From positions 1 to 46,031 of IMG/VR virus record IMGVR_UViG_3300025875_000048: a DNA stretch of 46,031 bases; one strand, given 5' to 3'. A program made the position numbers and the translations under genes. The first letter of the stretch is position 1. Every line of letters starts with the position of its first letter. The notes beneath the pieces are model-generated. The model made no database searches and was not told where the DNA came from. It worked only from the letters and a program-made list of their open reading frames with translations. This DNA comes from a virus. Taxonomy: Duplodnaviria; Caudoviricetes. Positions 1 through 46,031 of the stretch are shown piece after piece.

Positions 1-81
1 GAGTGGAAAGACACCGCATGTACTCATTGAAGAGTTTCGCTAAAGCGTCTTCTGCCTTTATGTGGTGTAGGGCGCGAACTA

Positions 82-534
82 TCATATTGTGAAGTGCTTA
101 GAAATGAATTGTCGGTAGTAAGCAGGTTCTAGTTCCTGCATGATCTCCATTTTCAGTACCCACACATCGGGGCACAATTCGCGAAACAGGGTCTTGTTGT
201 GCTCCCATAAATCGTGCTCTCGCTGGCACAGGAGAATAATATTGCGCGGGTTGGCCCGGTGGGCAGGGTATTGTTTCTGCGTTAGGACGTGGCTAGGAGT
301 GAGCCGGTAGGTAGTACCGCAGTGGGCGCAGCGGTCTTGATCCTCCTTCACTTGCCGGTAGCCGTTGGCCCGCACTTTCAACTTCACTTTCTGTTTGTCG
401 GAAACCTTGGCTATCTCTTTCCGCGCCTTCACCACTACCGGCCGCTCCGCTTTTATCCTAGCCTGATTGCACGAGGCACACAAGCCTAATTCCCGGTTCT
501 CCAACTTCGTGCAGCCACAGCTACAGACGCGCAT
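82..534 (-). CDS. HNH-like endonuclease / zinc-binding protein
   Basis: CAHC...SH...N..LLC...H pattern typical of phage HNH domains, plus N-terminal Cys pairs. Confidence 0.7.
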   Translation of the reverse strand: MRVCSCGCTKLENRELGLCASCNQARIKAERPVVVKARKEIAKVSDKQKVKLKVRANGYRQVKEDQDRCAHCGTTYRLTPSHVLTQKQYPAHRANPRNIILLCQREHDLWEHNKTLFRELCPDVWVLKMEIMQELEPAYYRQFISKHFTI

Positions 535-536
535 GG

Positions 537-779
537 TTACGCAGCCTGCAGGTGCAGGCCCGCCCGACGCCCTCTTTCCTCGTTGCTCATGCGCTCCAAC
601 ACCTCCAATACTTCCATGTCCTGCACAATGCCTTTGCGGGCGTTCTGAATGCGCGTCAGAGACTTTTCCGGCAGGGCTTTATTCACGTCCTCGGTGTAGC
701 TGCTAGGCAGCACCAGGTTAGCAAGCCGACCGTGGTAAGCCAGCTTTTCTTGCGGGGTTAATTTGGCTTTTCGTCCCAT
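537..779 (-). CDS. Cro-like first gene of the lytic early operon
   Basis: 80 aa basic protein divergent from the XRE repressor; assignment mainly positional. Confidence 0.55.
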   Translation of the reverse strand: MGRKAKLTPQEKLAYHGRLANLVLPSSYTEDVNKALPEKSLTRIQNARKGIVQDMEVLEVLERMSNEERGRRAGLHLQAA

Positions 780-792
780 GTTTGTTATTTAA

Positions 793-823
793 TTTGGTTT
801 GTTTGTTAACAAAACTACCTTTG
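793..823 (+). promoter_or_regulatory. Bacteroidota sigma70 promoter for the repressor
   Basis: TTTG (793-796), 19 nt, TACCTTTG (816-823); matches the TTTG-N19-21-TAnnTTTG consensus. Confidence 0.75.
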
Positions 824-862
824 TGCGGCGGCTATATATGCCCCTGCCTATTGGTAACACAA

Positions 863-894
863 TAAAGGTAGCCAAATAAGTTAACAAACACAAA
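863..894 (-). promoter_or_regulatory. Bacteroidota sigma70 promoter for the cro-like operon
   Basis: Minus-strand TTTG (894-891), 20 nt, TACCTTTA (870-863). Confidence 0.7.
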
Positions 895-910
895 GAAAAA
901 GATAACAAAG

Positions 911-1381
911 ATGAGCACTTCCGAATCAATTGCCGACAGGGTACGGCGGCTGCGGGACGCGGCCGGGATGACCCAGGCCGAATTAGCCGACGAAAGCGGC
1001 ATTTCCCGGCCTTCCATGAACGAAATCGAAACGGGTATTACCGCCAAGCCCCGACGTTCCACCTTAGTCAAGATTGCCGGGGCGCTGGGCGTATCCACCG
1101 ACTACTTGCAGACCGGCGGCGAAGTGACAGCAAAGGCAAAGCCAGCTTATCCGGTTATGACCGTCGTGCAATCCACAGAACGCGAACAGGAGCTACTGGA
1201 ACGTATCCGTTCTTTGGAAGCTGACAAGGCGTTGCTGATTGAAATACTCCGCACCGGGGGCGACCTCTCCAAGCTCGGCGGGTCTTTTAATTTGGATAGC
1301 CCGGAAGCAGTCGAAACCTACACGCACCAACGCATGGTAGTAGCTGGCTTAGTCCGCTACCAGATGCGGTTGGCCGCGTAG
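911..1381 (+). CDS. XRE-family HTH phage repressor (CI-like), no S24 peptidase domain seen
   Basis: RVRRLRDAAGMTQAELADESGISRPSMNEIETG HTH_3 motif; LVKIAGALGVSTDYL. Confidence 0.9.
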   Translation: MSTSESIADRVRRLRDAAGMTQAELADESGISRPSMNEIETGITAKPRRSTLVKIAGALGVSTDYLQTGGEVTAKAKPAYPVMTVVQSTEREQELLERIRSLEADKALLIEILRTGGDLSKLGGSFNLDSPEAVETYTHQRMVVAGLVRYQMRLAA

Positions 1382-1408
1382 GTTCCGCTGGGCTGTCCTA
1401 ACGACTAA

Positions 1409-1629
1409 GGCCCCGTTTGCGCCCCGGCAAACAAACTCCTTGGTCGTAAGCTGCTATAAAAGAACTAGTTAGGAATCCATGTCTAATCCCATCCTCTCTA
1501 CCCTTCTTTTATAGCAGCCCCTGACCCGTATCGGTCAGGGGCTTTTTTATTGCCCTACGGCCCGAAAAACGCGGTTTACAGCCGCCTAGCCGCTATTCGG
1601 TGCGGCCCCGGCTGCGCCCCGGTAAATAA
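1409..1629. other. Putative attP: tRNA 3'-end-like core with flanking inverted and direct repeats
   Basis: Core AATCCCATCCTCTCTACC (1485-1502); 15-bp perfect inverted repeat 1450-1464/1504-1518; 22/26 direct repeat 1409-1434/1604-1629; immediately upstream of the integrase. Confidence 0.65.
1516..1551 (+). terminator. Rho-independent terminator after the attP core
   Basis: GCCCCTGACC-cgtatc-GGTCAGGGGC followed by TTTTTTATT. Confidence 0.85.
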
Positions 1630-1731
1630 TTCGGAGGCCCGGCGCAAAAAAACCGGGCCTCTTTGACAATCATTTTAGTAGAAAAGCGTGTACTTACTAT
1701 TCTTGTTAGTATCCACGTTCTCCTACTTTCT

Positions 1732-2946
1732 ATGCAACATTACATGAGTGTCCGCTTTATTTTCCGTCCCTCCGAGGCGGCGGGAACCAATCAGCCCGGC
1801 TCCATTATCTGCCGGATTACCGTCGATAAGGCCCGGCGCAAGTTCACCACTGACGTGTCCTGTCTGAAAAAGAATTGGGACGCCAACGCCCAGGCGGTTA
1901 AAGGAACCAGTCGGGCAGCGCGAACCAATAACATTAAGTTGACCGCTATTCGGGACGACATTAATGAGCACTACCTAAATCTCGAACGAGCTAAAGAGCA
2001 TATTACAGCCGACCGGCTACTGCGGCTCTACATGGAGAAAGGCAAGGTGCAGATCAGCATGATTGCCGCGTGGGCGCTTTGGCAGGCGAGCCGCAAACCA
2101 CTGGTGGGTATTACAATCTCTGCGACTTCGCTCGGCAAAGGGGAGTTACGCGGCAAACGGTTGGCGGCCTTTCTGGAATCGGCCGGGCAAAAGGATATAA
2201 CACCGGACGAATTTGACGAAGGCTGGTGTGATCGGTTTATGGATTGGATGCGGGTTCACCGCGCCGCCTCCCAGAACTACACCAATAAAGTCGTGCAGAG
2301 TGTCAAGCAGTTTCTGAAATGGTGTGTCAAGCACAAGCACGCCAAAAAGAACCCGCTGGCGGATTACTCGTTAAAGTTCGCCCCGCCAGCCACTCCGTTG
2401 TTTATCTCCAAGCCCGAATTAGATTTGCTGGCCACCTATCCGTTTGTCTCCGAGGCGCTGCGCAAGGTAGCGGACGTGTTTCTGTTTCAGTGTTATACGG
2501 GCCTGGCCTATGCTGATTTAAAACGCTTCAACGCCAAACAGGACACGCAGATACGCGGTGGGCGGTGCTGTATTATTATGACCCGGCAAAAGACCGCCCA
2601 CAGCACGGGACAGGAAGCGATTATCCCAGTGCTCAACCGCACCGAAGCGCTGTTAGCCCGGTACGGGGAAACCTTGCCCGTGCCCACTAATCAGGTCTAT
2701 AACCGGATGCTCAAAGAGGTTGCCAGTATTGTCGGGATGAGTCAGAAAATCACCTCCCACGTCGGGCGCAAGACTGCCGGCCGGTTGTGGTTGGACGAAG
2801 GGGTGAGTATGCCGGCAGTCAGTAAAGCACTAGGGCATAAGAACGTAGCGATGACCGAGCGTATTTACGTCAAGGTAGGAGAGGAGCTGGTACAGCGGGA
2901 ATTTGAGCGCGTGTACGGTAAGCAGAAACCCGATAAAGCCGCCTAA
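1732..2946 (+). CDS. int: Tyrosine recombinase/integrase, Bacteroidota type (ORF track start 1663; ATG 1732 or 1744 more likely)
   Basis: N-terminal arm-binding region (IICRITVD), FQCYTGLAYADL, SHVGRKT (HxxR), LGH and C-terminal Tyr. Confidence 0.93.
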   Translation: MQHYMSVRFIFRPSEAAGTNQPGSIICRITVDKARRKFTTDVSCLKKNWDANAQAVKGTSRAARTNNIKLTAIRDDINEHYLNLERAKEHITADRLLRLYMEKGKVQISMIAAWALWQASRKPLVGITISATSLGKGELRGKRLAAFLESAGQKDITPDEFDEGWCDRFMDWMRVHRAASQNYTNKVVQSVKQFLKWCVKHKHAKKNPLADYSLKFAPPATPLFISKPELDLLATYPFVSEALRKVADVFLFQCYTGLAYADLKRFNAKQDTQIRGGRCCIIMTRQKTAHSTGQEAIIPVLNRTEALLARYGETLPVPTNQVYNRMLKEVASIVGMSQKITSHVGRKTAGRLWLDEGVSMPAVSKALGHKNVAMTERIYVKVGEELVQREFERVYGKQKPDKAA

Positions 2947-3158
2947 CCATGAGCCCCACCCACTACCGACTAGCCGAACGCGCCTTCTTACGTCACACCT
3001 ATACCCGTAGTATCCTTCTCTGCACTGGGTATTTTACCACTCCTTGGCAGTGGTATTGCTGGCGACGACAAGGTCATGCGTAAGTATAGAATTTTGGCAT
3101 TTCGATTTTGCAAACCCCGTTTCTGGAGCAGGAGCAGGGTTTTCTCTACACCTGATAT

Positions 3159-3207
3159 TTATTTAATATGTAACTGTTGCCAATTTCAAATTAAATAATC
3201 ATCTTTG
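3159..3207 (+). promoter_or_regulatory. Promoter with flanking 9-bp inverted repeat (operator candidate)
   Basis: GTTG (3176-3179), 20 nt, CATCTTTG (3200-3207); TTATTTAAT 3159-3167 / ATTAAATAA 3190-3198. Confidence 0.5.
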
Positions 3208-3238
3208 TATCACTCCAACACCAATAAGCACTACCGCC

Positions 3239-3709
3239 ATGTCTACTACTACTGCCTCCGCCATCTTCACCGCCGCCCATGCTGCTGCCAAAGTTGCTGA
3301 TGCCGTGGTGGTCTACAAGGTGCGTTTCTCTACTGCCCTCAAATCGGCCTGGGCTGCCGCCAAACAAACCATCAACGCTATTATGGAAACCCCCAGCACC
3401 GCCGTAGTAACTTTCAACAATGGCCGCACCGCCACCTTCGCGCTGACTGCCGAGGCACAGGCGCAGCACCGCGCCACCATTGCCGCTCATTTTGCCGGTG
3501 ACACTCGCCGTGATGACTCGTTTTACACCGCCGAAATGAATGCACTTGGCAATGCCGAGTATGTAGAGCAGCTGGGCGCTCCTTATTACTTCTGTGAATT
3601 AGTAAGCGTAGCACAAATTGAGCGCCGCTTAAGTGGTGGCATCAACCGCTTGATCAAGCAAAGCGGCGCCGAATACGTCGCTGCTGAACGTCACGAAGAC
3701 AGCTTGTAA
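3239..3709 (+). CDS. Hypothetical protein (anti-defence candidate by context)
   Basis: 156 aa ORF with its own promoter and a downstream hairpin; Ala-rich helical N-terminus. Confidence 0.75.
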   Translation: MSTTTASAIFTAAHAAAKVADAVVVYKVRFSTALKSAWAAAKQTINAIMETPSTAVVTFNNGRTATFALTAEAQAQHRATIAAHFAGDTRRDDSFYTAEMNALGNAEYVEQLGAPYYFCELVSVAQIERRLSGGINRLIKQSGAEYVAAERHEDSL

Positions 3710-3710
3710 T

Positions 3711-3742
3711 GCAAAAGCCGCCTGCTCTACAGCAGGCGGCTT
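3711..3742. terminator. Likely bidirectional terminator hairpin; U-tail on minus strand
   Basis: AAGCCGCCTGCT-ctac-AGCAGGCGGCTT, 12-bp perfect stem; minus strand ends CGGCTTTTGC. Confidence 0.8.
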
Positions 3743-3842
3743 CTCACACGGCCCGATTGAAGCTAGAGCAATCTACTGCTCACTGTCTATTTCAATTCCC
3801 TGACGGGTCCGATTAATACTTCACCTGGGGTCCGATTGAGGC
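3741..3842 (-). CRISPR. Orphan mini-CRISPR / crRNA-like unit with type I-B-like repeat
   Basis: Full repeat GTATTAATCGGACCCGTCAGGGAATTGAAAT (3819-3789) ending in an ATTGAAA(N) handle; truncated copies at 3842-3820 and 3763-3741; 25-nt spacer 3788-3764; no cas genes in the window. Confidence 0.65.
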
Positions 3843-3851
3843 GCTAACATA

Positions 3852-4118
3852 ATGGAAGAAACCGAAAAAAGAAAACCCGGCCGGCCCGTCGGCTCTAAGA
3901 ATCCTGCCACCCACACCGCCGGCCGTCCGAAAGGCCAGCCGAAAACCGGCGGCCGGAAAGCGTCGGGCGTGGTTAAAAAACGAAAGTATTTCCGCCTTGC
4001 TGAAGACGTGGCAACTCTTATAGAGTCGCGGCCTAATCAAGCGGCCTTTATAGAAGCCGCCGTGCGCCACTACGTTACAAGCCTGGCAGACAATATGAGA
4101 AGGGAAGGCCACGCATAG
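3852..4118 (+). CDS. Small DNA-binding protein (AT-hook-like GRP motifs plus ribbon-helix-helix-like C-terminus)
   Basis: KPGRPVGSKN, AGRPKG, then KYFRLAEDVATLIESRPNQAAFIEAAVRHY. Confidence 0.7.
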   Translation: MEETEKRKPGRPVGSKNPATHTAGRPKGQPKTGGRKASGVVKKRKYFRLAEDVATLIESRPNQAAFIEAAVRHYVTSLADNMRREGHA

Positions 4119-4124
4119 AATTTC

Positions 4125-4200
4125 AGGCCAGTAGTATTCCGGAAGAAACGCACGAACAAACGGGTCGTGAAAGCGTTGGGTTCGACTCCCCGCTGGCCTG
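4125..4200 (+). tRNA. Degenerate tRNA / tRNA-like RNA (no assignable anticodon)
   Basis: Acceptor AGGCCAG/CTGGCCT, T8A9, GG-containing D-loop, stem CACGA/TCGTG with a 9-nt loop, GGG-TTCGACT-CCC T-arm; 76 nt. Confidence 0.55.
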
Positions 4201-4202
4201 CT

Positions 4203-4514
4203 TCATTTTCGCATTAAATCAGGATACTTATCCGGGTCAATGCGCCACCGGCCATCTTTGCTGAACATGTACACGTTGGAGACTTCCCGTACGACGGGAT
4301 ACTCCCAGTGCTTGCGGGTATCCTGCCAGTCGTTGTCTTGTATATCGGCTAGCAACGGTCCGGCGTCTTCGTAGGCTTCGCGGTGGGCATCATCTTGTTT
4401 GCTCAGCACGCGAATCTTCCGACGGTAGGCCCGGTTGGCATACCGCTTGTCTTGCTTTTCAGAAACCGCCGTCGTAACACCCACAAAGGGGCTCTTCTTA
4501 ACCGAACGCGCCAT
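4203..4514 (-). CDS. Hypothetical basic protein (103 aa from ATG 4514)
   Basis: ATG 4 nt after a TATATTAG -7-like element (4526-4519); Arg/Lys-rich N-terminal half. Confidence 0.75.
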   Translation of the reverse strand: MARSVKKSPFVGVTTAVSEKQDKRYANRAYRRKIRVLSKQDDAHREAYEDAGPLLADIQDNDWQDTRKHWEYPVVREVSNVYMFSKDGRWRIDPDKYPDLMRK

Positions 4515-4526
4515 ACTGCTAATATA

Positions 4527-4576
4527 CAAACAAACCCGGCAGCGCATACTCCCAATCGAGTATCACTTGCCGGGTT
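4527..4576 (-). terminator. Terminator-like hairpin ending candidate ncRNA B
   Basis: AACCCGGCA/TGCCGGGTT stem with inner ATACTC/GAGTAT, followed by TGTTTG on the minus strand. Confidence 0.6.
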
Positions 4577-4580
4577 GTAA

Positions 4581-4673
4581 CTACAGGGCAAGTCCAAGCA
4601 CCCCTGCCTGACGGATAACGCGCTGGGGTGAACCGAGCACCCGTGTTTGCCGGTAGCTAAGCGGCTTGTGCAG
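4581..4673 (-). ncRNA. Candidate structured ncRNA B (about 93 nt, multi-stem junction)
   Basis: Begins just after a perfect TATCTTTG -7 element (4683-4676); CUGCA/UGUAG closing stem and three internal hairpins; terminator-like hairpin downstream. Confidence 0.5.
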
Positions 4674-4686
4674 TGCAAAGATAACA

Positions 4687-4724
4687 GCAAAACACCAGCC
4701 TTCGCATGCACGGGGCTGGTGTTT
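4687..4724 (-). terminator. Terminator ending candidate ncRNA A
   Basis: AAACACCAGCC/GGCTGGTGTTT 11-bp stem; U-rich tail on the minus strand. Confidence 0.75.
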
Positions 4725-4860
4725 CATTCGTTCCCTTTCGGGTTGTGTGATCCGGCGGCCGTGGCGTTCGGATGTGAGAGGTGAAGCAGGTTGCAAGCCG
4801 TGGCACCTATTCTTTGCAAGTATGGTACCGACTGACGGCCCCCTTTCGGGCCTGCTTCAT
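4725..4860 (-). ncRNA. Candidate structured ncRNA A (about 170 nt including terminator)
   Basis: Begins after TATATTTA (4870-4863); 9-bp stem UGAAGCAGG/CCUGCUUCA, two CCC-GAAA-GGG tetraloop hairpins, nested GGCCGU/ACGGCU and GGUACC/GGUGCC stems. Confidence 0.55.
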
Positions 4861-4938
4861 TGTAAATATACGAGGCTTTCTCCTATACTAAGAAGAGAGG
4901 GGGGGCTAAGCCCACACGAACCCACACGGATATGTACG

Positions 4939-5151
4939 CTAAATGGCTTTATTCGTACATATCGGGCCTATATGTACACACGGCGTACACATGGCCGACG
5001 GCGGCCGGGCAAGTGTCCTGTTTGTCTTCTTCCCAAGATTAAGCACCGACCAGGCCACAGCCGCTGCCGAAAGGAACAGACAGAAGATACTAAAGCCAAC
5101 GGCCACGTCTTCCGTTATATAGGTATGCAGCCAGTGATAGATGGTGTTCAT
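4939..5151 (-). CDS. Small membrane protein, hypothetical
   Basis: ATG at 5151 abuts the upstream stop; one hydrophobic segment. Confidence 0.5.
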   Translation of the reverse strand: MNTIYHWLHTYITEDVAVGFSIFCLFLSAAAVAWSVLNLGKKTNRTLARPPSAMCTPCVHIGPICTNKAI

Positions 5152-5152
5152 C

Positions 5153-5662
5153 TTAGGATGCCTTTGCTTGCTTGCAGTTTTCCATTTCCTCAAACATGAT
5201 ATTGAGCCTTGACTTCATTTCCTGTGGAATCAAGTGAGCGTGCTCTTTGCAGTATGGGTTTCCCTCCTTGTCACTTGTCCAATTACAGGGTGTTTCGCAC
5301 ACCACGCAGCGGGTGGTCGGCTCAAGCACTTTACCGCTGAACATACCGCACCCGTTGCAGAAAGCGCCACCATTGGTATAGCCCTTTCGGTCCCACCCTT
5401 TGTCGTGTAGGCAGGCGTTGGCTTTCTCGAATTTCTCAAATGCCTTGGCTTCCGCCTCTTCAACCGTCGCCCCTTCACCCCGAATGAAGGTACCGACGCC
5501 GTTACACGTTGGAAAGGCCTCAAAGAAAGCGGTGGTGTATGCGCCCTCTTCGCCGCCGATAACTAGACCGTCGTCCCCGGCCTGCACCCCGCACTCTTCC
5601 GGCCAATCTTTCAAGCAGGTATATGGATTATTGAAGGTGCGGCGGGCGAGTTTAGCAGGCAT
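5153..5662 (-). CDS. Hypothetical protein with C-terminal Cys/His zinc-binding motifs
   Basis: ATG 5662 downstream of TATATTTA (5692-5685); CNGC, CVVC, C...CKEH. Confidence 0.75.
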   Translation of the reverse strand: MPAKLARRTFNNPYTCLKDWPEECGVQAGDDGLVIGGEEGAYTTAFFEAFPTCNGVGTFIRGEGATVEEAEAKAFEKFEKANACLHDKGWDRKGYTNGGAFCNGCGMFSGKVLEPTTRCVVCETPCNWTSDKEGNPYCKEHAHLIPQEMKSRLNIMFEEMENCKQAKAS

Positions 5663-5793
5663 AGTAGTAGGGGTTGATTGAGTATAAATATAGTACTCAC
5701 CAACCACTTAAACAACTGACTATCAGACTAGTTATCCACAAAATCAACGCCTACCAAAATACGCGAAACCCGTGCCGAGCCTATACCGCCGCC

Positions 5794-6306
5794 TCATTGC
5801 TCCAGCAGGTCTAGTTCCATCTGGTGCGGAGCGACCTGCGTTCCACCGAAATAAAGGCCGTGCGTCAACCCATAGCTGGGCAGCTTGCCGTGCGGTACTT
5901 CAATACTACCTCTGTTGTTGCCATCCGTTACGGTAAACCGATACAGAGATTTTTCAACCGTCAGGTAGCAGTAGTACGCTTTACCAAGTTGCAGGCGGGC
6001 GACTTCGGGAAAGCGTAGCTGGCTGTCTTGGTTGCGCTTACCATCAACATAGCAATAGGCGACGAGTACAATCGTATCGTCAGCGGGGTCGTAGTACCAG
6101 CCGAACCGCGCCGAGTTCTTATGCACCGCTAACAGCCCAAAGGACAGGCCGAAAAGCTTGTTCACATCGAGCTTGTTGTAGTCTGGCAGCGTGTAGCGGC
6201 ACGACTCAGTAAAGAGCACCATTCGGCGCATGGTGGTTTTACCGAAATGCAGGCAGGAGGCCGACGGCTTGGCTTCGTGCTGGCCTTGGGGGATGGTGTA
6301 GCGCAT
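5794..6306 (-). CDS. Hypothetical phage protein, beta-rich (possible lectin-like fold)
   Basis: DVNKLFGLS..HKNSARFGW..LYFGG; ATG 6306 coupled to the upstream ORF. Confidence 0.7.
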   Translation of the reverse strand: MRYTIPQGQHEAKPSASCLHFGKTTMRRMVLFTESCRYTLPDYNKLDVNKLFGLSFGLLAVHKNSARFGWYYDPADDTIVLVAYCYVDGKRNQDSQLRFPEVARLQLGKAYYCYLTVEKSLYRFTVTDGNNRGSIEVPHGKLPSYGLTHGLYFGGTQVAPHQMELDLLEQ

Positions 6307-6308
6307 AA

Positions 6309-6479
6309 CTATACGCTGATAGAGCCATCGTACCACCACATAAACAGCGCCAACACAGCAGGAATAGCGGCGGCGGGATAGAAGGCGGGGTCAACTAACC
6401 ACCCCATCAACAGAAAGAGCAACGCGACAATCTGAAAGATATAGGCGAGCTTTTTGGTTTCTTTTTTTACAGTAGGCAT
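6309..6479 (-). CDS. Small two-TM membrane protein (56 aa, not in ORF track)
   Basis: Manual translation MPTVKKETKKLAYIFQIVALLFLLMGWLVDPAFYPAAAIPAVLALFMWWYDGSISV. Confidence 0.55.
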   Translation of the reverse strand: MPTVKKETKKLAYIFQIVALLFLLMGWLVDPAFYPAAAIPAVLALFMWWYDGSISV

Positions 6480-6502
6480 GGTATGTTAAGTAAGGAGTGA
6501 GA

Positions 6503-6748
6503 TTAAAGCTGACGGAGTGTTGGGATAGGGGCGGTGCGTACGATGGTATACTTGTGCTCCAACTCAGGAGATGCCACTCCTTTGTTGTAAGGGAGGTGCC
6601 CAAATCGGGCTTTTACCAGTTGGCCGTGCGCCCATTCGCGCTCTTCTGCTATGCTGCTGAAATGCCAGATAAGCAAGCCAATGGCAAGGGCCATAGCCCC
6701 AATTACCCAGCAAGCGCCGCAGAAGGCCACTTCATAGTTGAAATTCAT
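6503..6748 (-). CDS. Small membrane protein, hypothetical
   Basis: From ATG 6748 (MNFNYEVAF...) with one TM segment; the longer 248 aa frame overlaps the amidase and is unlikely. Confidence 0.55.
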   Translation of the reverse strand: MNFNYEVAFCGACWVIGAMALAIGLLIWHFSSIAEEREWAHGQLVKARFGHLPYNKGVASPELEHKYTIVRTAPIPTLRQL

Positions 6749-6756
6749 GGTATGCT

Positions 6757-6927
6757 TTAATTGAGAGCGAAGGGACGTAAGCGAACCGGCGTAGTCCGAA
6801 ACCCCAGCCCAGCGGCCGGGTGCCAAATGCGAATAAAGCCAGTGGGTTCCAGGCATTGCACCACCACCAGCGGGCCGTCGGCTGTATCCAGGTGGAAGGG
6901 TTGACCAGGGTAATAAGTTGTTTCCAT
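6757..6927 (-). CDS. Hypothetical protein (56 aa, not in ORF track)
   Basis: Manual translation METTYYPGQPFHLDTADG...; fills the gap between the amidase and the next ORF. Confidence 0.45.
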   Translation of the reverse strand: METTYYPGQPFHLDTADGPLVVVQCLEPTGFIRIWHPAAGLGFRTTPVRLRPFALN

Positions 6928-6941
6928 AGCAGAGAGAGAGG

Positions 6942-7478
6942 TTAGAGGTGCTGGTATTCAGGGATGGCGTTGAAGTTGGGGCAGGTCTTAATCCATTCAT
7001 CGGCCGTAATCTGCCCGTCCTTGTTTTTGTCCGGACTCGCGTCGCGGTGGCCGAGTACTTTGGCGTTGGGATACATCTTCTTCCAGCGCGCAATGATGAG
7101 CAGCAGCTCCCGTTTCTGGGCCGGGGTGCGGGTGTCCTTTCCTCCTTGGCCGCCCTTGTAGCAGACGTGCAGGGCGTGGGAGTTGTAGCCCGCAACGCCG
7201 TTGGTGTACAGCCAATCTTCCTGCAAGCGGTGGCGGGTGCCGTCGGCATCGACCATGATATGATACCCCGGCCGGCCTTTCCAGGTAGGGTACTTTCTGG
7301 CCCAGTAGTTCTTGATTTCCTGGGTGCTTTGGTTGGGCGGCCCGGCCGTGCAGTGGACGAAAATGTACTTCACATCCCGGCCGGGCGTTACCGCGACGGC
7401 GGCTTTGGTTGCTACTTGTTTGAGTGCCTGCGCGGTCGTGGCAAGAAGCTCCGCGTTAAGAAAGCTAAAGAGGCCCAT
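6942..7478 (-). CDS. Endolysin, N-acetylmuramoyl-L-alanine amidase (Amidase_2, T7 lysozyme-like)
   Basis: FVHCTA, GYHIMV, TNGVAGYN, LGHRD, KTCP zinc/catalytic motifs. Confidence 0.92.
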   Translation of the reverse strand: MGLFSFLNAELLATTAQALKQVATKAAVAVTPGRDVKYIFVHCTAGPPNQSTQEIKNYWARKYPTWKGRPGYHIMVDADGTRHRLQEDWLYTNGVAGYNSHALHVCYKGGQGGKDTRTPAQKRELLLIIARWKKMYPNAKVLGHRDASPDKNKDGQITADEWIKTCPNFNAIPEYQHL

Positions 7479-7881
7479 CGTGTCGGTTGGTTGGGGGTTC
7501 GTAATCGTCGCCGTCCGTTTCTTCTTCGGTCGTTAGCTCGGGCTTGCCGCGGCGGCGGACGTAGCCGTACGCCGCGGCCCCAATCCCTATTCCCGCCACG
7601 CCAAACCAGCCGCCTACATAGGAATCCGGCAAAGCATGGGCGGGAACAATGGTGGCAATCACAGAGGATACCACCAGGATAAAGAGCGCCGTATAGACGG
7701 CAATGGCGTTGGAGTTCGGCACCCCGTTTTCGTTGGCGAAGGTGCGCCAGACCAAGCCCGGCGGGTCGCGGCGGAAGAGCTTGCTAAACAGCAACACACT
7801 CAGCACCACCACCGCCAAAGACAGCCCCACCACCAGGCTCCACGGGCTACGCAGATAAGCTTGCAGCTCGTAGATACTCAT
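7465..7881 (-). CDS. Putative holin (three TM segments)
   Basis: Three hydrophobic segments and a charged C-terminus; overlaps the amidase start. Confidence 0.6.
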   Translation of the reverse strand: MSIYELQAYLRSPWSLVVGLSLAVVVLSVLLFSKLFRRDPPGLVWRTFANENGVPNSNAIAVYTALFILVVSSVIATIVPAHALPDSYVGGWFGVAGIGIGAAAYGYVRRRGKPELTTEEETDGDDYEPPTNRHDGPL

Positions 7882-8297
7882 AGCATCCTCCCCACTACCA
7901 GCCCCATAGCCGTACTGAATAAGACCCACCCGAGTCCTTTCGCGGTGGCGTGGGCTATCTTCTTGCGGAGCAGTTTATTTTCGGTGTTGGCATCCACGTA
8001 CATATTCCAGCTGCGGAGCCCGGATTCCTGCGCGGTCTTTTTCTGTTCCTCACAGGTGGCAATGGTGGCTTTGAGGCCGAATACCCTCCGGTCTTGCTCC
8101 AGCACGGTTTCATAGAGTTCATCTACCTTCTGTGCTAGTTGCTGCTGACTACGCAGGCCGTCGGCTACCTTGCTTACCTGTTTTTCACTTAGGGAGGGGG
8201 TCGTTGCAGTGCTTGCAGTTGATTGGGCCAGGGTAGGTTTCCAGCAGCCGAACATTAGCAGCGTGCTGAGCAGGACGAGATAGAGCTTGGTGGGCAT
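7878..8297 (-). CDS. Putative spanin-like protein (signal/lipobox-like LMFGC, coiled coil, C-terminal TM)
   Basis: Position in the lysis cassette; overlaps the upstream membrane coiled-coil gene. Confidence 0.5.
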   Translation of the reverse strand: MPTKLYLVLLSTLLMFGCWKPTLAQSTASTATTPSLSEKQVSKVADGLRSQQQLAQKVDELYETVLEQDRRVFGLKATIATCEEQKKTAQESGLRSWNMYVDANTENKLLRKKIAHATAKGLGWVLFSTAMGLVVGRML

Positions 8298-8574
8298 CGG
8301 TCTGGGCTTTATGGGTGATGACGAGTTGATTGTAGGTGTCCTTGCGTTGACTCAGGGCAATGGAGTCCACGCGGTTCTGTTCTTTCAGGCCCGCGTACTG
8401 CGTTTCCAATACCTGGTAGCGGTGGTTGAGCGAGTCGATTAAGGCCAGTTCCCGTTTGCGTTGGGCCTTGGTCAGCAGCACGCCGTCGGGCTGGGGTTTG
8501 GGCCAGAAGAAGATCAAGGCCAGCCCTAGCAGTGCCGCGCCTATCGTGATTTTCAGCCAGAGGGGGAGGGTCAT
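8185..8574 (-). CDS. Putative inner-membrane spanin-like protein
   Basis: N-terminal TM followed by a coiled coil; lysis cassette context. Confidence 0.5.
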   Translation of the reverse strand: MTLPLWLKITIGAALLGLALIFFWPKPQPDGVLLTKAQRKRELALIDSLNHRYQVLETQYAGLKEQNRVDSIALSQRKDTYNQLVITHKAQTDAHQALSRPAQHAANVRLLETYPGPINCKHCNDPLPK

Positions 8575-8650
8575 GCGAGTAGACAGGTAAGAGTCAATAG
8601 AGCAAGCAAGGCCAGCAGCAGGTACAGCAGGGATCGATTAGAAGGCCACA

Positions 8651-9001
8651 TTATTTGAAGATTTTATCAAGCGCCCACAGCATGACGGCCGCCGCCCACC
8701 CGGCCACGACAAAGCCGCCTATCACTTTCCATTTCAGCTCTTTCGCCCAATCCGCAATCACTTCCAAGCTCTCCATGCGCTGCACCATGCCCCGGGTTTT
8801 CATGGAGTCGTCTCCCACCAAGGCCACCAGAATGGCGTCGGTTTTCTTGTTCTGCCCAATCACGGCCGCCTGATAGACTGCCAGCTCGTCTTTTAAGCGC
8901 TGCTGATCGATTTCCAGCATTTCCACTTTGGCTTCCAAGCGAATAATCTTGCGTTCATGGTCTTGCAGCATAACATCGGGCGGGGGCATAGAAGAGGGCA
9001 C
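8651..9001 (-). CDS. Coiled-coil protein with C-terminal TM (holin/antiholin-like)
   Basis: Heptad-rich N-terminus and hydrophobic C-terminus; first gene of the lysis cassette. Confidence 0.55.
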   Translation of the reverse strand: MPSSMPPPDVMLQDHERKIIRLEAKVEMLEIDQQRLKDELAVYQAAVIGQNKKTDAILVALVGDDSMKTRGMVQRMESLEVIADWAKELKWKVIGGFVVAGWAAAVMLWALDKIFK

Positions 9002-9042
9002 AGGGGATAGCAGCGGGGTCTAAGACAGGAGCGGAAGAGGGA

Positions 9043-12000
9043 TTAGGCGAAGGCAGGACCAACTAGCTTGTCAGCCGAATACCCGGCTGGCAGATACCCG
9101 TTGTTCTGGTTTAGGCTCGCTTCCGGCGGGGTGGCGACATAGGGTACCGGGGCGGAGGTGAGAAAGAGCAGCTGGGGTTTCTCCGTCAGCTGCCAGGCGT
9201 AAGAGCCGGCCGGTACCTCCGTAATCGTCGGGGTGGTGGTGGTTTGGCTGAGCCGGTATTTCAAACTAGCCGGTACCGTGCTGGTGTAGGTAGCGGTGGC
9301 TCCCTCTTCTTTGGGTACCCAGCCGACTTTGGCCCGTACACCCGTAACCGGATGCTTGTAGATGGTCACGCGTGGTTCCAGGCTTTCGGTGCTTTCATAC
9401 ACCATTTCGCCGAGCAGTTGATTGAGTTGGTAGTACATATTACCAGCCATCCGTCTGGTTTTGTCGGCATTGATAATACCGCAGTAGCTGTAGCGTGTGT
9501 GCAGGGAAGGTGGTGTACTGGCATCCTCCATCATGTACATTTCCAGTCCATCCAGTCCTACCCGGTCCATTTCCAGCGCGGTGCGACCCATCCAGTCGGC
9601 TTGGTTATTTTCCAGTGTTGCCAGTGGAATTACGTTGTTCACCGCCGCGGCCACGTCCATCGGGCGGGCGGCCCGCTGCGTACTCTGGCCTAAGTCGTAG
9701 CCAAACTCGCCAATGAAAAGGAGAAGCTCGGGGTCCATCTTTTCGGCCACGAAATCCGCGAATTCCTGATATTTGGCGGCATACTGCGCAGGTTCCGGTG
9801 CCCGGCCCCGCGTAATCGTACCACTTTGCGTAATACCAATGTCCGTGGCGTAGGCGTGATATTTAATCGCGTGAAACGGCAGGTCTACTTTGCCATTGGC
9901 CTTGTAGCCCCGGTGTTCGCGGCACCAGTCCAGAATGCCTTGTAGAAATTCTGTAGTAGCGGTAGCCGAACCATCGAGGGCCAGCCGCATGGTTGGGTCA
10001 ATATTGACAATGCCCGCATCCGGCCCTAGGGTACCTTTGTGTCCGTCGTAATAGGCAGAGGCACGGGCGGCCCGCATCCGGCCGTTCATATACCCTTGTC
10101 GGCCTCTCCAATCGGAATCGGACTCGTTGTTGATCTCAATCCAGTTGAGCAAGTCCAGGCCGGTGCGCTTCTTGTTGGTCGGGAAACCGCCGCCCGGTGC
10201 CTGATACACCTTGATTCGGGATTCATCTACCACTACCCGGCCATAGCGCATCGTCACCTGGCCAACCAACAACGCCCCGTGCTTGTGAGCTTCCGGCGTT
10301 TCCGCGTAGGCCAGCGTAGCCGCCCACGAACCTTGCCATTTGACGGTCATCTGTTCCGTGGTCCGCATATCCGCCGGCCACGTTTCTTGAATCCAGCCAG
10401 GGGCGTTTTTCAGCACTAGCAGCACCTCCTGCCCTTGGCTCTTAAGTCCAGCTAGCCACGTATCCGTGTTGAAGCTACCGGCCTCATGCCAACCGGGACC
10501 AAGCATATACTGGCCTTCAATCGGCTCCACGCGAAAACGGTCATGATACCCGCGGGTGCGGCCAAACATGCGTTGCAATCCCATCAGGACGGGCGAGAGC
10601 AATGACGGATCATCCGACTTCAGTGTATTCCACGGGAAAGAGTTAGCCCCTAGCATTTGCTTGAAGGGCTTGCTACGGCGTACCGGGGCGGTCGGAGTAA
10701 GGGGCGTAATCCACGTACCGAACAACTCCACTTCCGAGGGTTCGTCAAAGAAGGCATCACAGACCGCGACAATCCAGGTAACCGGCGTGTCCTGCGGAAG
10801 CGTGAACTCCACCCAGCCTTGGTTGGGCTGAATTTCGCCGAGTAGGGTTTTCTCGAAACTGCCCCGCGCGATGTAGTACCACGTAATCTTGCTGTTCCAG
10901 TCCCGCGAAAACACCCGGATTTTATTCAGGTTAAAGCGGTACTTGCGCGTATCGATCCGATAGGTGGTCTTATCGTCGTTGTTTTTCAGGCGCATTTCCC
11001 CGCCGTAGGTCTTGCGCAGGTCGTTGTCAGTCCAATTGGAGTCCGAGTCGTCGTCGCGCACGTTGTTGACCGCGTACACGTCTTTGCCGGTATAGAGTAG
11101 TTCTCCCGATTGGCGGGTGCCGCTATCCCACAGGGCGAAGAACGGATCAGCATCCACTCCTGGTGTAGGCAGGGTGGGTGGCGGTGTTGGGGCATTGAGC
11201 TTGAGCAGGTTAATCAGCCCTGTGCTCGCATTGTAGCTGAACTCGTCGGCTCCCTCTACTACGACGTTGGTTAAGGTTACCCCACTTACTACTACCGATA
11301 GGTCATGGTAGCGGCTGTAGGAGGGGAGGGCTGAACGGTCAATCGTCCAGGTAACGGTATTACCGGAAACAACCGGGGCGCTGATCGGGCAGAGGCGTTT
11401 TACTTCCTCGTATTCCGCTACTTCTTGGAGGTTGTAGATACCCAACCCCTGCCCGTCACTGTTGGTGGGATGGTTGAGCGCGTAGCGCAGGAAGGCTTCG
11501 AAGTTGTCGGCTTGCCCGGCCCCTGGCCCGTGGTCGCCAATCGAGAATACCACCCGCTCCCCGGCGTTGAACTGCTGTTGCGCGTACGTTACCTGATTGT
11601 CGTACCAGCTGAGCTGATCCGCACTATTCCAGTTCATCAAATGCGGCAGGAACCGGCGGTTGCTGATCAATCGCTGAGGGTTGGTAGCCCGGGGCAACCG
11701 TACCCGGTCGCCGTACTGCACTTCACTCTGATACGGCGCGGCGTTGGGGGAGCCATCGCCCCCGAATCCTTCGCTCGTATTCCACAGCATTTCAGCCAGC
11801 TCGAATGTGGCACCGGTGTAGTAGTTGAAGCCACCGGGCGTGGTCATGGTGCGCGGCCGGAATCCTAACTTGCTTTCAAACGTGACTTGTGCCCGCTGCA
11901 AATCGGCAGTGGCTTCCGCAATACTGTTGAACGGGCCGTGGTTTTCACTATGGCTGGAGGCGCCAAACCCCCGGTGGCGCTTGAACATGCGGTCGAACTG

Positions 12001-12639
12001 CGCCCAACTCGTAATCTGTGGGTTGTCTTCCGTATCCCGGCCGTTGGTGCCGTTGACTTTGGTGGTAATGGCGAATGTATGGCCAGCAAAGACCGGCTTA
12101 CCCGCGCCATCCGAAAAGGAAACACCGGAATAGCTCTTGCCATTGGCCGCAACACCTCCGAGCAACACTTCTTCCACTACGGTTTCGTCACTCTTGCCGC
12201 CATCATCCGACGTGATACAGAGCCCGAATCGCTTGTTGTACTTCAGTCCGGCTTTGGTCAGGGTAGCGTTGGTGGGCGTACCACTAACAGTAGCGGTAAT
12301 CTTGAACGTGCTGCCGGTGGTAACGGGTGGTGTTACTACCACCTTCGCGTCAATAAACGGGCTGCCGGTTGGCGCACTCGCCGGGGTGGTGCCGCTGGCT
12401 TGCACGCGGGCTTGCCAGGTATCGGCCAAGTGAATCAGATCATCTACTTGTACCGTGGCGTACGGACCCCACGGGCCATCTAAATACTTCAATTCCAGCG
12501 GGCCGGAACCGGCAAAGCTCAGTACCCGGGTGGTGGGATTGAAGAAATAAGTAGGCGCAGTAGGTGCGGTAGGAACGGTAGGCTGTCCAACGCCTGGCAG
12601 CCGCCGGCCAAAGGGTATGCTTGGGAAAGGAGTCAGCAT
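9043..12639 (-). CDS. Large polysaccharide-active protein: polysaccharide deacetylase-like domain plus clan GH-A glycoside hydrolase domain (putative depolymerase)
   Basis: TSDDGGKSD and SSHSENH (CE4/NodB-like); WIEINNESD (acid/base NE) and FIGEFGYD (nucleophile); ATG 12639 coupled to the upstream stop. Confidence 0.75.
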   Translation of the reverse strand: MLTPFPSIPFGRRLPGVGQPTVPTAPTAPTYFFNPTTRVLSFAGSGPLELKYLDGPWGPYATVQVDDLIHLADTWQARVQASGTTPASAPTGSPFIDAKVVVTPPVTTGSTFKITATVSGTPTNATLTKAGLKYNKRFGLCITSDDGGKSDETVVEEVLLGGVAANGKSYSGVSFSDGAGKPVFAGHTFAITTKVNGTNGRDTEDNPQITSWAQFDRMFKRHRGFGASSHSENHGPFNSIAEATADLQRAQVTFESKLGFRPRTMTTPGGFNYYTGATFELAEMLWNTSEGFGGDGSPNAAPYQSEVQYGDRVRLPRATNPQRLISNRRFLPHLMNWNSADQLSWYDNQVTYAQQQFNAGERVVFSIGDHGPGAGQADNFEAFLRYALNHPTNSDGQGLGIYNLQEVAEYEEVKRLCPISAPVVSGNTVTWTIDRSALPSYSRYHDLSVVVSGVTLTNVVVEGADEFSYNASTGLINLLKLNAPTPPPTLPTPGVDADPFFALWDSGTRQSGELLYTGKDVYAVNNVRDDDSDSNWTDNDLRKTYGGEMRLKNNDDKTTYRIDTRKYRFNLNKIRVFSRDWNSKITWYYIARGSFEKTLLGEIQPNQGWVEFTLPQDTPVTWIVAVCDAFFDEPSEVELFGTWITPLTPTAPVRRSKPFKQMLGANSFPWNTLKSDDPSLLSPVLMGLQRMFGRTRGYHDRFRVEPIEGQYMLGPGWHEAGSFNTDTWLAGLKSQGQEVLLVLKNAPGWIQETWPADMRTTEQMTVKWQGSWAATLAYAETPEAHKHGALLVGQVTMRYGRVVVDESRIKVYQAPGGGFPTNKKRTGLDLLNWIEINNESDSDWRGRQGYMNGRMRAARASAYYDGHKGTLGPDAGIVNIDPTMRLALDGSATATTEFLQGILDWCREHRGYKANGKVDLPFHAIKYHAYATDIGITQSGTITRGRAPEPAQYAAKYQEFADFVAEKMDPELLLFIGEFGYDLGQSTQRAARPMDVAAAVNNVIPLATLENNQADWMGRTALEMDRVGLDGLEMYMMEDASTPPSLHTRYSYCGIINADKTRRMAGNMYYQLNQLLGEMVYESTESLEPRVTIYKHPVTGVRAKVGWVPKEEGATATYTSTVPASLKYRLSQTTTTPTITEVPAGSYAWQLTEKPQLLFLTSAPVPYVATPPEASLNQNNGYLPAGYSADKLVGPAFA

Positions 12640-12640
12640 C

Positions 12641-13204
12641 TTACGCGGTTTTCTTGGTGAGGGAGGCCTTGGCAATCACAGCGGTGCTGGAGTTGGATTC
12701 GACCGAAAAGCGGAATAATCCCGTGGCTTCGGCAGTTATTGGGAAGGTGTTTTCTCCTACTACCAAAGGTTTGTAGCCAAATCCCGACCCATCCGGCCGT
12801 ACGAACTGGAAGTACACGCCCGGCCCTTTGATGCTTTCCACTGGAATGTCTACCGTGTACACCTGTGCTTTCACTAGTTGCACTTCTGCTCGCTTGGTGT
12901 TGCGGCCGGTCAGGGTGAAGGGCTTGGCAAAGCTGGTGTCGGTCAGTAGTTCGGCTGGGGCCACCGTCGGTGTTGGGGTGGTAGGTGCTACCACGACCGG
13001 CGCGGTGGGCGTTGGATTAGTCGGTGTGCTGACCCCGGTACCTAGTGGCACGTTCTTGAGTATCCATTCAGCTACCAGCGGTGCGTCTTTGGCAGAGAGG
13101 ATATGTAATAACTCAGGACGCACCATTCCATTCTCATCGAAGGTGTAGGCCAGCGCGTCGGCGAGGGTTTTGATCTTGGCGAATTGTTCGAGGAGGGTAG
13201 CCAT
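12641..13204 (-). CDS. Tail-region protein with Pro/Thr linker and C-terminal beta-rich domain
   Basis: PTNPTPTAP...PTTPTPT linker; beta-rich C-terminus. Confidence 0.7.
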   Translation of the reverse strand: MATLLEQFAKIKTLADALAYTFDENGMVRPELLHILSAKDAPLVAEWILKNVPLGTGVSTPTNPTPTAPVVVAPTTPTPTVAPAELLTDTSFAKPFTLTGRNTKRAEVQLVKAQVYTVDIPVESIKGPGVYFQFVRPDGSGFGYKPLVVGENTFPITAEATGLFRFSVESNSSTAVIAKASLTKKTA

Positions 13205-13403
13205 GAGGAGAGAGGAAGAGGGGGTGTAGGGTGGCTGGCGGGGAAAGGGCTACAGAGCACGCAGAAGTTGTTCTTGAGAGGAGCGCAGAGGGGCGGGGTT
13301 GCGGCCGTTCATCGCTAGCGGCGAGAGTTGAAATACAGATGGCCCACGGCGGCTACAAAAACCAGCGCGAAAGCCGGTACCGCCCACGTCGGAAGCACCA
13401 GCA

Positions 13404-13775
13404 TCAGGCGAACTTGGCTAATAGTCCTTGCCGCACCGGTTCCAGGTCAGGATAGGCCGACAAGTCCAGGTTTTGAATCAGATGAATGGCCTCATCGTTG
13501 GCACCGTCGTTGATACAGTCCAGTACCTGCGTTTTCACGCTGCGAAACACGGCCCGCACCGCGACCGGCAAGGCCATGAAATCCGCCAGCAAGGCTTCTT
13601 TGAAAGCGAGTTGCGCCTGTTCTTCATCGACTGGTACCACGTATGGCTGCCAGTCGGCCGGCAGGTCGGCCTCCTTGACTAGTGTATAGTTGAGGGGTGG
13701 CACGTACCGGGCGGGTACCACATCCAGGAAACGGTGCACGGTTTGGTCTAGCTGGGAGACAAGAGCGTAGCGCAT
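13404..13775 (-). CDS. Putative tail fibre-associated/chaperone protein
   Basis: ATG 13775 follows the fibre-like gene; helical C-terminus; positional assignment. Confidence 0.55.
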   Translation of the reverse strand: MRYALVSQLDQTVHRFLDVVPARYVPPLNYTLVKEADLPADWQPYVVPVDEEQAQLAFKEALLADFMALPVAVRAVFRSVKTQVLDCINDGANDEAIHLIQNLDLSAYPDLEPVRQGLLAKFA

Positions 13776-13779
13776 ATAC

Positions 13780-14802
13780 TTAGAACTGAAGAGGTAGAAT
13801 TTCCACGCGCTTAATGGCGCCAATAAAGCCGCTGCACTTCACGTAGAGGATGCTGCCAGCCAGATTCTGGGTCGGGGTGAAGTCGAAATAGAACTTGCCC
13901 GGTCCGCTGGTAATCGGGTCGTTGTAGTCAAGCAGGGTCAGAACCGAGATGCCGCCCGTGGCCGGGGTGCCGACGGGCAGGTTCTGCACCTCGATTTCCA
14001 GCCGGTAGCGCACGCCTTTCTTGACAGCGGGAATATTCTGCTCCAGGTATTTCTCGCCGGTGCTGGTGCTGATCATCACCTTGTTGGTGGCGTCGTACGT
14101 AAGCCCCCCTACCCAGCCGGTGGTGCGGTCGGCTGCGTAGCCGGTATCGAAATTGCCGTTTTTCAGCAAGCCCCCGGCGATTTGACCTGGAAACACCAAC
14201 AGGTCACACACGTTGCCGGTGCTCAGCAGCACGGACGAAGCGAGGGAGAGACTGGCCTGCACGCGCATGACGAAAGTATTGGCAGCCCCCACCCGTGCGC
14301 TCAGGCTCACGCCGCTCTCGTAGTCCGCTGGTGACAGAGCCGCCAGTAGCGCGTTGGCCTGCGCCTGTGTTTGGTTGGGGGCACCGTACGCTCTGGTGCC
14401 GACGCGGGTAGCCGTATCAACCTGGAATGTGACACCAGCGGCATTGTCCCCCAGCCGCACGGCGCTGATCTGCGTGGCCGCCGGTAGCTGCACTTCCTTC
14501 ACGCAGATAGCCGGAGTGCCGACCAGTTCTAAGAAAGAAGCCGCAGCCCCGCCCGCGCCTTTCAGCGCAAACTTGTCATCCGCTTCTTCTTTGGTGTAGG
14601 CATCAACCGGATTGCCGGGCAGATCCCCCACCGCCGCCCGAATAGCCGCCTGTCCTTCTGGTGTCGCCAGCGCTGGAAGAACAGCCAGGGTACCCAATAC
14701 TGGCACGTCCTCTTCCCGGAGCAGGGGCATTTTATCCGGATTAAACCCGTCGGGGGTGAGTTGCGGATTATCGTGTAGGAGTTGTTCTTGAGCGGAGCGC
14801 AT
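13780..14802 (-). CDS. Putative tail fibre/receptor-binding protein with C-terminal CBM-like domain
   Basis: DAYTKEEADDKFA motif seen in fibres; LLKNGNFD..GW..YLEQ..KGVRYRL pattern resembling CBM4/9-type modules. Confidence 0.65.
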   Translation of the reverse strand: MRSAQEQLLHDNPQLTPDGFNPDKMPLLREEDVPVLGTLAVLPALATPEGQAAIRAAVGDLPGNPVDAYTKEEADDKFALKGAGGAAASFLELVGTPAICVKEVQLPAATQISAVRLGDNAAGVTFQVDTATRVGTRAYGAPNQTQAQANALLAALSPADYESGVSLSARVGAANTFVMRVQASLSLASSVLLSTGNVCDLLVFPGQIAGGLLKNGNFDTGYAADRTTGWVGGLTYDATNKVMISTSTGEKYLEQNIPAVKKGVRYRLEIEVQNLPVGTPATGGISVLTLLDYNDPITSGPGKFYFDFTPTQNLAGSILYVKCSGFIGAIKRVEILPLQF

Positions 14803-14838
14803 GGCAGAGAGTTCAGGAGGGGAGGGGAGAGAGGTGGG

Positions 14839-17800
14839 TTACACGGCGCGAACAGCAAACAAGTCGTGCGAAACAACCTTCGTGTCATTCCCGAACTTGC
14901 TGAAGGTGAACAGGTACACCCCTGCCGGCAACACCTGCGAGGTATACACCGGGCTATCTAAGCTGGGCACTGTCTGCGGCCCCGCCTGGTCGTAGGTGGG
15001 ATAGATGGCCAGGTTTGCCCCCGCTACTTCCACGATATCAATCTGTGTTACCCCCAGCTCTGTATCACGCGGGCCGGCCACCAGCAAGCGGCTGGGCTGC
15101 GAGAATTCCACGAGCAAGCGCCGCAACCTGCCGACGCCTTGCGTATAATGCACCGAACGTCCGGCCACGGTGTTAGGGTCGGGGGCGGCAGGCGTGTAGA
15201 GCTCCCACGGCAGCGCGGCGTCTTCCTGCCAGGCGGCATGAGCGTGCGTAAAGTCCAGCGGGCCGTGCAGCACTTTCGGCGCGGAGACAAAGCCAATGCC
15301 GCTGTTTGCCGTGCCGCCGGCAGTCGTGACGCGCACCACGCGGTACTGCTGCTGCGCAACGGCCGGCACCACGAAGGTGAAGGTGTTGGCGTTGACGTAC
15401 GTGACTAGCACCGACTGCGTGTCGAGCTTAGCGCTCAGTATGCTCTGGGTGAAGTTGGTTCCGCTTACGGTGACCACGTCGCCCGGCTGGCCGGCCAGCG
15501 GCGCGAAGCTGGTGATAGTCGGGCTTTGCGGAGTTGGATTCGAGGCGCCGCCATCGGCTAACTTGTTGGCATACCAGATAATTTCCCGCTGCTTGTGCGC
15601 GGCGGTGGTGAAGTGCGTGTCGTCGTAATAGGCTGGACCGGGAATCGAAAGCGTCTGCCCGAACGGCTGCGCCGCTGCCCACTGGGTACGGGCCGTGTTG
15701 ATCATGGCATCGTTCGGGAACGAAGCCGCGTTGCGCTGAAGCATCGGCACCGTGAAACGGGTGTCCGCGTTGAAAAAGCCTTGGCCTTTGAACTCGTTCA
15801 TCAGCGCCGTGTACTGCGCTAAGAAATCCGTGTTGTTCTCGTCTGCATCCTGTTCAGCGGGGCCAACAAAGGCGTATTTGACTACCGGCGTGCCGTTGCC
15901 GTTGGTTTGCATCCAGGCCTTGAAGGCGGCCCAGTCCGCAAACGAAGCCTGCTTGAGCGATCTATTCCACTCGCCGGTGCCGGCGCCATTGGTGCTGATA
16001 GCACCTTCCTGTTCGGAGAGGAAAAACAGCAGCTTCTTGCCCTCATTGGCCGGGTCGGCCAGCCATTCATTGATAAAGAACTGCCCCAGCCCCAGCCCCC
16101 GGCCGTAGCCCGGAACAATACCGGCGGGAATACCCTGGTCGTTCACGCCCGGCTGCCGGACTTCCACTTGCCCGGTGGCGGCCCGCCAGATGCCGACCCG
16201 CTCGTCTATAACAATATCGGCCGGTGCAACATCAGCAAACGGGCTGAAAGTCTGCTCATTGCTTTGCCCTGGTACATTGGAAATGATTTCCGCATTGGCC
16301 CACTGGCCTTGCCCGGCGGCCATAGGTGTAGCTGTGGTCGGGTTGGAGGCTGCCCCGGTGCCCGCGCTGTTGGTCGCGGCTACCGTGAACTGGTACGCTA
16401 CGCCGTTGGAGAGGCCCGTAACCGTAGTAAACGTATTGGCCGTGGTACCGAATACACTATAGGAGATAGCCCCCGTGGGCCGGTAGCGCACGGTGTAGCT
16501 GGTAATCTCCGCCCCGTTGGCAGCCGGTGGCGCCCAGGTAAGTGTCACTTGCTCATTGCCTGCCGCAGCGGTAGGGGTGGCGACCTGCCCAGGTGTGGTC
16601 GGTGCAGTGCCCCCGCCGCCCACTGCCCCAATCCTATCCAGGGCTTGTTTAATGGTTCCTACCGTGAACCCGTAGAACGCTTGCGCTTCTACACTGGGGT
16701 GGTAGAAGTCGGTGGTGTTTTCGGTAATGGTGCCGCCTTGCTGCTCGTTCTTGTCGATAATCTCAATCCCTTCTTGCAGGCTTTCGTAGGTCAGCGAAGC
16801 CCCGACTTCCACGATAATCTGCACGTCAATGGAATTGGCGGGCTTGGTAATAGCGGAAAGCGTAGCAACATGGCCAGCCGCCAACGTGACCGTATTGTTC
16901 ACCTCTGCATCACCGGATAAAGTGCCGCCGATATGCGTAGTACCATGCAGGATGGTCGGTAGGCTCTCGCCTGCCCGGCCAACGATGGACAGGTCCAGGT
17001 GTTTGGTGCCGATCTGAAACACAAGCTGCCCGCCCGCCAAAGCCCGTAGGCGGGTCAGATTCCCGACGATAGAGCGCTGCCCGAACGGAATGACCGTGTT
17101 ATAGGTTAGCTCCAGTGCGTTCAGCACCAAGGTGCCCCCCGCCGGAACAGTGGTGGCTTCTTCCAGGCTCACGTACGGGGTAGGGGCTCCGCTGCCGAGC
17201 AAGGCAATACGCGGCAGTACTTGTTTGGCGTCCTGGTTGGCGAGTAGAATCAACGACTCGCGTACCGATTTATTAACAATATTAGTGGCCCCTGTTACCA
17301 AGTCAGGGGCCTTCACGGTTACGAAATCAACACTCAGCGACTGCCACTCCCCGTTGCCGTTGTTCAGGTCTGGCCGCCAGTAGAAGGGCTCGTTGTTGAA
17401 CAGGTTGACAACGACCTGGTTGTTTTGGCCGGGGTGCGGAAACTCCAACCGCTGCCCTGCCCGCAGGAGTTGGAAGGAGTTGGTTTCAAGGCTGTCTAAA
17501 CGGGTGTCGTGCTCAACTAACTCGTTTTCGGCGTCTACTATATCGGATTCCAGCTCGTCAATCCGTTCTTCGTGCCCGGCTATTAAGCCCCGTACTTCAC
17601 TGTCGTTGTAGTTGCTGCCGTCCCCCGCCGCCCCTAACTGCCCAATCGGCCGGACGTGGATGATATTACCTACCGCTAAGCCCGGGATGCGCAGCACACC
17701 TGCGCCGTCAACCGTCCACGATAAGGGTTCACCTGTGCCAACGGTATCATGGATGAGCGAACCAGCGGCATCCTGATCTTCTCTTTGCAACAATACATCC

Positions 17801-18165
17801 AAGGCACTCGTGTAGCCGTCTTCTAGTTGTTTGGTGAAGACCCCGTTGACTATATCCTGTGCGGTAACCTCATACCGGCGTATTAAGACAGGATAAGCCG
17901 TGCCGGGGCCGCCGTCGGAAGCGGTGGTTTCCGGCAGTAAGCCAGCGTCCGAGAGGTCGGCATACCAGCGGTAGATAACACTGTTGACATTAACCCGCAA
18001 GCCGTTGTAGCGCACCACGCCGGGTACCAGCTGACAGGCTTCAGTGGTGCTGGCGTAGGGCTGTGCGGGCTCTTCACCGACTTGCGGTTTGCAGAACCAC
18101 GCGTCAACAGGCGTAGGGTTGGGGATGCGAAGGCCCGCGCCGGGCTGTAGTTCCGTGCTGGCCAT
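14839..18165 (-). CDS. Tail spike/fibre with coiled coil, fibronectin type III, SGNH O-acetylesterase (SASA-like) and IPT/TIG domains
   Basis: VTLTWAPP..ITSYTVRY..GLSNGVAYQFTVAATN (FN3); GQSN and DDTH (SASA/SGNH); PTITSFAP..GDVVTVSGTNF (IPT). Confidence 0.8.
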   Translation of the reverse strand: MASTELQPGAGLRIPNPTPVDAWFCKPQVGEEPAQPYASTTEACQLVPGVVRYNGLRVNVNSVIYRWYADLSDAGLLPETTASDGGPGTAYPVLIRRYEVTAQDIVNGVFTKQLEDGYTSALDVLLQREDQDAAGSLIHDTVGTGEPLSWTVDGAGVLRIPGLAVGNIIHVRPIGQLGAAGDGSNYNDSEVRGLIAGHEERIDELESDIVDAENELVEHDTRLDSLETNSFQLLRAGQRLEFPHPGQNNQVVVNLFNNEPFYWRPDLNNGNGEWQSLSVDFVTVKAPDLVTGATNIVNKSVRESLILLANQDAKQVLPRIALLGSGAPTPYVSLEEATTVPAGGTLVLNALELTYNTVIPFGQRSIVGNLTRLRALAGGQLVFQIGTKHLDLSIVGRAGESLPTILHGTTHIGGTLSGDAEVNNTVTLAAGHVATLSAITKPANSIDVQIIVEVGASLTYESLQEGIEIIDKNEQQGGTITENTTDFYHPSVEAQAFYGFTVGTIKQALDRIGAVGGGGTAPTTPGQVATPTAAAGNEQVTLTWAPPAANGAEITSYTVRYRPTGAISYSVFGTTANTFTTVTGLSNGVAYQFTVAATNSAGTGAASNPTTATPMAAGQGQWANAEIISNVPGQSNEQTFSPFADVAPADIVIDERVGIWRAATGQVEVRQPGVNDQGIPAGIVPGYGRGLGLGQFFINEWLADPANEGKKLLFFLSEQEGAISTNGAGTGEWNRSLKQASFADWAAFKAWMQTNGNGTPVVKYAFVGPAEQDADENNTDFLAQYTALMNEFKGQGFFNADTRFTVPMLQRNAASFPNDAMINTARTQWAAAQPFGQTLSIPGPAYYDDTHFTTAAHKQREIIWYANKLADGGASNPTPQSPTITSFAPLAGQPGDVVTVSGTNFTQSILSAKLDTQSVLVTYVNANTFTFVVPAVAQQQYRVVRVTTAGGTANSGIGFVSAPKVLHGPLDFTHAHAAWQEDAALPWELYTPAAPDPNTVAGRSVHYTQGVGRLRRLLVEFSQPSRLLVAGPRDTELGVTQIDIVEVAGANLAIYPTYDQAGPQTVPSLDSPVYTSQVLPAGVYLFTFSKFGNDTKVVSHDLFAVRAV

Positions 18166-19380
18166 CTAGGAAAGCGTGATTTGGTGACGGTGGTTGGAAG
18201 AGTAGGGCACCGCCTGCGTTTTCACGTAGCGCGTGTAGGTGCGGGCCGTACCGCCGATGTCATTCACTGACAAGGCAGAGGCCACGTAATCGCTGGTAAT
18301 GACCTGGTTGAGGTTGTCAAGGTCTACCACGCTCACAATCGTCTTGCCAGGCGGCACCTCGACTTCAAAGAAGCGCTGGCTTACGCCACTGTCAAGAACA
18401 AACTGATTGCCCGCAACCAGCAAACGGCTATCCAACAACCCCCTGGCTTGCGCAGAAGTAGTGGAGGGGCTTGAGGTGGGGCCGTAGAAAAGACGGTAGG
18501 AGCCGTTGATGTCAATGGAAGCAGCAAGCGTTTCGCCTTTGTCATTGGCGGTAGATATCCGATACCGGCGGCTTAATCCATTCGCCACTGAAAAGGCTAC
18601 CGTGGATAGCGACTGTACACCGTCGTTCGGGGTGTTGGCAACGAGTGTTGTGCCCCCTGTTTCGTCAACTATGGTAATCGTGGCGTTGTCCGCCAGATTA
18701 TTCGCGTTGCTAATAGCCCATTTAAACGACTTGAAACCAGCGGGAAAGAGAGTACCTACTTCTACGGTCTGGCTGCCTTGGTCTTGGATGGTGAAGGAAG
18801 AGAAGCCAGGATACTGGTACCGGCTTAGGAGCTTGTTGGCAAACTCGTTGAAGCTGAAGGTTTGCGGACCACCGGCAGGAAAGCCGTATTGGGTTTCCGT
18901 GACGTTGGGGACGGTGGCGGTGGCGTCTCCGCCTTCCCCAACCAGCCGTACCCACCGGGCCGTGATCTTGGGACCGGTAAACCGCCCGTCTAAATAGACT
19001 TGCAGCGGGCCGGTGGAATCGTAGCGAAGTACCCACGTTTCGTCTACGGTCTGTTCTCCTAGCTCAATCGTGCAGGTAGTGCCTAAACACAGCAAGTCGG
19101 TTGTTAGTCCAGCCAGGGTGGTGTCTCCCGGCCGGTAGCCTTCCGTGTCAACACTGTAGCAACGAACGTGCTTGCGTAAGTCGCGGCGGTCGTTGGGGCC
19201 GGGCAAGGCCATTCCCGCGGCTTGCAGGATAACCCCCATGCCGACTTTGGCGCTGGCTTTCGAGCCGTCGGAGAGGGTAAGTTCCACCTCGAAAAGAGAG
19301 CCGAATAGTTCAGCCGGCGCGCTTACGGTGCGCGGTATCTGCCCAATGGTGCTGGTAAGGGCGGGGGTTGCGTCTGCCAT
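18166..19380 (-). CDS. Putative minor tail/baseplate-associated protein
   Basis: ATG 19380 directly after a late-promoter -7 element; beta-rich; tail module context. Confidence 0.7.
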   Translation of the reverse strand: MADATPALTSTIGQIPRTVSAPAELFGSLFEVELTLSDGSKASAKVGMGVILQAAGMALPGPNDRRDLRKHVRCYSVDTEGYRPGDTTLAGLTTDLLCLGTTCTIELGEQTVDETWVLRYDSTGPLQVYLDGRFTGPKITARWVRLVGEGGDATATVPNVTETQYGFPAGGPQTFSFNEFANKLLSRYQYPGFSSFTIQDQGSQTVEVGTLFPAGFKSFKWAISNANNLADNATITIVDETGGTTLVANTPNDGVQSLSTVAFSVANGLSRRYRISTANDKGETLAASIDINGSYRLFYGPTSSPSTTSAQARGLLDSRLLVAGNQFVLDSGVSQRFFEVEVPPGKTIVSVVDLDNLNQVITSDYVASALSVNDIGGTARTYTRYVKTQAVPYSSNHRHQITLS

Positions 19381-19383
19381 GAC

Positions 19384-19449
19384 CAAAACTACCCTCCCCC
19401 TGTCCTGCGACGGGGCCGCTGGCGGGGGTTTGGTTGAGTGAACAGGCCG
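19384..19449 (-). promoter_or_regulatory. Late promoter (21-bp box plus -7 element)
   Basis: CGGCCTGTTCACTCAACCAAA (19449-19429), 37 nt, TAGTTTTG (19391-19384). Confidence 0.8.
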
Positions 19450-22400
19450 CTAGGCAGGTAGCCGAATCCGGATAACACCGGAACGCAAGGAGCGCACAAT
19501 CCCCGCCGTGGTCACCCGGGCTCCATCAGGCAGGGGGTTGTCCGGTGCTGCTCCAATCGCCCGCAAGGTCAACCGGGCCACGCCGGTTACCTGTTGTACT
19601 TCACAACTCACCACCAATAGTAGTCTGCCCGGAGCGTCCGGGCTGATTACTTTCTGCCCAAAACTCATAGCCCCTACCCCCGCGTACCCCAGTAAGCTAC
19701 CCGATAGAGTGCGTTGCGCCGACTGCCGTAGCTCCAACCGATCCAGCGCCGCCGTTTCGAGTAGAGGAGCGGCTAGCCGCACGCCGGGTCTATTCCATAG
19801 GGTGGTGGGTTTGCCGGCTACGGTGGTAAGCGCGTGCCGCCACGCCAGCGCGTCCATGTCCTGCGCCGGGGCGTACTCGTTGGGAGCCAGCGCTAAGCGG
19901 GGCAGGTCAGCGTGTACCAGGGATACATCGGGGGCTTTTAGTACCCCATCCGGACGAATAACCGTTACCTGATCCTGTTCCGGCCATTCCACTAAAGCAG
20001 GCAGGATTTGCAGCCGCAGGTAGGCAATATCGAGCCCAAACCCACTACCAGGAGTGGAAAGGCGCAGGCGTACGCTTTGGCCGGTGCGGTTGCTTGGCAG
20101 CAGCACACTGTATTCCTGAAACTTGGCTTCCGGCCCACCGGCTGGAATAGCGAACGATAATTCCTGCGCATCCGGCAGCCCATCCGTGAGCACTACGATC
20201 CGGAACTCTGTGGTCACAGCTGGTTCACCCTGCGGTGCCACCGGGCGTTGGGAGCGGGCTTTGAACGTAAGCAAAATGGGTGAATAATTGGGGGCCGGGA
20301 AGGTGCTCATGCCCGCCGTTAGCAGCTCGTCTCCGTAGAGTCGTAAAGCATATTCACCCGCCTTTTCACCGCGAATCCGAAGGCCCGGCCCGCCACTCCA
20401 GCCTGGAGTGGGCAACGTTCCCGCGGGGTTCCAGTCCTGCAAATCCCCGCCGGGCAGGTTGTTTTCCCGCAGCTGAAACTTCACCACCGCCTGCACGACT
20501 TTAGCTGCTGCCACCGTGGCTTGTTCAGCTCCCGGGGAAATCCACACCAAATGCCGGTCCGTGGAAAGAAAGTTAGGGTATTTGATCGCCCACAGATCCA
20601 GCCCTTCCGCCGGAGGAGGCAGCTCATCCGGTTCCGCCTCTCCGGCCGGACTGTACTGCGTCCATTTCGCCTCATCCAGCAAGGCTAAATCAAGCTCCGA
20701 GGCCACCCACCACGCGCCCCGGGCCTGCCAGAGCACCGCTTTAAAAGGGCGTAGTAACGCTTCCACTACTTCCGATAAAACGGGTTCTTCCCCGTAGGCC
20801 GACCGATCCGCCGCAATCGCGGCCAAGGTTTCCTCGCTGGCTGTTAGTAGTTGTTCGCGCAGCTGGATTCCGACGTAGAGCGGCAGGTTTACATCACAGC
20901 GAGACAGGCAGTGCAAGAGGGTGTGAAGAATAGGCCACCGGCCGGATTCCGTGATGTTCTGCCCCAGGTGGTTGCGAAATAAGGTATCGCGCAAGGTAGC
21001 CAGGCCGCAGGACGCGTTGATCGTAATCGCCGGGAGTCCTTCGTGAATCGCTACTCGAAATAAATCCGGCGAGGCATAGCCGCGAAACTCCAGCTTCTGA
21101 CTGATGCCGCTGCGAATATCCACCCGGTGCCGCCGGTCGTCGCCGGTAGATAGCACTTCAAAGGCTAAAGGATTATCGCTCCGCAGTACGACAGTTGCGC
21201 TTTGCCCAACAAGTTCCGGTAGTTCCGCGGCGGGGTCGGTTTGGCCGGTCCACGCCCGGGTGATGGCTTCGTTGTCTCCATCCCCGCACACCCGCTCGGG
21301 CTCCCCGTCGTAATCCCGTTCGTAGATCAACACCTCTTCCGGCTCGGCAAAATTTCCGATTACCACCAGATGCCAGCGCAGCCGGTACCGGTCCTCAATC
21401 GTTACGGTTTCCTCTACGAGTTGGCCCGACGGGTCTGTAGCCCGGAAAATGTGCGGCCCGGCCGGAAGACCACTGAACGAACCAGTCGTGTTCTGTTCGT
21501 TGGTCGCCACCCGAACGTAGGTAATCACACCCCCGGCTCCGTCGTTGCTGGCTTCCAGTAGTACCCTTCCCGTATCACTGCCACCTTGGTCGATGTCGGT
21601 GCGAATGATGTTGACGAACCGCAGCCCCGCGCCCGCGGGTGGAGTTGCTACCGTATCATCAAACAGCAACCCGCCGTTGCCGTCGTGGTACACCCGCCGG
21701 AAGGTCACGTTATCCGGCAGGTAATAGCTATCCACTACCTCATTCGTGGGGCGGGAGTAGTCGGGCTCGTAGGTTGGGGAATAATCACCGTAGCTATACC
21801 CGGCTGCTCTGGTGGTGAAGTTGTAGTAGTAGCCGATTTGCAGCCACCGGTTGGGCTGCGGGTCCATCAGGTCGGGCTCAACCGTGTACTTCAGCCAGAA
21901 CCGCGGCCCCGACCCCGTATCGGAAATCAGGATAAATGGTCCGGCCTGCGCAATACAGCCCACCGCGTCTTCTATGCGAATCGTGTAAGTTCCAACCGGC
22001 AGTCCCGTGAAATGCCCCGAAGCCAGCCCCGTGGTATTGTTGGTTCCCGTCAACAGGAACTGCAACGGCGGGCGGCTGGTAGTAGCTGTTAATCGAATCG
22101 ACCCATCCGAAGCCGTGGGGGTGGTGGGCAGGACAATCTGGGCCGATCCGCCGTTAGCTACCACATCACAGGTCGCGGCGGGGCAGCTGGTGGCGTTGTA
22201 TTCTGGCGCATCATAACTCACCACTCCGTTGCCGGCATACCGGGTAACGTGCCGCGTTCCGGACGTGTCCCCTATTCGAGGAATACCACACACGTCTTCC
22301 ACGATATCGCCTACAAGTAGCTCAAACGCTTCTGACCGGTAGCTGGCTCCGTACTCGGTGGTATACGCTGGGCTCTGGTAGGTTCCCGAATACAGGGTAT

Positions 22401-22464
22401 AGGTATGGTCCCACTCGCCGGGTTGGGATTGGACCGAGACGGTGCGCAGCAAAACAATAGCCAT
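19450..22464 (-). CDS. Tail tip/hub-like protein with N-terminal SprB-like repeats
   Basis: First minus-strand gene after the tape measure; DGSIRLTAT...FTGLPVGTYTIRIEDAVGC and a second similar repeat. Confidence 0.7.
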   Translation of the reverse strand: MAIVLLRTVSVQSQPGEWDHTYTLYSGTYQSPAYTTEYGASYRSEAFELLVGDIVEDVCGIPRIGDTSGTRHVTRYAGNGVVSYDAPEYNATSCPAATCDVVANGGSAQIVLPTTPTASDGSIRLTATTSRPPLQFLLTGTNNTTGLASGHFTGLPVGTYTIRIEDAVGCIAQAGPFILISDTGSGPRFWLKYTVEPDLMDPQPNRWLQIGYYYNFTTRAAGYSYGDYSPTYEPDYSRPTNEVVDSYYLPDNVTFRRVYHDGNGGLLFDDTVATPPAGAGLRFVNIIRTDIDQGGSDTGRVLLEASNDGAGGVITYVRVATNEQNTTGSFSGLPAGPHIFRATDPSGQLVEETVTIEDRYRLRWHLVVIGNFAEPEEVLIYERDYDGEPERVCGDGDNEAITRAWTGQTDPAAELPELVGQSATVVLRSDNPLAFEVLSTGDDRRHRVDIRSGISQKLEFRGYASPDLFRVAIHEGLPAITINASCGLATLRDTLFRNHLGQNITESGRWPILHTLLHCLSRCDVNLPLYVGIQLREQLLTASEETLAAIAADRSAYGEEPVLSEVVEALLRPFKAVLWQARGAWWVASELDLALLDEAKWTQYSPAGEAEPDELPPPAEGLDLWAIKYPNFLSTDRHLVWISPGAEQATVAAAKVVQAVVKFQLRENNLPGGDLQDWNPAGTLPTPGWSGGPGLRIRGEKAGEYALRLYGDELLTAGMSTFPAPNYSPILLTFKARSQRPVAPQGEPAVTTEFRIVVLTDGLPDAQELSFAIPAGGPEAKFQEYSVLLPSNRTGQSVRLRLSTPGSGFGLDIAYLRLQILPALVEWPEQDQVTVIRPDGVLKAPDVSLVHADLPRLALAPNEYAPAQDMDALAWRHALTTVAGKPTTLWNRPGVRLAAPLLETAALDRLELRQSAQRTLSGSLLGYAGVGAMSFGQKVISPDAPGRLLLVVSCEVQQVTGVARLTLRAIGAAPDNPLPDGARVTTAGIVRSLRSGVIRIRLPA

Positions 22465-22468
22465 GCAA

Positions 22469-22534
22469 CGAAGCTACCCGCAGCCAGGGCGGGGGCGGGG
22501 CGGGGTCAAAGGGTTTGGTTGAGTGAACAGGCCG
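22469..22534 (-). promoter_or_regulatory. Late promoter (21-bp box plus -7 element)
   Basis: Identical box 22534-22514, 37 nt, TAGCTTCG (22476-22469), ATG 4 nt later. Confidence 0.78.
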
Positions 22535-22569
22535 AAAAAGTGGTAAAGGTTTTGCATCTTCACCGCCCT

Positions 22570-23442
22570 ATGAAGAATATACTATCCTTGCTTGCTTTAT
22601 GCTCGTCTTTGAGTGTAGCGGCTCAGGTTGCGCCACCCCGGAAGCAATATGCCTTATACTCAGCCCCTATCTACACGTCACTAACGGATACCGTTAAAGA
22701 GTCAAGCAGTGTTGCGCATCTAATAAAAGATCAGCAAGTAGAGGTTGTCGCGTCAGGCGGCAGATGGGCAACGATAGCCAGGGGGAAGAAGCGCTACTAT
22801 ATACAGTCAATTTACCTGGGGGATAAACCTGGAGATATGCCGTTGCAATCCATGCCTGTGGCACAGGCGCGCGAAATTACACTACCCACGGTTGACGGCA
22901 AGATAGTCTTTGAGGGTGTTGTTAAAACAGACTCTACTTTGACTAAGCAGGAGATATACAGCCGGGCGCGCGAGTGGCTGGTAAATTCCTTTGTCAGTGG
23001 TAAAGCTGTTTTACAGTTAGACGATAAGGCAGAGGGCAAAATAATGGGCGACGGACGCACCAAATTTACCTATGTGCGCGATCCGGGTGCCGTCTTGGTC
23101 GCCATGCAGGAGTTTAAGTATCAGTTTACAATTAAAATAGAGGTTCGCGATGGGCGCTATAAATATCAGGTATACAATTTCTTAATAGACGACGACCTGA
23201 CCTATTATCAAGGTCGCGTTATACTAACAAGACACTTTAGTTTTGATGACTTTTACCAACGCTATAAACAAGGCTCAGCTATTAATTTCTTAGGTAATAA
23301 CGTACAAGACTCGCCGGCTAGTCGTCAAAAGGCCGCCAGAGACTATAAAGGCATCTTATTGTTATTAAATACAAGGACAGATGAAATTATTACCTCTTTA
23401 AATAAGGCGCTGACTAGTACAGGCGCAGGCAAAGACTGGTGA
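22570..23442 (+). CDS. Secreted DUF4468-like protein with N-terminal SH3b-like domain (moron)
   Basis: Signal peptide MKNILSLLALCSSLSVAAQ; LTKQEIYSRAREW..F..GKAVLQLDDK..GKI...IEVRDGRYKY; opposite strand and visibly lower GC. Confidence 0.75.
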   Translation: MKNILSLLALCSSLSVAAQVAPPRKQYALYSAPIYTSLTDTVKESSSVAHLIKDQQVEVVASGGRWATIARGKKRYYIQSIYLGDKPGDMPLQSMPVAQAREITLPTVDGKIVFEGVVKTDSTLTKQEIYSRAREWLVNSFVSGKAVLQLDDKAEGKIMGDGRTKFTYVRDPGAVLVAMQEFKYQFTIKIEVRDGRYKYQVYNFLIDDDLTYYQGRVILTRHFSFDDFYQRYKQGSAINFLGNNVQDSPASRQKAARDYKGILLLLNTRTDEIITSLNKALTSTGAGKDW

Positions 23443-23476
23443 TTGTTGGTGTGAAATACAAGATATGCTAGCCACG

Positions 23477-26400
23477 CTACTGCGTCCGCCGTTGACGGTA
23501 GCTTTCAAAAGCCAGTACTCCCGCCATATCTGGTCCCTTCTGCCGCAACTCTACCGGTTGTAGCTTCAGATCAATTGTGATGGGCGCCTGCCGGGTGTTG
23601 GGGTTGGGTGCCGCCGTGCCACCTGCACTTGCGGAGCTTGGCAGTGAGGGGGCCCGCCCGCTCCCGCCGATACCCTTGGCTATCCCCTTTACAGCTGTTC
23701 CCAAGGCAACAAGGGCGATACCGCCGGCGATGGCAACTACCGGGTTCAAGGTTTCTAAGGCAGCCTTGATGCCAGCGACCGCGAGACCAGTAGCAATTGC
23801 CAACTGCCCTACCTGAATAGCCAGCCCGCCTAAAGCACCCAACACAATAGCACCCAAGTCGTTGAGCCCGCCGGCTCCCGCCAGGATATTGCCAATGCCT
23901 TCACCGAACCCCGCCGCTATATCCGCTAGCCCATTTACCAAGATATTGTTTAAGCCCTCCGTAAAGGATTCGGCCGCAAGCTGCGCCTCATAAAGCCGTT
24001 GCATTTCGGCTATTGACATATCCACTGACGAAGACAGTCCGGTTGTATCGAACGCCGGAAGGGGCGGCAACTCGGGTAACGTCAGGTTGCTGATGGTGTT
24101 GGCAATCCGCAGGGCCGTACCTTCAAACACCGCCACGCTGTTATCGTAATCAGCCGTATTGAGGGGCGGCACTTTTAACTCTGTCTCGAAAGCAAACTCC
24201 GGCACCTCCACCTTGGGCAATGAGACACCAGCCGGCAACCTTAGCTCAATCGTACCCAGATCATCATAGGCGTTTTTGAGCCGGTAGAGTTCGGATACAG
24301 TGTTACGCACCACCCCAGCCTGCGAGCCAAAAGCGGCGACCAGCGCAGGAATAGACTCCTCCAGTGCTTTGATCTTAGCCTGTACAAAGTCATAATCACT
24401 ACCAATGGCGGCAAGCCCCTTGTCCCGCCCTAATGCGTTACTAAGGCTACCAGCCTGCGACAACGACTCGCGGAGTTTTTGCAGGGCTTTGGACTGCGCC
24501 TCTGTTAGCCCGGCCGCAGCTTTACCTGCTTTCTCCAGTGAAGCCGCCAGATCACCACCAGCGAGCCCGCTTACCTCTTCTGCAACCTGTAAGAAGCCTT
24601 GTAAACCAGCATTAAGGGCAATAAACTCATTGGTAAGTACTGAGGCGCCCTCAATTCCAACGCTGGGTTTATCACCCAGGATATTGAGACTATTACGCAG
24701 GGCGGCGTAATCGTAGCCAAAGAGCTCAGCTACAAACCCCGCCACCCCGGCTACCGATTGTTTGGCTCCATCCCAGGCTTTCGCCCAATCCCCCGTCAAC
24801 AGCCCGTCAATCGTACGGACTACCCCGACCACCGTATCAAGCAGGCCGGTAACAACCACGGCTAACACATGAATGGTTTCGCCGATAAGCGCGCCAGTCT
24901 CCGCGAATGGGTTGCCTAATCCTCCGAGGCTGGAAAACACATCCTTGATAAGCCCGACGGATTCCGATACGCTGCGCCCTAGGTCCTGAAATATTTTTCC
25001 GTCAGGGCCTTCGAAATACTTGACGATTTTATCCCAATTCGCAATGATGGCTACGGTTGCCCCTGCCACAGCCACGACCACCAATGCCAGCGGGCCGGCG
25101 GCCAACCCCACGGCCGCGCCCACGGTGCCGAACCCCGTTACTAAGGCCGGAATAGCGGCGCCCAAACTACCAATACCCACCAGCAGCGGCCCCACCGCCG
25201 CAGCAGCGGCGGCCAGGCCAGTGGCGAAGCGCAGGGTTTCCGGCGACATGGCTTTGAGCTGATCCGCAACTGTGCCCACGGCGGAAGCGAGCCCTCTGGT
25301 TAAAGGAAGGAGCGAATTACCCAGCGTGATACCCAGATCATTTAGCCGGTTTTTCGCCAGCTGAATCTGGGAAGCGGTGGTTTCGTACCGCTGGCCAGCT
25401 TCTTTGGCTAACGCCGTGTTTTCTTTGAATGCTTCCGAGCCCAACTGCACTGACCGGCGGGCTAGGTCTCCCGCTCCGGACAGACGCAGTAGCGAGTCCG
25501 ACACGCGAATATCTGCCAGATCAAGACCCGCCAGCGTCTGAATGGTCGAGCCGCCTTGTTCTTTGATCTTGCCCAGGCCTTCAATGAAGGAAATCGTAGC
25601 GCCGGCGGCGTCGGTTTGAAATGCTTTCTTGAAGGCTGCGGCACTCACTCCCGCGACGCGGGCAAACCCTTCCAGGTCTTTCCCGCCGGTTTCAGCCGAG
25701 ACCTGAATTTTTTTCAGGACGGTGCTAAAGGCTGTGCCGCCGGCTTCCGCTTCAATACCAACAGAAGACAGAGCGGCAGCAAAGCCTAAGACCTGCGCTT
25801 CACTTAACCCGACTTGCTTACCCGCGCCCGCAATACGCAGGCCCATTTCGGTAATCTCTGCCTCGGTGGTGGCGAAGTTGTTGCCCAGGGCCACAATGGC
25901 ACTGCCTAGATTCTCAAACTGATCTTGGGGCAATCCCGTGATGTTCGCCAGACGAGCTAATGAAGTAGCGGCTTGGTCGGCAGCGAGGTTGGTGCTGTTG
26001 CCGAGGTCGATCATCACTTTCGTGAAGCCTAGCACGCTCTCGCGCTTAATCCCCAGCTGGCCGGCCGCTTCCGCCACGCCCGCTATTTCGGTAGTGGTGG
26101 CGGGAATCGTTTGAGCCAGCTCCCGGATGCCCGCTGAGAGTTTAGCGTATTCGGTGGTGGTTTCCGTGGCGCTTAATCCAGCGGTGTCCAGGGTTTTCTT
26201 GACCCCGGCAAACGCCGATTCGAACTCAATTGCTGACTTACCTGCCAGCACCCCAGCGGCTACAATCGGGGCCGTAACCCCCACGGTTAGGGTTTGGCCG
26301 AGGTTTTTTAAACTATCGCCGGCCTTGGCGAGCTTATCCAGGTCGAACGCAGCCTTCGTGCCCGCCTGCCCAAACTTGCCCGCGGCTTCCGCGGCCTGCG

Positions 26401-26725
26401 TAGCCAACGACACGAACTGCCCTGATGCACTGCGCATCTTGCCTGCCGAGTCAATAAACCGGCCGGCAGCTTTGTCCATGTTGCTGAGCCCGCCGTTGGC
26501 TGCCCGTTCGGCTGCAACGTTGAGACTGGCCAAACTGCCCCCGGCTGCGCCGGCTGCTTGGCCCATTGCGTTCAGGTTGCCCGCGAATGCCTGACTGGCT
26601 TTGCCCGCTTGCTTTTCAGTGACCGCAGCGAACTGCCGCAAACTCACTTCGGCCTTACCCAAATCTGCGGTTAAGCCCGAAGTATCAGCGCCAATAACGG
26701 CCAGAAGAGAGGCAACTGGTTCCAT
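23477..26725 (-). CDS. Tail tape measure protein (TP901-like core)
   Basis: EFESAFAGVKKT, IAGVAEAAGQLGI, LGNNFATTEAEI; 1082 aa, Ala/Gly-rich. Confidence 0.95.
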   Translation of the reverse strand: MEPVASLLAVIGADTSGLTADLGKAEVSLRQFAAVTEKQAGKASQAFAGNLNAMGQAAGAAGGSLASLNVAAERAANGGLSNMDKAAGRFIDSAGKMRSASGQFVSLATQAAEAAGKFGQAGTKAAFDLDKLAKAGDSLKNLGQTLTVGVTAPIVAAGVLAGKSAIEFESAFAGVKKTLDTAGLSATETTTEYAKLSAGIRELAQTIPATTTEIAGVAEAAGQLGIKRESVLGFTKVMIDLGNSTNLAADQAATSLARLANITGLPQDQFENLGSAIVALGNNFATTEAEITEMGLRIAGAGKQVGLSEAQVLGFAAALSSVGIEAEAGGTAFSTVLKKIQVSAETGGKDLEGFARVAGVSAAAFKKAFQTDAAGATISFIEGLGKIKEQGGSTIQTLAGLDLADIRVSDSLLRLSGAGDLARRSVQLGSEAFKENTALAKEAGQRYETTASQIQLAKNRLNDLGITLGNSLLPLTRGLASAVGTVADQLKAMSPETLRFATGLAAAAAAVGPLLVGIGSLGAAIPALVTGFGTVGAAVGLAAGPLALVVVAVAGATVAIIANWDKIVKYFEGPDGKIFQDLGRSVSESVGLIKDVFSSLGGLGNPFAETGALIGETIHVLAVVVTGLLDTVVGVVRTIDGLLTGDWAKAWDGAKQSVAGVAGFVAELFGYDYAALRNSLNILGDKPSVGIEGASVLTNEFIALNAGLQGFLQVAEEVSGLAGGDLAASLEKAGKAAAGLTEAQSKALQKLRESLSQAGSLSNALGRDKGLAAIGSDYDFVQAKIKALEESIPALVAAFGSQAGVVRNTVSELYRLKNAYDDLGTIELRLPAGVSLPKVEVPEFAFETELKVPPLNTADYDNSVAVFEGTALRIANTISNLTLPELPPLPAFDTTGLSSSVDMSIAEMQRLYEAQLAAESFTEGLNNILVNGLADIAAGFGEGIGNILAGAGGLNDLGAIVLGALGGLAIQVGQLAIATGLAVAGIKAALETLNPVVAIAGGIALVALGTAVKGIAKGIGGSGRAPSLPSSASAGGTAAPNPNTRQAPITIDLKLQPVELRQKGPDMAGVLAFESYRQRRTQ

Positions 26726-26728
26726 AAG

Positions 26729-27031
26729 CTAGTTCTGCTGTAAGGCGCGTTGGCGCATTTTCTCCATCCATTCCGGATCGGGAGTGGTTGTCTTGGCACC
26801 GTTCGGTGGTCGGTCGGTCGGCAGGGCCAGTACTTGGGCGGGCCGCTGGCCGGTCCAGGCCGCTACCAGCAGCCGAGTATGCTCCCATTGCTGCCAGTTG
26901 GCCCGGTCGGCTGCCCGACACCTGGCATCGAGAGCCAGCCAGGACATGCGCCACAACTCGGCTTCGGTTACCCCCACATCCGAGAGCCAGTAGTCGAGCT
27001 GATCGGCCCAGGTTAGCTTTTTAGGCTCCTC
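26729..27031 (-). CDS. Tail assembly chaperone, C-terminal (T) part reached by -1 frameshift
   Basis: The -1 frame after the slippery site is open (EEPKKLTWADQLDYWLSDVGVTEAELW...) and runs into ORF 26729..26977. Confidence 0.8.
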   Translation of the reverse strand, partial: EEPKKLTWADQLDYWLSDVGVTEAELWRMSWLALDARCRAADRANWQQWEHTRLLVAAWTGQRPAQVLALPTDRPPNGAKTTTPDPEWMEKMRQRALQQN

Positions 27032-27495
27032 TTTTTTTTAGCAGGCGCGGATACCGGCCGCACACTCGCCACGGCTACCCGGTCGGCTTGCAGTTGCGCG
27101 TAATGGGTCAGAGCCGGCAGGAAGGCAGTCGGCTCGGCTTGCTGATACATCCCTACTTCCGCCGCCGTGAGTTCAAACGGCACCCGGTCAAGCTCCGCCC
27201 CGAATTGCAGGCAACTCGTGTAGAAATTTTGCACGAATACGGGATTATTAAAAAGACTGCGACGGGTTAGCTGTAACGCTTCTGCCACTTGTTCAGGCGT
27301 GGCTTCCGGATTGGTACTGATCTGCGAGTACAGGGATACCGTGTACAGCGCGGGTAGTACCTTTTCTTCGTGCTCCCAGAACTCCCAGCCCATCAACTGA
27401 CAGAGAATAGCGGATTGGTTGGGGCCGAACGCATAAGGAAGCTGACGACCATCCGAGAGGGTAACGTAGCCGGTGTGCTTGAACTGGTTGAGCAT
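27013..27495 (-). CDS. Tail assembly chaperone (gpG-like)
   Basis: Between major tail and tape measure genes; ends with GCT AAA AAA AAG slippery run. Confidence 0.8.
   Translation of the reverse strand: MLNQFKHTGYVTLSDGRQLPYAFGPNQSAILCQLMGWEFWEHEEKVLPALYTVSLYSQISTNPEATPEQVAEALQLTRRSLFNNPVFVQNFYTSCLQFGAELDRVPFELTAAEVGMYQQAEPTAFLPALTHYAQLQADRVAVASVRPVSAPAKKKRSLKS
27031..27039 (-). other. Programmed -1 ribosomal frameshift site A AAA AAG
   Basis: AAAAAAAAG six codons before the gpG-like stop, with an open -1 frame. Confidence 0.85.
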
Positions 27496-27505
27496 AGCAA
27501 AGCCA

Positions 27506-27533
27506 AAAACCCCTACCGTTGCCAGCAGGGGTT
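27506..27533 (-). terminator. Terminator/attenuator after the major tail gene
   Basis: AACCCCT/AGGGGTT stem followed by a T-run on the minus strand. Confidence 0.65.
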
Positions 27534-27540
27534 GTGAGAA

Positions 27541-28011
27541 TTAAGCCGTAGGCAGGGTTTCAACAATGGTTAGATTGCCATCGCCAGTGAAGGTGAAGTC
27601 GCCAGTAGCTTCATCAGCCAACGGGGCATTCAGTGTAGAATCCGTAATTACAACGGTGCCAGAGTACGTAGCAGAGTAACCGGTATCATCATCGTCAAAC
27701 GAAAAGACAAACGGCAGCTTAGCGCCTTGGATTTGCAGAATTTGCAATTGTGGTATCGTCACCATCGTAGCGGCTTGCGCGGCGTCCTCTGGGAAGCGGA
27801 ACAAGGCACCGGGGGTTACCGACCAACTGGCCCCTGTAACGGTAGTGGTGGTGAATACCAGTCCGGCGGGGCCGGTGGATTGCGCATCCTCTCGGCACCC
27901 TACGGTCGCACTTGAGGTCGTACTAATTGACAGGCTGACGTCTTGGCTACACCCAAACGGCTTGCCATTGGCCATGAGAACAAAATTTTTACCAGCTACA
28001 TTCTTTGCCAT
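27541..28011 (-). CDS. Major tail (tube) protein
   Basis: G..F.L...G....C...SLSIS N-terminus and YSGTVVIT...A....ATGDFTFTGDG C-terminus typical of siphoviral tube proteins. Confidence 0.85.
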   Translation of the reverse strand: MAKNVAGKNFVLMANGKPFGCSQDVSLSISTTSSATVGCREDAQSTGPAGLVFTTTTVTGASWSVTPGALFRFPEDAAQAATMVTIPQLQILQIQGAKLPFVFSFDDDDTGYSATYSGTVVITDSTLNAPLADEATGDFTFTGDGNLTIVETLPTA

Positions 28012-28049
28012 GACAAAGGGATCAAAAGAGTGAAGAGAGAGATGAATAA

Positions 28050-28583
28050 TCAGACAAGCAGCCGCAGTTCAGCTTCCTGGCTAAGGCGGTAGGCGGTATC
28101 GGTGGTAATTCGCGCGGTTCGCAGCGAGTAATAATTCCCCACCTGTCGCACTACAAAGGCAAACCGGGTGGTGTTGTGCAGCCAGTAGGCGTCGCCTTGC
28201 AGCTCGCCAAAACCAGTTGTGAGTTCCACCGTGACCGACTCCACGGCAAACCCCATTCCGAGGTCTTGCCCAGCGAGCGTGCGGAGTTGGGTTTGCACCT
28301 GTTCGCTCAGGTAGTCGCCGGGGTCGGTGCTGGCCTGGCTTTCGGTCGGGAAGCGAGTCAGTGCATCCGTTAAAAGGGTGCAGCGCCACGCCGGTCCCAG
28401 ATCAGCCCGGCAGATACCCGCCGGTTGTTCGCTGGCCGTGTATTGGCTCAAAAACACGTAAGAACCCCCTGTGTAGTCCGCTGGCACATGCTCGTACGCT
28501 GGTACCGCCCGGCCCTCTTCATTAAAGAGAAACCCAGTCAGGGCTTGGTACACACGTAGGGCTAACGGCCGTTTGGGGTTCAT
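28050..28583 (-). CDS. Tail terminator/completion protein
   Basis: Position between the gp10-like gene and the major tail gene; size and VYQAL..VPAYEHVP..YVFL pattern. Confidence 0.7.
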   Translation of the reverse strand: MNPKRPLALRVYQALTGFLFNEEGRAVPAYEHVPADYTGGSYVFLSQYTASEQPAGICRADLGPAWRCTLLTDALTRFPTESQASTDPGDYLSEQVQTQLRTLAGQDLGMGFAVESVTVELTTGFGELQGDAYWLHNTTRFAFVVRQVGNYYSLRTARITTDTAYRLSQEAELRLLV

Positions 28584-28937
28584 TTAGAGCTTGCCGCTAA
28601 ACACGGCTTTCAGGCGTTCGATAAAGCGTTGACGTTCGGCTTCCGCAGCAGGAAACAGGAAAGGCCGGGCGGGCCGACCCCGACTGCCGAATTCGTTGTA
28701 GATGGCGTAATCCACATACACCCCGACCTGCGCCCGCGTACCGGGCATACCCAGCGTGGCAGCAATGCTGGCCCGCTGGCGACCCGTATCCACCTGGGAT
28801 AGCTCCTTGGCTCCGCTTTCGATAAAGAGGGCCGTGGCATCTACCGCCTTTTGGGCCAAATCCGGAACCTGTCGTTGCAAAGCTTTAAGCCCAGCGGTGT
28901 TCAGGTTTACCCGCGCCGTAAGTCGATTGCCTGCCAT
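28584..28937 (-). CDS. HK97 gp10-like neck/tail component
   Basis: VDTGRQRASI, YAIYNEFGS, ARPFLFPA motifs. Confidence 0.9.
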   Translation of the reverse strand: MAGNRLTARVNLNTAGLKALQRQVPDLAQKAVDATALFIESGAKELSQVDTGRQRASIAATLGMPGTRAQVGVYVDYAIYNEFGSRGRPARPFLFPAAEAERQRFIERLKAVFSGKL

Positions 28938-29296
28938 TAGATGCCGACTTGATTGGTTACCAGGATGGTGAGGTACTCCCGGCGTTCGTCTGGCTCTACC
29001 GACTGCACCGCCCCCTCTTCAGCTTTCCATCGTACTCGGCCCCGGTGGGCACTAGTGAAAGGATCGGCTTCCAACGGATGGGTGGCGCGGGTGGTAAGCT
29101 CCCAGGCTTGCACGTTTAGCGCGAGTCCGTAGCGTACTTTTTCCGCGGCCCGCAGCACCCGCACCCGAGCAGCCCTGATGTAGGAAAGGCCGGGGATTGG
29201 GCCAACTTTCTGCCCACCCCGCCCGTCCGGAATGGTTGGACCGGGCAAGGTCAAGGTGATGGTTTCGCTCAGGCTTCCCGCTGCCAGCCGTCCCAT
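28937..29296 (-). CDS. Head closure / head-tail adaptor (SPP1 gp16-like)
   Basis: AGSL.E.ITL..P....DG.GG motif and position. Confidence 0.8.
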   Translation of the reverse strand: MGRLAAGSLSETITLTLPGPTIPDGRGGQKVGPIPGLSYIRAARVRVLRAAEKVRYGLALNVQAWELTTRATHPLEADPFTSAHRGRVRWKAEEGAVQSVEPDERREYLTILVTNQVGI

Positions 29297-29883
29297 TAGA
29301 ACAACACGGGTTTACGCACCAGCGGCGCGAGCTTCACCCGGTAGCTTACCGGCAGTTCCCGCGGGACAGTACCAGCAGAAGCCGACGTTTCGCGGTTGCG
29401 GTAGAATTCACCCCCGAGTTCAAGAATAGATTCCACCACCAAGGCATCCGGCGTCAGCGAACCCGGCAAGGCTACCACCACCGTGTAGGTTTGCCGGGCA
29501 GCCACGCACAGCGGCAATTCCCGGTTAATGGAGATGCCTTTGCGGTACTCTTCCCAGCTCCAGCTTTCCAGTGCAGTCAGGTCAGCGAAAAACCCGCTCA
29601 CACTTTCCACCGTGGCTCCTTCCGGCACGGCGTAGGATTCATCCAGCCGGAACGTGTAGGCTAATCGTTGACCCCCTACATAGTAGTCGCCGACGTGGTT
29701 TTCTACTAGTTCACGGGCGGCTTTGAGCTTGCGTTCGATCAGCCGGATTTCGGCCTTCGTGGCTTCGTCTGTCGCCGTGAGGTCCACGGGCAAGCGCCAC
29801 TCCGCTACCGCATCGGCCACCGTGACGGGTTCCGCCAGCGGGGTCGAGTTAGGTAAAGGAGCAAGGCGCTTGACGGTGGGCAT
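29296..29883 (-). CDS. Head-tail connector (gp6-like)
   Basis: EPVTV..A...R, AARELVE, FYRNRE motifs. Confidence 0.82.
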   Translation of the reverse strand: MPTVKRLAPLPNSTPLAEPVTVADAVAEWRLPVDLTATDEATKAEIRLIERKLKAARELVENHVGDYYVGGQRLAYTFRLDESYAVPEGATVESVSGFFADLTALESWSWEEYRKGISINRELPLCVAARQTYTVVVALPGSLTPDALVVESILELGGEFYRNRETSASAGTVPRELPVSYRVKLAPLVRKPVLF

Positions 29884-29886
29884 TGG

Positions 29887-30132
29887 TTATTTGGTTTCGA
29901 GGTCGGGGCCTACAGGCTTGGTCTGCCGGGTTTCGCCGGGCTTGGGCTTGCCGACGATGCTGGCCTGCGGTTTTTCCTTCGGCTTTACTTCGTCGCCAGC
30001 TTCGATTTCCTTCACCAACCCGGCTTTGAGTAGCTGGCTAGCGCGGGCTTCGCTGGTTTCAAACCGGTCGCCCCGGTGAACGAACCCCTCCTCACCAGAG
30101 AAGGGGTTCAGTGCTTCGAGTTTCTTGCTCAT
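29887..30132 (-). CDS. Small capsid-adjacent protein
   Basis: GD.FE.SEARA..L...GLV pattern common downstream of HK97-type capsid genes. Confidence 0.7.
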   Translation of the reverse strand: MSKKLEALNPFSGEEGFVHRGDRFETSEARASQLLKAGLVKEIEAGDEVKPKEKPQASIVGKPKPGETRQTKPVGPDLETK

Positions 30133-30135
30133 CGG

Positions 30136-31383
30136 TTAGGCGCGAAGAATCAGGGGCTTGGCCGTGTCGAACGACCCTTTTACAAACGCTTTCGGATAGC
30201 CTACTTTCAGCGCAATGCGCTTCTCGATGACAATCAGCAGCAAGTTGTGCTTGGCGTCGTCTTCGTTCTGGTCGTAGATGCGAATACTCAGACCGGTGCG
30301 GTCGAAGAGTTGAGCACCCATTGCGAAGTCACCTACCAAGAACTCACCTACCGGCATGGCGGTGTTTTCCACGATGCGCACCCCGGAAATCGAGGGGATG
30401 GTGGTGCCAAACAAAGCAGCGGGCACGAGGTAGTGACCGTCTTCGCCTTTCTCCAGGTCCATGTTCGCCACGTCGATCGGGCTCAGGATAATGAGCGTCG
30501 GCAGGAAGTGCTCTACCGCCAACTGAGCGACAGCGGCACGCAACACGTCGAATTCGTTCGGGAAGTCAGCTTTCACGCCGCCGCCGGTAAAGGCCGAGGC
30601 TTGCGTGTACACCCCTTCAAGGTGATTGCCGGTGCCGTCGCCGAACAGAATTTCATCGTCTTCGATGTATTCCACATCGGCTACGCCTTCCTGCTGAATC
30701 GTGGACATGAGCAGCGGAATGTCTTCTACTGTCTCTTCCGTGATTTTAAAGGTGTTGGCAATCTTCTTCGCATCCAGGCGCTTGGTGATAAAGCCAAGGT
30801 CCGACTGGGGTTTCAATCCGCCTTCACCCACCATGCCTGCGCCGCGGGTGCGGGAAGCAGTGTGCTGCAAGTAGGTAGCTGAGCCTGTGCCCATCTGGCC
30901 TACGTTCATGAAGGCGCGGATGTGGCCCCGACGGCGTGGGTCGGACACGATACCCGGAAGCATTGTTACGGAAGCAGGGCCACCGAGCGTGGTTACGCTG
31001 CCAGTCGTGATGGTTACGGCGGCTTTGGCGTCCAGTTCAATAGTAACCGACTTCTTAGAGCCTGGCTTCACGGCTTTTAGCTCGGTGGCTTTGTCGGTGA
31101 AGGCTTTCATGGCCGAAGCGGCGCCTTCGTCCGAATCCTGCCCGGCCATCTTGCTACGCTTGGCAGCGGTGGCCATTTCGTCAATGCGGTCCGAGATTTC
31201 CTTGATGGACTTCTCGGAAGCCAGTTTGAAGTCTTCAGCAGCCTTCTTGGCGTCTTCGGCCGTGCCTTTCACATCCGATACGGCAGCCTCAGCGGCGGCT
31301 TTGGCGGCGATTTCGGCGGCTTGCTTGACGTGGCCTTTCAGCTCCTCAGCAGCCTGTTCAATGGTTTTGGTTTCGGTTGACAT
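30136..31383 (-). CDS. HK97-fold major capsid protein with N-terminal delta domain
   Basis: VGEGGLKPQSD, KIA....ITEE..ED, ILFGDGTG, LVGDF, PKAFVKG. Confidence 0.96.
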   Translation of the reverse strand: MSTETKTIEQAAEELKGHVKQAAEIAAKAAAEAAVSDVKGTAEDAKKAAEDFKLASEKSIKEISDRIDEMATAAKRSKMAGQDSDEGAASAMKAFTDKATELKAVKPGSKKSVTIELDAKAAVTITTGSVTTLGGPASVTMLPGIVSDPRRRGHIRAFMNVGQMGTGSATYLQHTASRTRGAGMVGEGGLKPQSDLGFITKRLDAKKIANTFKITEETVEDIPLLMSTIQQEGVADVEYIEDDEILFGDGTGNHLEGVYTQASAFTGGGVKADFPNEFDVLRAAVAQLAVEHFLPTLIILSPIDVANMDLEKGEDGHYLVPAALFGTTIPSISGVRIVENTAMPVGEFLVGDFAMGAQLFDRTGLSIRIYDQNEDDAKHNLLLIVIEKRIALKVGYPKAFVKGSFDTAKPLILRA

Positions 31384-31389
31384 GCGTCC

Positions 31390-32109
31390 TTACGCGGTTA
31401 CGAGTGAGAGAAATTCAGTTAGTGCCTTCTCGCCGCTCGGCTCCTCTGGCGTCGAAGTGGCCTCAGCCGGCTTCGCGGTAGCGCTAGGGAGTGAAATCAG
31501 TCCTTTGTAGGCGGTATCTAGCGCGTCTAGCTCGTCGGCTAGCCGCTGTCCTAAATCATCGGAAATGTTGCCGTGGCGCAGCGCGTGGGTCAACTTTGCC
31601 TTGCGTTCCGTGACGCGGGCAAAGCCCAGTTCCATGCTTTTAATCCCCACTAAGGGGGTATCGGCGTTGGCGCCCCAGGTGACGCTGCTGACCTCCCAGA
31701 GTTTGAGTTCCGTGAGGCGGCGCACGTAGTTTTCCGGGTCGGTGTTGTCGCCTTCCCATTTGATGGTTTCAAACCCTACGGAATGCTCGTACAAGTCCAG
31801 CTCGTACAAAGCCAGGGCATCGTTGCCCTGTTGGGTGTCGGCAATAATGGAAGTACAGAGCAGCCCTTTGGTGTCTTCCACCAGCTCCGTGAACTTGCCG
31901 ATGATTTCGCGGCGGTTGTGCTGGAGCAGGTGTTTGATGCGGGGCGACTTGGAGCCCGGCCCGTTTTCCAGGATGGTTTTCGTGTAAGCGCCGGGCATGA
32001 TAATGTCTCCGTCGCTGTCCTCGTTGCCAAAGGCGCTGCCGTAAAATTGCACGGTGCGGCCAGTGGCATCTATATCCTTGACCTCGAATAAGGGGCGGCT
32101 CAGCTTCAT
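31390..32109 (-). CDS. HK97-family prohead protease
   Basis: YGSAFGNEDSDGD, LLQH, SVGF, LWEVSSVTWGAN; ATG 32109 follows the late promoter (track start 32184 overlaps it). Confidence 0.93.
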   Translation of the reverse strand: MKLSRPLFEVKDIDATGRTVQFYGSAFGNEDSDGDIIMPGAYTKTILENGPGSKSPRIKHLLQHNRREIIGKFTELVEDTKGLLCTSIIADTQQGNDALALYELDLYEHSVGFETIKWEGDNTDPENYVRRLTELKLWEVSSVTWGANADTPLVGIKSMELGFARVTERKAKLTHALRHGNISDDLGQRLADELDALDTAYKGLISLPSATAKPAEATSTPEEPSGEKALTEFLSLVTA

Positions 32110-32114
32110 GTTGA

Positions 32115-32181
32115 CAAACCTACCCGCCTGCACCCCCAAGGGCGGTAACGCCCGCCCCGGTTTGGTTGAGTGAACAGGCCG
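32115..32181 (-). promoter_or_regulatory. Late promoter (21-bp box plus -7 element)
   Basis: Identical box 32181-32161, 38 nt, TAGGTTTG (32122-32115). Confidence 0.8.
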
Positions 32182-32200
32182 CACCCCTCGGCTGGAAACG

Positions 32201-32231
32201 AAAACACCCCGACCGGATGGGCCAGGGTGTT
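32201..32231 (-). terminator. Terminator upstream of the protease late promoter
   Basis: AACACCC/GGGTGTT stem with T-tail on the minus strand. Confidence 0.6.
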
Positions 32232-32250
32232 GAAATGCTATGTGTGGCGG

Positions 32251-32415
32251 CTAGTTGGCTGACAACCCAATCAGGTTGAATTGCACCCACACGGTGCCGT
32301 CGGAACGCTCCAGCGCCAGTTCCGTACCGACCTCTAACTGCCCGATCAGCAAGCTCAGGGGCTTGTTACTGCGCAGGGTTAACAAGACCAACGGATAGCG
32401 GTAGCGGTTGGGCAT
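32251..32415 (-). CDS. Hypothetical protein (54 aa, not in ORF track)
   Basis: Manual translation MPNRYRYPLVLLTLRSNK...; starts 4 nt after the upstream stop. Confidence 0.45.
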   Translation of the reverse strand: MPNRYRYPLVLLTLRSNKPLSLLIGQLEVGTELALERSDGTVWVQFNLIGLSAN

Positions 32416-32419
32416 AGGG

Positions 32420-32698
32420 TTACACTTTATCCCAGCCGGCCTTAATCAAAGACAAGACACCGCTTTCGTGATTCTCAGGTAGGTTTTCCTCTATGGCGCC
32501 AAGCCCGACGTAAAGCGCCATATTGGTTATATCAAATGAAGTTTCACTAACCGTTAAGTAGTACTCACCCTCTTCTCCCAATGTGATGTGAGCCGCATCT
32601 CCAGTGCGCAAAGGGTACGGCATTAAAACCAGCTTCTGTAAAACTTGCGAGCCGACTCCTGCGCAATACAATTCAACAGAAAAGAGTGTCTTTATCAT
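32420..32698 (-). CDS. Hypothetical protein
   Basis: 92 aa ATG ORF, operon spacing. Confidence 0.65.
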   Translation of the reverse strand: MIKTLFSVELYCAGVGSQVLQKLVLMPYPLRTGDAAHITLGEEGEYYLTVSETSFDITNMALYVGLGAIEENLPENHESGVLSLIKAGWDKV

Positions 32699-32711
32699 GC
32701 GTCTAAGGTAG

Positions 32712-33443
32712 CTATTCCTTGGGCTTATAACCTTGGCTGCACCGGCAATTCAGGCGTTCCTGTGGCGGTAGCAAAGGATCGCCCGGGAAGCGTCCGGCAA
32801 AACCACCCACCACAAACATAGCCTGCAAATCCACCGTCTGCCCACCGGCGGCAACGTGTGACGGTCTAGTACGACCGCCTGCCGAATTTACCCAATATTT
32901 ATCCAGCTTCAAGCCGGTAGATTCCGCCCCGGCCAAACTGCCGTAGTTCGAGGCGCTGACAATTTCTGACCGCACTAGCCGCACCGCCCGCGCCCGGCTC
33001 ACCTGCGCCACTTCCTGCCGTAATCGAGCGGCGGCTTCTTGCACGCCCAATCCCTCCCGCACGGCTTCCGTCAGCACCCCTTGTACCAACTCGCGGGTGC
33101 GCTCCGTCAACCCTCGGAGCGCCAACGCGCCCTCCCCTCGGATAAACCGGGTAGCGCGGGCCAACCAGCTTTCCTTTACGGTGGGTGGGGCTGCGGCTTT
33201 CTGGCCTTCCGTCAGGGCATCGTAGGCACGGCTGGCTTCATCCGGCAGGACAGTGCGGTAGAGTTGGGTTAGTACCTTTTCTACCGCCGTAGAGGTCACG
33301 TACGCCGCAGCCAGCGCAGGGTCAGCCCCTTGCTCCACGGCAGAGGCGGCGGCTTCACAGGAGCGGATCAGGGCGCTTGCCATTTTGGGGGCGAATCGAG
33401 CCAGGTGGGCGTCGTGGCGGCGGGCTTCGGGGGTGTCAGGCAT
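32712..33443 (-). CDS. Phage minor head protein (Mu gpF / SPP1 gp7-like)
   Basis: RAVRLVRSE..SASN, KYW, RTRPSH, FPGDP, NCRC motifs. Confidence 0.88.
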   Translation of the reverse strand: MPDTPEARRHDAHLARFAPKMASALIRSCEAAASAVEQGADPALAAAYVTSTAVEKVLTQLYRTVLPDEASRAYDALTEGQKAAAPPTVKESWLARATRFIRGEGALALRGLTERTRELVQGVLTEAVREGLGVQEAAARLRQEVAQVSRARAVRLVRSEIVSASNYGSLAGAESTGLKLDKYWVNSAGGRTRPSHVAAGGQTVDLQAMFVVGGFAGRFPGDPLLPPQERLNCRCSQGYKPKE

Positions 33444-33618
33444 TGACTTGCATTTCAAGGGCTACTTGTTCAGCAACAAAAGCGCGGGTCAACCACAACT
33501 CCTTACCATAGCTAAGCAAGGCAATCGAGCCGTGATCCGGCCGGAAGCCCACGCTTGCAGGTGCCGCCGGTTGTCAAAGCATTCAGGAATTGGTTGCATG
33601 GTTTCGGGGTGGGTGATT

Positions 33619-33885
33619 TTACAGAGCCTCCAAGTCCTTCTGGGCTTGCTCTAAATCAAAAGCCAACATAGTCCGAAGCAGCGTGTGAACCGTAGTCGCT
33701 ATTTGCTTAGACAGAAGCCCGTGCCCTACCTCAAAACGAGCGCGGCCGAACCCGCCGTTCATTCCACTTATTTCTATGTGATCAAGGCTGTCTGACTTGA
33801 GGCGGTCAAGTTCACTCAACTTGTTCGTGGTTTGCTTGATTCGGTCTTGCAGGTAAGTTGCCTTGCGGGCGGTTTCAATGTTCAT
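33619..33885 (-). CDS. Hypothetical coiled-coil protein
   Basis: 88 aa ATG ORF. Confidence 0.65.
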   Translation of the reverse strand: MNIETARKATYLQDRIKQTTNKLSELDRLKSDSLDHIEISGMNGGFGRARFEVGHGLLSKQIATTVHTLLRTMLAFDLEQAQKDLEAL

Positions 33886-33912
33886 AGGTTCCTTTCGTTG
33901 CGTCCGGTGAGT

Positions 33913-34257
33913 CTATTTCGCCTGTAGTTCCTCTTCACTGTAATGCCGCCGACCTAGCAACGCCTCCCACCCCCGACGGTACCACGGACGCGGCCTAGGC
34001 ACAATGGCGTACTTGGTGTAGTGGGGCTGTCGTCCTTCGTGCCAGTCTACAACATCAGCCGCCGCTTCCTGCCGGGTGCCGTGGGCTTGTCCCGACGCAG
34101 TACGGGCGGCGTTCATGCCGTACCACGCGAGTTCTGGCCGCCGCCAATCGGGGCGGAAACAGTGGAGGGTGCCAATCTTCACGCCGTTCAACAGGACGGG
34201 CAAGGCGAGCCCGGCTTTGTCGGGGTGGGTGTCGGGGGTTGGGTAGGAGGCGGTCAT
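33913..34257 (-). CDS. Hypothetical protein
   Basis: ATG overlaps the upstream stop. Confidence 0.6.
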   Translation of the reverse strand: MTASYPTPDTHPDKAGLALPVLLNGVKIGTLHCFRPDWRRPELAWYGMNAARTASGQAHGTRQEAAADVVDWHEGRQPHYTKYAIVPRPRPWYRRGWEALLGRRHYSEEELQAK

Positions 34258-34520
34258 AGTTTACCCTTGCTTAGTCGCGGTCTGTAATTAATCCAAAGCA
34301 TATTGAGCAGGCTGCGCAAATGAGAGCGCATATCCTGCTTGCATACACTGGAGCTTATCAGTTTACCGCCGCCGAACTTGGATGCGGCATACAGAGTAGC
34401 CCGCTCCTCTACCAAGGCGGGGGTTGGGGAAAAGCAAATACCATTCATGGTTTGCACAACCAGCTTTCCGTCTATATCCGGCATCTGATACACAATCAGG
34501 TAGGTGTAGAGGCTAATCAT
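34254..34520 (-). CDS. Hypothetical protein
   Basis: Tight operon spacing. Confidence 0.6.
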   Translation of the reverse strand: MISLYTYLIVYQMPDIDGKLVVQTMNGICFSPTPALVEERATLYAASKFGGGKLISSSVCKQDMRSHLRSLLNMLWINYRPRLSKGKL

Positions 34521-34524
34521 GTGG

Positions 34525-34887
34525 TTACTCGGCTTTCGGTTGGCCTATCATCTCCGTCGGGCTGAGCGAACGAAACCAATGCGTAATCTCAGTCCCAATC
34601 GGAAAGGGCTTGCCGGTGTTGGCATCCAGCCATTTCTGCCAGTCACTATCGAACTTGCCTCGTCCTAACCAGACGGGAGTAGGACTACTGGGTGTCGTAC
34701 CGGCTACATGGTAGTAGCGGTCGTAGATGTATTCTCCGTCGGCTACGCGTGGCCAGTCGGGGCGGATGCGGTCGAGTTCACCAACCACTGCCGCCAATGC
34801 CTGCGTCAGCGGGGAGGCTGGGCTTTCCGTCTGCGCTTCTTGCAGGAGTTCGCGTATCTGTTCTTCTCGTTGGGGGCTTAGTTTCAT
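34525..34887 (-). CDS. Hypothetical protein (DUF551-like ITHW C-terminus)
   Basis: W......G...ITHW motif. Confidence 0.6.
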   Translation of the reverse strand: MKLSPQREEQIRELLQEAQTESPASPLTQALAAVVGELDRIRPDWPRVADGEYIYDRYYHVAGTTPSSPTPVWLGRGKFDSDWQKWLDANTGKPFPIGTEITHWFRSLSPTEMIGQPKAE

Positions 34888-34902
34888 GGCTAAGGGGGTT
34901 AA

Positions 34903-35175
34903 TTAACCGGGGAAAGCATCGTAAGAAACCACATCCTGTACGGTCTCTCTTTTGCAGACATCACAATCATACTGCCGGGGCGTGCCAATAAAATCTTGCA
35001 CGCTGTTTGCAAAATCAGCCCACGCTACAGTAGTCCGCTGGCTGAAATACCAGTGATGAAAGGTGTTGCAGCGCCTACACTTTGTTTCGTATTGCCAAAT
35101 TGACGAGGCTTCGGGCGGAGTGCGATTTAGTTTCTGGGGCATGGGGCAAGGGGAGTGAGAGGGTGAGCTAGGCAA
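34903..35175 (-). CDS. Small zinc-ribbon hypothetical protein
   Basis: CRRC and CDVC pairs; the true start may be the internal ATG (MPQK). Confidence 0.6.
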   Translation of the reverse strand: MPSSPSHSPCPMPQKLNRTPPEASSIWQYETKCRRCNTFHHWYFSQRTTVAWADFANSVQDFIGTPRQYDCDVCKRETVQDVVSYDAFPG

Positions 35176-35827
35176 CGGTGGAGTAACGCGACTGCAAACG
35201 CTGGTGTAGCAGCTCGTTCCATCGGGCGTCGGCTAGGGCATTGTGTTCAAAAGCGTTGTTAGGCTTGATGGTGTCCGGCGCGTTCAACCGCACCATTTCC
35301 TGCTTCAAATCCGTGCAGTACATCGGGAAGCCCGCCGGTAGATTCACCATGCGCCCGAACAGCTGGCAGAACACCACCCAATCGTAATCCGCGAAGTAGC
35401 CGTAAAACTGGTGTGAGTCAGTGAACTTGGCTTCAAAGAAGCTATCCATTGAGCCGACGTGGTGTTCATAAGCCTCGTGGTGCACGAAGGTTAGCAGGTT
35501 CCAGGCTAGCATTCCTTTGCTGTGCCCATGCTTCTTGAACAGCCGACGCATAACCGGCAAACTGAAATCGTCAATACTAAGCGCCTTCAAGGCAGGCGGG
35601 GTATACTGACGCCAAATCGGGGCAAGCACATTCTTGCGCACCCACTCGTTTTCCCATGCGTACTGCAACTCGCAATCGGCATTCAACAGATACAGCTCCC
35701 GCCCGTCTTCCGCTACCAGCGCAATACTAATCAGGTCGATAGTCGGCACCGGCGGGCCAACCTTAAGGCCCAACACCTTCCGCTGTTTGGCGCACTCAAT
35801 GAACTCGGTATCGATATAGTACTTCAT
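35168..35827 (-). CDS. DEDDh 3'-5' exoribonuclease, Rv2179c/RNase AS-like
   Basis: YIDTEF, LISIALV, YFADYDWV, PMYCTDLKQ, HNALADARW. Confidence 0.88.
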   Translation of the reverse strand: MKYYIDTEFIECAKQRKVLGLKVGPPVPTIDLISIALVAEDGRELYLLNADCELQYAWENEWVRKNVLAPIWRQYTPPALKALSIDDFSLPVMRRLFKKHGHSKGMLAWNLLTFVHHEAYEHHVGSMDSFFEAKFTDSHQFYGYFADYDWVVFCQLFGRMVNLPAGFPMYCTDLKQEMVRLNAPDTIKPNNAFEHNALADARWNELLHQRLQSRYSTVA

Positions 35828-35881
35828 CTATTTGGGGCTTTCAGGTACTAGGGGGAAGAGTCAGAGAGGGAGAACGATTGC

Positions 35882-36202
35882 TTAGTAGTCGTGCTGTTGC
35901 AAGTCTCCGCAAGTAGAGCCTGTAAAGCCGCCTGAGTAGGGGCTTGGTATTTCCAGTGTCCCCGTCCCAGGCCCGGTAAACATTGCTTTCACGCACGGGC
36001 CGGCCGGCTGCGGCAATCCGTCCAACACAGCGGCTTTGGCTGGGTCTATCGGCGTGTCATAAATGGCCCGCCATACGCGGTTAGATTCAGTGTGTAGTCC
36101 GGCTTTGGCAAGGTTGCAGGCCAGCAGGTTGGCGTATGCCATTGCCTTTTCAGTATCTCCTTCTTTGGCAGCGCGGATAAGTTGGCAGATTTCGGTATAC
36201 AT
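35882..36202 (-). CDS. Hypothetical protein
   Basis: 106 aa ATG ORF. Confidence 0.6.
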   Translation of the reverse strand: MYTEICQLIRAAKEGDTEKAMAYANLLACNLAKAGLHTESNRVWRAIYDTPIDPAKAAVLDGLPQPAGPCVKAMFTGPGTGTLEIPSPYSGGFTGSTCGDLQQHDY

Positions 36203-36254
36203 GGCTCAGGTACTAGGAGAGGGGAGAGTGTCTATCTGGGAGAGAGGGGAGGGG

Positions 36255-36599
36255 CTAGGCGTGGTGCTTGACGAACGCCGCCGTCGTGTCAAATACAGGG
36301 CTTGCCATGTCCAGCTTCGTCCGGTCGTAAGCCCTAAGCCGTTCCGCAATCCGCATGAGCTGGTTGGGCTGGTTCAGTTTCTCCAACAGAATCAACGCCC
36401 CGGCACAATGCTGTGCATCTGAATCAGAGTACACCTCGCCCTCTTCGTCGTGCTTCGTGGTTTTGTGGCAGGCAAACGTCTGTTGCTGGGCCGTGATAGC
36501 CAGGGAGATTTGGCGAGCACGGCTACGGCCCAACCATCCTTTGGTACAGTCGGTGCGAAACGGGCAATCGGCGCAGGGGCGTTTCAGTGTGAAGTGCAT
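36255..36599 (-). CDS. Cys-rich hypothetical protein
   Basis: PCADCPFR, FACHKT, QHCAGA; ATG 36599. Confidence 0.7.
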   Translation of the reverse strand: MHFTLKRPCADCPFRTDCTKGWLGRSRARQISLAITAQQQTFACHKTTKHDEEGEVYSDSDAQHCAGALILLEKLNQPNQLMRIAERLRAYDRTKLDMASPVFDTTAAFVKHHA

Positions 36600-36609
36600 G
36601 CTATAAATG

Positions 36610-36975
36610 TTATTTGACGCAACGGACGTTGAACAGCTGCCGACGCTTTGAAATACTGGCAATCAACTCCTCTTCGACCACAAAAGCCGCGTGGGCCTCA
36701 CCCGAATGCACCAAGCGCATGACAGGGCGTAATCCCTGCTGTATTAGCGAGTAAATCCAAGCCGCTTTAGCGTTGTATCTGTGGCAGGCGCGGGCGTCAG
36801 CCATATGCCCATTGTATCGTGCCCAAGGGACGCTATTTGTGCAGCCGACGTATCGAATGCGCTTTAACACAGGGCAGTACAATACATAGACGTGCGAAGT
36901 GTTGCAATCCTTTTCGTTATACAGCGAGAGGTTGGATATGCTTCGTTTGGCAATCGCATTCTTAGGCATCTTCAT
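36610..36975 (-). CDS. GIY-YIG nuclease family protein
   Basis: HVYVL...IRYVGCT.....R...H, conserved E and terminal N. Confidence 0.75.
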   Translation of the reverse strand: MKMPKNAIAKRSISNLSLYNEKDCNTSHVYVLYCPVLKRIRYVGCTNSVPWARYNGHMADARACHRYNAKAAWIYSLIQQGLRPVMRLVHSGEAHAAFVVEEELIASISKRRQLFNVRCVK

Positions 36976-36998
36976 ATATGCGCTGTTAGAGTGTCATG

Positions 36999-37088
36999 TA
37001 AAGATAACAATCTATCAACCACTTACCGCAAATATCTTAATAATATATTAAGTATTTATTGCCAACAATACGCTGTATGCTATCTTTA
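36999..37088. promoter_or_regulatory. Divergent promoter pair in an AT-rich spacer
   Basis: TATCTTTA on minus (37006-36999) and on plus (37081-37088, ATG at 37093). Confidence 0.6.
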
Positions 37089-37092
37089 CAAA

Positions 37093-37260
37093 ATGAGTGA
37101 AACACCTAAGAAGCGCGGGCCACGCCCGAAAGACCCTGCAATCAAAAAGCAGTCCTACAGCCTCTCACTCACGCCCTCTCAGATTGCCAACCTTGAAGCC
37201 AAAGCAGAGGCAGAAAAGGTAAACACTAGCGAGTTTATCATTAAGAAGTTGAGGCTCTAG
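37093..37260 (+). CDS. Small ribbon-helix-helix-like regulator (55 aa)
   Basis: KKRGPRPK..KQSYSLSLT....LEAKAEAEKVNTSEFII. Confidence 0.65.
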   Translation: MSETPKKRGPRPKDPAIKKQSYSLSLTPSQIANLEAKAEAEKVNTSEFIIKKLRL

Positions 37261-37403
37261 CAGAGTATGCCAAGCTCTTAGATATAAGTCCGGTGGAGGT
37301 GTACCGGCGGCTCAAAGACGGTCGGATTGAAGGTGTAGATATTGGCAAGGGCAAGCGGCTGATTAAGTTCGTGCTTCTACCTGACCCCACCCCACCCACC
37401 TAG
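37245..37403 (+). pseudogene. Start-less excisionase-like HTH fragment
   Basis: Open frame EVEALAEYAKLLDISPVEVYRRLKDGRIEGVDIGKGKRLIKF with a TAA immediately upstream. Confidence 0.4.
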
Positions 37404-37406
37404 ACA

Positions 37407-37664
37407 CTACACTACCTGTCGTTTGCCTCTTCCTTCTACGGATTCCTGTAGATCATACAAGGAGCGGATGGTATGCCGGGCGACCATCTTACCAGCTCCT
37501 GTGAACTCGCAGGCGGTTTGCATACCGGGACGGGGACAGAGGGTGAGGTAATTATCATTCGGCAATGAGGCGTGGTACGTGCGGGTCGGGAACGGTTGGG
37601 CTGGGCTGTTGGTGCGGAAGCCGAGGCGCTTGAGGTCGGATTCGGTGGGCTGGAAAGCTGGCAT
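37407..37664 (-). CDS. Hypothetical protein
   Basis: Likely start MPAFQPTESDLKRLGF; downstream of the portal. Confidence 0.6.
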   Translation of the reverse strand: MPAFQPTESDLKRLGFRTNSPAQPFPTRTYHASLPNDNYLTLCPRPGMQTACEFTGAGKMVARHTIRSLYDLQESVEGRGKRQVV

Positions 37665-37743
37665 AGTGCAATTTAGATTTAAGAAAGTATCGAAATTATC
37701 GGGCATAGTACCTGGCGCAGGCTTAGATGCACTTGCTTTCATC

Positions 37744-39072
37744 CTATCCTTCTGGTAGCTCGGGCAACTCATCCGACGGCCGCAAGCCAGCGGGTATGAA
37801 GTACTTGTCCATGTCCGGGTCTTCCTGCAACCCCATCATGGCCCGCTTCTCACTGCCTTTCACCCACCACGCCGTGGCCAGCCATTCGGCCAGTGCCTTC
37901 TTGTCCTGCTGTAGCTCCTGTACTTCGCTGGTGTCCACCTGCAGCCACGCCTGTTTCGGCTTGTACCCAAACAACGGGCACAACCACCGGGAAAACTCCG
38001 CTACCTGACTATGGCAGTAAGGAAGGATGGCATCGGTATAGAGGGCCTTCCGAGCGTTCTGGTAGTTGTTGTCGGTGCTGGCGTCCATGTCCCCCAACAA
38101 GACCGCCGAAAAGCCAAACCAGCCGCACACTTCGCGGAAGTTGGCCGTACGCAAGTCCAGAATCGCCAAGTCTACTGCCGTAGCCCCAGTAGAGACGAAC
38201 TCCACCTTTTCGGTCACAATCGGAATCTTGCCCCGGTTTTCCACTCCAGTGTAGCGGGCGTCGAAGCGGTTGCGGATATCAGAGATCGTCGGAGCTGATA
38301 AGGTAATGGCGGTCTGGTTGTCCGGCGGGAACGAAATAATACCGGGTGGGCCGCCGTGCTGCAATAAACTATTTTGCGCGTGGGAGCTACTGCGGTCAGT
38401 GGTGATTTCCCGGTAGGCCGATTGGGCGGTACTGGTGCCCCTTCTTTCTCCTGGCAGGCTGTTGTTTTTCAGAAACAGCAGCTCCGACGGGTCTAAATCA
38501 ATATAGTCGTTTGGCTTGGTTGGATTAGGCGTATACCGGTACGCCGTAACGGGCTCCATATACCCCCCGCCAATCTCTTTTACAGCAGGAGGGGGCAGCA
38601 TCCACAACTCAGTCGGCTGGCCTTTGCGGGGGCCGCTCTCCAGGCGGTTGGCCCAGATGGGCACGGTTCCTTCCGCGTGGTGCAACACGCTCAACTGCCA
38701 CATAAACCGCCCGTAGCTCGTCATGGGGTTGGGCTGCCAGAGCAGGTCGAGCAGCGGGGTATCAAACGGTTCCTGTTTCGGTTTCCCATCGGCCCCCCTA
38801 GTCCACAACGTCCACGGCAGGGCGCTGGCCTTGCCGGCAAAGAACGTGTTGGCCCGCCCGAATTGTCCGACGAGGCGCTCCCGGAGCTTCTGCCGTTCGG
38901 GGTCTAAGTAGGCTGCGTCATTGCCCACCAGCTGGTAGTTGGGGTTGGTGCGACCCAGGTAGTCCATGCCAACCAAGGCTTTTTGCAGGAAGGCATCGTC
39001 GTACTTGGTCAGACCACTAGTGCCCAACCCAAACGTCTGGAGTGCGGCATTCAGGATATCAGGAAGGGGCAT
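37744..39072 (-). CDS. Portal protein (HK97 family)
   Basis: LLWQPNP.., G...ELW.LPP, ENRGKI, DLAIL, VCGWFG...VLLG...ST..N. Confidence 0.93.
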   Translation of the reverse strand: MPLPDILNAALQTFGLGTSGLTKYDDAFLQKALVGMDYLGRTNPNYQLVGNDAAYLDPERQKLRERLVGQFGRANTFFAGKASALPWTLWTRGADGKPKQEPFDTPLLDLLWQPNPMTSYGRFMWQLSVLHHAEGTVPIWANRLESGPRKGQPTELWMLPPPAVKEIGGGYMEPVTAYRYTPNPTKPNDYIDLDPSELLFLKNNSLPGERRGTSTAQSAYREITTDRSSSHAQNSLLQHGGPPGIISFPPDNQTAITLSAPTISDIRNRFDARYTGVENRGKIPIVTEKVEFVSTGATAVDLAILDLRTANFREVCGWFGFSAVLLGDMDASTDNNYQNARKALYTDAILPYCHSQVAEFSRWLCPLFGYKPKQAWLQVDTSEVQELQQDKKALAEWLATAWWVKGSEKRAMMGLQEDPDMDKYFIPAGLRPSDELPELPEG

Positions 39073-39074
39073 AG

Positions 39075-40544
39075 CTAGAGGGATTGGGCTTCGCGAGTTT
39101 TGCGGGTGGTACTGATGGTGTGACGCTTCACGGCCTGCACGAGCATATCCACGCTTTCGTCGTGGGCGGCGTTGGGAAAGGTGCTGACTTCATCGAGCCA
39201 CGTTTCGCACCAGCTACCGTCGATTAAGACCACGCGCAAGGATTCGCAGAAAGGAGCAATGCTGTTGGCGCGGGTTACTTTATCCTCGGTGGGCGCAGGG
39301 GCTTCCAAGACGTTGAGCTTGGTGTCTTCCCGAATGGTCTGCACGGTACTCAGGCCGTTGGCTTTGGGCTCGATGTAGAGCTTGCTTTCAGGGGTGTAAC
39401 CTTGGGCCTGCACGAATTCCGGTAGATAGCGCACGAGTTGCGGCATCTCCAGCCGGACCCAACTGAACTGCCGGATGTAGAGCACATTGCCCACAAACGC
39501 CGACGCCATCACCCCCGTGGGGTCGTTTTCTTTCTTCTTGGTAAAGGCGGTATCGGCATCGAACTCCCACGTTACCGCTTGTCCTTTGGTCAACACCAAA
39601 AGATCCGGCCAGCTGATGCGGCCAAACCACGCCTTTTTAAACTTACCCCCGCCTTCGGGGCTGGGACGCTGGGCAAACTGGCCGGCGTACCCGTAGCTTC
39701 CTAAGTCCTGCTTGGCTTTGGTGATGGCTTCGATATCAAGCCGGTTGATGTCTAGTAGCCCATCAGTGTAGTAGCGGGCGGCTTCAGCGGGGCGGATTCG
39801 ATCACTGGCTTCGGCGGGCAGACAGATGTGACGCAGCCGTGGCTTATTAGCCAGCCACACCCCGGCTGGATCTAGCTCGTGCAGGCGCTGCATCACCATA
39901 ATGGTGACGGTGCGCTTCTTGTTGGTCTTTCGGGTGGAGAGGGTCTTGGAAACAAACCGATTCGCCCGGACGCGGGTGGTTTCGCTTTCCGCTTCTTCGG
40001 GGTTAATGGGATCATCAACCAGGATGAAATCGCCGTGCATGCCCGTCACCCGACCCCCGGTAGAGGTCACGAACCGCTCGCCTTTCTGGGTGTTTTTGTA
40101 GGCGGTCTTGCCGTCCTGATCGTGTTTGAACTCGATTAAGCCCGGAAATACCGCCCGAAACTTGTCGCTCTTCAAACAATCCCTTGTTTTCACCGCGTGG
40201 CTAATGCTCAGATCGGCCGCGTAAGAAGAGCTAATCACGCGAATGGAGGCATTGCGCACCCACAACCACGCGGGGAACAACTGGGTTACGGTGGTGCTTT
40301 TGCTGCTGCCTGGGGGAACGTTGATCAGTACGTCGGGCTGGCTTTCGCCCCGCGCCCACGTTTCGTACACCTCCTGCAATTGGTCGCAAATGAACTCGAT
40401 ATGCCAGTTGGGCACCAGTTCCGTCGCCTCGATGGTTTCCCAGAACTCCAGAAAGAAGAAGTAGAAGCGGTCGCGACACAGATCAGCCACCAGCTCTTCT
40501 TCCGTTGGAATATCCTCCAGAATCTCTTCTTCCAGCAACGTCAT
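39075..40544 (-). CDS. terL: Terminase large subunit
   Basis: INVPPGSSKST Walker A, ILVDDP Walker B, MQRLHE, DTA, HDESVD nuclease motifs. Confidence 0.95.
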   Translation of the reverse strand: MTLLEEEILEDIPTEEELVADLCRDRFYFFFLEFWETIEATELVPNWHIEFICDQLQEVYETWARGESQPDVLINVPPGSSKSTTVTQLFPAWLWVRNASIRVISSSYAADLSISHAVKTRDCLKSDKFRAVFPGLIEFKHDQDGKTAYKNTQKGERFVTSTGGRVTGMHGDFILVDDPINPEEAESETTRVRANRFVSKTLSTRKTNKKRTVTIMVMQRLHELDPAGVWLANKPRLRHICLPAEASDRIRPAEAARYYTDGLLDINRLDIEAITKAKQDLGSYGYAGQFAQRPSPEGGGKFKKAWFGRISWPDLLVLTKGQAVTWEFDADTAFTKKKENDPTGVMASAFVGNVLYIRQFSWVRLEMPQLVRYLPEFVQAQGYTPESKLYIEPKANGLSTVQTIREDTKLNVLEAPAPTEDKVTRANSIAPFCESLRVVLIDGSWCETWLDEVSTFPNAAHDESVDMLVQAVKRHTISTTRKTREAQSL

Positions 40545-41062
40545 TCCGCGTCGCCCTCCTTCGGCTGGAGTTTGCGACGGATAGCGAGTAAGGCCAGCTT
40601 ATCTTCCCGCGTAAGCCGGGATAAGTCCGAGGGCGGCACTAAAGGAGCCCCGTCTTTCCCTGTTACTTCTTTGCGGTCTTTGTATTTATCGGGCCGGTGG
40701 GCTTTGAGCAGGGTGATTAAGACCGTATCACTACCAACATGCTCGAAATACGGCTCTCCTGTAACCGGATGCAGGATCGGGTCGCCGGACTTGGTGAACT
40801 TGTACTGGATGTCTTCAAAGTTAGCCCGGCGCCACGCCCGGTCTTCCAGGGTATCGGCGGCTATCTCCAAGGCTTCGTCCCAGTCTTCGGCAAAGCTGGG
40901 ATCAGCCGCCCGGCAGGTGTAGGCCCACGACCTAGCCACTTCCGCAGCGGCGGCGGCTTTGGTGATGTTGCCATTGCTGGCCAACGCAACCAGGAAAGCC
41001 CGTCGCCAAGAGGCAAGGGGCTGTTGCGCGTGCGTTGGGTCGTCCTGTTTCGTCCTGTCCAC
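40541..41062 (-). CDS. terS: Terminase small subunit
   Basis: FL..L...GNITKAA.AA.V.R..AY..R..DP.FAE.WDEA, DTVLI.LLKA.RP.KY; GTG 41062 follows the late promoter. Confidence 0.85.
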   Translation of the reverse strand: MDRTKQDDPTHAQQPLASWRRAFLVALASNGNITKAAAAAEVARSWAYTCRAADPSFAEDWDEALEIAADTLEDRAWRRANFEDIQYKFTKSGDPILHPVTGEPYFEHVGSDTVLITLLKAHRPDKYKDRKEVTGKDGAPLVPPSDLSRLTREDKLALLAIRRKLQPKEGDAE

Positions 41063-41065
41063 AAC

Positions 41066-41131
41066 CAAAACTACCCGCTCCCCACCCCAGCAGCGGGCTG
41101 GCTGGAATCCTTTGGTTGAGTGAACAGGCCG
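41066..41131 (-). promoter_or_regulatory. Late promoter (21-bp box plus -7 element)
   Basis: Identical box 41131-41111, 37 nt, TAGTTTTG (41073-41066). Confidence 0.8.
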
Positions 41132-41132
41132 A

Positions 41133-41729
41133 CTACAAGGGAAGCAAGGCGTAATACCCGGGCTCTACCTCTTCGCCCAACTGAAAATGCAGCACCGAGC
41201 GGATTTCGTGATGGAGCCCGGCAATCGAGGTGGAACTGTGGAATCCTCCTTTCCGGGTCTGGCCAGCGGCGGCTACGGTTTGAATGGTAGGGCGCAGGAA
41301 GTGGCCCCGGGTCAACACATGGGAGGTTACGAATTGCGCGCGGGCCGTGGCGGATTTGGGCAGCCGTCGGCCGGCGGTGGCGCGTGTATCCAAATACCAT
41401 GTTCCCCCGCGACGGCCGGGCGGCACGATTTCCACTGCCGTGCTAATAGAGCCCGGGCCGAAGCCGACGCGCGCCCGCTCTTCTTTGGGCTTGCGTAATT
41501 CCCGCTCTTTCAAGTGGCGGTCAATGGCTTGAAACAAAGCCCGGCTCAGGGTAACCCGGTTGGGCAGGCGGACGCTTAATACCGCTTCTTCGCGGGGCCG
41601 GTATTTTTTCCGGGCGGGTGGCGCGGGTGGCAAAGCCGGCACCTCCACAATCCTAGCTACCTGTTGCCGGGGTAGAGAACCAGGGGAAGTAGGAAGAAAG
41701 GAGGTAGGGCGTTTAGATGGTGGGGTCAT
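41133..41729 (-). CDS. Hypothetical basic protein (late-activator candidate by position)
   Basis: 198 aa ATG ORF ending 1 nt before the first late box. Confidence 0.6.
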   Translation of the reverse strand: MTPPSKRPTSFLPTSPGSLPRQQVARIVEVPALPPAPPARKKYRPREEAVLSVRLPNRVTLSRALFQAIDRHLKERELRKPKEERARVGFGPGSISTAVEIVPPGRRGGTWYLDTRATAGRRLPKSATARAQFVTSHVLTRGHFLRPTIQTVAAAGQTRKGGFHSSTSIAGLHHEIRSVLHFQLGEEVEPGYYALLPL

Positions 41730-41740
41730 GGAGTAGGTGG

Positions 41741-41911
41741 TTAGGCTTGTATAGTGGTCTTCTTGTGCTCATACCAGGCTACATAACACCAGCCGACAAG
41801 GAAGGAAAGCCAACCGGCGGCGGCGCTGGTGTTGTGCAGCCACAAGCTCAGGCCAATATTCAGCAGGGTAGTAATCAAGCACAGGAGGGTGCTAATCGGT
41901 ATTTTCTTCAT
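41741..41911 (-). CDS. Small two-TM membrane protein (56 aa, not in ORF track)
   Basis: Manual translation MKKIPISTLLCLITTLLNIGLSLWLH... Confidence 0.55.
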   Translation of the reverse strand: MKKIPISTLLCLITTLLNIGLSLWLHNTSAAAGWLSFLVGWCYVAWYEHKKTTIQA

Positions 41912-41933
41912 ATCTGTTCTGCTTTAAGGCCAG

Positions 41934-42167
41934 TTAATCCCCTTGGCCTTGCAGGAAGGCAGTGGAAGAAGAGGGCCGGGTGTCAAGTGGCTTTACCCCG
42001 ACGGTGGCGCCGGTAAATACTGGATGGGGCGACCCTTGCCCGTGGTCTGGATATTCGGTTTCCACGTCGAACTTGACAGCGGTGGTGAGGGTGTAGCCTT
42101 TCTCCTGTAGGTAGAGCTGAACGGCTTCTGCTAGTTCTTTTTTGTCGAGGTTGATCGTGGCGTTCAT
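41934..42167 (-). CDS. Hypothetical protein
   Basis: 77 aa ATG ORF in the minus-strand operon. Confidence 0.65.
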   Translation of the reverse strand: MNATINLDKKELAEAVQLYLQEKGYTLTTAVKFDVETEYPDHGQGSPHPVFTGATVGVKPLDTRPSSSTAFLQGQGD

Positions 42168-42218
42168 CGTTCTGGGTGTTTGAGGTTGGTTACTACTGCT
42201 TCTATTGCGGTCAATTCT

Positions 42219-42458
42219 TCAAATACTGGCTAGCCGACGGGCGGCTTCGGCGGCTAAATCTTCGGCGGTGCAATCAAAGGCAAGGCATTGCTTGCTACAC
42301 CATTCTTGCTGCTGACAGGGGCCGCCCTTGCAGACGGAACAGATATCTGGGGAAGGGCCGGTTGGGTAGCCCAATACAGGCCCGAGCAGGTTGATAATCT
42401 CGGCATCCTGTTTGGCGGCGGCCTGTAGAATCCGGTGGTATTCAGCCTCGTAGTTCAT
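42219..42458 (-). CDS. Hypothetical protein with Cys pairs
   Basis: 79 aa ATG ORF. Confidence 0.6.
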   Translation of the reverse strand: MNYEAEYHRILQAAAKQDAEIINLLGPVLGYPTGPSPDICSVCKGGPCQQQEWCSKQCLAFDCTAEDLAAEAARRLASI

Positions 42459-42467
42459 GGCTTTCGA

Positions 42468-42779
42468 TTAAGATTGAACTGGAATACCCAACGCCGCCGC
42501 CGCGTGAACCAACCCACGGGCTTGCTCTAATGACAGGCCGTGCGAAACGAATCTCATTCCCGAACACCCCGGCCACGTAGTCACGGCACAAGCGGGTCGT
42601 AGGATAGATTCGCGTTGGTCGTCGGCGCGCTTTTCATTGCTACGCTTATTCGTGACCTGTGACGCATCTTCTTTCGTTGGTGGGGAAACCATAGGGGCAA
42701 CCGGCTTTGGTGCGCGTGGTGGTATGCTGGAAGTGTTTTTACGGGCTAAGTCGGCTGCACTCCATCGGGCGCTTGTCAT
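42468..42779 (-). CDS. Hypothetical protein
   Basis: ATGA overlap with the upstream gene. Confidence 0.55.
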   Translation of the reverse strand: MTSARWSAADLARKNTSSIPPRAPKPVAPMVSPPTKEDASQVTNKRSNEKRADDQRESILRPACAVTTWPGCSGMRFVSHGLSLEQARGLVHAAAALGIPVQS

Positions 42780-43039
42780 AGCTGATTGAATTGCGTGTCG
42801 AGTTCGAGGATGGTTACCCGGGTTTTATCACACCAGGCTTGCAGGGCCATCCATACTATCCCGGCGGGCAACTCCCCAGAGGGGCCGTCCTTGCCGCCGC
42901 GCTGCACAAACAGCATCGGGTTCTGCGTGCCATTGCCGCCCACACGATTCATCACACCCTTGACTTCCTCCACTGTTCGTTGCAGCGAGTCGCGTCTTTC
43001 CCGGTTTTGCTTGGCTTGCAGGTAAAGGGTTTCATCCAT
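42776..43039 (-). CDS. Hypothetical coiled-coil protein
   Basis: Likely start MDETLYLQAK. Confidence 0.6.
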   Translation of the reverse strand: MDETLYLQAKQNRERRDSLQRTVEEVKGVMNRVGGNGTQNPMLFVQRGGKDGPSGELPAGIVWMALQAWCDKTRVTILELDTQFNQL

Positions 43040-43232
43040 TACCTCCTCCTTCCCTTGCAGCAAACCCTTTGCAGTTGGCGTTGTGGTAGTCGCCAAACAC
43101 CTTCACCAACTCCAACACCATTTCAAAGCTGGCGGGCTGGGAGTAGGCCAGTTCTTTGCCGCACACCTCGCACTTCCAACGGGCCTCGTCTTCCATCGGC
43201 TTGACGGGTTTGACCATGATGATACTAGCCAT
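43032..43232 (-). CDS. Small zinc-binding hypothetical protein
   Basis: CEVC...H...C; overlaps both neighbours. Confidence 0.55.
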   Translation of the reverse strand: MASIIMVKPVKPMEDEARWKCEVCGKELAYSQPASFEMVLELVKVFGDYHNANCKGFAAREGGGNG

Positions 43233-43650
43233 TGTCTTCGCCCTCCTTTCTCCCAGTACAGGGGGTGAGGCAACCGGGGCAATCCGACGGAGCGACGATC
43301 TCCAAGCCTAGCAGATTGATTGTAGACCGAATAATTGCGTTATGCATATCGATTGCCACATTGACGCCCTGAACGAAATCCGGGCGCTGCATCTCATCGG
43401 ATGGCACGAACGGCTTTTGCACGAGTTGGGGTAGAAACAAGTTAAGCTTCTCCCGTAGCCCTGCTGCTTCCGCCTCTGCGGTGGCCAAAAGTGCGTGTGT
43501 GGCTGCTAATTCGCCAACAATGTGCTTATAGGCTTCTCGGGCGCAGAACTCGCGGTCCTCTAACTTCTCAGCATTCAGGCTGGCATTGTACCAGTACCTT
43601 GCCGATGCCGGAACTATGTCGGCTTGGGCTTCTTTGGGGTTATCTTCCAT
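43225..43650 (-). CDS. Hypothetical protein
   Basis: Likely start MEDNPKEAQ. Confidence 0.6.
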   Translation of the reverse strand: MEDNPKEAQADIVPASARYWYNASLNAEKLEDREFCAREAYKHIVGELAATHALLATAEAEAAGLREKLNLFLPQLVQKPFVPSDEMQRPDFVQGVNVAIDMHNAIIRSTINLLGLEIVAPSDCPGCLTPCTGRKEGEDNG

Positions 43651-43688
43651 AAGAGATGAGCAGTAATGGAATTGATGGGATAAGGAGA

Positions 43689-43723
43689 TAAAAGAGGCCA
43701 GCAACAAGGCTACTGGCCTCTTT
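43689..43723. terminator. Terminator-like hairpin
   Basis: AAAGAGGCCAG/CTGGCCTCTTT 11-bp stem between genes. Confidence 0.6.
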
Positions 43724-43725
43724 GC

Positions 43726-44073
43726 CTATTGCACACTGTCGCTTCTGGCGGCAGTTTCAGGGAAGAGCTGTTTGCCCAGCTCTTCTATTTCGGTTGTCAA
43801 GGATAGATCGTGTCCAAAGCGCAAATCCTTTGGCTCCATTAGCCGAACCCCAGCTTCGTACAAGGCATACCCTAGCAACAAGGCCTCATCCTGACTGCCC
43901 ACGTAAGCCAAGAAGGCGGTGTAGTTGCCTCTCGTGTATTCGTGCGCTATACCCCAGGGTGCCCCCCAAGTGCATATTGCGTCGCCATGCGCGTAGGGGT
44001 GCTGCGTTAGAACTTGCCGACAAAGCAGGGTTTGTTCTCCTAAAGCGATGCAGATAGGAGCTAGTCGTATCAT
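43726..44073 (-). CDS. Hypothetical protein
   Basis: 115 aa ATG ORF. Confidence 0.55.
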   Translation of the reverse strand: MIRLAPICIALGEQTLLCRQVLTQHPYAHGDAICTWGAPWGIAHEYTRGNYTAFLAYVGSQDEALLLGYALYEAGVRLMEPKDLRFGHDLSLTTEIEELGKQLFPETAARSDSVQ

Positions 44074-44128
44074 GGTAAGTAGGGTTGCTTATAGCGGGGC
44101 GAGGTGTCTTCCATTGGGGGAGAGGGGG

Positions 44129-44626
44129 CTAGGATTCGGTGTAAGGGGTGAGCGGGGGCAGATAGGCCAGATTGGCCTGCTTCATACCCTGCATGTGGCG
44201 TAAGGCGGCTTCTTTCTGGCCTTCATCCAAGGCGCAGAAGTATTCAATGCACTTTTGCAGGTCGCCGCTGATCGTATTGAAGTAGTCGACGTCATGCGCC
44301 TGAAAATCCGTCATCAGGGCTTTGGTCAGCTTTTCCACATGCGCCAGCGTGACCCCGATCTGGCGTTTGGCTTCTTTCTTGGCAACTCCCAGGTAGGAGA
44401 TTTGCCGAACCGTGTAGTCGAGCGTGAAGGCGGCGGCGGCCATGCCCTCGATTAAACTACCGGCCCGCTGGCGTTTTTCGGGATCCAGGCTATCCGACGG
44501 GCGGGGCCGGTAGACATGCAGGTAGCCCGCGGGCTTGGTGCGTAGGGCGGTGGTGACTGGCACGGCTACGGCGGTGGGTTGGGGAGCAAGGGGGCCTAAG
44601 CCTAGAGAGGTGAGGGGGTTATTCAT
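44129..44626 (-). CDS. Hypothetical protein
   Basis: 165 aa ATG ORF. Confidence 0.7.
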   Translation of the reverse strand: MNNPLTSLGLGPLAPQPTAVAVPVTTALRTKPAGYLHVYRPRPSDSLDPEKRQRAGSLIEGMAAAAFTLDYTVRQISYLGVAKKEAKRQIGVTLAHVEKLTKALMTDFQAHDVDYFNTISGDLQKCIEYFCALDEGQKEAALRHMQGMKQANLAYLPPLTPYTES

Positions 44627-44647
44627 GGTGGGGAGGGTTAGAAGTGA

Positions 44648-45049
44648 TTATTTGCGCGGGCCTTGACCCAAATAATCCAGCGCGTATGTTGGTTTGCCGG
44701 TTTCGAACATGCGCAAGGCAATCGTAATCCGACCTTCCAGCTTCTTGGCTTGCTGGGTTTTCTCTCCTGCCTCGTAGTAAAGTGCCTGCGCCATCAGGCG
44801 GGTTTTCTCAATCGCCTCTGCCAGTTCAGCGGGCAACTCTGAAGGGGTGCGCTTGATAAAATCTGTTACCGGCCTGCCCAGCCACTCGCAGACGTGCAGC
44901 AGGGTTTGCACGTCGGGCATGGCCTCTCGCTCCAATCGGGAAAGCGTAGATACCGACACGCCGGGTATTTCAGGGGCTATCTCTCGCAGTGAACGAGGGC
45001 CACGGGTGGTACGCAGGGCATCAGCAAGGGCGCGGGCTTGGTAGTTCAT
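44648..45049 (-). CDS. XRE-family HTH transcriptional regulator
   Basis: SLREIAPEIPGVSVSTLSRLERE.MPDVQTLL.VC.WL. Confidence 0.85.
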   Translation of the reverse strand: MNYQARALADALRTTRGPRSLREIAPEIPGVSVSTLSRLEREAMPDVQTLLHVCEWLGRPVTDFIKRTPSELPAELAEAIEKTRLMAQALYYEAGEKTQQAKKLEGRITIALRMFETGKPTYALDYLGQGPRK

Positions 45050-45090
45050 CTTGGAGGAAGGGAGTAGTAGGGAGGAAAAGGAGAAAAGGG

Positions 45091-45441
45091 TTAGCAGTCG
45101 TCTCGGAAGTCAGGCAGGACAGCTAGTTGCGCGGCTGATATTTCGCCGTCGCGCACATCTAGTAGTCTCCCCTTGCCAGCCCCGTAATCTTCAATAATGG
45201 ATTCCGTGGTGTGGTGACGGGCTTCTGATAATTCGATAATCAGCATACCGCCTTCGAATTCGTAGTAGCGGGCGGCTACCATTTGAGTAGTGCTCATACT
45301 TGTTGGGGTTGGTTTTGAATTGCGAATCGCGGCTGCTAGGAGATTTTGATACCGGACTTGCCGTTGGAGTTCCACCGTTTGGGCTTGGAGTTCTACTACT
45401 TGGGCTTGTAGGTGGTGGCAGGTGGGACAGGTAGGGGTCAT
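45091..45441 (-). CDS. Hypothetical protein
   Basis: ATGA overlap with the upstream gene; start uncertain. Confidence 0.55.
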   Translation of the reverse strand: MTPTCPTCHHLQAQVVELQAQTVELQRQVRYQNLLAAAIRNSKPTPTSMSTTQMVAARYYEFEGGMLIIELSEARHHTTESIIEDYGAGKGRLLDVRDGEISAAQLAVLPDFRDDC

Positions 45442-45842
45442 GGCATCGCAAAAAGTGTCGGGCCGTGCTTGGCGACCAGCGCGTGAAGCGCATCCGAAAA
45501 GGTTTTAAACTCATCCATTCGGCCATCTTCCAGCCAATCTGTGCCCTCGGTTATATCCGTGAGTTCTTCTAAATGCGCCATAGTTCGATTCCAGAGATAG
45601 TCGCGCTCTAAAGCCTTTGTTGGGTCGGCTTCTTTGGGGATAAGCGAGTAGACAACCGTGTTTTTATTGTTGGTCACAATGATGTCGCCATCGTCATAAG
45701 CCTCGTAATCCACTAGCTCTTTGTTGCTAAGCATGGCGTGGCTGGTTTTCTTGTCAGCGTATTCCACCGTCTGAATAGTAGCCGTATCGGCCTCTAGGTC
45801 AATGCGGGTTATCTTATCTCCGGGCTTGAGGTGCTTTTTCAT
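45438..45842 (-). CDS. Hypothetical protein
   Basis: 134 aa ATG ORF. Confidence 0.7.
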   Translation of the reverse strand: MKKHLKPGDKITRIDLEADTATIQTVEYADKKTSHAMLSNKELVDYEAYDDGDIIVTNNKNTVVYSLIPKEADPTKALERDYLWNRTMAHLEELTDITEGTDWLEDGRMDEFKTFSDALHALVAKHGPTLFAMP

Positions 45843-45886
45843 ATCAGCTTTTATGTTTGGGAGTGTAGTAGGTGGGGGTTGTAGGG

Positions 45887-46030
45887 TCAGAAAGCGGGTT
45901 TGCGAATAGAAGCGGGGTCGTTGTCGAAATCCGACTTAGGTAAGGCGCGGAAAGCGTTGGCCTGGCTTGGTTCGGGCGGGGGCATGTTGGTTTTGCCGCC
46001 GCTGTCCCGGTAGCGTTGCACTACTTTGGG
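45887..46030 (-). CDS. 3' end of a gene truncated by the window edge (possibly a replication protein tail)
   Basis: Open frame ...NAFRALPKSDFDNDPASIRKPAF*; acidic/PF-type tail; identity uncertain. Confidence 0.45.
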   Translation of the reverse strand, partial: PKVVQRYRDSGGKTNMPPPEPSQANAFRALPKSDFDNDPASIRKPAF

Positions 46031-46031
46031 G

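Follow-up and report, generated by a model that had tools for sequence, protein, structure and literature searches.

A CRISPR-like repeat unit in a temperate phage, likely of Hymenobacter, as a candidate RNA anti-CRISPR

Introduction

What is a small piece of DNA that looks like part of a CRISPR array, with a promoter and a terminator of its own, doing in a phage genome? The question is raised by a gap between two open reading frames (ORFs) in the 46,031-nt stretch analysed here (hereafter the window), which is the whole of a 46-kb virus record. The window carries integrase, repressor and amidase genes as well as virion genes (terminase, portal, capsid and tape measure), and the crRNA-like unit lies antisense in this gap, with the integrase on one side and the lysis genes on the other. 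Like a Cracr (see the last section), the unit is carried by a mobile element and is not part of a CRISPR-cas locus. A preliminary description had proposed a unit of this kind in a genome free of cas genes, and on the latter point we agree: the Cas models of PADLOC matched none of 60 window ORFs, a selection of the window's ORFs, and the PADLOC matches obtained were to non-Cas models, mainly HTH. Rfam gave no match in the window.

Anatomy of the unit

The unit and its two flanking genes are laid out as follows.

3239..3709, plus strand: 156-aa ORF, the convergent flank, with a conserved N-terminal part of ~45 aa and a variable C-terminus
3713..3740, minus strand: intrinsic terminator with a 10-bp GC stem, a 4-nt loop and a U run
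3741..3763, minus strand: pseudo-repeat 3, the 5′ part of a host-type repeat, handle-less and with a broken outer stem pair
3764..3788, minus strand: spacer-like guide of 25 nt, with positions 1–7 unpaired and a 5-bp hairpin at 8–23
3789..3819, minus strand: pseudo-repeat 2, a full 31-nt repeat with handle
3820..3842, minus strand: pseudo-repeat 1, the 5′ part of a host-type repeat, handle-less, ending at the Cas6 cut site
3844..3851, minus strand: predicted −7-type promoter box TATGTTAG of the Bacteroidota type, which directly adjoins the divergent ORF at its start codon
3852..4118, plus strand: 88-aa basic ORF, the divergent flank, with a ribbon-helix-helix-like (RHH-like) C-terminus

All the parts first claimed for the unit are thus present at their coordinates on the minus strand. 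Pseudo-repeat 1 is fused directly to pseudo-repeat 2 without a gap. The latter has a 3-bp stem (3807–3798) closed by a 4-nt loop, followed by one A and the 8-nt handle (3796–3789). An 8-nt handle is the general rule in type I CRISPR systems, and from this rule a Cas6b cut in pseudo-repeat 2 is predicted between 3797 and 3796. Pseudo-repeats 1 and 3 both end about where Cas6 would cut, and pseudo-repeat 3 could serve as the 3′ handle of the guide. With at least two repeat-like units and a spacer in a cas-less viral genome, the unit has what defines a viral mini-array.

We call the box at 3844–3851 a promoter on the basis of what we take to be the −7 consensus of Bacteroidota. It is the sole match to TAnnTT(T/A)G on either strand between 3050 and 4250, with 18 matches in the whole window. 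At the other end, the terminator had been described as a 12-bp stem with a U-tail. Its hairpin (3740–3717) and U run (3716–3713, 4 nt only) are borne out, but the stem is 10 bp long and reaches 12 bp only if two A residues are borrowed from pseudo-repeat 3.

The core motif TYAATCGGRCC has exactly three copies in the window, all inside 90 nt, and seven matches when up to one mismatch is allowed; three exact copies anywhere were obtained in none of 200 Markov simulations of the window. The 147-nt unit folds with a z-score of −3.9, the terminator hairpin being part of that fold. The spacer, said to fold on itself, does form the 5-bp hairpin, but not beyond chance (z −1.08, with 30 of 200 shuffles folding equally well). 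Self-folding had also been taken as the sign of a decoy, for which it is weak evidence, as the hairpin is not significant and the spacer of a sister unit (see below) folds too, past its seed, yet has a candidate target.

The 156-aa ORF has a homologue named from Hymenobacter psychrophilus and another that flanks the sister unit; it matches phrog_12732 at E 3e-4, and Phage_Gp111 at 0.89 as an Atlas lead. We regard it as a candidate anti-defence gene. The 88-aa ORF is 43% identical to an ORF flanking the sister unit and gave no match in Pfam, NCBIfam or PHROG; its RHH assignment is an Atlas lead below 0.9, and it could be an Aca-like regulator.

The phage and its likely host

Hymenobacter is the likely host genus of the phage. 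Our comparison sample was a 165-genome genus set, which we take as Hymenobacter because the homologue named from H. psychrophilus is encoded in one of its members (G455). None of 2185 host spacers matched the window (best 27/36), so the assignment is drawn from protein and repeat similarity, and the true host strain probably falls outside the sample.

Two further features of the phage genome may be recorded here. A box of 21–23 nt occurs in four copies on the minus strand (near 19428, 22513, 32160 and 41110). Each copy is followed after ~40 nt by a −7-like box that contains GGGTAG, and by a start codon; the four are probably late promoters that include an activator site. The arms of an inverted repeat at 777–913, which separates the repressor gene from the divergent 80-aa ORF, have the sequence GTTAACAAAC; this repeat likely represents the immunity operators.

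Relationship to host CRISPR arrays

Comparison with the CRISPR repeats of Hymenobacter, as proposed at the outset, places the repeat in a real type I-B family. Its pattern occurs in 49 of the 165 genomes, many of them holding it as long arrays; Cas6 is present in 35/165, and all three cas operons tested are type I-B. A 30-nt relative is found in arrays of Chitinophaga and other genomes (37 stretches), the repeats of the Hymenobacter set being the closer match. The host repeats are 29 nt long and come in 25 variants, all with a stem of two pairs (CY, 4-nt loop, GG) followed by one A and the 8-nt handle. Our search pattern had fixed three of the stem positions and left one free; that position is C or T in 25/25 variants and therefore always pairs. 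The middle of the Hymenobacter repeat is 4 nt, and patterns with a middle of 5–7 nt matched 0/165 genus genomes and 2/401 Cytophagales genomes.

At their 5′ ends the pseudo-repeats agree with host repeats at 14/14 positions (pseudo-repeat 1), 12/14 and 17/19 (pseudo-repeat 3). A pseudo-repeat that resembles the host repeat and keeps the processing handle, as expected of a Cracr, is therefore found in the window unit. The two extra nucleotides of pseudo-repeat 2 (31 vs 29 nt) make one extra C–G pair in the Cas6 stem; paired insertions lengthen the stem by one pair in the window unit and by two in the sister unit. The spacer had been called shorter than typical, and at 25 nt it is, since 2116 of 2185 host spacers measure 35–37 nt.

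The host leaders, together with the sister unit, also back the promoter, the strand and the polarity of the terminator. Of 33 flanks examined on the 5′ side of host arrays, 14 carry a TATAMTTR box at the leader end, and the 4-nt spacing between the box and the TCAATCGG motif is the same in the window, in those 14 flanks and in the sister unit. The first 20 nt of the window unit reach at best 14/20 identity to the end of a host leader, and those of the sister unit 19/20. A leader motif further upstream, CGACG(A/C), is present in 29/33 host flanks and upstream of neither phage unit, which in this respect differ from an adaptation-competent array. The simplest history of the unit would be capture of a host leader-repeat junction.

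PAM and CreR-like units of the host

The PAM of the host systems is CCN. Two host spacers match a prophage of their own genome at 36/36 positions, both CCC-flanked, and weaker protospacers at 33/36 and 32/37 have CCC and TCC; some weaker ones have other flanks.

Of 36 host cas loci, 8 have a unit of the same build as that of the phage, antisense and placed in the gap that follows cas6; one further genome (G528) has such a unit as well.

L304, L320, L321, L323, L324, L329, L331, L335 and L464: host CreR-like units, in the gap from cas6 to the following cas gene

Four of them have 13–15-nt targets flanked by CCC or CCG, so that the sites targeted by host regulatory units agree with the PAM; the other five have no match or one of 7–8 nt only. 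In three host loci that were read out, the target is just upstream of an internal cas5 promoter box. The seeds vary from strain to strain. These I-B antisense units look like CreR regulators. They start with leader and handle only, whereas the window unit starts with two repeats.

Two further observations belong here. A Bacteroidia genome (L126, ~8050–8200) has a single repeat, a short spacer, a truncated repeat and a terminator directly upstream of cas6, again CreR-like. In G482, spacers of L454 include two perfect CCC-PAM self-matches to the resident prophage L467, and the I-B operon looks intact. This prophage has related flanking genes and, in the stretches scanned, no repeat unit; being self-targeted without such a unit, it may carry a protein inhibitor.

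A sister unit in a Hymenobacter prophage

In the Hymenobacter genome G360, a prophage contains a sister unit whose neighbors are homologous to those of the window unit; strand, promoter position and handle are as in the window, and the U run is on the same side as in the window's terminator. Its spacer is 54 nt long and unrelated to that of the window. This is the one sister unit known; related flanking genes occur in three other prophage loci, all of which lack a unit. A corrected pattern matched 13/165 genomes, with solitary units only in G360 and G405. Promoter-anchored patterns recovered only the window's own contig (L393) from metagenomes and nothing from the genus set (0/165); as these patterns would miss the G360 unit, they are uninformative on how frequent the family is. 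In G405, a genome without a Cas6 match, the solitary 31-nt repeat is followed by a spacer, a truncated repeat and a hairpin, in an AT-rich island (L339/L402, ~9400–9500).

CRISPR guides leave every sixth base unpaired. With this rule applied, the G360 spacer matches one conserved site ~55–70 nt into cas6 in 11 of 36 host loci, at 12–13 of 13 pairable positions. The matches are flanked by CCN in ten loci and by TCG in one; one cas6 hit is on the antisense strand of the same near-palindromic site, and G360's own host cas6 is among the 11, with one seed mismatch. No shuffled spacer out of 150 reached as many loci (12 observed, maximum 9), but the top score of 13/15 was reached by 18/150 shuffles, and the 11 loci are homologous and therefore count as one site. 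For these two reasons we grade targeting of the start of cas6 by the G360 spacer as suggestive. We also observed that in L367 (G491) the 5′ part of cas6 runs into a CRISPR repeat ~30 nt past the site of the G360 guide, the cas operon appearing to be deleted.

Search for targets of the window spacer

A search of the 25-nt spacer of the window against host cas promoters and related phages had been proposed. Among the 36 host cas loci no target is credible: the best match is 11/15, equalled by 143 of 150 shuffles. Two individual candidates were set aside, a seed match in a conserved stretch of cas8 as too short (7 nt), and an 11-nt match 5.6 kb from a cas6 for its wrong PAM. In the 165 genomes the hits are at chance level: PAM and seed together were found in one genome vs 2 control hits, at the end of a gene that we take to be divIVA-like, in a genome without Cas6. 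One 14-nt match has a TCC flank. No host regulatory RNA sharing the spacer's seed was found in 274 family genomes, and across the 36 cas loci and these 274 genomes, which probably do not include the true host, no host CreR/CreA spacer or promoter target was found to share at least 9 PAM-proximal nt with it. As for related phages, the viral contigs, in which the host group is thinly sampled, gave six chance-like hits at 17–20 of 25 positions. The initial impression that the spacer has no match within the window itself proved correct.

Relatives in viral DNA

The exact 25-nt core of the repeat was absent from the viral contigs; handle plus seed gave 60 hits there, none in a repeat context. When inspected, none of the hits to the tandem-repeat pattern (24) or to the host-type pattern (12) turned out to be comparable with the unit. 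Against phages and plasmids, a BLAST search with the unit returned short chance matches only. The build as such does recur in other viral contigs, with 116 stretches in one scan, many near-duplicates. Among these, 82 are single repeats and 53 have a −7-like box; box and truncated distal repeat occur together in 7, and a truncated repeat in front in 3.

In half of the single-repeat stretches (41/82, including L003–L006, L012 and L013), many of them near-identical, one promoter precedes three elements: a repeat of type I-B, a second, repeat-like element (GGATT..AAAC) and a repeat that is presumably of the Cas12a type. These would be a mixed-type decoy cassette. Cracr arrays, as far as the main text describing them goes, stay inside one CRISPR type (10.1101/2024.10.29.618823).

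Discussion

From the anatomy, the repeat family, the PAM and the sister unit we infer expression, processing and inhibition, and we think it probable that the unit is a phage RNA anti-CRISPR that titrates Cas6 or Cascade and may also guide silencing. The points that speak for this are the repeat family, the lengthened stem, the sister unit, the PAM, the cas6 match, the host units and the precedents of Cracr and Racr. Against it we count that the window spacer has no target in our searches, that the sister's matches amount to a single homologous site, that there is one sister unit and three loci without one, and that no host spacer matches the window.

We suggest that the unit is a crRNA-like gene which the phage took from a type I-B array of Hymenobacter, at its leader end, and uses for counter-defence. 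The −7 box would drive an RNA of ~130 nt ending at the terminator, which host Cas6b would cut once, after the reinforced stem of pseudo-repeat 2. The upstream piece of 46 nt would then consist of two Cas6-recognition halves without a 5′ handle, and could hold Cas6 and Cas7 in dead-end complexes in the manner of a Racr. The downstream piece (8-nt handle, 25-nt guide and pseudo-repeat 3, with or without the terminator; 56–84 nt) would load a short Cascade that competes with immune crRNAs. Where the true host offers a CCN-flanked seed match, this short Cascade would repress rather than cut, as with a Cracr. We divide our confidence about evenly between titration alone and titration combined with a real DNA target, in a host outside our sample. 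The hosts carry CreR-like feedback, which would put a pure decoy at a disadvantage and argues for a target that is real but unsampled.

A more elaborate proposal, which we offer tentatively and think less likely than not to hold in full, is an anti-CRISPR with two products, built from a captured leader promoter and first repeat with a strengthened stem: a handle-less Cas6 sponge and a short guide aimed inside a cas gene, at a conserved, PAM-flanked stretch of codons. As the unpaired positions 6 and 12 would fall on wobble bases and the PAM on a proline codon, one guide would silence many host strains. Such a guide would be the RNA-guided counterpart of the CasPR roadblocks and not a copy of the promoter-targeting CreR of the host.

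Could the unit instead be a piece of a host array, with leader end and repeats, that the prophage picked up and that is now decaying without a current function? Its derivation from a leader-repeat junction, its degenerate repeats, the lack of a target in the searches made and the related cassettes without a unit all fit such a fragment. Yet the promoter, the handle, the truncation of the distal repeat and the polarity of the terminator are all kept, at one and the same site, in two different prophages whose spacers are unrelated, the insertions in the repeats are base-paired, and host arrays have 35–37-nt spacers and full distal repeats. We therefore consider decay unlikely.

We give still less credence to two readings in which the guide works with host Cascade on something other than cas. 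One is a mini-array that borrows Cascade-Cas3 to cut competing phages, giving superinfection exclusion; in its favor, viral contigs of the host group are poorly sampled and gave no sister units. Its spacer, at 25 nt, would be far from the 35–37 nt of the host, no protospacer in the viral contigs exceeds 20/25, and what the sister unit may target belongs to the cas genes of the host; this makes such a role quite improbable. The same low standing applies to a regulatory guide that uses Cascade as a repressor of a non-cas gene, either one of a phage or a gene of the host for defence or for a toxin. Host units work with seed matches of 13–15 nt, which are hard to find genome-wide, and there is the 14-nt TCC-flanked match, but that match is at chance level (2 hits vs 2 control hits) and the window holds no self-target.

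It had also been envisaged that the motif might prove to be an IS end or a protein operator, and both fare badly. That the three TYAATCGGRCC copies are operators of the adjacent RHH-like protein, with an incidental likeness to CRISPR, would explain why in both prophages the motif immediately precedes the start codon of the RHH-like gene, but is very hard to reconcile with the GGAATTGAAAT handle and stem kept in both units and in host arrays, with a plus strand that has no −7 box there, and with two other loci whose RHH-like relatives lack the motif.

If the RNA anti-CRISPR reading is correct, the RNA anti-CRISPRs (Cracr/Racr) extend to type I-B systems of Bacteroidota, with an origin traceable to a captured leader-repeat junction. 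A matched test set would then be at hand in the phage units, the host regulators and their targets, and the PAM. The sister unit points to silencing by viral guides from within a conserved part of a cas coding sequence, which would explain how one phage copes with promoter-targeting regulators that vary between strains.

Comparison with known systems

RNA-based counter-defence by CRISPR mimicry is a known trick, and what is new here is the host group and the unusual build. The literature we searched, to which the Cracr supplements and the large mini-array tables do not belong, contains no report of such units in the Hymenobacter group. We suggest that the window unit works like a Cracr and a Racr, and it has the strict definition of neither.

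Cracrs are described as viral crlRNAs that repress cas or creT promoters, and in the main text they are reported both to compete for Cas proteins and to repress promoters; a spacer mutant of CracrVA1 still competed but lost its anti-CRISPR effect as autorepression was relieved (10.1101/2024.10.29.618823). The window unit is likewise phage-borne and cas-less, with a pseudo-repeat, a short spacer and a terminator, and mimics regulatory crlRNAs of the host. Type I-B targets are among the 219 Cracr candidates, whose hosts in the main text are Pseudomonadota, Bacillota and Actinomycetota, 'bacteroid' occurring there 0 times (10.1101/2024.10.29.618823). Cracrs, as that text presents them, target promoters, whereas the candidate target of the G360 sister is inside the cas6 coding sequence and the searches gave no target for the window spacer. 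The window unit also has an extra handle-less repeat in front.

The likeness to Racr lies in a promoter-driven repeat mimic in an intergenic region of a prophage, and in a predicted upstream Cas6 product without a 5′ handle, like that of RacrIF1, whose product upstream of the cut is described as the inhibitor (PMC10651486). A promoter directly upstream, here a predicted one, and a lack of cas genes are shared as well. The suggestion of a solitary-repeat Racr, however, does not hold in the published sense: solitary repeat units are defined in the main text as being without other partial repeats nearby, and 'I-B' occurs in it 0 times (PMC10651486), whereas the window unit has three repeat-like parts, a full handle and a guide.

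With CreR/CreA mini-arrays the unit shares the order of repeat, short spacer and diverged repeat; in the account available to us, I-B mini-arrays are near cas6 and also in phages of Clostridium and Fusobacterium (10.1101/2023.03.03.530964). Hymenobacter host loci carry units of this CreR/CreA type. The viral I-B mini-arrays described in that account share the seed of a host mini-array (10.1101/2023.03.03.530964), and for the window spacer no such shared seed was found.

Finally, CasPRs are presented as CapR/AP2 proteins of Bacillota phages that bind cas8b (10.64898/2026.02.23.707548). As described there, they silence a type I-B cas gene from a conserved site early in its coding sequence. The G360 guide would do likewise, with the difference that the recogniser would here be RNA-guided host Cascade, acting at cas6.
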